Below are positions 1 through 54,242 of a DNA stretch of 54,242 nt, piece after piece; the first letter of the stretch is position 1; each line of letters opens with the position of its first letter. Source of the DNA: Klebsormidium nitens (lineage: Eukaryota > Plantae > Klebsormidiophyceae); contig DF237542.1 in the NCBI GenBank assembly GCA_000708835.1, positions 1-54,242 of the forward strand. The letters run 5' to 3'. The notes under the pieces are model-generated. The model was not told the origin of the DNA. It saw only the letters and a list, made by a program, of their open reading frames with translations, and searched no databases. The translations under genes were made by a program, and so were the position numbers.

Positions 1-420
1 TCGCGCCTCTGCGCCTCTAAGAATGTAGTTAACTTCCGTGCCGTTAATTTGGGGAAAAGGGTCGTTTTGAAGCGGTACGGTCTTCGGTTTTACCCCGGCC
101 CCCGGGACCTCCGGCGTAGTAACTGTCGAGGAATGAATCCGTACGGTCGAAGATTATGTGATTGAATACGACCTCTTTACGAGTTATTCCAGGAATCGGC
201 CGACCCGACTCTGAACCGTCCATGAAACTAAGGCTCCCGAGCACTTTTTCACCCGGGGAAAGCGGCCACGAGCGCATGTGAGGGTGACCGGTCGACATTC
301 TTGGATTCCGACGGCAATACGGTTGATTATGTACCCAGCTTTGCAAGGTGCGAAAAATCACTGGATTGTCGGAATCGTAACGTTCCGGTACAGTGTTTGT
401 TTGTAGGTAACGTACGTACG

Positions 421-947
421 GAAGGGTCATTTTGAAGCTGTACCCCCCTTCGTACTACGTAGGTAATTGTTGAGCTAGCCCTTTTCGATTGAGGCTGTCC
501 CCCCCTCTTCCTAACTTGCCTTGCTGGCTCAAGTCCCAAGTACCCCCCCCATGCCCTCTAAGCCTTGTCGAGGGTTTCAAGTTGGCTTCAAAATTACGAA
601 TAATTTCGTTGACCAAGAGTATCTACGAGACTTTTGCTCCTATCAATTCCTACAGCAAGCTAGTTGCAAGGGCTTTTGACAAGTTGGTAGGGAATCCGCT
701 TAAGAAAACGGAATAAATCCTGCCAAAAAAGGCTCCATCTGGGCTCCAACTCATGCAGGGATTTACTTCTCTGGCCTTTGTGTTTCAAAGTCTGCAAAAG
801 CTCCTGAGTCCTCCCCCATGTAGCTCTGAGGATCTTCACAGGCTGCTAAGTCCCCCCCACTTCATGACGCTGGAAACCAATCTTGGTCCAAGGTCCCCCC
901 CCCTCAACAGTTACTACGCGCGGGGTACCACTTCAAAATGACCCTTC
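421..947. mobile_element. Non-autonomous TIR element (MITE-like), ~527 bp
   Basis: Left end gaagggtcattttgaagctgtacccc (421-446) matches the reverse complement of the right end, gaagggtcattttgaagtggtacccc (922-947), at 24/26. Similarity continues inward (cgtaggtaattgttgag vs cgtagtaactgttgag). No TSD identified and no transposase ORF. Confidence 0.6.
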
Positions 948-2499
948 ACTATTACGGTAGTCCTAGTTGCGCGCGACGCAAGTGAGCTAATTTCTAGTGA
1001 GCTTCTGCCAAGCTGCAGCTGGCATACAGTATCTATTACATAATCCAAGTAGATAGCTGAGTCTGACTTGGTGGGCTGTATAATGCAGATCCTGGCCGGC
1101 GGACGCCATTAGCATGAAAAGGCTAAGAGGCTTCACAGGCAGCTTGGATGGGCCTAGGAGGAAATATCGCCAGCTGCGGCTGGTGGGAATTGCTAACAAG
1201 CTTGCAGCTGTGTCAAAGCAGATTGATATATACACAGGTCGCTGCCACGCTTCAGCTGAATCCTTGACCAACTTCGGGCCAACATTACCGCGGCCCTTCT
1301 CCCCTCCGACTGAAGATTGCAGAGCGGCCTGAGTGTTCCATCATTCCATCACGTCATCGGCGACAGAGAGGTGACAGATAAAGATCTGGCGTTCGCTCGA
1401 CGCAATCATCTCCCACCTGTCGATTGCTTGGAGCTTGCAGACACGGTTGGATAAACGGGACTGCCAACAGAACACACGAAAACATGGTAAATTTGTCATC
1501 CCTTTGCATGATTCTCCTTCAGATGTTATAAGCCTCATTCTCCAAATTCCAGCTAGCTATATCTTCTGGCCAGCTACGATGTATGAAACATTGTCAACAA
1601 GTGATTGCTTGCTGACTGCCCTCGAGAACCGTGTGACAGCGGGGCTGGTGCAGGGAGAGTCAAACATGGCAATTAGCTAGGAAGATTGTACACTTCTTTG
1701 AGCAAATAGAACACAGGAATTATGGAGATGCTGAGCTGCTTCTTTGGTCTGAAAGACACGAAAGCCCTTGGATTCTGCATGAGCCTGGCTTAGCTGTTAA
1801 GCATACAATGAGCAGCTCACTGTGCTGAGAACGGGCTTTCCTTTGCATCTTTAGACCCTACTGATTGACTGCTTGCTCCAAGCACATTCGCTTCCGGACG
1901 GCTGCAGAAAGTCAGAAGCGGAGCGAACGGAAGTTCTTCCTCCGCTAACGGTCCCTGTCTGAGTCAGAGGAGTGACCTTTTCAGACTGTGTCCCGAAAAG
2001 GACCCCAAATAACCTTGCCCCTTCGCTTTAGAAGATAGTTCGCACAAGTTGCGAGTGGCACCTCAGAAAGCTCCCTGTTTATTGAGGCCGTCTGGTCATT
2101 CGGCTTAAAAACGGACCGCCATGAAGTGCTATTTTTCCTCCTACTCAAAGCACTTGGAGGCCTGGTCTCTCCATGGCCGCTCAACTCATCCCATGTCCGG
2201 AAGTTTCATGTAGGACATTGATTCAAGGAAGCCTACATCACAACATGGTCATATTCCTCCCTTTCTTTTAGACAAGATCTGGCTTGGACAGACATCCAGA
2301 GCACTTCAGCCGATTCCAATAGACTTTTAGCTAGTATCCACAGAAATTCCTCTTTTTCATCGGGTCGACCACAACCCTCTGAAGTTCAACACGTTCCATA
2401 AAATCTTAAACCTTTCAGTGGAATCTTCTAGAAACCCCTTAAGTTTTATAGACCCTAAAGAAAGCCCTAAACCCTCCTGGAACTTCCTCCATGCTCAGG

Positions 2500-4790
2500 T
2501 GAATGCTGCATCCGTCCCTGAACGGGACCCCAAATACTACGCAATGCACCAGCACATAGAGCTCCGCGATAGCGGTCTATACGGGCTGGGTCTTTTTGCC
2601 ACGGCTGCAATCAAGGAAGGGGAGGTGATCTGGAACGACGACACATACAAGTGAGAAAACCTGTGTGGGCTTCGTGTGGTCTCTTCTTTCAGTTTCAGTG
2701 GCAGTAGATCTGTAAGGAATTTGCTGTTTTCGCACTCAAGCTGAGGCCTTATCCGGCGTTCTACAATGGATCGGTGTTGGACAATGACGAGGCAGATACC
2801 AAAAGCATAACCTGGTCTCTCGGGCCGTCTTAGACGCTCTGTATCCACATCGACACATGATCAGGAGGTGACTGCCAAGAGATGGGCCATGCAAGTGTGA
2901 TTGGGCGCAATTGTGCGCACAAGAGAACGATGCAATTTTCTCAAAACCTTGATAAAAGCTGCGTGGTTCAGGGCCCTCTAGAATCTGACTGCATTCAGTA
3001 GGTGACTGACTCAATAATGGGCCTGAACTTTTGACGCACTTTCCTCGGAGGCTTGCTCAGGCGGTATGCTCCCCTTGTGCAGAAAAGCTGTTGAGACCTT
3101 TTTGTTCCCTCGATGACCGCTAGTCGAGAGCGCTCAAAGCTTCCGTTCCTAGGATGCAGTGCGGACAAGTACCTGCATTCTTCTGCAGACATCAAGTCCT
3201 AGCCCTTGGAACGCCAGCAGATTTGTACACACAACAGACTCAAAGTTGGCCCCAAGTTTTGCACTCTCCTCTAGAAGCTTGCTCGTAGAGGGCTGATCGA
3301 TCAGTCCCGTTCTACGATGCAGCGCGGACAAGTACCTGCATACCGTCACGGAGATAAAGTCGTGGCCCCTTGACCGCCAGCGCGAGTTCATGCACTACTG
3401 TTACCAAGTCGAAGAGGTGACGTTTTCGGGGATGACGAGCTTGGAGATGGTCCAAAGCGAAGTGTCGAACTACATGAACCACAGCTGTGATCCGACCTAC
3501 TGGTAAGCGCCCAGATGTGGCAGACTGAGTGGACCGGTATTGTATCCGAAGCTTCGCTCGTTCGATTCGTTCTGTTCTGTTTCTACTTTTCTGGTTCCAG
3601 TACGGACAATATCGTAAATTCAGCTGTTGCGCACCTACTTCAATCCTCTTTTCTAGTTGCCACGTGGTCAAGTTTGCTGCTTGTGAATCGGAAAAGAGAG
3701 CTCACCCTGTGCGGTGCAGTCAAAGATGATTGCCTTGGTTGAAGGGTAAAGTGGGTGGAACTAGTACAAACTTCTACCAACGATGATATGTATCTTAGAG
3801 CAATCCATTCCGAAGCACATGAGGTTCTCGCGACGTTTCAAGAAAAACACTTGCAGTCGAACTCCGGAGAATCATCTATGATAACGGACCAGTCAATCGC
3901 GTCGAGAGAATGGCAGCAAACAACCAAGTTGCACCGTGCTTTGCTCCGCACTGCGAAGGGTGCACAAGCTTCTTGCTGTGATTCACCAAATCACACGAGC
4001 CATTCCCATCTCTTAGGTTTCTCACAGAGGACCCCGCTCGCATGCTCGCGCGGCGCAACATCAAGGCCGGAGAGCAGATCACGTACGACTACGCCACGTC
4101 CGAGACAACGGACTTCCGGTGAGAACCAGGGATCAACCGGGACATTTGATTTTCGATTCTGCGCTTGCTTAGAGGTGCTTGAATATACTCAAAGAGCGTC
4201 CTCGTGGGAATCGGACACCTGGCAACCTGGGTTCAAGCGCGAAACGGGTGCCTTTTGTCGGAAATGCTTCTTGTTCTGTAGCCAGCACTGGCAGTTTGCA
4301 AGGATGACTCTTTCTCAAGTTCCAAGGTTTCGGACTTTCAGAAACCACTTTGAGCAGGCCTTGGGATAAGCCGAGCTTTTCAAAACGCAGCAAAATTGCA
4401 AGTGAGTCCGATCCAGCCCGAATACGATCCCGTAAACGTTTCAGTGCAGGAGTCATTTTGATTGCCGCTAGCTATGCGGGCTCATCTTTTGCAGCGACCT
4501 CGAAGCGGGTAACGCCGCCTCAAAGCTGCCGCGACGATCTGCCCACACTGCGGCCATCTTTCACTTACCCAAAACAGCCTCATCGTCAAACCAAGCATAA
4601 ACTCATCTCCGTGCTTGTCTCTGCAGGCTGGAATTCGTGCCTCTGTGGCTCCGAAAACTGCCGTGGCAAGCTGTCGGGCAGCGATTATCAGCGGCCGGAC
4701 GTCCAGAAACGCTATCAGGGCCACTTCATGCCGCACGTCCAACGCCTTATAAAACGCGGCGCGGCCGCGGGGAAAGAAGACAAAGTTTGA
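2500..4790 (+). CDS. Small SET + post-SET domain protein (putative lysine methyltransferase). 5' end unresolved; last exon appears frameshifted
   Basis: Exons ~2500-2650 (IELRDSGLYGLGLFATAAIKEGEVIW), 3323-3502 (..VSNYMNHSCDPTYW), 4017-4118 (FLTEDPARMLARRNIKAGEQITYDYATSE) and 4627-4790 (CLCGSENCRG..RYQGHFMPHVQRLI). These give the SET motifs GxGLFA, NHSCDP and EITYDY plus the post-SET CxCGSxxCRG. Introns are GT-AG. Confidence 0.85.
3141..3235 (+). pseudogene. Decayed tandem duplicate of the 5' part of SET exon 2 (pseudo-exon)
   Basis: ttccgttcctaggatgcag|tgcggacaagtacctgcat resembles tcccgttctacgatgcag|cgcggacaagtacctgcat (3305 onward). It translates as ADKYLHSSADIKS*PLERQ versus ADKYLHTVTEIKSWPLDRQ, with TAG at 3200-3202 replacing TGG. 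Confidence 0.8.
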
Positions 4791-6023
4791 TATATACGTG
4801 TTCGGCCTTCGAACGTCGGATTATGGAAGTTTCAGACACGTCAGGCAACGTGAATACTTGGAGGAAGAACTGAGAGGTTTGCAATCGGTAGGACTTAATG
4901 CTAAATCTTCGAAGAAGCCGTCAAACTCTGTCATGAGACGATCGTGAGCCAGTTCCGGTCCTGTTCCGGTTCCTGTCAGCTCCATCGGACTGCACTGTCA
5001 AATGACCCTGACTACAGTAGATTCATCCAATATCAGAGCTCTTTGCAGAACTACAATCTGTAAGTGTGAACAGCCATCTTACAGATCGAATTGATTTGGC
5101 CGTATGCGGGGCTGTGCGCGCCTGGTATCTGTGGCTGATTCGACGTCAAAATCCTAGCTTTGGTCAACTGTTTTAGGATTTTAGGATGATAAGCTCCGAA
5201 TCAGGAACCAACTACGACTTTATGCAACGCGGCGTAGCTGGTGATTTGTCGAAGTTTTAAAACTCGAACATTAAGCTGTATCAGGTTTAAGATCTCCTGA
5301 ACATCAATTGATACTACAAGCGGTCGTAGGCTAGTCGATCTCGGTAGCTCTAGGGGCTCCGCCTTTTTAAAAGTATAGCTTCGCAGTCTGCAATGACATG
5401 CTTCGTCGTTCTTCGTCGGCTGGTCCCCTGCTGGAGTCTCACACGGATGCCGGGTTTGAATCTCAAAAGCGGGTTAGGGCTCATCACGCTGGGTTAAAGC
5501 TTTCCGTCGAAAAGGTTGAAGGCAAGCCGTGGGTTCTCCTTCGGAGAACCCAAAATATGCTTGTTTGACATAAGGAATTCACATGCATGCAGCCCTGTCG
5601 AGAGCTGTGCGAGGTCTAAGTCGGCTGGCCAGCCTGCCAACACTCTAGGTCCATGCTGAAATGTGCATGACTCGTCCCCAATCTTCTTTCCAACCAGACT
5701 CTGCAATTCTCACAACTACGCGGTCTTTTCTCAACCACAGCGCAAAGTTACAGTATCCCTAATTTGGTCTCCTGTCATTCTCATCATGTACACTTAGTTG
5801 ACAGCTTCATACAGATAAGCGGGTCCACAAGAAACCTCCACTTCGAGGCCCTCATCTTCTGAGTAGATTGTCCTCGTTCCGTCTAGCCATGGTCCACTTA
5901 ATCGCGAGCAGACATCTCTATAACAAAGACCTCCCACCTGCTTTCCGGTGTTTGAGGAATGAAAACCTGTCAACCAGAAAGTATTTCTGCTCTACTGGCT
6001 GTCCGAGAACGTCCGCCTGCGCC

Positions 6024-9000
6024 TTACAGCTCCTGCTTCACGGGCCCCGCCTGGCCGTCTTCGACGGGCTTGAAGTCCGCTTTCAGCTCGTACGATCCTT
6101 GGAACTCGCCCCGCTTATTGTACACAGCCACGTCGTTCAAAACCTCCTTCAAGAACGACTGCGAGGCACACAAAATGTGTTGAAGAATTCTCCGTCGTAT
6201 TGGTGCTGCTGCTGTTGCTGCTGTTGTTAGGGACCAGTTCAAGCCGACTTTGACAGACAGGGACCCTCGACATTCTCGCAGTCTAGGGGGAGGCCAGAAA
6301 CGTTTTTGGACGGCAAATGCTCCAGCAATGATCCACCGGGTCGACTACGTTTCTTCAGCAACGATGGCCCAATTCGGAGCCTCCCTCAGTGATCCTGGAC
6401 AGTCGCCCTTGTCGGGTCAGAACAGCGACCAATCGGCAACAAACTCCGTGCTCCACAAGTCGAGCTGAAGAGCCGCGGTCCACTCACGTGCGGTTGTCGC
6501 GTTTCCGCGACCAGGTCCTTGAGCGTCCACCGCTGCTTCCGCTCGAACAGCGAGAAGAGCAGGTCCCGCAGGTCGTCCGTGCTCAGGTCACGCGCCCTCC
6601 GCGTGTCCGACTTCTTCGCCCCGGGCGCGAGCGGCGCCAGCCCCTTGGCCCGCTCGTCGTTGATCGGGATGATCGTCGTGCCCGTTCGTCGATCCTCGTC
6701 CAAAACCTGCAGCCGCCCAAGGAGGTCGGACTTTACTCACCGTCGAACTTTGACTATGGTGAGCCGTTCAATGTCCAGAAATAACCTGGCGGAATTACTG
6801 CAAGAGTCCAGGATGAAGAAGCTACATATTGAGCAGGCCGGAAGAAGTGACAGCTAGTGAGCAATACTTGACCATCGACCAACACCCAAACCAGAGGAGC
6901 AGTCGCCGGAGATATGAAGGGACACCGATATTGAGAGGGTGACAACTTCGAAGAATTCAAGCTTCCAACTCTGCTCAAGCTGGCAAGCGCATGCTGTCGC
7001 TTTGCACGTGCAAACAGTGTCGTTCTTCATTGCCCGACACTTGAACCAACGTTCCCTTGTTACTTGGTGTGGAGGCTGAGCCCCAAAAAAAGGGGCTTGC
7101 CGCCATATTGAAAGATAAATCGACGGTTCCCCCATTTAAGAAATTCCCTTTTTAAGAAAGCCCTGCGTTCGAGGACAGAGAGATGAACAAAGAAGGCGGG
7201 AACAAGCGAGGAGGAAAGGCAGATCAGTGTTGAAGGGAACTAAGAAAGAAAGTGTAGACTTCAGAGAGAGGAGGCGCTTGCGGTACCTGGGAGTACCGAG
7301 TTTTGGAGGTGGCCTTGATGACCCTGTCTTGGAACAGCCGGTGGTACGCCGCGTCGACGCTGCGCGGCTGCATGTCGAACTTGGCCGTAATCCGGCCCTC
7401 CACCGCCACCTGCCCTGCATCACAAACACGTGTCGTTCTTCCGACGCTCACGGAACAAGCAGGCCTGCAGTCGCGCCACATCTAACCGCCTCGTGGGTCG
7501 CATCAGTCAAAGGAATACGCGGTACAAAAGAAAACATGCTCATATTTGCTACTCAGGCGAGTGGTGAGTGAGCCCAAGTAAATCACACCCAGCCGCTCAC
7601 GCAAGACTGGAAGTCCTGAGCCTGCTTCACAAGCCTCCAGAAGACATGGACAACAGCGGCACCCAATCCCGACGAGCTAAAGACTTTCCGAGGATTCGAC
7701 TATGCCGTGGAACCGGGCAGTCTGTTCAGACAAGCTGACGGCCATTCGAACTGCCGATGCATAATATTGCCATATTCGTATGCCCCGAGGGACACAAAGG
7801 GAGTTGTCATGAACCAGCGGGCACAAGTTGTAAAGACCACCACCAACCGTCCCATTGCATAGTAAGTTCCAAAACTGACGAAAGAAGCTGTACAATGTTC
7901 GATGGAGAACTGTTCAGCTTGAACGAGATTGGAGACCCTTGAATGTACCGAGCACAAATCTGGACCGCTTCAGAAGCGCGTGACGAACTCAAGCATTCAA
8001 AAAGTCAGAAGGCTGGAAAGGACCCCTTCACATTGCTCGGCCACGCCTGGCAGGAGAAAGATCAGAAGCAAAGAAAAAGTAAAAGCTAGGCCTCCAAGGA
8101 GCGGATACATGGCCAACACGACCTTGCCCTCAGAAGCTTTTGCTTGTGAGCCAGCCCTCCAGCAAAGAAGACAAAAGGCTGGCATCGATTGTCCTATTTC
8201 AATAAAAAACTGACAAGACATCTTTGAGACTCACCCTGTGTACTTTCGGAGAAAAGTTGCATGGGAGCGAATCCGGAGTGGATGTTGAGCTGGAACTCGC
8301 GCGGCATGGCGGCAGCTTCGTTCCCCGTCACATGGACAGTCATCTGAGAGCAGCGCAAAACACAAGACAAAGGTCTCTATTTGTCAGGCATACTTCGAGG
8401 AATGATTGCATTATTTGCATTGAATTGTCCATCACAGTGACCCACAAGTACTGTGATCAGTGTTGCCCCGCATGACAAGAAGCATTGGGGGTACTCGCAG
8501 ATGTGGCGTCGGGGGTGGGGTTCGGATTTCGGATCCGAGCAGGTTGCGGTTACTGCCACCAGGTATTTGGACCAACTGACGCTTGACTCTGACCGCACAC
8601 ATGTCTGACAGGGCCGCTCCAGGATGCTGGCAGAGCGAATTCAGTTGGGGCTGAAAGGGCCACCAAGAGATGTCTTCAGAGATTGTCATCTTGTGACTTG
8701 CTTGACCAAGTACAGCAGATGTGAGAGAAGAAGGCGGTGTTGGGGGTGGTGGCAGGCCCCCTTCTGCGCTCTGTAGTTGAGGCGCACGAGTGATCTTCCC
8801 AACTCGACCAACCACCGGAGGGCCTAATGCTCACAGTGCGCAAGGTCGCATCAATCACCGATAAGCGCTTATTGCCGGGCATACGTAACTTCTGTGAGGA
8901 AATTGCATGTTCAAAAGACAAGTAAGAGCAGGCGGTCACCTGCGGTGCCGCGGCCGGCGTCCCTGGCTCCGCCGTGGGGTCCACCACCATGCGCAGCCTG

Positions 9001-9137
9001 CCGACATCAGCAGCTCCGCTGGCGGGGCTCCTCCAAGCCTCTGAAACAAAGTGCGGCACTTTGGCAAGCCAGACCTCACGTCCAGCTCGTGAGAGCTCCA
9101 GCGGTTCCGCCTCAATCTCGGACAGCTTAGACGTCAT
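6024..9137 (-). CDS. GTF2F2: Transcription initiation factor IIF beta subunit (RAP30), 5 exons, ~262 aa
   Basis: Exons (minus) 9137-8940, 8343-8235, 7414-7287, 6706-6488, 6158-6024 are phase-consistent and total 789 nt. Motifs: VWLAKVP, PMQLFSE, VAVEGRITAKFDMQP, LFSLFERKQRWTLKDLVAETRQP, FLKEVLNDVAVYNKRG..YELK. Confidence 0.93.
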
Positions 9138-9619
9138 TGGGACGACAGCAATCTAGACAAAAACTTTGACTAATAGCCTTTGGTGTAATTGTTGTATCTT
9201 CTACCCGAGTGATGTGATGGCCAAGCGAACCTTAGCCCTGCCACACACCATGATTGCAGCACTACTAAGAATTACAATCTGCACGTCCTCTATGGGAATG
9301 CGCTCCTTGTGATACGACAAGTAGTGCCGCACTTGCTGACAGAAGAAACAGAAGTGCTGCAGAATTCACCTGTATGCAAGATGGAGAAGACGCCAAAGTT
9401 TCCAACACTAGTCTGAGAGTGTAGCAATGCAGAAGAAGGCGCAACGATCGCAAGGCCAGAAGCTGCTGCAATGACGCAAGAGGCACAAAGTTGCTGAATA
9501 AATTTTGGTAGAATCGGACGCGGTACTCGACGGTTCGGACGTGATTGGACACTCAAACCTGGTCGGGTAGTCTCAAAGCGCACTAAAATCCTAAGACCAA
9601 TGGCTCTGCCGTTAGTGGG

Positions 9620-9727
9620 AACCCTAATCGTAGCGCAGTCACAGAGAAGGAATGTAACCCTAACAAACCGTCACAGGGAAGGGGCGTAACCCTAACACAC
9701 TGTCACTGCTTTGTGACTTGACCCTAA
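9620..9727. promoter_or_regulatory. Cluster of telo-box-like (A/T)AACCCTAA motifs in the divergent TFIIF-beta/LysRS promoter
   Basis: AACCCTAA 9620-9627, GTAACCCTAAC 9654-9664 and 9686-9696, GACCCTAA 9720-9727. A site II-like TGGGCC lies at ~9877. Confidence 0.5.
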
Positions 9728-10232
9728 GGCTGGTACGAGTGCCCGGTTGAAGTCGTGGTAATAGGTCCGGTCCTCGTACAAATTCCTGGCGGTGGGTACC
9801 GTTTCGGTCGATCGACGGTCTCGATCGTCCGTCTCCAACTCTACCAAAATTTATTCGGGAACTTTGTCCGTTTTGCTGGGCCCATCTGAGGAAGAGAGCC
9901 GCGCCGGCCGCCGCCGCGGGGCCTGGAACCATATTCCGCAGGAGTGGTTCCGTTGAACGAATCCGCCGGAAATAGCCGGAAATGGCGGTCGCATTGTGCA
10001 ATGCAGTCTTTGGAACCAAGAAGCGGGTGGTTTGTTTTGCAAGTTTTGGTGCATTTGAAGACCACTTACAAGCTTCGGGTGTCACAATGTCAGTCGCGTA
10101 GAGTGGCCTCAAATTTGAGAATAAGCGCAAGTTGAAAGGTGAGTCTAGAGTCCAAGGCCTCTCCGCTGGTTTCTGCACCACTTCTCCACGGCGAAGCTGC
10201 TGTTGGCGGCAGGCCGCGCTGTGGCTGCGGGG

Positions 10233-15423
<5,191 letters not shown>

Positions 15424-16846
15424 ATGCGTCTGCACTGCTTCCTCAAGTTATGCGAGAATGTGATCGTGACAGGACTTACCTCTGTCGAAGCAAGCTGCTG
15501 CAACCTGCTATATGGTCTGGCACCAGATTCGTGCACGTGCATCTCTTGCCACAGATGTTCTGACGGCAGAGTCAGCCGGTCCACTCCATGACACACAGTA
15601 TACTATGCAATTGTAGCCTATGCAATGCAAGGATTGCTACGCACATACACTTCTTGGAAAGGAACGTGTTTGTCACACACGTGTGGCTCATATATTTCTC
15701 GTACACATCAAATACCAGCCCTAGGAAACCGCGCAACAGCCAGCCATGCCCATCCTTCAATAACAGATTAATTGCGATACAACCAAAGAATCAATCCTTT
15801 GTGTCGCGAGCAAGCTAAAAAGCACGTACGGCGAATCGTTTGTGTACGGGCATCAACAATATGCAGCATGTTTGATGATATGCGCGGATTATGTGCCGCC
15901 CGTCATGAGAGCCGCCCATGTTGAGCCGCTATCTCGAAGAACCATGGCGAAGGCTATTTTAATAGCTAAGCGTCATACGTGGGGCCATGAGGCCAAAGGC
16001 TAGCTAGCCAGACTCACTTGCGCGCCACTTGCCTCAAGGTATATGTATGTGGACCCCGATCGACTCGAAAACCTTGTCGATCGGACCATGACTCAGTGCG
16101 CGAGTGGCACGAAAATGCATGTATATGGAACGTAGCTAACATCATGCATGTGCAACATACTGCTGGGATGGACGGTGTAAGAGAATTTCCTTGTGTTTCC
16201 ACTAGTCTATCATGGTCAATCCCACGTCACTCATTCCAGATGGAGGATCGACTATCTAAGCTTCATGCTACACATCATGGATTCTTTAGAAACTTGTCAC
16301 AAAACGCCCTTGGGCGATGGAGTGTCGATTGCATGGCTACCAAAGCACATTTTTGTGTGCAAGATGCATGGGAATGTCAAACGAGGTCAGACATTCCCGG
16401 TTGTTCAATGGTTGTGTATACGAAGCGTCATTGAAATGTGCGGTAGCTGGCCCTGAGCCACATCCTACAGGTGGTCAACAAAAACTTGGGGCTGCCTTGC
16501 TCAAGGAAGCGTGGACGTCAAATAAATAAGCAACGGAGTGGGAATCCATCTAACTTCCACAACTTCTAGACAATGGTTAATTTGACCCTATCCCTGCTTA
16601 CGATGATCTTCTCTCAGAGTCGTTAGCAAGTTAGATCCCAGTAACCAACTCAAAATTGTGGCTCTTCCATCAAAATTGAAAAATTGTAATGCAAAGAATG
16701 AATGCTCCAGTCATCAGTAGTGTCCATATAACAGCTCAACGAGGCCCCAGGCCTTTCAACTCGCTCAACACTGTCTCTTCGACAAAAATGCCGCTTGCTA
16801 GGAGTCACACCCGCTCAACGCGACCGTGAAGGGCCTTTCTACGGCC

Positions 16847-19800
16847 CTAAGACAAGGACTCGAGCGAGACGTACGTCCCTGCCACTGCGCACACGATGCC
16901 GATACCCACCACGAAGTAGTTCCAGTACCGCTCCCCATGCGACAGCGTGGGCCCGAACAGCTTCAGGTACGCCAGCGACGGGAAGATGACGCTCACGGCC
17001 CTGCAGCACGCACAGCACGCGCAGTCAGAGCGGGCACGCCAAGCAACACAGCAACAGCCGCAGAGAAGCTTGGCAGAACCTTTGGTAGATAATCATGGGG
17101 AGCCAGCTGGCGCAAAAAGTTCAGCCAAGCAGTAACACATCAGCAGCGGCTGATCAGCACGAGGACGGACTGGCGGCGGCTGTCCAGGGGAGTGCGGAAC
17201 GACTCACAGCGTGAGGGAGCTCCCGATGAGGGCCATAACGCTGCCAAAGAAGGGCACGCTCGTGGCCAGAAACTGCAAAAACATGCCGAAGATGTCAGCA
17301 TGGCACCAGGACGGGCAAGGTGGAGGCGGTTGTAAGACTGCGCCCTTGGGTGGAGGGGGCGACCGGGACGCTAGGCTCCACAAAATTCATTTTGCACCTC
17401 GAAGGGGCGCAGGGCAGGGCACCCTCGCTTTGGCGACACTGTGAGGGCCGGAGAAAAAATATTTCGCAAGCATGCGGCCGTACAGCTGTTGAAGACATTG
17501 GCAGCCTCCTTGCTGCAGCTCGGCCGTTACCTGAAGCAGGCCGCTGGCACCCCTAGGCAGAGCTCGAAATCATTGCAAAAAAGGCACCAGAGTGAAGGAG
17601 GCCACAGCTTGCCGTTCCCGTGGCTTACCAGCGCTGAGCCGCCGAGTGCAGTGCGCCCCAGTATCCGCGGCAGCGGCAGCAGCAGCGGCTTCTTTGAGGT
17701 GTCGCCTGCCACGGACGGCCCTGCACAACACACCAGCGGGTCAGCCGGGCACGCAAACCGTGCAGAAACAGCCAATGCAAGCAGCTTAAGGTAAGCGCAC
17801 AAGGGGCCACGAGTCAACCCAAGGGCGTGAGCAGAGGCGCACCTGGCTTGGTGAGGCCCAGCAGTCCCTCGAGGCCGCGCGCGACGGGGTCCATGGTCAA
17901 GGCAAACTGCAAGTAGGGGCGGAGCACGTGTGAGGGGCATGGTCAAACGGGGCTCGAGGCTGCCCTGGTTTTGTAGCCTGGTTTAATGCCGAACTTATTC
18001 TGAGAGTGCGACCTTGAGGGTTCCACACAGTGCGCCAGTCTCGGAGGACCAGGGAGCCGGCTGAGCATGAAAGTGATGAGCACGAGAGCCCTTACTCCAC
18101 GCAGCCACACAAACTTGAAGGAGTCGGGCCGATTGCATACCTTGGTGAAGGGGTTAACAACAATGAGCGCGGTGGCCAGCATGGCGAGCGCGCCAGAGGG
18201 CAGGTTCAGCGTGACCTCCTCCATGACCTCGCTGCCGTACATCTGGTAGCCCACCACGCCAATCAGCGTGCACACCGCACCCACAATCAGGTACCTGCAG
18301 CACCACCACCGCATACCACCGCTCAGCGCGCTAGCTAGTGGTCGAAATGGGGTCGGGCCCAATGCAGGTCCAGCCCATTTCCAACTATTCAGTGTCCGTT
18401 TGAGGGAATGCTGATTGGACAAGACGGGTGCAGTAACCAGGAAACGACAACCACCATCATGGAGGCCACACTTTCAAGAATGAAGACGAAAACAGGGTTG
18501 GAGCCATTCGAGCCAGTCCACTCACGTGACGTCCAGCATCTTGGGGTACAGCTCCGGCTCCTTCATGCTGGCCTTGATGTTTGGGAAGACCGCGTGGCCC
18601 GCGTACACAAATGCGAGCAGGCCGAACGTGAGCGGGAAGGTCTGCAGGTTCAGCAGCTGCGTCCCAGGGCCCGCAGGGAAGCTGCATGCAGCAGGGGGGG
18701 GATCAGAGAGCAGAACCTGCGCAAGAGCAGAGGGGGGAAGGGCGCAAGAAAAAAGATGCACAGATTCTTTATCCAAGGGACCTTGTCAACAGGATGTGGA
18801 TACCAACGGCCCGGTGCACTCACTAGGTCCGCAAAGCTTACCCCTCCTGGCAGTAGGTGGTGAGGATGACTCCCAGCACGCTCAGCGATGCAGCCGCGCC
18901 CAGCGCCCCCAGGCCCGCGAGAGCGCTCAAGTCCGGCAGCCACGTGGTGGGGATGAGCGCCAGCGCGCTGGCCAGCATGTAGCGGTCCGGCTCCCCGCCA
19001 AACAGGCGCGCCAAGTTATCCCCCTCCAGGATAAAGAACTGCCACCACAGAACCAAGCCAGGGGACTCAGCATACGGACGTGAAGCGCCAGAAGCCGCTG
19101 CCAAAGATCGTTAACCTGGACGCCCGCCCCAAGGTGACCCAGTGTCACATCATATGATGACAGGACATTGATGTTAACTCCTCAGAGCGCGGAAGCAACC
19201 GCCTGAACTCTCTCAAAACTTGGGCAATCCCCCGAGTTCCTCCTCACCAAGCCGCACGTGCCAACGAGTTCAACATAGAGCACGCCCGTGATCACTCTGC
19301 GGCCCCACGCCCCAAACGCCGCATCCCCAATGTCTTCGTAGCTCTGCAGCCCCCGCACGAATCCGCCCTCTTCTGGCGCGGGCCGTGCGTTGAGCAGGCA
19401 GAGGCGCTGCTGGCACTCGCCCAGCACCTTGCCTGCGCACAAGCACACACGGCGGTGTCAACATGAACAATTGCAGCTTTATGCAGGAAGCAAAATGCAT
19501 GTGGAAGAATGTGTGCACATAGGACATGCCATTGCATGGGGCCTTGACTAATGGCCAAGGGCTTGATCCATGCTAACTTCCCCGAGTTCGACAATTCAAC
19601 CCTGCGTTCCACCTCCTCAGGAACCATGTTAACATGCCCACACGCAATCTCTGGCGCCGCTTGCCTGTGTAGTTGGTGATGACCCCCAGCAGGCCCAGCG
19701 TGGCCAGCGCGGCCCAGCCCCCCTCCGCCATGGCAAACGGAATGGACAAAAGGCCCACCCCCAACAAAATGTTCACGGCATTCAGCAGTGCCTGGTTAAA

Positions 19801-20087
19801 AGTGCACCCCGCAGCCGCAACCTCGCCCTCGAGCTCGGAGGCAAGCTCCACTTCAGAGGGAGCGATTGTCATTGAGGAGGGGGCAAACACAGAGGCGGAG
19901 TGCAGGGCGCTAGGGGAGGGAGAAGCAGGGGACACCGGAGCCCTGGGGAGAGGAGGGCTCTTCGAGCTGGAACTCTTTGAGCTGGAGGAGGGCAGGGAGA
20001 GGGCAGGCGGCCGCGCCCCCGCCTCGCTAGGGGGGGAGCTGCTACTACTGCTGGGGCGGGGAGAGGGGCGGCCGCTGACGCACTCCG
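16847..20087 (-). CDS. Amino acid transporter, AAAP/AVT1-like (vacuolar type); 5'-most exon(s) not resolved
   Basis: Exons (minus) 20087-19665, 19432-19248, 19038-18842, 18681-18526, 18294-18141, 17906-17843, 17720-17629, 17272-17208, 17000-16847 are phase-consistent. Motifs: TFNQALLNAVNILLGVGLLSIPFA, SYEDIGDAAFG, ILEGDNL, FVYAGHAVFPNI, NPFTKFALT, VPFFGSVMALIGS. Confidence 0.92.
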
Positions 20088-21732
20088 CTGGGGATGAGGG
20101 AGGGCGGGCGACAGCGGCACGCATGCTCTACAAAATGCAAGAGGCGCAGGAGTCACGCAGGTGCAAGTCAAGAGTCAGGACACAATGTATTCGCTGCTTT
20201 GTCCAACATTGACTGCATCTGCGGCAGTCTACCTAGTTCATGTGCACATACCGTCCTGGAAAGTGGCCATGACGGGTATCCAGCCGCTCAAGAGCGCATG
20301 TGGATTTCTGAGACTAGTGCAAGAAGGTGAGCTTTGCAGCAATTGTATATACATTGAGCATCCTGCACACCACATTCAGCTGAAAGAACTGTTTGACCGG
20401 AATGTGGACTTCGCGCCGCACATTCGCTTCCAACCATATCCTCCAGCAATATCTACTTGTTGCATTGCATGACCCGCAGCTCACCCGTTGTCTGGAAACA
20501 CATTCCTCCGTCAACCCCATGGGTATACTAGTCCCATTGTCTCGGAGCCAGCCATAATCCCCCCTCCTTCTGTGGACTTGCCTATGTACAGAGTCATTTG
20601 TGCTCCCAACTAGACTTAAAGAAGACCTCAGGGTTGCAGCCGCCAACTCCAAGGTTCGGCCCGAGGTGGATGCAATGCAGTCAACATGTGAGGCGCTTTG
20701 CAGCCAGCGTGACTGATGGCTGATGCCCGACATGGCAATGGTGCCCTGTGGCCCCATCATTGCCACTGCCAAGGTACACAGTGTCCGGGCAACTCAAATG
20801 ACGCGCCGCAGCATACACCTAGCAAGTGCGCGTTGTTGGCCCGCTTTCCGTTCCTTTCTCAGCAGGATTGGTCTCCCTTTCTCCGCCCGTCTGGCTGCAT
20901 TCCATGGAGGCCCCACAAAGATGGAGGCTGGCTCTTGGCAACTGCTTCAACAAGAGCTTCAGCTACTGCCATGGCGATGCTGTGAAGCTGTAGCCTGTCC
21001 CCTGCCCAGTCAGGAGCCCCGGCAGTGGCCTGCTGACGGCGCGGCGGCGCTGAGTGACGAGGAGGCCGCCCTGGAGGGGCTGCCAGGGCCGCAGGTGGCG
21101 CCTTCGAACAGCTGCGCAACGAAAAGTGGATAGGGCGACCAAGGAGAGGCCGCAACGTAGCAGAGGAAGGGGGACGTGGCAACATACAGACCTGGAGTTA
21201 CGTCACCGCGACTGCTAACCCGACTTATAGACTAGGTACCTAGGCTAACTGCTGACCAGGCCCGGTGTACCGATAATAGTACCCTACCATTACCGTGACG
21301 AGCGGCAAAGTTGTCCAGGGCAGAGGGATTGCCCTACCCGGCATTTGCAGGTGTTCGGTGTCAGTTGAGCGCTCGAGCCGGCCATTTCCTGAATAGTGAT
21401 TTCCTCTTCTCCTTTTCCAATTGGGACCTGATCGTTGAAGCTTGTGGGATTCTCGGATCATATCTGCCAGAGGTGTTCCAACAACTGGAAGCCAGGGAAG
21501 CTACAATACCGTACGGGACCTTTCGAACTGTTGCTTTGGCGGCGTTTGAATGTTCACCACCCGAATAGATCCACCCTTTTGCTATTTCTGCAAATGCCAA
21601 TGCAACAGTCATTTTCAGGTTGATTGTGACATTCAGTGAAAGAAGTGGCGCCAAGCAGGGTGAGGGGCCAAGGTGAGGGCGCCTACCTGCCACACACCTC
21701 GCCAAGGGGAGGGTCCCGTGTTATAGGGCAGC

Positions 21733-24700
21733 ATGGAGGCGGGGGACTTCCAGAAGCTGGCCGTTAAGCAGTACCCCCCTCGAAGCATCAGGGAAACGGC
21801 AGAAGGGAAATTTTGGAAGTCGTTTGGCTCTCCAGTCCTTACACAGCACGTTGGCCCGGTGTCAACCATCGACTTCAGCCCTGCTGCCCCGTATGATTTT
21901 GCAGTCACCAGCTCCACTAGGGTGAGTCACAGCGGCGGGGTAATGGTGCCCGCACGATGATCTTTGCTATGCTTTTCAGACTGTCAATGCTGGCAGTCTT
22001 TGATTCCTGAGCCAATCCTCGCACGCTGGCTAGCCGCCTTCAAGGAAGGTTCGTTTGGAGCTGCACCGGCGGTCATGCCAGACTGCCCGGGAGAGGTGGT
22101 GGTGGAGCTTCAAGCAGTCCCGAATTTGCATGTCCTGCTTTTCTGTTGTTGATCCATCTGTTTGGAGACCACAGTATGAAGCCGGTTTGTGGTTTGCCGC
22201 CCAGGTCATTCTGTACGACAGTGCGCTCCGGAAGCCCAAGAAGACCATCACCCGCTTCCGGGACATTGCGTACTCCGGGACTTTCCGGCCCGATGGGCAG
22301 CTGGTGGTGGCGGGCGGGGAGACGGGCATAGTGCAGGTCTTTGATCCGGGCAGCCGCGCGGTGCTGCGCCAAATGAAGGGGCACTCCAGGTGCGTCCGTG
22401 CGGCCCGCGCAACGCCAGCACTGGGGCATGCCGGTGGGCCATCAGGAGATCTGTGTGCCTCCTCGTGGCTGCGCATCCTGCTTCACAACTATGTTCAATT
22501 GTTCATCGGGCTACTGTGGAGGCAAGGAAGACCTGCTGCCGCTAAGAGTCTGAGCTAGTTCCCGGTGTGGCGGCACCTTCGCTCACCGTCTGTTGCTCGC
22601 ATGTTGTCCCCTTGCAGAGCGGTCCACTTTGCCCGGTACGCCCCCGACAAGACGCACATTGCCTCCGGTGGGGACGACGCAACGGTGCGGTATTGGGACT
22701 CCCCTGCGCAGGCGCAGCTGCTGTGCTTAGAGGGCCACACCGACTACGTGCGCTGCGGCGCGGTGAGCCCCGCCAATGGGGACATGTGGGCCACCGGCTC
22801 GTACGACCACACACTGCGGCTGTGGGATGTGCGAGCGGGCGCGTCTGTCCTGCGCCTTGATCACGGGCAGCCCATCGAAGCGCTTGCTTTCTTCCCCTCA
22901 GGGGGCCTGCTGGTGTCAGCTGGGGGCAATTACCTAAACGTGTGGGACATCCTCGCAGGTGAGCAGGGGCCTATCCACGCAGTGAAGCGCCAATGCGAAG
23001 GCATCATGTGGCAAGTTACTATGGACTTGCTGCTGCGCCCAGTGCCTCCATGGGTCTGCCTCTGTGCGGCACACCTGGTCTCTTTGCGTGCATCCAACTT
23101 GCTGGGAAGGCCCACTGTGGGGAGTGGCATCCTGTGCAGGCGGGCGGCTGCTGCGGCGCGTGAGCAACCACCAGAAGACCATCACGAGCGTGGCACTGGC
23201 CACCCCCCGTGGGGCCACCTTTGCTGGGGGCGCCGCTGCGCCGCGCCTGCTGTCTGGTTCCCTGGACGGTCACGTCAAGGTGTATGACATCAACGATTTC
23301 AAGGTGCGCCTGACACCGTGTTTGCCCTTTCCTCTCTCCTTGCTTCCCACCGAGTCACAGGCCGAAGTAAGGCTGGTCGTGCCTCTTCCTCGATCGTAAT
23401 ATGTGTCCTGCCCCCGTCTAGCCCAGTCTTTCCCCATGTCATCCTGGAGCGTCCCCCCACCCTTGTGTGCCCCTTGTGTGCAGGTGACCCACGCTTCGCG
23501 CTACCCTGCGCCGGTCCTCAGCCTGGGCGTGTCACCCAACTGCACCACCCTAGCAGTCGGGATGACCAGCGGCCTCCTATCCATCCGCACGCAGGAGGGC
23601 TCGCGGCGTGCCACGGCCGCTCCTGTGGGCCGCGGCGGTCGGGGCATGCTGGGCCTGCGCCCCAAGGCGCGTAAAAGGCAGCGCCAGCAGTTGCAGGTGC
23701 GTCGCAACGGGGCTTCGTGGCAGTGGCCCCCTGCCAGGGTGATCTCGATCCTCGATTCGTGGTAATCCCTCTGTGTCTCGTTGTCGGATAGATTAGTCGG
23801 GGGATGGACAGGGCCAGACGACGAGTTTCCGTTCACGTTTTCCGGCGGTGTCTCTTGGCACGCTGACCGACTGATCCGTTGCCTGCAGCCGGGCACGTAC
23901 CGCTACTTTCTGCGGGGCCAGGCCGAGGACGCCCCCGCCGGTGCCCTCGTGCTGCCGCGTGATCGCGCTCCCCGCCTGGCCGCGCACGACAAGCTGCTGC
24001 GCCGCTTCCAGTACCGTGAGGCCCTGGACGCTGCGCTCCATGGGGGCCGCCCTGAGGTGAGCGCGCACGGCGGCACCTGGAGGGGCCCCGTTTGGCCGAA
24101 CACAGCTGTGACACTTTGGCCCGCGTGATTCATCCCCAACCATCGTGCTACATGACGGCAGACGACCACTACTTTGGGACGCAGCCTGGTGCAGCCCGTT
24201 GCTAGATATAATTTTTATGTTCGCTGTGCTGTCCTTCGGCCCGCTCTCTCCCTTTGGCGCCTCCGCGGACTGAGCCGCCCTGGGTGTGCCTGGCAGGTGG
24301 TGGTGAGCGTGATGGAGGACCTGGTGGCGCGCCACGGCCTCTGCTCCGCGCTGGCGGGCCGGGACGCCGCAGCCCTACAGCCCCTCCTCGCCTTCCTCGT
24401 ACGGTAAGTTGTGGCTTGCGGGTGGCCGCCTTGCACCCTGCCTTGGTGCACTTCGGGGCTGCCTTGTCCGCAGTTGCGGCAACAGCCTTGAGGCGGGCAC
24501 GCCCTCCCAACCTTTGCTGTCTCTCCCCGCACAGCTCGCGGTTTGCTCTGCACTTCGTGGTTACCCCCATTGTCGGTCCTGCTGTGACTTACTGACTGCT
24601 GTGCGGTGGCTGGCAGGTACGCGGTGCACCCGCGGTATGCGCGCCTGCTGCTCCGCGTGGCGCACAAGGTGCTGGACCTGTACGCGCCCACGCTGGGGCG

Positions 24701-25036
24701 GGCCCCCCAGGTCGACACCCAGGTAAGACGCTGCGCGCCTGCCAACTGGCGCACCTGCAGCGGAATCAGGCCGTGGCTGCAGCACCCCCCGCAATCCTGC
24801 TCACTGCTGCGGTCCGTTGGGCCAGGATGGGAAGCCCAGCCACAGAGATGGCTGGGTCGCAGCCAGGATCTGGCTCTGGCCAGGGCCCGCCGTGACTTTT
24901 GAGTGCGTGTGGCTTTGCGCAGATGGAGCTGCTGCGGGAGCGCGTGCTGGTGGAGGTGCGGCTGCAGCAGAGCCTGCACGCGCTGCAAGGACTCCTCCAA
25001 CCCATCATCGCAGCATCCATCTCGGCAGGGACCTGA
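21733..25036 (+). CDS. UTP15: U3 snoRNP/SSU processome WD40 protein UTP15, 9 exons
   Basis: Exons 21733-21921, 22205-22389, 22618-22958, 23140-23303, 23484-23696, 23889-24056, 24297-24403, 24617-24722, 24923-25036. Motifs: FSPAAPYDFAVTSSTRV, FRPDGQLVVAGGETG, GHTDYVRCG, TGSYDHT, NHQKTIT, LSGSLDGHVKV and the UTP15_C region HDKLLRRFQYREALD. Confidence 0.93.
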
Positions 25037-26285
25037 TAGGCGCAAATCGCACTGGCGCCAGCCCAACGGAGTGTCCTCATACCAAGGTGACAGGCGGTCA
25101 CCGTACGTTGAGAGTCGTGCAGGTGTGGTTGGTGACGCTTCTCTCGAGCCTTCTCCGGAGAAGGGTCTCAGGCAAAGGCCCGACGACGGGACAAGACAGA
25201 CAAGAAGACTCGTGATGTATGTGTCTGGTCAATGCCAGTACCACTTCAGTACCAGGCACTTGCGTTCAGTGGTTGGGTGCAAGGCCTGTTTGTCTGTGAG
25301 CGCCTGCGAAGAGTACATGGTGCGATAATATAGGACACTGATGCGGGTTTGTTGGTCGTCGTACTGAGTACAGTCTATCTATGGTGCTAAAGAGCAAGTC
25401 GTCAAGCTTTTAGTATCAGGGCACATGCTTACAAATGACTGGTTGCTGCATACAATCTATAGTCCATCGGGCTTCGAATGGGTCTTGTAACATTTCAAAG
25501 GTTCCCCCCAAATATATGGTCCTTTGATGCTGATTGAATGTTGACATGATTGTTGAATGATTTACGCACGCGAATCTCACAACCGTCCTCACTGGGAGTC
25601 ATTCAAATGTACTTTTGATATCACAACCATGCTTGTAAAACATGCTCGACTGTAGTCATTAGCGAAAACGATCGAGACGGTTCTAGAACATGTGAGTAGC
25701 TTGTGAAGTATGTTACACGGCGACATACACCTGTAGCCGGATTGCACTTTCAAAAGAGAACTGTGCATATATATGACAATTGAACGGTATGGAGCCATGC
25801 TGAACGGCGTCAACCCAAGTATTATTTTCTGTTACTTAGCCTCATGCAAAATTCACAATCAAACCGGATTCACATGGAATGTTAGCAGCTGCACGCTGTC
25901 TATAACCATTTGCACTTGATCCATCGCAGAACTTAGAAGCACATGTCCAAAGGATCGCAATCAGGAGAGAAGTTGGGTTCAAGTTTGGACGGTACAGTCA
26001 GCATTGATGAGAAACTTGGCACACGTTGTTTGTGACGAGAAGGGGATACGAATGCCGAGAATTGCGGGATTTTGTCAATCTATGCAAACAAGAGCTTTTG
26101 TCAAATAGTAGAAACTGTCAGGGCGCACTCCCTCTCCCGATACATCGCCTGAGTGTTGGAAGCACCCATGCACTAAGTGACGAGCAATGGGAACAGAGGT
26201 AGCAATAGACTTCCGAGCTCTCAATTTACTTCAGTCATGCCGGGTAGGCAGACCGGTCCACAAAGGCCGTTGTCTGGATGGCCTC

Positions 26286-27381
26286 TTAACCGCTAGCCTT
26301 ATGTTGTTGCCATAGCACAGCTACAATTGGAGTTCCATAGCCGATGGTCAAGAAGGCTACCATAGCAGTGCCGAATTTCAGCTTCCTGTTCTTCATCTGC
26401 ATAAGGCCAAAAAAGTGTGCTCATGCTCCGCATTCAACATAGAAGTGTACTGCTACGACAATGTCAGACCTGATAGGGAACACAGGGAAGCATAGGACAA
26501 ACTAGGGAGATCTGCGAAGCCTGGAACAAGCTAAAAGCCAATCTGCACCTAGCCATTGCAGACAAGTTAGAGTCCGCCTGCACCTTGTACATACCAAACC
26601 AATCAGAAGGTGGTTATTGAAGCCCTGCTCCAGACACCGAAGGATTGGCTTTGAGCCAGGTTTTGGAAACTGATGCACCAATTTTTCTTGTATCAGCCAG
26701 AACTCATCCATCTCTAACAACTGGTGATCTGGACTTACCTCGGTGATGTTGTACATGTGCTTTGCATGCATATAATCATTCTGCACGAGACGACGCGCAT
26801 AAGTTATGAGTGCTCGTGAGGTGATCGCTCGTTGACATTGAGTTCTCCGGATTCTGAGTACCGCAGCTCATTAATCATGCTTCTCAAAAAAAAAAGCGGA
26901 TCATTCCGTCTTGCACCTGAAAGCAGCAGCCTCCATGTGCAACAAATACTGGATATGGAATGCAGGTGCAGCATGGCAGGAATGGCAAAAAAACGAGCAA
27001 TATGCATTCGGCACCACTATGTATTGCAAACCGATAAGACAATGTCTGAACTGTTGTCTGGTTCTGTCGCTCTGAAGGAAGAAAGAGACACGAAAGACCG
27101 TATGCCTGGAAGGTTACAAGGACTGAATTCAGGCCTCCTCGTGCTCACTGCAGGAATGTGGTGAATCAGTATTGAAGAAGGACGTCCATTGAGCAAAATA
27201 AAACAATTATGAAGATCCTTAGGCAAACACATGTCTGGCTCAGACCTGGTGAACAGCTTACCTCATGTCCATATCCGCCCGATAGTTTAGGGGTTGTGCC
27301 AGTATGGATAGACCTTGCCAGGGGGGTTGTGCGTAAGGCTGCCGCCATGCGCCTTGCTGAGCCAGCTAAAGAACCAGCCAT
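26286..27381 (-). CDS. Small mitochondrial membrane protein, plant cytochrome c oxidase COX-X3/COX7c-like, 3 exons, 90 aa
   Basis: Exons (minus) 27381-27262, 26780-26739, 26396-26286, all phase 0 with GTAAG donors and CAG acceptors. Protein: MAGSLAGSARRMAAALRTTPLARSIHTGTTPKLSGGYGHE-NDYMHAKHMYNITE-MKNRKLKFGTAMVAFLTIGYGTPIVAVLWQQHKASG. It has a presequence, a HAKHMYN motif and one TM helix. The family name is recalled, not searched. Confidence 0.8.
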
Positions 27382-27503
27382 TTTGAAAGGTGCCAGATCT
27401 TAAGCAGCTCCCGGCAACGAATGCTGAACCAAACCCTCCCTACTCTCGAACACCTACCTACGGTACAAAGAGCTGAAGGCAAACTCCCCAGACCTGCGCC
27501 ACT

Positions 27504-28129
27504 NNNNNNNNNNNNNNNNNNNNNNNNNNNNNNNNNNNNNNNNNNNNNNNNNNNNNNNNNNNNNNNNNNNNNNNNNNNNNNNNNNNNNNNNNNNNNNNNN
27601 NNNNNNNNNNNNNNNNNNNNNNNNNNNNNNNNNNNNNNNNNNNNNNNNNNNNNNNNNNNNNNNNNNNNNNNNNNNNNNNNNNNNNNNNNNNNNNNNNNNN
27701 NNNNNNNNNNNNNNNNNNNNNNNNNNNNNNNNNNNNNNNNNNNNNNNNNNNNNNNNNNNNNNNNNNNNNNNNNNNNNNNNNNNNNNNNNNNNNNNNNNNN
27801 NNNNNNNNNNNNNNNNNNNNNNNNNNNNNNNNNNNNNNNNNNNNNNNNNNNNNNNNNNNNNNNNNNNNNNNNNNNNNNNNNNNNNNNNNNNNNNNNNNNN
27901 NNNNNNNNNNNNNNNNNNNNNNNNNNNNNNNNNNNNNNNNNNNNNNNNNNNNNNNNNNNNNNNNNNNNNNNNNNNNNNNNNNNNNNNNNNNNNNNNNNNN
28001 NNNNNNNNNNNNNNNNNNNNNNNNNNNNNNNNNNNNNNNNNNNNNNNNNNNNNNNNNNNNNNNNNNNNNNNNNNNNNNNNNNNNNNNNNNNNNNNNNNNN
28101 NNNNNNNNNNNNNNNNNNNNNNNNNNNNN
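27504..28129. other. Assembly gap (626 N) in the divergent COX7c-like/LTA4H promoter
   Basis: Run of N. Confidence 1.
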
Positions 28130-28516
28130 TAGAAGGCTGCTGCCCTCGACTGCCAGCGAGGTTCGCAGCAAGCGCGTCTCCTAGAAAGCGCCCTGTGCTC
28201 TAATGGCCTTTTCACACTGCACTGGTGCTCCCCGTTCTCTGTTTCTCATGAGTCATGGTCCTGACCGGGTCTCGGACTTGCAGGACCTTTCTTGAGATCA
28301 GACCGGTACACGTGAGTGTGAAGTCTCCGAAATTTAACCACACTGACTCGATCTGTCAAATTGCACGTTCAACTTCACAGTCTGCAGAATCTGATCAGCT
28401 GCCGAAGCTCTCCCTTGAGCCTGAGGTCCGCATTGCATGCCGTCTTCTCTTGTTCTCCTATCGCCCTTGAGCTGCGCAGCAATAATTCCGTCTGTGGTTG
28501 CAAGAGAGTGCCCACG

Positions 28517-31500
28517 ATGGGCTTCATTGATCCACATTCCTTTGCGGATGTGGACCAGCCGCTGGTCAAGTCGGTGGCCCTGGAGCTCCGCCTAGATTTT
28601 GACAGCAAGACCATCAACGCGACCGCAGACTACGTCCTCAAGAGTGCAGCCAGCGGCACCCTCGACTTTGACACGCGTGACCTCGGTGTGGAAGCAGTCA
28701 CGGGGGAGGGGGGCGAGAGTGTGGCCTTTGACACGGACCACAAGGATGCCATCAAAGGACAGCGCCTGCGGATGCACCTCCACGGTACAGTGGCCCTGCC
28801 CATCCGCATTTCATAACCTGCCTGGCTTTGCCTCCCTCTCTCGCAGCTGGCGCTCAACAGTGGACTCTGAACATGCAGCCCAGGCCTGAGCAGGGCACCA
28901 CGGTGTGCCCGTGCGCGCTGATCATTTGTCAGCATAGCACTGAAGGTCAGTCAATTGGCAGATCTTCCCGCTCAATGGATCCCCTGATACCAATGGGGAA
29001 AGTGCTGACGGACTTTCTTGCCTGCTGCCAGGTTCCCGGCTGTTCATCCGCTACCGCATCCCCCCCTCCGCCAGTGCGCTGCAGTGGCTGGAGCCGGCGA
29101 TGACAGCGGGCGGCAAGCTTCCGTTCGTTTTCACACAGTGCCAGCCCATCCACGCGCGCTCCCTGTTCCCCTGCCAAGACACCCCCGCAGCCCGCATCTC
29201 ATACGCGGCCAGGGTGGAGGTGAGGCTGCGCAAGGGCCCGGCCCTCTTCCTCCGCCCGTACAAGCCGGGGGGGTTGTGCGGGAACCCCTGACAATGAGGC
29301 CGTGGTGAAAAGGACGCATGCATAAGGTGGCACGCTTGTCCTTTCAAATTGGCCTCTCACGCGGTCCAATCACAGATGTAGGTCAATATATCTTGCTTCG
29401 AAGGCTTCTTAGAAACCCAATTGATCAGTCAGTACGCCAGTACTGCTGTGTTAGGAAGGACCCAAGGCAAATTCTCACTATCTAAATTCCGGAGCGCTAG
29501 GCTGTTAGGTATGGGGCCCCGAAGATGTTCACTGGATTGCATCACATGTACATTGCTGGTTTCATGTCCTGTCACTAGGTGTTGCGGACGGACAATCTCT
29601 CACAACTCATGGTACCCAATGTCAGGTCCCAAAGGAGCTGCACGTGGTGATGTCAGCCGTGCACCTGGGGCGGGAGGAGAGGGGCGCCACTGCGTTTGAG
29701 GTGTTTGCCACGGAGGAGCCCATCCCTCCGTACCTCTTTGCATTTGCGGCGGGCGAGCTGCAGCGCCAGGACCTCGGCCCGCGCTCCGCAGTGTACGCTG
29801 AGCCCAGCATGCTGCAGGCGGCCGCGCGCGAGTTTGAGGTGAGGCCCACACGGCTCCGTGTGACATGCGCGGGCCAACTTCAGAATCTCGAATCCTTTTA
29901 GGACGCTCTGGACACTTTGGAGGATTTGCGGCGGACGTCCGGGTTTCGTAACCCGGACTGCAACCATCAGCTTTTCTCGTCCCCAACATTTCTTCTGCCC
30001 GGCTGTGCGCAGGACGTGGAGGCCATGATCAGCGCAGCGGAGGCCCTGTTCGGGCCATACAAGTGGGGCCGCTTTGACATGCTGCTGATGCCGCCCTCGT
30101 TCCCGTACGGCGGCATGGAGAACCCGCGCATGGCCTTCATGACGCCCACGCTCATCACAGGCGACAAGTCGCTCGTCAACGTTGTGAGCTGCCGGCCACC
30201 GCGTGGCATACTGCAGGACGAGCCGATCGAAGGTTCCCTGATTTGGCTTCCTATGCACGACAAATCAACTTTCAACTGCGCTTTGATGCCAGTCCGCACT
30301 CTTCCTTGAGCAACTTTTCCTGGTTAGTCATCTACTATTTCGCCTTCCTAAAGGGTCCCTCAGGCAAGCTCTCTTCCACACCTCCGGCGGCCGTCGCCTG
30401 GTCTCACGCTCGCCGCTGGCTGCAGGTGGCGCACGAGCTGGCGCACAGCTGGACGGGCAACCTGGTGACCAACGCCACCATGGACCACTTCTGGCTCAAC
30501 GAGGGCTTCACCGTCTACGCAGAGCGCCGCATCCTCGAGGCCACCGAAGTGAGGCTGCAGTGCCCGAGGCGTCTGCTCGTCTTCTCTTGGATGCACCAGT
30601 TGCGTGATCTGTTCGTTGCTTTTCTGCGAGTCCAGTCAAAGTTATTATCCAACCGCGGCTGTCACGACCTCTGCCCGTTCCCGTGCAGGGCCCCGAGCGC
30701 GTTGCGTTCCACGCCGCCATTGGCTACGCGGGCCTGCTCGAGGAGCTCGAACGCTTCGGGCCCGACTCCGAGTACACCAAGCTGCGCATGAACCTCGAGG
30801 GTGAGCTGGGACCCTCTTCGCCGTGGCATTGCATGCTGCCGGGCGCTCCAGATTGTCATGCCGGCAGGTGGAACTCCTGGCACCGCAGCGGCAGTACAAA
30901 GAACGGGCCACTGCTTTCCTGCACCCTGTTCTGCCCTGACGCTCCTTGTTTTGTTGGGTGGCCCCTCCCCCAGGCGTGGACCCCGACTCGGTGTTTTCGC
31001 GCGTGCCGTACGAGAAGGGCCAGCTGCTGCTCCGCGCGCTCGAGCAGGCCGTGGGCCGCCCCGCGTTTGACGCGTTCCTCCAGGTGTGTCCCCTGCGCCG
31101 CAGCTCAGCTCCCTTTCCTCTGCTGTGCGTCCAGGCGTGGACCCGGACGACGTCTTCTCGGACGTCCCCTACGAGAAGGGCTTCCTCTTCCTGCGCCACC
31201 TCGAGACCGCCGTTGGGCGCCCCGCCTTCGACGCCTTCCTTCAGGTGACCCCTGCGGCCGCCACCATGCAGGATGGGCAAATCGGAAGCAGCCATTGCCC
31301 CACGGGGCTTCCGCTTTGTCTGCTGGGGCTTCTCACCATCGTCCAGCCTGTTCTCATCCTGTTTCCCCGCGCTGCGCAGGCCTACATCGCGCACTTCCAG
31401 TTCCAGTCCATCGACACCGCCACCTTCCTGGCCTTTCTCCACGCGCGCCTGCCCGGCTTGCCCCCCTCGCTGGACCTGCCCGCCTGGATCGACGCCCCGG

Positions 31501-32733
31501 GCCTCCCATCCAACGCGCCCGTGCCGCGCTCCGCCGCTCTCGACAAAGTCAAAAGCCTGGCCGCGGCGTTCCCCAGCGGGGCGCGCCTCTCGGAGGAGGA
31601 CCACCGCGGCTGGCAGGTATTTTCGTGCAGCGCCACCCAGCCTTGCGTTCTCTGCTCGGTGCTGTCTACCCTGCGCCCTGGCCGACTGCGCAGCCCAAAC
31701 AAAGAGAGCGCTTCTGTGAACACTTTTTGGTTGCTTCCCGCTGCTCTTCTGTTGTGCCGAACTGGTGCGGTACCAATGTGTCGTTGCGGCTGCCCTAGGT
31801 CCAGCTGATTGTTTGGCATCCTCAACGTACCTGTGCTGCATGGCTGTTCGTTACGGATGGGGCAGCAAAGCTGGTCGAGTCAATTCCGTCGTCAGCCGCC
31901 AACGACCGCCCTCGAGCTCCCACTTGTTTTTGACGGCGGCCCGCATGTCTTCCCCCGCCCCTGCCTGCCCGCACTGCTCCGTCGGCTATTCATGAAGCGG
32001 CCCCCCTGTTGCCCCCTTCGCGCTGCCCGGCTGACCGCTGTGCTGCCCGCGCTGCCCCGCAGTACCTGGAGTGGCAGACGTTCCTGGACGCGCTGCCCAA
32101 GCGGCTGCCCGCGGCGGACGTGGCGTGGCTGGAAGACCACTTCCAGCTGGCGGCCGCGCCCAACCCCGAGATCCGGATCACCTTCCTCGTCATCGCCGCA
32201 CACTCCGACTACCAGCCCGCCTTCCCCGCCATCCACGAGGCGCTGCTCACCCTGGGTAAGCGCCGGGCACGCGTTCCTATGCGTCCGCCCCTCGGGTCAC
32301 GCAATTCGGGGGAGACGGGCAGAGTTCATGTAGCAGCAGTACCGCAGCTGCAGAATCGTGTCATTGTTCAGAGGGAGCACTCGCGTGTGTTTCGCTCCAG
32401 CTGGATATCCTGCCTCGGCTTCTTGAAGCCGGCTCGGATGAATTCGGCTAACTTTCGCACGAACTGTTTCTGGTGCCGTTGCCGGCTGTCTTGCTACTCC
32501 CGGAAAGCAGATGTGGTCCGAATGAACAGCGACGCGCCCATAATCTGCAACTGGACGGGTTGGCGCGTGCAGGGCGCATGAAGTACCTGAAGCCACTGTA
32601 CGCTGGCCTGCTTGCGGGGTCGCCGGACGGCCACGCCCTGGCCAGCCGCACTTTTGCCACCGCGGCCCCCAAGTACCACCCCATTGCGCGCACGGTCATC
32701 CAGGGCCTCCTGGACAAGGCTGCCACAAGGTGA
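28517..32733 (+). CDS. LTA4H: Leukotriene A4 hydrolase-like M1 zinc aminopeptidase, ~591 aa, with a duplicated exon 7
   Basis: Exons 28517-28784, 29032-29219, 29626-29838, 30013-30183, 30426-30548, 30689-30800, [30974-31083 or 31135-31244], 31380-31616, 32063-32255, 32573-32733. Motifs: [41 protein letters not shown] (HEXXH-18-E), PYEKG and [10 protein letters not shown]. Confidence 0.96.
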
Positions 32734-33800
32734 CAGCCAGATGGTGGGCGCGGCGCAACAGCTTGCCGGGGGCCAGCGGGCATCGCGGAGGCACAAGCCG
32801 CCTCCCAACGGCGTGGATTAACGATTGAGGGCCTAGGGTCAGCCAAGAAAAACAATTGTCAATAAAAAGGCATGTGGAGGTCATGCCACCGGTTTGGAGC
32901 AGGCTTATGACGAGACCTTCATTACCCGTTGTTATGGCACGCTATTAGTTGGTCGTCCGATGATTGGCCCAATGTGGTCAGATACTCCAGGCAGAGGCCA
33001 AAATTTGACCAATGCCTGAGGCGCGGCTCACAGGCCGCGAGGAAGCTTCTCTGTGTCGTTGGGCCGGTGCACTGATTCGAACGAGCCTGCACATATGGCC
33101 AGAGCTTAGAGCTGCCGCCGGCCATGGGCATGGCGGATATCGTATAAGGCTTGATTGAATACGTTGCCTGTAATCATTGCACTCATATGTACTCCAGTAG
33201 ATAGTCAATAAATTGCATGTAGGCTGCACGCCATGGTCAGGCCGTTTGACCATGTAAGTTCACGACTGATGCATAGCCCTAAACCTCATGGATCATCAAT
33301 GCACAAGAACAGCTTCTCGATAGAGGGTATGGTGCATCACGTTCATGTCTTGACAAAGACGAGCATAGCGGTGCTGACCAGATTGTATCCAATGCAATGG
33401 AATAGCTGCACAGTTGATGACCTTTCAAGTCGACCATGGTCAAGCAACCTGCCGCCCATTGGCGCTTTCTTCCGGCAGCCACCGTTTGGTACAGTATGAA
33501 TCGTATACCTTGATCTGATGCACCTACGTGTTGCATTATACAGACGCTTGTACTTGCGTTTTTCTAGCATACCTATACCTGCTATCTTTGATGGATGCAA
33601 GCACAAACCCCGGTGGTTCTCCAACTCGGCGAGCAACATTGCTCGGTCAAATCAGTGGCGCAGAGCGCAAGAGCAAGCCCCTAAGTTTGACGACCTCAGT
33701 CGAGCCTGCCGGAAGAGAGGGCAATGGGCCCTTCCTTTCTAGCTGCGCGCCTCAGGTGGCGGACCTTCCCCTCCAGCCCGAATGTCCCTCTGCGAGCTGG

Positions 33801-36800
33801 CTATCCCTGCTGGTCCACGAAGTCCTGCAGCGTCAAGTTGCGCGCGGGCTGCCGCAGCTTGCGCAGCGCCTGCGCCTCCACCTGCCGGATGCGCTCGCGA
33901 GTGACCTGAAACACGCACACAATCGCGACACCAGGTCAAAAACTCAAACCGAGGCAGTTGATGATGGACTAGGTCAAGAGACTGTCCCCCTGGGCTGGGC
34001 TACTTTAGGCTGAGGGAACAGAGGGGTGTATAGCCAGCTCTGCCTCCAGCAATGAGCATGCAAGCGCAAGCGCACTCTGAACCACTCCCATGTCCGTCAG
34101 GCAGCACATCCAAAGTAGATTCTGAGATGGACCTCAAAAAACCATGATTCCAAAGGGCGAATGCACACCTGCTGTTTGTGTGCTCGAGACAGTTTCATAA
34201 TAGCTGCACAGGCTCAGAAACCACTCATACATAGTGTCTGTATCTTCTGCACCTCTCAAAAAGTCTTACCACTCCTTTCCCCTCATCCGGTCAGCGATAG
34301 GGCAAACCTTTCGCCCTTAAAGTACTAGTGAGGGCAATGTGATGCTTAAACAACACAACTACTCAACAACCAGGAACGGCAGCGTATCGAGGAACAGCAG
34401 CATGAGGTCCTCGAGCCGCTCTGCTGTGTTGGGCGGGGGGCTGACCTGGAAGATGTTGCCAATCTCCTCGAGGGAGCGGACCTTGGCCCCGTTCAGGCCG
34501 TAGCGCATGGCGATGATGTCGCGCTCCTTGGGGTTCAGCGTGTGCAGCACGTTCATCATCGCCACGTTGACTGCCTGCGCCGTCTTCACATCCTCCACAC
34601 TCTCCTCGTCCGCCACCACCAGCGAGTCCTGCATGCCCAACCCGTGCCTGCACGTCAGCAACAATCCGGGAACCACTCTGGCTGCATGGCCATGGATGCA
34701 TCCAGCGGGCACTGCTGTCTGTTGCGAACTTGGCCCCTGTCCTCTCATCCAAGCTGTAGTCTGTCAGCCGCAGTGTGGCAGGTCTCAGCTGAGCCCTACG
34801 TGCGTTGGTTGCGCGGGCTCACAATGAGTTTCCTGCCGGGTTGGTCCTCGTTGCCGGCCTCCCTGTCGGTGGACATGATGGGCTTGTTGACCTGCAGGCA
34901 CAGCGTGACCTTCTCCACGGGCAGCCCGCACAGCGCGGCAATCTCGGCTGCAGTGGCTGGCCGCCCCAATTGGTCAACCAGCAGCCGCTTGGCGCGGTAC
35001 ACCTTCGTGATCGCCTCGTACATGTGCACCTGCACCAGAGTACGCCCGCTCAGCACCACCGCAAGAGGGGGGCTGCGGCAAGGGCCAGCGTAGCACAGCA
35101 CTACAGTGGGTCAGAGCAACCCTTTCAAGGTTGCAAGCACAACACTGGGCTTGGCAGCAGGTGCACAGGCACAAAGGAGGGCGAGTAAGGCGTACCGGTA
35201 ACCGGATGGTGCGCGAGTTTTCTGCAACAGCGCGCGTGATGGCCTGCCGGATCCACCAGTGCGCGTATGTGGAGAAGCGGAACCCCTTGGTGTGGTCGTA
35301 CTTCTCTACACCCTTGATCAGGCCCAGGTTGCCCTCCTGTGGACACAGAGGAAAGACAGGTCTCGCGCTCAACTCCTTGCAACAGGCGGCAATTCTGGTA
35401 GCAGAGCAGCAAGCACAGCGCCGCAGACGCACTGCAGCTGCTACTCTTGTCCAGCCCAGCACACAGCCAACCACTGGCAGCTCGTTGTTGGTGGCTGGGC
35501 CGCGAGAGTGCTCACCTGCACAAGGTCCGTGAAGTCCATGTTGCGGCCGACGTACTTCTTGGCGACGGAGACCACCAGGCGCAGGTTGGAGCGCACCATG
35601 AGGTCCTTGGCCTGGTCGCCCAGCGCCCACTTCTCGCGCAGCAGCGTGGGCGACATCCCCAGGCTCTCCGCCAGCTCGTCCAGCCCCACGGGCCGCCCCG
35701 CTTCCGCGGCCAGCACCTCGCGCACGCGCTCCCACTCAATCTTCTCCTTGATGCACGTCGCGCACTCCAGCTCCTCCTTGGGCGTCAGCAGCTTCGCCGA
35801 CCCCGCGTTCACCAGCATCTGCCCCACGCTGTCCTCCACAAACACCTCGCGTGTCCCCGCCCCCCCGCCCCGCTCCTTCCACCGCACCCGCATCGCCGCC
35901 CGCTCCGCTCGCCGCCGCCGCCGCTGCTCCGTGCGACTCTCCGGCTCCGCCACTGCACCCATCGCCCCTTTGATGGAAGCCTTTTTACGAACCCTAGGCT
36001 CTGGTGCCTCCGAATGTTGCACCGTTTTGATCCTTGCCCCTGCTAGACTATCATCATCCACCTGCTTTTCGCGAGGCTTCTTTTTGGGCGCCTTCCGCTT
36101 GGCTGCCGGCCGCAGCTTGCCCGCCTGGCGCTCCCGCTCCCCGCCCCGCCGCTCCCCGCTGGGGCCCGCTGCCCCGCCCCGCCCTGCAGCTTCCTGCTTC
36201 CTGGCCTCCTCCAGCAGCAGGTAGTCCTCGGGGGTGAGAAAGTCGGTATAGCGCGCCTTCTGGGAAAAGGTCTTGGCCTCCTCCTCCAGAGCCACCCGCT
36301 CCGCCTCCACAATCTTGGACGCTTCCGCACTTTTCATAGCTGCTTGCGCCAGAGAGTTGATCTGCACAAAAAGGCACTGGCGCGCATGATGGGTGGTGTC
36401 CAACAGCTGAATCCTGAGTCGGACCATCGGGCAGGTTGAGGGCAATCAAGGGATACCGATGCGCCAGCACTGCCGAGTGGTGCATTCATGCCGGGGCTGC
36501 TCGGGGTGCAGTGGGGGTGGCTGACCTGGGACAGGGTGCGCACAAGGTCCAGCTCCTTCTGCGCCTCTGCGTCATCAAAAAGATGCCCGCGGTACTCCTC
36601 CTCTGTAAACGTGTCAGCATGCCCGCTGGTACTTGTGCTGCTCTCCAGGGTGCCCTCTAGAGCGCGGGCGTGCCACGGCAGCGGCCCCGCCTCCAGGCTG
36701 TCTGCTGCGGAACTAGGGATAGTGGTAGGGGCGCCCACAGCAACAGCCATTGGCCGGTAGTCATGCATAGAGCAACCCTTTCTAGAGCTGGCAAGTAACC

Positions 36801-37094
36801 TGCAAACGAACAGGAGCACAGGGGTAAGTGTTGTCAACGCTTCAGCATGCTTGGGCCATGCTCACGGGTTGCTAGCTTGAGGTCGCAGAGCCATCTTCAG
36901 CCAACCAGCTGTGATCCATCAAGCGATGCCTAACTGGGCCCTCACATTGCAACATGTCCACCCAGGAATAGATGTGCGGCCTACCTCGGAGGCCACAGGG
37001 AGTGTGGCAGGTCGAGCACACCATTACCATCGGAGCCCCGGGCAGAGAGCACCCCCGGGCTGATGGGGGTGATGGCAGCGATGCAGCTGCTCAT
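33801..37094 (-). CDS. Nuclear-encoded plastid RNA polymerase sigma-70 factor, 7 exons, ~621 aa
   Basis: Exons (minus) 37094-36985, 36799-36526, 36361-35516, 35336-35196, 35029-34823, 34628-34446, 33905-33801. Region 2 ([49 protein letters not shown]), region 3 ([11 protein letters not shown]) and region 4 ([33 protein letters not shown]). SIG subfamily not assigned. Confidence 0.94.
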
Positions 37095-38287
37095 GGTGGC
37101 CTTGCCGGTGCACAGCAAGGTCGAGGGGCACAGAGACTCAACAGGAGCAGCTGCGCACACACAACCGCACAGGGTTACGCCAGATAGCAGGAGCAGAACA
37201 GGGAGGGCGGGGACCGAGGAGGCTGCGAGCACTTGGGAAATGCACACAGCCAACGCACAGAGGTAGGATCACTAAGCCTCTTAAGCCTCAATGTCAGTGT
37301 GGAAGTTGCTCATGCAACCTTGGACTCGACCGACCTTTCCACACCCATCACAAGGTCAGGGACTGATGGATCAAGAAGACTCTCTTGCAATTGAATCATA
37401 GAAGATGTCTACCGTACTGACCTGCAGCAGCCCTCCAGCAGCCAGCTAAACACGCCATCGCAAATGCCACATCCCCTCCTGAGACACCTCCAGAGACAAA
37501 CCCTGCAAAGTTGCAACTTGCAATTCAAAACTTTGCCCTGGGCCTAGGCTCATGCATTGGCAAGCCCTATCCGGTCAGAGCTCAAATATCAGCCTCAATT
37601 TTCGTCACCCCGCGCGCGTATCGCTAAGATATTTTCGGACTGTCCAACACTCACAACCTCACCGTCCGACGACAGATTCGGACATTAAAGTGGGCGTCCC
37701 GGATAACCCGTAACGCCTGACGTCAAAAAGCGACATCAGAGTGGATATTCAAGCTTGCCGTCGCCGACAAAATACGTCAGCAGATCCTGTGGCAGCGACC
37801 ATGCAAAGCATATCTGGCACTTGTTGTGTCGCTGCAGTTCGCGGCGACCTGACGCCCTCTTCAAGCACGTGCCACCCAAAAGGAAGGTGCCATCAGAACT
37901 TTCTTGCCGTCGATTGAGGGCAGCATTTGATCGGACGGTGAAGAAACCCTTCTTTTGGACTTGACAACTGGCAGTTTCCAGATTCTGCCAGCTGGCAAGC
38001 CTGCATAACCAGGCGGGCGGGCCAAGGCATGCAATGCCAAGGCAGAGCGCACATGCCGAGCCTCGCCTCAATTCATTGTCAATGCCTGATTATGAGCGCC
38101 AGCAGGGCGCCACTGCGATGCTGGCGTTCTGAACCACAGTCTAGTGTTAACAATAGTTGGCTGACAATGCTGGAGGAATGCGTTGAAGAAATGCGTGAGT
38201 AGCTGATATAGTAGTGTACATTTCAGGTTGAGTGCACCATGGTGTGGCTCAGAAGATCCTGCCGGAAGCCCACTCTGATGGAGTGCA

Positions 38288-41200
38288 ATGGGACGCCGCA
38301 GACAGAAGGAAAGGGCGCAGCAGCAGAGCCGCCGGACTCAGCAGGTTTCAAGCTACCCATGTGTCGAGCAGAGCGAAGAGTCATCCACACCAGCCGCTGG
38401 CTGTGATGCAAGTGGCTCTGTTAAGGGTGACAGTGCAGCCCACTCTACCCGCAGCTCTGTGGCGGCTGGTGGGGACAGTATGAACGACAGCAGCACCGGG
38501 TGGGGAGGACCTCCTCTGATGATTGCAGTGCTGGTGGCGGGGACGTTTGGGGACATGCAGCCATTTGTGGTGCTCAGCCAAGAGCTGCAGAAGGCGGGCC
38601 ACCAGATCAGGTGAGCCAACAGCGGCGCCAGGATCCCCAAGCTCAGCCTCCGCTTGGACCATACTGGCAGTGGCTGCCAGTGGCAGTGCCAAGCTGGGCA
38701 CGACGATGCGGAAGGATGGGTAGGAATGCCTCTTGGTGATGACGAGCATGTTTGTTGGAGTGTTGAAGTAACTAGACTCCTGTGAACCTAACAGCGCCAC
38801 ATAGTTGTGTTTGTTCTCATTGTTTCCCGCCAATTGTCTCTCCAGTACAGCAAGGGCGCTGGGCGAGGCGCCTTCTCTTCGCTTACTCTTACACATTACC
38901 TAGTGCAGGCTGGCAACGCACGTCAACTATAAGACGTTTGTGGAAGATCAGGGGGTAGAGTTCTTCCCACTTGGGGGTGATCCGGAGTTCCTCAGCAAGT
39001 GTGAGTGAGGAAATATCCTCCAATATCTGTTCTGTGCCTGCTGCATCTTTCTGAATTTAGGGGCACTTCCATGGCCCTGATTATTCCGAGAAGCCCGCCA
39101 GCCAGGCTCGGATTCCAAGGGGGGCTCACTGTGTTCCCCGTCATTTGCCCCTGCTGCCGGAGCATCCCTGCCTGCTTGGCAGCATCACGAGTCTGCCAGT
39201 GGGTGCCCCGCAACCTGACTTGCCCCGCCGCGAGTGCAGTGATGGTGAAGAACCGCGGGTTCCTGCCTGCGGGCGTGAGCGAGCTGTCCCGGCAGCGCCA
39301 GGAGTTCCACAACATCCTCTTCTCCACGTGGGATGCGTGTACGCGCCCCACCCCTGCGTCCAACCGCCCCTTCCTCGCCAACTGCATCATTGCCAACCCC
39401 CCCGCCGCAGGTCAGACAGAAAGAAGTTCGCCCTCAGATTGCGTCTCCTCCCCTGGAACGAGACAGTCTTCGTTCTGAAACCTGCACCAGGGCCTCGTCA
39501 GCTGGTTCCCCTTGCGTGCTGACTCCACCTGGTTCCCCGCTCTGCGAAGCCACCAGCTGTGGGCGAGTGGTGACGTGGCATCTCTCCGGTGGTGCAGGCC
39601 ATGTCCACTGCGCGGAGAAGCTGGGCGTGCCGCTCCACATGGTCTTCACCATGCCCTGGAGGTGCGCCTCCGCTGCCTGCCCCCTTCCCGGTCCTCTAGG
39701 CTGCACAATGTGATCTGGTGTGCCTGGGCCCCCCATGTCTGCTGGTCCCCCTCTTCGGCCTCGCTGGACTGTAGTGTGCATTGTCTCTCCCCTTTCCTGG
39801 CCCAGCTTGAGGCCGCGTGCCTGGCGCCCTGTGTGCAGCCGCACGTGGTCGTACCCCCACCCGCTGTCATACACGCGCTACAGAAGCGGCGTGCGCACCC
39901 TGCGCAACCGCCTCTCCTACTTCGCCACAGAAACATTCATCTACTCGGGTGAGCCTTGCAAGTTCGAGCCAAGATATTAGAGGAGGGGAGACGAATGTTA
40001 TACGCTTACTTACTGTCAGAACGGAAGGAGGGAGAACGTGGACTCCCAAGCCGACGTAAGGGACCCCTCCTAGCTATAACCCCCTAGGATCGACGGTCTG
40101 GGTTGACTGGATTCACTGATTCTGACCGTCAATCGAAGAGTTTATTGTTGAAGGGGGTCCTACGCAGTCTGCCGGGAGCCCTTCCTTCCTTCCGTTCTGT
40201 CAGCAGATGCCAGACTCCTGGGCCCCCTTTTCGTATACACCTGATGGACCCCTTTCTACTTTCTGGTGTTCTTTGTCATCCGGATCAAACCCCTTGATTT
40301 TACATGGTTTGAGAGCTTCCATCATAGAAGTTGTTATCGTCTTTGTCTCAATCATGTAATCCAGCCTGGTTGGTGACATTGTCTCACGAATTCGGGTTTC
40401 GGGTTTGTTGCTCAGACATTGTGCTTTCGTGGGTGCCATGCAGGGACGTCTGACATCGTCCAGAAGGTGACACCCGTCACCTTGCTTACCCACCAGCCAT
40501 CCCCGGGTGCTGGCTCATTAATGAGGGCGCGTGCACTGTCCCTTCTCTTGACACCTGCCGCCCTGTGTCTTGCTGCTTGCCGTGCCTGTGCCTGCTGCTG
40601 TGCGGTGGGTGCGTGAGCGTGTGCTGGCGTGCAGTTCCGTGTTGACCTGCTGGGCTTGGAGAAGGCGCCCACGTTGGGTGGTGCGGCCATGACCCTGCAC
40701 TCCCTGCGCGTGCCCTTCACGTACGCGTGGAGCCCCGCCCTGGCGCCCAAGCCGGCCGACTGGGGCCCCCACATCGCCGTCACCGGCTTCCTCTTCCTGG
40801 AGGAGCGCCACGAGCAGCGCTACGACCCGCCCCCGGCCCTGGCAGCCTTCCTGGCGGAGGGCCCGCCGCCGGTGTACATCGGGTTCGGCAGCATGGTGGC
40901 CAAGGACCCGCAGAAGCTGACCAACACCATCTTCAGCGCCGTCGCTGAGGTGCGCGCGCGCCCAGGCGCCCCTCGCTGCACAGCCTCTACCGCATAGCCT
41001 GCGACACCATGCTCACCTGTCCCTGGACCAACTGCAGGTTCAGGGGCATAAACGACCCGCCACGGTCTGCTCGACTACCCGATCATTGTGGACGCGTGCT
41101 TTGTGTGCAGGCGGGCGTGCGCGCGGTGATGAATCGCGGGTGGGGCAAGTTCGGGTCGAGCGACCCCCCCAGAAGCATCCACCTGATCGAGCACACCCCG

Positions 41201-44200
41201 CACAGCTGGCTCTTCCCGCGCTGCTCCGCGCTGGTGCACCACGGGGGAGCCGGCACCACCGCCGCGGGCGCGCTGGCGGGGCGGCCCCAGCTGGTGGTGC
41301 CCTTCTTCGGCGACCAGGCCATGTGGTGAGGCCGCGCGCACATTGGGGAAGGACCCCCTCGCTGGGGGGCAAGCCAGGGCTCTCCCATCACAGTCGGACT
41401 CAACCAGAGAAGTTCTTCCACTCGATGTTTGTTTCGAAGTGCACGTTGACTGTTGACCATGTTGAACGTTTAACCGGATACTAATGGCACCATGGCGGGG
41501 TGGCTCTCGCTGGCCTGCCCAGTGTTGCCGCTGCTCGTAGTCTGCCCGGTGTGCTTGCTTGCCCCTCTCGTCGTTTCTCCTGCCTCGGGTTGTGACCTGC
41601 TGCGCGCGGCGGCCTCGTCCCCGGCCTCTCCTGACGCGCTGCTGCTGTGCAGGGGCGAGCTGATCGAGCAGCACGGCTGTGGGCCGCACCCCATCCCCGC
41701 CAACCAGCTCAGCGAGAAGAGCCTGGTGGCGGCGCTGCGCCACATGCAGGCGGGCCCCGTGCAGGCCGCAGCGGCCCGCCTGGCTGCGCTGCTGGCGAAC
41801 GAGAAGGGCGCACAGTATGCCGCCGCCGCCTTCCACCGCCACTTGCCCCGTCGCGCCATGCTCTGCGACCTGGACGCCACCAGGCAAGTCCCGCCTGTGC
41901 CCTGCCCGGCTCTGGGCATTGCGTCGCAGCGATCGGCCACCCCCGGCGGTCCATGTGAACCTGACTGGCAATCGAGATTACATTGATTGTGATTCCTCGT
42001 CCAGCATTCAGAACTCGACGGCTACATGGCTGGCAGGTGACTGTCGGCGATGGCAGACCGGATTGTGCATTCGGCAGAGGGCCCCCGCGCGGCCCACCGG
42101 CGGCTGCGGTACCGCCCCGTCTGTTGGGCGACGCACCGGGAGCTGGCGTACCAGGGCGCGGGGGGCGCGCTCGCGGTGTTCCTGGGGGAGATGGGTGAGC
42201 GCACCGCCGCATGCCAAGGAGCCTGCTGAGGCAGGCACGGCAGCAGTTGGCCATTTACGCCTCTTGTGGGAATGACTCTCAAAAACTCGCCGCGCCGGGT
42301 CTCTGTGCTCGTTCGGGCAGGCCTGGCCCCCTCCCGCCCATGCCCAGTACGCCTGGCTGCACCCTGACCGCGTCTCGTGCGCCGCGTGTGTCCCTGCAGT
42401 GGGGACCCTGGCGGGGCCGATCAAGCTGCCGGTCCAGGTCAGACACAGGCGCCAACCCTCGCCCTCCTCAAGAGCCGTAGCGGATCTACAGAGGCTCATT
42501 CCGGTCTCCACGAGTGTCACCCTCCCTGTGTATCAGCTACTTAGTAGCGGCTTGAACCCATGTGTTTGTTGTGTGACCTCCGATGGTGCCCCTTCTGCGG
42601 CCCCCTTCCGTCTCCAGCCCCGATTCTTGCGGCCTCTCCCCTCGGACGCCCTGCCTTCCCCTTGCCCGTGGGTCGCCGCCTCGTGTGAGCGGTCGCTTTG
42701 CCCGTTGTGGTGCAGGGCTACTGCTCGGCGGGGCTGCTGGGCGCGGGGCGCGGCCTGGGCAAGGGCGTCGCCGGCCTGCTCACGCGCCCGCTGCGTGCCA
42801 CCGCACGCCTGGGGGAGCGGGCAGGTGAGCCGGGGCAGACTGCTCCGGGCGGGGGGCCGCAACGGCCTGACAGAAGGTTGAGCAGTTGAGGCACCCAGGA
42901 TGACAGAGGAGCGTTGTTCGGACCTTCTGTAGGTGGCGACCCTTGCGAGGTGTGTGTTGAGAACGGCAGACAGCTACGGCCTGTGACACCTAGTGGAACC
43001 CGTGTCGTCGTTTGCAGGGCGGGCCCTGGGCGCGGTGCTGGACCGGAGAGGGCCGGGCCGGACGGCGGACGTGTGGCAGTACGGCAGCCACGTGGGCAGC
43101 CTTCAGCAGCAGCGGCGGAGCGTGGCCAACGTGGACACGCCGCTGCAAGGTGAGCCATCGCGCACAGCACGGACGGGATGCAGAAGGGCGGGCCGGTGTG
43201 GCATAGCCTGGTGATAAGCATTTCTTCGTGGCCCAGGGAACAGCGTGAAGACTCAGGTCGGTGCACTTGGGCACGGGCCGGCCGCGATGATGGCAGCCGC
43301 GACCCGGGGGAGCACGCGAGCAACGGCAGTGCCGTTGGGACTTCTACTGTCTGACCTGACCGACCTGCCTGCAGGGCTGCGCGCGGCGGCTCTCGCTCTC
43401 GGCGCAGGCTTCGTGTCAGGCACCGCCGCTCTGGGCGCGTGGCCTGCCGCGGGATATCGCAAGCTGGGACTCCTCGGCGGGCTAGCAGGAGCGGGGGTGG
43501 GAGCCGTGGCGCTCTTGTGCCACGTCGCAGGCGCGGTAGTGCTCAGCGCGGCAGCCCTGCTGGCGTGTATACCCGCCAGCGTGGAAGCGGCTGGGAGGCA
43601 GGTGAGCGCGCATTTGGTAACAGCGACCGATGAGAGATGCATGCAGGGAGGCACGGCCAGCTATATGCCGTGCCAGAAGCATGTCCTGACAGCGGACAGC
43701 GTCAAGCATGAAGCAGCATGCCGATGCTCATACTTGCTTGAGTCGGCCCCAACCTCAAGTCGCCCCTTACACCGACCGTTGGCTGTGCAGGTGGTGTGCT
43801 GGAGAGGGCGGGTGGAGCACAGCGCACGGAATGCCGAGGAGAAGCCGGCCGGCACGCAAGAAGCTGTCTTGCTGGACACGCTGGATACGCTAGAGCGGCT
43901 AGAGGTGAGGGAGGCATGCGGGGATGGCAAGNNNNNNNNNNNNNNNNNNNNCAGTGCGCAAATACTTCTAACAGAGGGCATCTTGGAGCGATATGTGGAG
44001 TGGCAAGCGAAGAAGGGATTGGGGGGCGCGGTTGGGAAGGGGGCCCCGGAGAAGGAGCGGCAGGCAGAGGCTACGGAAATGGACGAAAAGAGTTGGCAAG
44101 AAAGGATGCAAGGAAGAAGTAGACAGGAAGACACGAGCTCGGTGGAGCGAGAGTTTCCGTCAGGAAACAACATCGATAAGAATGGGGAAGAGGAGGCTCC

Positions 44201-44285
44201 GAAAGGAAGGTCCGACGGAAAAAAGAGGTGGTGGGTTGCTCTGCACAAGCGGCTGCTTTGTTCCAACATCAAAGTCCGACATTGA
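38288..44285 (+). CDS. Sterol 3-beta-glucosyltransferase (UGT80-like, GT1) with long C-terminal extension; start and last exons uncertain
   Basis: Exons ~38288-38610, 38909-39000, 39240-39410, 39598-39661, 39839-39948, 40444-40466, 40635-40949, 41111-41325, 41653-41883, ~42041-42194, 42400-42437, 42716-42824, 43018-43149, 43375-43601, then 43791 onward across a 20-N gap to about 44285. Motifs: GTFGDMQPF, RLATH, EFFPLGGDP, IIANPP, HCAEKLGVPLHMVFTMPWS, WSPALAPKPADWG, PPVYIGFGS and PHSWLFPRCSALVHHGGAGTTAAG..PFFGDQ. Confidence 0.88.
40013..40203. mobile_element. ~190-bp inverted-repeat element in a glucosyltransferase intron (MITE or small solo-LTR-like)
   Basis: Left end ctgtcagaacggaagga matches the reverse complement of the right end, ctgacagaacggaagga, at 16/17. 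An internal inverted pair is also present (gggacccctc / gaagggggtcc). No TSD seen. Confidence 0.6.
43932..43951. other. Assembly gap (20 N)
   Basis: Run of N inside the putative 3' coding part of the glucosyltransferase gene. Confidence 1.
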
Positions 44286-46683
44286 AAGCTTCGATCGATG
44301 GGCTTTGGGTGTATATTCCTACAATTTAACGTGTTGCTTTCGGCGGTCTTCAAAGGATTGCTATTATTTTTGATGACTTGTATGTAGTTGAATCAAAATT
44401 CCGCCATGTTGACCCCCTCCGGTTCTGTAAGATAAGCTAAAACACTACATACGGGCTGATTATTCAAGTAGACACTGGCAACTTGCCGATGAAAGTGACA
44501 AATTTGCAATGCTAGGCTCCTCCTCATCATCTAGCAAAAGATGGAGACCGGGTCTACAACAAATTCGCGATCATACGCTTCCATGGGCATCATCTCAAAA
44601 AACATCTCCCTCCGTATGGATTACATGTATGCGAAGCTTAAGCTGGTAGCTTGAACCTTGAAAGACCGCTGCATGAAAGTTTTGGGCGGCATTTGCATCC
44701 CTTCGCACCATATGGAGAGATTATCTTGCATCCAATCCGTGGAGTCTGGTTGAAGCGTTTGCATGCATGGAGATATGGAGATTCGGACGAGACCGGTTCG
44801 TCATATCGTATATGAAAGTTCCTTCGAAAGGCCCATGCGCGACAATTGTCCGGATTTATTGCGCCAATGCAAAATGCATATACGAGAACTGACTTTATAT
44901 GGGGCGAGCTGTGGCATATCATTCGGACGAATGTGGGGTCTGCCTAGCAAAACCTTCATTGTACGACTTCCGGTCGCATAAAGACCGTCAGATTTGGCCA
45001 TAACGGCATGTCGACATTCAATCTTGAAGGCTAAATAGTAGCTGCTAGATGGATTTGCTAGAAGCGTAAAGTGGAATTTACACAACATACGCGGACGTTT
45101 GAGACAGGCGATTTCCTCGGCTACAACATAATCTGGCTTTTCGTGTACTGGGGAACGGCAAACCCAACAAACAAATCTCCTCGAGGCTCGACTATCACTT
45201 GAGTTGCCCACACCGGAGCTTTACGTTATGGATAGCCCATTGTTTATCGGAGATTTCGACTTCGGTCCACGACAATTGAGTTTAATATGCCTTCTCACAA
45301 TACGGAAAATGGCCCCGGGGAACTTAGCCGGGTGGTTCCGCTAAGGAGTACAATAAAGATCCTCAGACCGAGCCGCCCTCTTGTTGATCCACCAAATTGC
45401 AGAGGAAACGTAGCGTTTAGAAGGACTATATTGTTTAATATAACGGTCGTGTTCCTGATCGCTTTTACCGGGCACTGCACGCCCTCCCAATTGTGACCTA
45501 CGTATTCGGGATCGATTGACCGGGCCGCCCTTCCACCCCTACGTTCAGCATTGTCATTACAGGAAACTCTCGTGCTGTTGAAGTTGAGATGAGCTGCAAA
45601 AACCACCGGAGGCGGATTTGCTTCGTACGTCCTACTTTTGCAGCTTTGTCACATTGAATCAAATGCTTATAGTCTGCACGATACGTGATACGCGATGATA
45701 TCATGAAGGCAATTAGAACACGCGAATTTTGACCTCGTTGAAAAATGGCCTTTTTGAAAATACCTAAAAAATGCGTCGCATGCTTTTCGGTATTTTCCTC
45801 TTTTCAATTCGTTTCTTTGGTAGACCAACTTGCCTTCATTTATCTTAGGGCTTGTTAAGCGAGGTGCAAGACCGTGCAACTCGCGGTCATGTCAAACAAG
45901 TTATTTTTGGGGTTTCTTACTACTTTTCAAATGAGAATTTTTGAAAATAGCTGTTCTTTAAGGAGCGCAACTATGCCGAATTTCCGCCGTATTATTGTTT
46001 CTCGAGCAAATACGGCCCAAGACGCGTATAATAGCTCGAAAACTGACGTATTGCAACTACCTATACGTTGTAGACTATGCATACTTGTGGACGAAACCCA
46101 CACGGAAATTGGGTTCTTTTATTTGCAACTTTGACACAAAATTTATCAGAATATTGTGGTACAATACTAGTATGTAATACCTAATCGATCTTAGGCTGTC
46201 GTTAGATATCTTGTTTATCGACGGTTCATCTGGCATGGCGCAGGTGAGCCGTCAAAGACACGTACTGCAAGCCTTTGAAAATTCAGACGAGCTTAAGTGA
46301 GACAACACGTTGCCATGTTCGTTTAGACTGGAGTCATGGCTCATCATTCAGTATGTCGATTTTGTTTAAAAAGCTAAAACACTAGAATGTTCGGAACTCG
46401 ATTTGAAGCACACATCAGCGCCGCCAATCACTTCGGGCAAGCGTGATCCTCAAGTGTGCAGTGAGCGTTATCGAGGTTCGAGCGGAACATTGTATCCACA
46501 AGCACATTGAGAAATCCGATGGTGATAGCTATGAATGAATGATGGTTAGCGAAGGATTACGGAATTGCTCTTCATTTTCCATCTTTCATTTTACCCTCAC
46601 CACTTCGGAAATGAGCTCCCTACCTGAATGTCTTTAAGCTTTTAGGGGACTCAATGAAACCCTCATTTCTTCATTTTAGTATA

Positions 46684-47142
46684 TGTTGAAATTCATGGTG
46701 GGGGACTTGTAGCGTGGTTGAGTTATTCGTCATCAGGCCTCATCGTGTTACCCGGCACCCATGCTCATCACTGATTGCTGGCAACCATGCATCCTAAGAG
46801 GATCAGACGAAGCGCCTCACAAGCGGCTTCCTTCTCTCAATAAACTTTTCTCGAAGTGATGTATCACAATACTGGTCTCCAGCGCTGATGAGTTTTGATT
46901 ACGGATCTCTCCCGTTCTAGGCGCACTAGCCTAACTCGAAGTCACACTCAATCTTAGCCTTCGATATCCTTATTCACGGCTTACAGTTACGGTCGCTCTC
47001 AACCTTCTATCTCGAAATCGCCGAACGGTTGGACCGTCTAACCGCCTTGCACGCACCGCCGGCGCTCACTAGTCCAAACCCTACTTCGGGCCGAACTCTA
47101 ACACACAATAATTCGGCTGACTATAACCAGCGAATTCTAGCA
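46684..47142 (-). repeat. LTR copy A (3' LTR of copia element 1)
   Basis: TGTTGAA...TCTAGCA termini on the plus strand. It aligns along its length with 49202-50077 and 53797-54242 (shared cgaagcgcctcacaagcggcttcctt). PPT-like cgtgggag abuts it on the minus strand (47143-47150). Confidence 0.85.
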
Positions 47143-49201
47143 CTCCCACGGAGACGAATTATTCTAATTTTCCAACTCGTCATGCTCCTTTTGCGGGCTG
47201 CCTCATCCGGCTTTGGCGTCACCCACACGCCTCCACTCTCGCCAGCCTCGCTACTCTAGTAGCGCACTGCGTCGCTCTTCTCCAACGACGTCTTTCCCAC
47301 TCCGTGCTCCGGTCGGCTTTTTGGCTCCGACGACTTCCATTGTTGCTCCAACATTTGCCCGATACCACTCGGTGCCATCCCGTCGCACCCTCGCGGGATA
47401 TCTTTCTAAGCACTAGGACCCCACTACGGGCTTCTCCGTTGCCTGTTCTACACTAGCGGGCTTGCTCTCTACCACCGTCTCTGGGCTCCCTTGCCCTTTC
47501 CGGTCTCCTTGGACTCCTCCACAACTTTGCGCATCGTTTCCACAATCGGCCCACTTTGGCTCTTTTGTGAAACTGTGCACGGCTCCTCGTCCGCCCCCAC
47601 AAAAGTAACCCTCTCTCGTTCGACGCCCCCATTCTTGTCGTCCAACTCGTCCAGGTCGATCTCCACAACCTTTACCGTCTTTTCACCACGCTTTTTGCTC
47701 TTACCAGCCTCTTTGCCGTGGCGCAGACCCGGCCTTTCTTGACCGGTCCCCTCGCAAGGACTGCCCTTTGCTTCCCCACGGTCTCAATGGGCCCACAGTC
47801 CTCCACGCTTGATTGCCTCCATACCGACCAGGCCCTCCGTTTTGATTTGCGCGTTTCTCCCCTCGAGCACCACTCGTGCACCACCCGCGTTGGTTGCACT
47901 CGTTCGAGCGAACAAACTCGCATGTGCCCTCGAAGCCTGTCGGATCTCCTTCAAGGATACCGTACTCACACCGCTCGGGGTCTTACACTTCAATGTCATT
48001 TCTTCAATGCCCACTGCAATTGAAGACTTACCACAGATCCCCACGATCTTCTCGTCACGCACAAGCTCTCTGTAGCTCGCGAATTGGCTCCGATAGGCCA
48101 TGACATGCTGGGGGCTGCCCGAGTCGACAATCCACACCCCTTTGCGTACGTCCTCGTCGTCGCCCCACGCCGTAAAAGCTACTCCGTTTGCATCCCCCGC
48201 AAACTCTCTCTCCTCTGGGCGGCAACTTTTAGGCGCGCTCTGCCTACACACTGCCTCTGTGTGGCCCCTCTTGCCGCACTTGCGGCACTCCGCATCGTGC
48301 AACCTGCACCAGTGCCTTCATGTGGCCCACTTTGCCACAACAATAGCATGTTGGCGGGCTTGAGCTTCCGCCTCTCACCTCCGAGCTACTTCCCAGCTCG
48401 TTTGAGCTTCTCTTGCCCTTCTCCGAACTCGAGTAGCCCCTATGCCGGTGCATACGCCACCGCCTCACCCCCACCCAAAGTTCCCTTCAAAGACCCCCCT
48501 TCAGCCCTCAACTTTAGCTTCCGCTCTTTCTGGATTAGCTTTGGCTGGATCTCATCTAGGCTTAGCTCCTCTTCTCGAAGCTCGACAAAAACTCCACAAT
48601 AAGGCATACTCCTCCGGCAAATCCTCTAAGGCGTGCACGGCCCACCCTTTGAGACGGTTTGTTCCGCCGCCTCAAAATCTATTTTGAGCTCCCGGAAGTC
48701 CCCTGAATACTCTGCAATAGCTTTCCGCTTGATCAACCTTAGACCCGTTAGCTTCCTCCTGAACTGAATCATGCGCGCATTGCCCTGCTTCTCAAAGTTG
48801 TCCTCAACCTCTTCCACGCTTTGCCCGCAATGAGTTCACCCTCAATCGACTTCACATATGCATCTTTCGTGTGGATCAGTATCAGCCTCCTTGCTTGGCC
48901 TGACACATTCCTTCCTTCCACGGATCCTCCGGCTCCTCCAATGCACACAACGATTGCCTTTTATGCAAGAAGCCCACGGAACTTGGCCTTCCACGTTGAC
49001 CAGTTGTCACCACACATATGCGGGATCGACACTTTGTCTCCGGCCATCTCAACTACACTCGCTCTTGAATAGAAAGAAGCCAAATCCTTCGTTCCTTTTC
49101 CCTTACAGGCTCACCGGGCGCATATTCAAACATCGCCCTTCAGTCGACCAGAATTTGAAACCTTGCGCCCTTTCACAACCAAGCTTTGTGGGCCCGTCAC
49201 C

Positions 49202-50077
49202 TTTTGAAAATCATGGCGAGGTACTCGCAGTGTAGTTGAGTTACTCGTCATGGGGTCTTATTGTGTCGCGCGGCACTCATGCGCATCACTCATTGATGGC
49301 AACCATTCATCCAGGGAGGATCAGACGAAGCGCCTCACAAGCGGCTTCCTTCTTTCCACAAACTTCTATTGGAATGATGTATCACAACAGTGGTTTCCAC
49401 CACTATTAAGTCTTACGAGTCTCTCTCGATCCACTAAGCTCACTAGCCTAAGTCACAAACTACGAGGCTCACTAGCCTAGGTCACAGTCACACTCGATCT
49501 CGGCCTTCGATATCCTTATCTACGGCGTACACTGACGGTCGCTCTCAACCGCCTGACCTTCGAAACCGCCAAACGGTTTAACCGTCTAGTAATCGGAACA
49601 AGCTGCATATAAGGCACAAAGTGGGCCGCCATTGTTGCAGCTTAAAACGAGCTTCGTCTTGCACTCTTCTTTCAAGTTCGTTCACTATTCCTTTAGGCTA
49701 GGTACCGCCGGTACACCTACGGGATCCAAGTCGGACTTTCGGCGAAACCGTGAACTTCAAATTTCACCGTCGCGCAGACTGCAGCGGTACTGCACCGCCG
49801 TGTAGTACGGAGCCGCCCGTCGGTCAACATGTCAGAATTTGCCAATTCATTGAACTCGGGGATCCGATTCTCGCGTAGCGGTGAATACAAAAGTGTCGCG
49901 ACGTGACATCGGTGATGCAAACTTGTGACCGGACTATCGCGCGTTGATCCCTCAATACCCAGCCTAGGTTGCTTGTGCGCCGTGCACGCACGCCGGCGCT
50001 CACTAGTTCCAAACCCTAAGTCGGGCCGGACTTTAACACACAGTAAATCGGCTGACTATAATCACCGAATTCTAACA
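49202..50077 (-). repeat. LTR copy B (5' LTR of element 1), interrupted by a ~390-bp insertion
   Basis: Aligns with LTR A from 49202 to ~49588, resumes at ~49979 and ends TCTAACA at 50077. Confidence 0.8.
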
Positions 50078-51433
50078 TTATGAATTTATAAACCTCTCGT
50101 TATATTCGATCACTTTCTTTGTGAAGTGGAATGAGAAACTTTGAGACATGAATCTTTAAATTAAAATGAGTCGAGAAGTCCCTTTCAAATATGCTCTCGT
50201 CCTTTTCCTTTTCTTCAATGGGCGCATTAGGACAAATTTTTTGGGATGGTGCTAGCGTGCCTCATCCGGTCATAGGATCCGCGAAATTTGTCGCAATAAG
50301 TTCCTCTATGGTTGTATTTCCACATTGTCAAGTGAGAAATATAATGATAAGGAACGGCATTTTTATGAGCTCATAAAGTTTCCAAACGAGGAGCCACGGG
50401 CCGAGAGAGTGACTCGGCTCCTTAATTCCGTGGGGGAGACCCCCTCAAACATCCTTCACTGCTATCGTCTCCTCATTCGGAATAATCAAGGGGATGAGAA
50501 AGGGCATTTTTTGGAGGTTTTCCTAGACGAGAAGCCAGAAAATAAGAGGATTACTCGAGGTCCTCATTCATGTTGAGACCCCTCTTGCATGCCCCTCGTT
50601 GCTTTCATCTTTCTCAATAGTAGAATTACAAAAACGAGGCCTTTTTAGGGCTCCAAGGGTTGCTCTCACAGATGGGGGGCCGGAGAAAAAGAGATAACAA
50701 ACTGCGGTCTATGTGTTTGATCAAATCAAATCTGCCATTTCGAAAACTCCTCCACCGTCCTCAACTTCCTCATTCTTCAAAAAGGAAGATAATAAGGCTG
50801 GGGAACGGCGTTTGGTAGGCAGAGTTTTCCACGGACGAGGGAAGCCGGAAAAATTTAAGCCTCCACGTTCGTCTACAAGCGTGGTATCCATATCAATATA
50901 AGGAGCTCGTGTAAAAGCCCTTGCAAAATGGAGGAATTGTGGAGGGAAAAAGCATATACAGATTTTCAACTAGTCACGCTCTTCTACGACTAGCTTACAT
51001 TGCTATTAAACCTCGACGATTATGCTCACGGTTCGAACTAGTGAGCAAGAACGTGCGTGCACGGCGGATAGCTGCAATCAAGTTGAGAGGTTAGGCGATT
51101 GAGAAAAAAACGTCACTGTGAGCTATACAGAAGTAACATATGTGGAGATATTGTGGCTCATACCACCAGGCCATCCATATGTAAGGAATGGCCCAGTGCT
51201 ACGGGCCGCGCTTTCTCGAATAAAACTTGCTGCCAAGGCTGACGCGTTGGGATGACCTTATCATTGGGTTACCGACCATTGAGGAAAGGGTCGAACCTGA
51301 CACTCAGTTTCGGATGGTCAATGAGTATTGACTAATCGCGTGCATGTGGACGGGCAATCCCAAAGCGACCGCTAAGGAAGTGTCCAAGGCATACAATGAG
51401 ATCCGCGGCTCCACTTTTCATTTACATATCGCG

Positions 51434-51483
51434 GGCCGTACCACTAAGCCATCCTTGCGCATGGATGGCTTAGTGGTACGGCC
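51434..51483. repeat. Perfect 21-bp inverted repeat with 8-nt loop
   Basis: ggccgtaccactaagccatcc-ttgcgcat-ggatggcttagtggtacggcc. Confidence 0.95.
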
Positions 51484-51655
51484 TAAACCCACTCCCGGTT
51501 CACCATCCTTAGGAATAGCGTCTCATTTGCCTAGGACGCAACGAAGTCAAATCTCTCGAGCTCCTCCTTCAAACGCGTGTGTCAATGTACGCGGTGTTGA
51601 AGCAAGCGCCTTCTAGGTTCAGAACCACTAGGCGTGAGAGTCGTCACAAAGAAAA

Positions 51656-52036
51656 TGTTAAAGGCATTCTAAATCCGTAGTTACGGACTCTAGCTTTACT
51701 TCGACTCTGTGGAAGTCCAATCCAACTGATTGGGTCACTTTACGACTCACTCGGGTCACTATACCACTCGCTATATGGGCCAAATACCACTTGACTTGTG
51801 GTCGGTATTACTACACCGAAGTGGTCGGTAGTACCGTACTACGAGGTCGGGGCTTCTACACATTGGTGGTCGGGGCTCCTCAATAACCGTGACCCGACTC
51901 ACAATCGGACGCAATTTGCGTGTATAACGCGCCAAATAACGGTCGATGTTCGGCCCCACCCAAGCCTCGATCGACGGCTCCGATTTCTCTAGGATTTTAG
52001 GGTGGTACTCACTCGAAAAACGCCCGAATTCCAACA
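51656..52036 (-). repeat. Putative 3' LTR (copy D, different family) of copia element 2
   Basis: On the minus strand it starts TGTTGGAATTCGG directly after the PPT cgtgggggag (52037-52046). A candidate far end is tgttaaagg at 51656 (uncertain). It contains four ~22-bp degenerate repeats with a GGTCGG core (~51798-51880). Confidence 0.55.
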
Positions 52037-53796
52037 CTCCCCCACGCACTAAGTATCTTAGCTTTTGCTATCTCGCTTTTGCACTTCAAGATTCCTCAAC
52101 ACAAGCGCCTTAGTCAGAATGTCCGCCTTAATGTTGTCCTTCGTCAGGCAGCACGCAAATCCGGCCTCCTTTCACGCCACACTCTTATGCGCAAAAAGAT
52201 GAATCACGTCAACGTGCTTCGACCCCTGTGAAAAGGATGCTTCAGGATCCGTATTGCATCTTAGTTGCCGCAGTAGACTTGACCCCGATCTGCCAACTTG
52301 CAAGACCACAACGCCTCCTTCACTACATGCTCTGTACTCGATTGCTCCGCCTCAACAATCAACGCCGCCACCGTTGGCTGAAGACGGCTCGACAAACTAA
52401 AGCGCACCCCCGTACAGTAGAAAGACGTACTCGGTCGTGAAACGCTTTATGACAATGTTTTCGCAAAGTCCGCGTCACAAAACGCCTCAAGGACCTCATC
52501 GCCTCTCCTAATTATTATTCCGTCCTTCACGGTCCCCACCAAATACCGCAAGAGGTCGAGCGCTGGCCCCCAATGTGCCTCCGTTGGCGCATTTGTGTAG
52601 CGCGCCATGCGCCAATGCCTCCACGGCCTAAGCAATGTCAAGTTGCGTGCACACACTCATTTCAATATAGCAAGCTCCCATGGGCTCGCTTTAGGAAACT
52701 TCGCTGTACAGGCGGCTTGCCCTTCCTCCTCATATTCTCCTCCACATCAAAGAAAACCGAGCGCGCCCCTGCGCCCGCCAATATGTGCCGCCCAAAAAGC
52801 CCTCTAGTAAGCTTCTATTGCGTGAGCTTCAAAATAAGGCCTCCCTCTCGTGCGCCAACTTCATCCCAAGGAAGTACGTCGCCTCCCCTAACTTGCGCAC
52901 GTCGAAATTGTCCGCAAATAGCGCCTTCACCTTCGCCTTCTGCTCCGCTTCCTAGCCGCGACAAGAACATCGTCCAAGTGAAACCCGCTTTCCGTTCACC
53001 ACTCTCACAAAAAACGCCACATCCGCAAAGGACACCGCTATAGTGAAGTTCCCGAGCTATGGCTTGGACGCCGCTTGGCGCAACCCGTGCAGGGTGCGCT
53101 TGGAGTGTGGCAAACCACGTTGGGCCCGCTTTGCTCGTACCCCTTGCTTCATGTAGATCAAACCTCCATAAGCTCACCGTTGAGGAACGCCATCCTGACG
53201 TCCAATTGGCGCAACACCAAGTCGCGCTCTGCAACCCCCGCAACTAGCGCCCTTTGCTTGCTTACCGGGGTGTGGAATTCGTCGAAGTTTGTTTGTTGCT
53301 TCTACAAATACCCTTGCCCTAGCACTCGAGACGTATGTCGGTCCAACCGCATCGCAATTATCCTTGTAGACCCACTTCACCTCCTCCGTTTCTTGGACGA
53401 ATTCCCACACATCTCCAGGTTGTCGCGTTTTCCAACACGATCGCAACTTCTCTTTACTTGACTTTCGCCAAAGCTCCGTTTTAGTTGTGCGGCTCCAGAT
53501 AATTTTTCCAATCCCTCTAAGTGCTCCCCCGTTGCTGCCGCCCGACTCGCCCAATACATCCCCAGTGGACTCAAGGGCTGACCATTCCCCATTTCGCTCG
53601 AGCGGGGTATCCTCGGTCCGCCGTCTCTTCTCATCCGTTCCGACAGATTCCGCCCTCTCGATGCCCGCCTCCCCCTTACGGGTAGGCCCTGTACTGGGCT
53701 GAGTGTCGGCCTAACCCGTTAGGGTAGCTCCTACACTCATCCGAGTCAAGGGCTCAGACGAGTAGGGCCGCCAGCACTCTCTTCCTTATAATCTTT
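52037..53796 (-). mobile_element. Degenerate Ty1/copia element 2: IN-RT linker, reverse transcriptase and RNase H remnants
   Basis: Minus-strand fragments: ELWRK, VKWVYK, LDVRMAFLNGEL, LGEATYFLGM, DLLRYLVGT..LEAFCDADFA, KHVDVIH, ADILTKA, followed by a PPT. Many frameshifts. Confidence 0.88.
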
Positions 53797-54242
53797 GTTG
53801 AAACTCACGGTAGGGAGTCGTAGTGTAGTTGAGTAACTCGTCATTGGCTCTTATTGTGTTGTCCGGTACCCATGCTCATCACTCATCGATGACGGCCATG
53901 CATCCTAAGAGGAACACACGAAGCGCCTCACAAGCGGCTTCCTTCACTCCACAGACTTCTCTTAGAATGATGCATCAAAATAGTGGTTTCCACCACAATA
54001 AGTCTACGGGTCTCTCCCGTTCCACTAGGCTCACTAGCCTACTAGGCTTACTAGCCTAGGACACACACTACTAGGCTCACTAGCCTAGCTCACAGTCACA
54101 CTCAATCTTAGCCTTCGATATCGTCTTCTACTACACTAACGGCCGCTCTCAACCGCCTAACATCCAAACCGCCTAACGGTTTAACCGCCTAACTGCCGTG
54201 CACGACGGTCGGCGTTCACTCGTTCAAACCCTAACATGGGCC
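53797..54242 (-). repeat. LTR copy C (same family as A/B), truncated by the window end
   Basis: Starts TGTTGAAAC on the plus strand and aligns with LTRs A and B. It abuts the IN-RT linker of element 2. Confidence 0.85.

Follow-up and report, generated by a model that had tools for sequence, protein, structure and literature searches.

Tandem exons encoding alternative versions of the catalytic tyrosine segment of an LTA4H-clade aminopeptidase, and their probable mutually exclusive use in Klebsormidium nitens

The closest described counterpart in the green lineage is the cyclophilin gene cyn23 of Volvox carteri, in which the adjacent exons 4 and 5 have equal length (106 nt, not a multiple of three) and are included one per mRNA; RT-PCR verified the resulting isoforms, which match in size and have 13 residue differences (PMC4378016). 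As far as the accessible part of that account goes, it makes no link to catalytic residues and gives neither conservation across species nor an estimate of selection. In animals, OGDH (exons 4a/4b) and ATE1 (exons 7a/7b) are likewise single genes that specify two enzymes each by mutually exclusive choice between homologous exons. Exclusion in OGDH is enforced by branch points lying near the 5' splice site (PMC7969005), whereas ATE1 is described as using competing RNA structures (PMC7797038). Substitutions of tandem-duplicated exons in animals are characterized as rare, old and highly expressed (PMC9741552).

Here we report on a comparable arrangement in the alga Klebsormidium nitens. The window, i.e. 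the whole stretch of DNA analysed, comprises 54,242 nt of contig DF237542.1 and includes a gene for an M1/LTA4H-type aminopeptidase with two adjacent versions of its seventh exon, here called 7a and 7b. Like the cyn23 exons, they are adjacent, equally long, not divisible by three and, in the RNA contigs, used one per mRNA, but the two genes belong to different families, and Volvox is a chlorophyte whereas Klebsormidium is probably a streptophyte. The animal cases differ in that their mechanism and function have been proven experimentally, whereas exons 7a and 7b are known from sequence and RNA contigs. Our literature search found no description of twin exons for this gene or this alga; the kind of arrangement as such has been verified before in the green lineage, in cyn23 (PMC4378016). 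The relevant features of the locus are as follows.

28517..32733, forward strand: complete coding span of the aminopeptidase gene (M1/LTA4H type), 11 exons (E1-E6, 7a, 7b, E8-E10)
30426..30548, forward strand: exon 5, with the HExxH...E zinc-binding motif (Pfam Peptidase_M1, E 9.5e-16)
30689..30800, forward strand: exon 6, constitutive, 5' of the twin pair, ending in phase 1 (RNA contigs)
30974..31083, forward strand: exon 7a, the derived copy, with Ser6, Arg10, Gln17, Leu19, Ala22 and Gln25; catalytic Tyr at position 13
31084..31134, forward strand: intron between 7a and 7b, 51 nt, the shortest of the gene (other introns 135-446 nt)
31135..31244, forward strand: exon 7b, the ancestral-like copy, with Asp6, Asp10, Phe17, Phe19, His22 and Thr25
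31245..31379, forward strand: intron between 7b and E8, the best conserved intron in comparison with a related species (L001)
31380..31616, forward strand: exon 8, constitutive, 3' of the twin pair, joined in RNA contigs to 7a or 7b

The basic anatomy proposed in the original prediction was borne out by the sequence. Exons 7a and 7b are 110 nt long each, are bordered by CAG on the acceptor side and by GT on the donor side, are entered in phase 1 and left in phase 0, and flank the 51-nt intron. Each copy together with base 30800 provides 37 codons without a stop, and translation gives 31 of 37 residues identical, the six differences being S/D at position 6, R/D at 10, Q/F at 17, L/F at 19, A/H at 22 and Q/T at 25 (7a/7b). 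With one copy included the coding frame is open and comes to 591 codons, whichever of the two is chosen, in an exon model whose introns are all of the GT..AG type, and inclusion of both copies or neither shifts the frame. A repeat finder returned a single direct repeat of 117 nt (30970-31086 and 31131-31247, 75% identity), and the exons themselves match at 81 of 110 bases (73.6%), a similarity expected by chance with a probability of ~2e-24, or ~2e-17 once every pairing of positions within the gene is taken into account. The pair has the make-up of a tandem duplication: two homologous exons side by side, alike in length and phase, each with splice sites of its own. The copies differ at 29 bases, a figure that corrects the dozen or so synonymous sites plus replacements of the original prediction. 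These differences are distributed over the three codon positions as 6, 5 and 18; the Nei-Gojobori method counts 16.25 of them as synonymous and 12.75 as non-synonymous. Both copies match positions 149-183 of the Pfam Peptidase_M1 profile, with 27.0 and 27.2 bits.

By its domains and motifs, the gene is identified as one for an LTA4H-clade M1 zinc aminopeptidase. The exons match Peptidase_M1_N (PF17900), Peptidase_M1 (PF01433) and, on E9 and E10, Leuk-A4-hydro_C (PF09127), the domain that, along with the closest solved relatives (ColAP, 3CIA, and the yeast and human LTA4H), places the protein in the LTA4H clade. The motifs of the M1 family are present as GGMEN in E4 (exopeptidase motif GxMEN), HELAH...WLNEG in E5 (zinc site HExxH-x18-E) and PYEKG, with the Tyr, in both 7a and 7b. 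The predicted protein shares the three Pfam domains, GxMEN, HExxH-E and the catalytic Tyr with LTA4H and ColAP (PDB 1HS6, 3CIA) and with plant homologues. It aligns with full-length homologues end to end (residues 1-587) at 47-50% identity; its best eukaryotic relatives are land-plant proteins, and its identity with plant LTA4H homologues is 47%, including, again end to end, that with the Musa orthologue, a 'leucine aminopeptidase / LTA4H homolog'. The PYEKG Tyr, taken in the original prediction for the catalytic Tyr of M1 enzymes, indeed aligns with that residue in the solved LTA4H and ColAP chains, and in the alignments with ColAP and yeast LTA4H part of E8 follows directly on the exon 7 segment. 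LTA4H Asp375 has its counterpart in the DPD loop, where an Asp is aligned with it, and the Arg and Lys residues are likewise conserved, in a GRMK motif. Tyr378 of LTA4H helps to shape the triene geometry of LTB4 and is, with Asp375, a residue to be expected in a leukotriene A4 hydrolase (PMC8954237 for the roles of both); unlike LTA4H, both 7a and 7b have Phe at the position aligned with Tyr378, and judged from its sequence the K. nitens enzyme is best classed as an aminopeptidase. We note that the assembly has a gap of Ns just 5' of the gene.

Use of the two exons was examined in assembler contigs from four studies (runs X1, X5, X8 and X12), a type of data in which depth ratios are rough and rare forms may be hidden. 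The label 'RNA?' attached to runs is a guess, but the spliced joints show that the runs are RNA. The spliced contigs from the four studies are 99+% alike and contain no letter differing from the window, and this perfect match extends to runs filed under two organism labels. The joint between E5 and E6 (30548>30689) is present in all four runs, as are the joints flanking 7a (30800>30974 and 31083>31380). Of the joints flanking 7b, 31244>31380 occurs in X1, X8 and X12, and 30800>31135 is found in records 9 and 19, which run from E6 (30781-30799) through 31134-31241 to E8. The same three runs each contain a pair of 157-nt contigs, E6-7a-E8 and E6-7b-E8, with the same ends in E6 and E8, at depths (7a/7b) of 187/300 in X1, 31/87 in X8 and 43/102 in X12, i.e. 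with a 7a share by contig depth of 26-38%. Their E6 contigs extend 9 letters past 30801 and end exactly where 7a and 7b diverge. In X5 there is a single 459-nt contig, E6-7a-E8, with a depth of 127, and 7b is absent; instead of regulation, this outcome may be due to strain differences or to removal of a minor path by the assembler. Neither a 7a>7b joint (31083>31135) nor an E6>E8 joint occurs in the contigs of the four runs, although contigs drop rare variants, and no contig among them retains the 51-nt intron. Each mRNA seen thus takes exactly one of the two exons, in agreement with the mutually exclusive use anticipated from the sequence, and two 591-residue enzymes differing at six positions would result. 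The RNA of either isoform is abundant, in proportions that vary between data sets. The reading of either copy as a silent pseudo-exon was discarded, since the RNA contains both.

The duplication is old and both copies are under purifying selection, because they differ from each other with a dS of 1.13 and a dN/dS of 0.15. In line with the long retention of both copies suggested earlier, the related species L001 has an orthologous pair at the same position of the gene, with the copy-specific residues retained and with exon lengths and splice sites throughout the gene identical to those in K. nitens. Between the two species, 7a is 96.4% and 7b 94.5% identical, with a dN/dS of 0.06-0.11 for the orthologous exons and a dS of 0.29 for the whole coding region, and the exons cluster by copy type rather than by species. 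The intron between 7b and E8 is 68% identical over aligned columns and includes conserved blocks at 31268-31281 and 31338-31351; the remaining introns show 50-62% identity. Ser6, Arg10 and Gln17 recur in a 7a-type exon of a third relative (L022), known there for 7a alone, on a fragment that was the single match in a search with the E6 part of the stop-free frame. A query reading through from 7b into E8 matched only two ORF fragments, both from relatives. All 19 related metagenome loci found by scanning with E8, which are intron-less and apparently bacterial, encode the exon 7 segment once.

As for the polarity of the changes, all 120 angiosperm orthologues, the sole output of a Musa-led profile search, are nearer to 7b than to 7a, and they show little or no variation at Phe17 and Phe19. 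In a set of 123 diverse homologues, 76 are nearer to 7b and 23 nearer to 7a. By this comparison, 7b is evidently the plant-like copy of the ancestral type and 7a the derived one, having exchanged Asp, Asp and Phe for Ser, Arg and Gln. The residues of 7a are not exotic, because both Arg10 and Gln17 occur in single-copy homologues, ColAP itself having Gln at the latter position. This applies also to the D/R replacement, which the original prediction had listed as a charge reversal, as Arg at position 10 is found in 13 of the 123 diverse homologues and in seven of the 120 angiosperm orthologues.

To get some idea of what the six changes might do, fold positions were read from an AlphaFold prediction for the Musa orthologue (pLDDT 93.5). 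Exon 7 encodes the Asp-Pro-Asp loop, the catalytic Tyr and the following helix, and it is this piece that is present in tandem. In the Musa model, a short helical turn contains position 6, and the loop just N-terminal to the 17-residue helix contains position 10; the catalytic Tyr is within the first turn of this helix, and position 17 is one turn past the Tyr, 40 degrees off the face on which the Tyr lies. A literature search on the aligned LTA4H positions (376, 380, 387, 389, 392 and 395) found nothing useful. The six changes would be expected to retune the enzyme and not to switch it on or off, because the catalytic residues are complete in, and common to, both copies. With its plant-type residues, 7b probably yields the standard enzyme. 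In 7a, the loop preceding the Tyr would lose two acidic side chains (Asp to Ser and Asp to Arg), and the aromatic residue one helical turn past the Tyr would be replaced by Gln; judging from the model, the effect would most likely be an altered preference for the N-terminal residue of the substrate, or an altered positioning of the Tyr. A difference in pocket chemistry between the two enzymes, as put forward in the original prediction, is a hypothesis.

The architecture of the locus offers a plausible explanation for exclusivity. The only branch-point-like motif in the 51-nt intron that could serve the 7b acceptor, CTCAG (31104-31108), is 23 nt from the 7a donor, and the corresponding intron of L001, 61 nt long, has CTCAC 27 nt from the donor. 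This proximity suggests a steric block, whereby 7a could not be joined to 7b as the motif would be too near the donor to accommodate both U1 and U2 on so short an intron. In two-exon clusters, mutual exclusion is known to arise from an intron that is too short (PMC6071210), and the geometry proposed here is the same as that given for OGDH (PMC7969005). A simple inverted-repeat search and intron folding in both species revealed no conserved competing RNA structures or docking/selector sites, in which the aminopeptidase gene differs from ATE1 (PMC7797038). Any form leaking through would be made non-functional by the frame rule, because 110 is not a multiple of three.

Taken together, the locus very probably represents an ancient tandem exon duplication in an LTA4H-clade M1 aminopeptidase, with 7a and 7b used as a mutually exclusive pair. 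Exclusivity might instead be achieved mainly after splicing, with transcripts containing both exons or neither being made and then destroyed by nonsense-mediated decay (NMD), a recognised contributor to mutual exclusion (PMC6071210). The length of the exons would permit this, given that both aberrant forms shift the frame, but the first stop lies 9 nt (7a plus 7b) or 256 nt (both skipped) beyond the last exon junction, and no contig of either form was encountered, even if rare forms tend to be dropped from contigs. Classical NMD is unlikely to clear the misjoined forms because their stops fall in the last exon, and we thus rejected it as the main enforcer and regard a predominantly post-splicing origin of the pattern as unlikely. 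Still weaker is the case for the two RNA forms coming from two genes or alleles, or for the tandem pair being artificial. The contigs tell nothing about the molecule of origin beyond 157 nt, and the gap upstream of the gene leaves some room for doubt about the assembly; however, the contigs match each exon without a differing letter, the flanking E6 and E8 sequences show no second variant, the copies differ at 26% of their bases, which does not fit a collapsed or inflated repeat, and the exons are spaced by 51 nt here and by 61 nt in an independent assembly of another species. This explanation is extremely improbable, and an assembly artefact in particular is ruled out by the L001 assembly and the RNA contigs.

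If the mutually exclusive use of the two exons is accepted, the isoforms may yet be functionally equivalent, one copy doing the work and the other being tolerated as splicing noise. The two copies do share all catalytic residues, and residues specific to 7a are found in single-copy homologues. On the other hand, both forms are abundant, 7a accounting for a sizeable minority in three runs and dominating the fourth; the low dN/dS between the copies speaks for constraint; and the copy-specific residues persist in a second species, although intron identity has there dropped to 50-68%, with Ser6, Arg10 and Gln17 kept also in a third. Functional equivalence is, therefore, quite unlikely in our opinion. 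A much more far-reaching proposition is that 7a and 7b constitute a regulated switch retuning which substrates a conserved cytosolic aminopeptidase prefers, as one case of a lineage-wide diversification of enzyme active sites by either/or splicing of tandem exons. In that event, no member of the plant lineage before this alga would be known to employ the animal-style mechanism on a wide scale. We put it forward tentatively, as a possibility that we ourselves rather doubt. The notion of a switch rests on 7b predominating in three studies and 7a occurring nearly alone in the fourth.

Well-supported mutually exclusive exons are, to our knowledge, few in the plant lineage, and splicing that gives two functional enzymes, as opposed to one functional and one defective product, is regarded as uncommon there. 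The pair described here unites four features: abundant RNA isoforms, conservation in a second species, strong purifying selection on both copies, and a swap of the segment with the catalytic Tyr and the pocket-lining loop. A practical consequence is that an annotation keeping one copy would be incomplete, and one joining both would specify a frame-shifted protein. The locus may also serve as a natural experiment in which an aminopeptidase is tuned through six residues in the surroundings of the M1 catalytic Tyr. Should such exons prove to be in wide use in this alga, its enzyme repertoire would have been expanded via exon duplication instead of gene duplication.

The gene that concerns us here (28517-32733, + strand) was modelled with 11 exons, all of its introns being bounded by GT..AG, and includes twin 110-nt exons, 7a and 7b, that encode its catalytic segment.

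Exons of the gene and the intron between the twin exons
28517-28784, +, exon E1
29032-29219, +, exon E2
29626-29838, +, exon E3
30013-30183, +, exon E4
30426-30548, +, exon E5
30689-30800, +, exon E6
30974-31083, +, exon 7a, 110 nt, borders CAG/G...CAG/GT
31084-31134, +, intron between 7a and 7b, 51 nt
31135-31244, +, exon 7b, 110 nt, borders CAG/G...CAG/GT
31380-31616, +, exon E8
32063-32255, +, exon E9
32573-32733, +, exon E10

Over residues 1-587 the predicted protein can be aligned to full-length homologues, with 47-50% identity; one of these, from Musa, is named leucine aminopeptidase, and in other plants the family goes by the name leukotriene A-4 hydrolase homolog. The Pfam domains Peptidase_M1_N, Peptidase_M1 and Leuk-A4-hydro_C are matched on separate exons, with both twin exons matching positions 149-183 of the Peptidase_M1 profile (7a with 27.0 bits, 7b with 27.2 bits). 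Among proteins of solved structure, the 7b-E8 stretch is best matched by the Colwellia cold-active aminopeptidase (3CIA) and by yeast and human LTA4H, whose catalytic Tyr aligns with the PYEKG motif of this stretch. The gene also encodes GGMEN, HELAH...WLNEG, the Asp of DPD, and the Arg and Lys of GRMK. The roles of Asp375, Tyr378 and Tyr383 in LTA4H are taken from PMC8954237, and the equivalent of Tyr378 is Phe in 7a and 7b alike. Judging from this inventory of motifs and residues, we treat the gene as an LTA4H-clade aminopeptidase, and set the identity of a leukotriene hydrolase aside because of the Phe.

Reading the sequence of 30600-31600 places the end of E6 at 30800 (GAG G/GT) and agrees in full with the original prediction as to the coordinates, phases and peptides of the twin exons; the DNA divergence had been put too low, the actual figure being 29 bases, 18 of them at third codon positions. 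The remaining 81 of 110 bases are identical, a match with a chance probability of ~2e-24, or ~2e-17 once every pair of positions in the gene is taken into account. A direct repeat of 117 nt and 75% identity spanning the two exons is the sole one of its kind detected in the gene by the repeat finder. Together with the G carried over from 30800, each exon makes up 37 codons, and the peptides differ at six positions (7a/7b: 6 S/D, 10 R/D, 17 Q/F, 19 L/F, 22 A/H and 25 Q/T); in both, the PYEKG motif places its catalytic Tyr at position 13. Inclusion of either exon alone gives 591 codons, while both or neither shifts the frame.

A search for sequencing runs yielded 23 from nine studies, all as assembler contigs, and four of them, from four studies (X1, X5, X8 and X12), were mapped onto 30400-31700. 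The runs had been tagged as RNA by guess, and the presence of spliced joints identifies them as such; all mapped contigs are 99+% alike, without differing letters. The joints (exon end > exon start) 30548>30689, 30800>30974 and 31083>31380 are listed in all four runs, and 31244>31380 in X1, X8 and X12. The complete path E6>7b>E8 is contained in a single 157-nt contig (30781-30799 > 31134-31241 > 31377-31406), found once in X12 and once in X8, and its 7a counterparts are present in the same two runs. At the end of the E5-E6 contig of X1, X8 and X12 there are nine loose letters, which match the common start of 7a and 7b; the contig thus stops exactly where the two paths fork. Joining of 7a to 7b, retention of the 51-nt intron and skipping of both exons were not seen in the contigs of the four runs, a form of data that hides rare forms. 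At the level of assembled RNA, 7a and 7b are spliced in a mutually exclusive manner, as had been predicted, and this is borne out by four independent data sets.

Flat word depth of the assembler contigs for 7a and 7b
X1: 7a 187, 7b 300, 7a share 38%
X8: 7a 31, 7b 87, 7a share 26%
X12: 7a 43, 7b 102, 7a share 30%
X5: 7a 127, 7b none assembled, 7a share about 100%

The summed depth of 7a and 7b in X1, X8 and X12 is near or moderately above that of the flanking exons. X5 offers a single 459-nt contig E6-7a-E8 (depth 127) and no path through 7b, which is thus missing or a minor form in this run.

Other splicing variation was also noted. X5 contains an unspliced 199-nt contig that spans intron 5 together with the adjoining parts of E5 and E6 (30520-30718), at a depth of 69.6 vs 49.1 for the spliced joint, which makes retention of intron 5 (30549-30688) substantial in the run without 7b; such retention shifts the frame, and X1, X8 and X12 have only the spliced form. 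Low-depth contigs extending from E8 into intron 9 (31587-31700; 46 vs 432 in X1, 4.2 vs 127 in X5) indicate slight retention of the latter.

A search of a representative library with the stop-free frame 7b-intron-E8 returned two close ORF fragments, and their contigs were retrieved. One relative, from a separate sequencing project, has the whole gene on a 9.7-kb contig (L001); exon lengths and splice sites are as in the window. Its exons are 85-97% and its introns 50-68% identical to those of the window, and the whole coding sequences differ with a dS of 0.29 at 93% amino-acid identity. Here 7a occupies 2994-3103 and 7b 3165-3274, with an intron of 61 nt between them. The orthologous exons are 96.4% (7a) and 94.5% (7b) identical, as against 72-76% between 7a and 7b within or across the two species, so the copies sort by type. 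Of the six copy-specific differences, five are kept, the exception being position 25, where 7b has Ala instead of Thr. In a third, more distant species, one contig (L022) keeps a 7a-type exon with Ser6, Arg10 and Gln17 and ends just beyond it, and another (L002) begins 327 nt 5' of E8, that stretch being without an exon 7. A search with E8 turned up 19 metagenome loci, all without introns and apparently of bacterial origin, in each of which the segment occurs once. The third species also has E5 and E6 as one continuous exon (L022:1814-2155); intron 5, present in the window and L001, has therefore been gained or lost among close relatives.

Substitution rates of the twin exons
7a vs 7b, window: dS 1.13, dN 0.17, dN/dS 0.15
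7a vs 7b, L001: dS 0.92, dN 0.18, dN/dS 0.19
7a, window vs L001: dS 0.11, dN 0.012, dN/dS 0.11
7b, window vs L001: dS 0.22, dN 0.012, dN/dS 0.06

The dS between the copies, compared with that between orthologues, gives the duplication several times the age of the split between the two species, and the dN/dS values of all comparisons point to purifying selection on both exons throughout. The expectation of an old duplication with both copies kept thus holds, the pair being found in L001 as well, and sequence comparison shows an old exon duplication maintained by selection. To assess polarity, the segment was compared across 243 homologues. The 120 angiosperm orthologues among them are without exception nearer to 7b, and the 123 diverse representatives divide into 76 nearer to 7b, 23 nearer to 7a and 24 ties. 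Phe17, Phe19 and Asp6 occur in 119, 120 and 100 of the 120 angiosperm sequences, respectively. Ser6 is rare (2/123 representatives, 1/120 angiosperms), as is Gln17 (4/123 and none of 120); Arg10 is not (13/123 and 7/120). This comparison identifies 7b as ancestral-like and 7a as derived.

What enforces the choice may be sought in the intron between the twins. By itself the frame rule is a weak safeguard: in the form with both exons the first stop comes 9 nt after the final exon junction, and in the skipped form 256 nt after it, so classical junction-dependent decay would be blind to both. Inverted-repeat and folding analyses of the introns of the window and L001 found no conserved competing RNA structure. 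At 51 nt, the 7a-7b intron is much shorter than any other intron of the gene (135-446 nt in the window); in L001 it has 61 nt, against 136-434 nt for the others. Most other introns have a CT[CG]AC-type motif at most about 45 nt from the acceptor, and the sole such motif of the 7a-7b intron lies at a distance of 23 nt from the 7a donor in the window and of 27 nt in L001. In clusters of two exons, an intron that is too short is known to cause mutual exclusion (PMC6071210), and in OGDH exclusion is enforced by branch points near the 5' splice site (PMC7969005). Given these precedents, we propose that the short intron, with its branch-point-like motif near the 7a donor, would sterically hinder the joining of 7a to 7b.

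Of all the introns, intron 8, between 7b and E8, shows the highest conservation, including two conserved blocks. These blocks (31268-31281 and 31338-31351), 14 nt each, are identical in the window and L001, the intron having otherwise diverged, and are candidate splicing regulatory elements or branch-point context.

The place of the six differences in the fold was examined in a model of the Musa orthologue (29-sequence alignment, pLDDT 93.5, pTM 0.91), which stands in for the spliced isoforms; exon position n equals Musa residue 382+n, which puts the catalytic Tyr at residue 395. A short helical turn is formed by positions 4-7, which include the Asp of DPD and the S/D site, and position 10 (R/D) belongs to a loop directly before a 17-residue helix (393-409), the first turn of which bears the catalytic Tyr. 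Positions 17, 19, 22 and 25 on this helix point 40, 240, 180 and 120 degrees away from the Tyr face, position 17 being the only one of them on that face. Positions 6 and 10 border the loop that in LTA4H lines the pocket (Asp375, Tyr378; PMC8954237). The six changes might alter the preference for N-terminal residues or the placement of the Tyr, and the two enzymes may have diverged in function.

Several further features were recorded around the gene. An assembly gap (an N run at ~27500-28170) lies a few hundred bases 5' of the start codon at 28517, so the promoter and 5' UTR are possibly incomplete in the assembly. The downstream neighbour is a gene for a sigma-70-type factor (33476-35998, - strand), conserved in order and orientation in L001 (5419-7941), where Pfam Sigma70_r3 and r4 were found on its called pieces. 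Another tandem pair, at 3142-3218 and 3305-3381 (77 nt, 75% identical, 163 nt apart), has a conserved core with a short palindrome (ATGCAG...CTGCAT); stops in most frames make a coding exon pair unlikely, and Rfam had no match in the window.

Mutually exclusive tandem-duplicated exons are a well-described kind, with reviews in PMC9013439, PMC9741552 and PMC6071210, and one green-algal case, two 106-nt exons of Volvox cyn23, has been verified by RT-PCR (PMC4378016). Our literature search found no paper tying such exons to this gene family, or relevantly to Klebsormidium. The twin exons introduce no new principle; they are a clean and well-supported case of a kind rare in this lineage, and the segment involved is the catalytic one.
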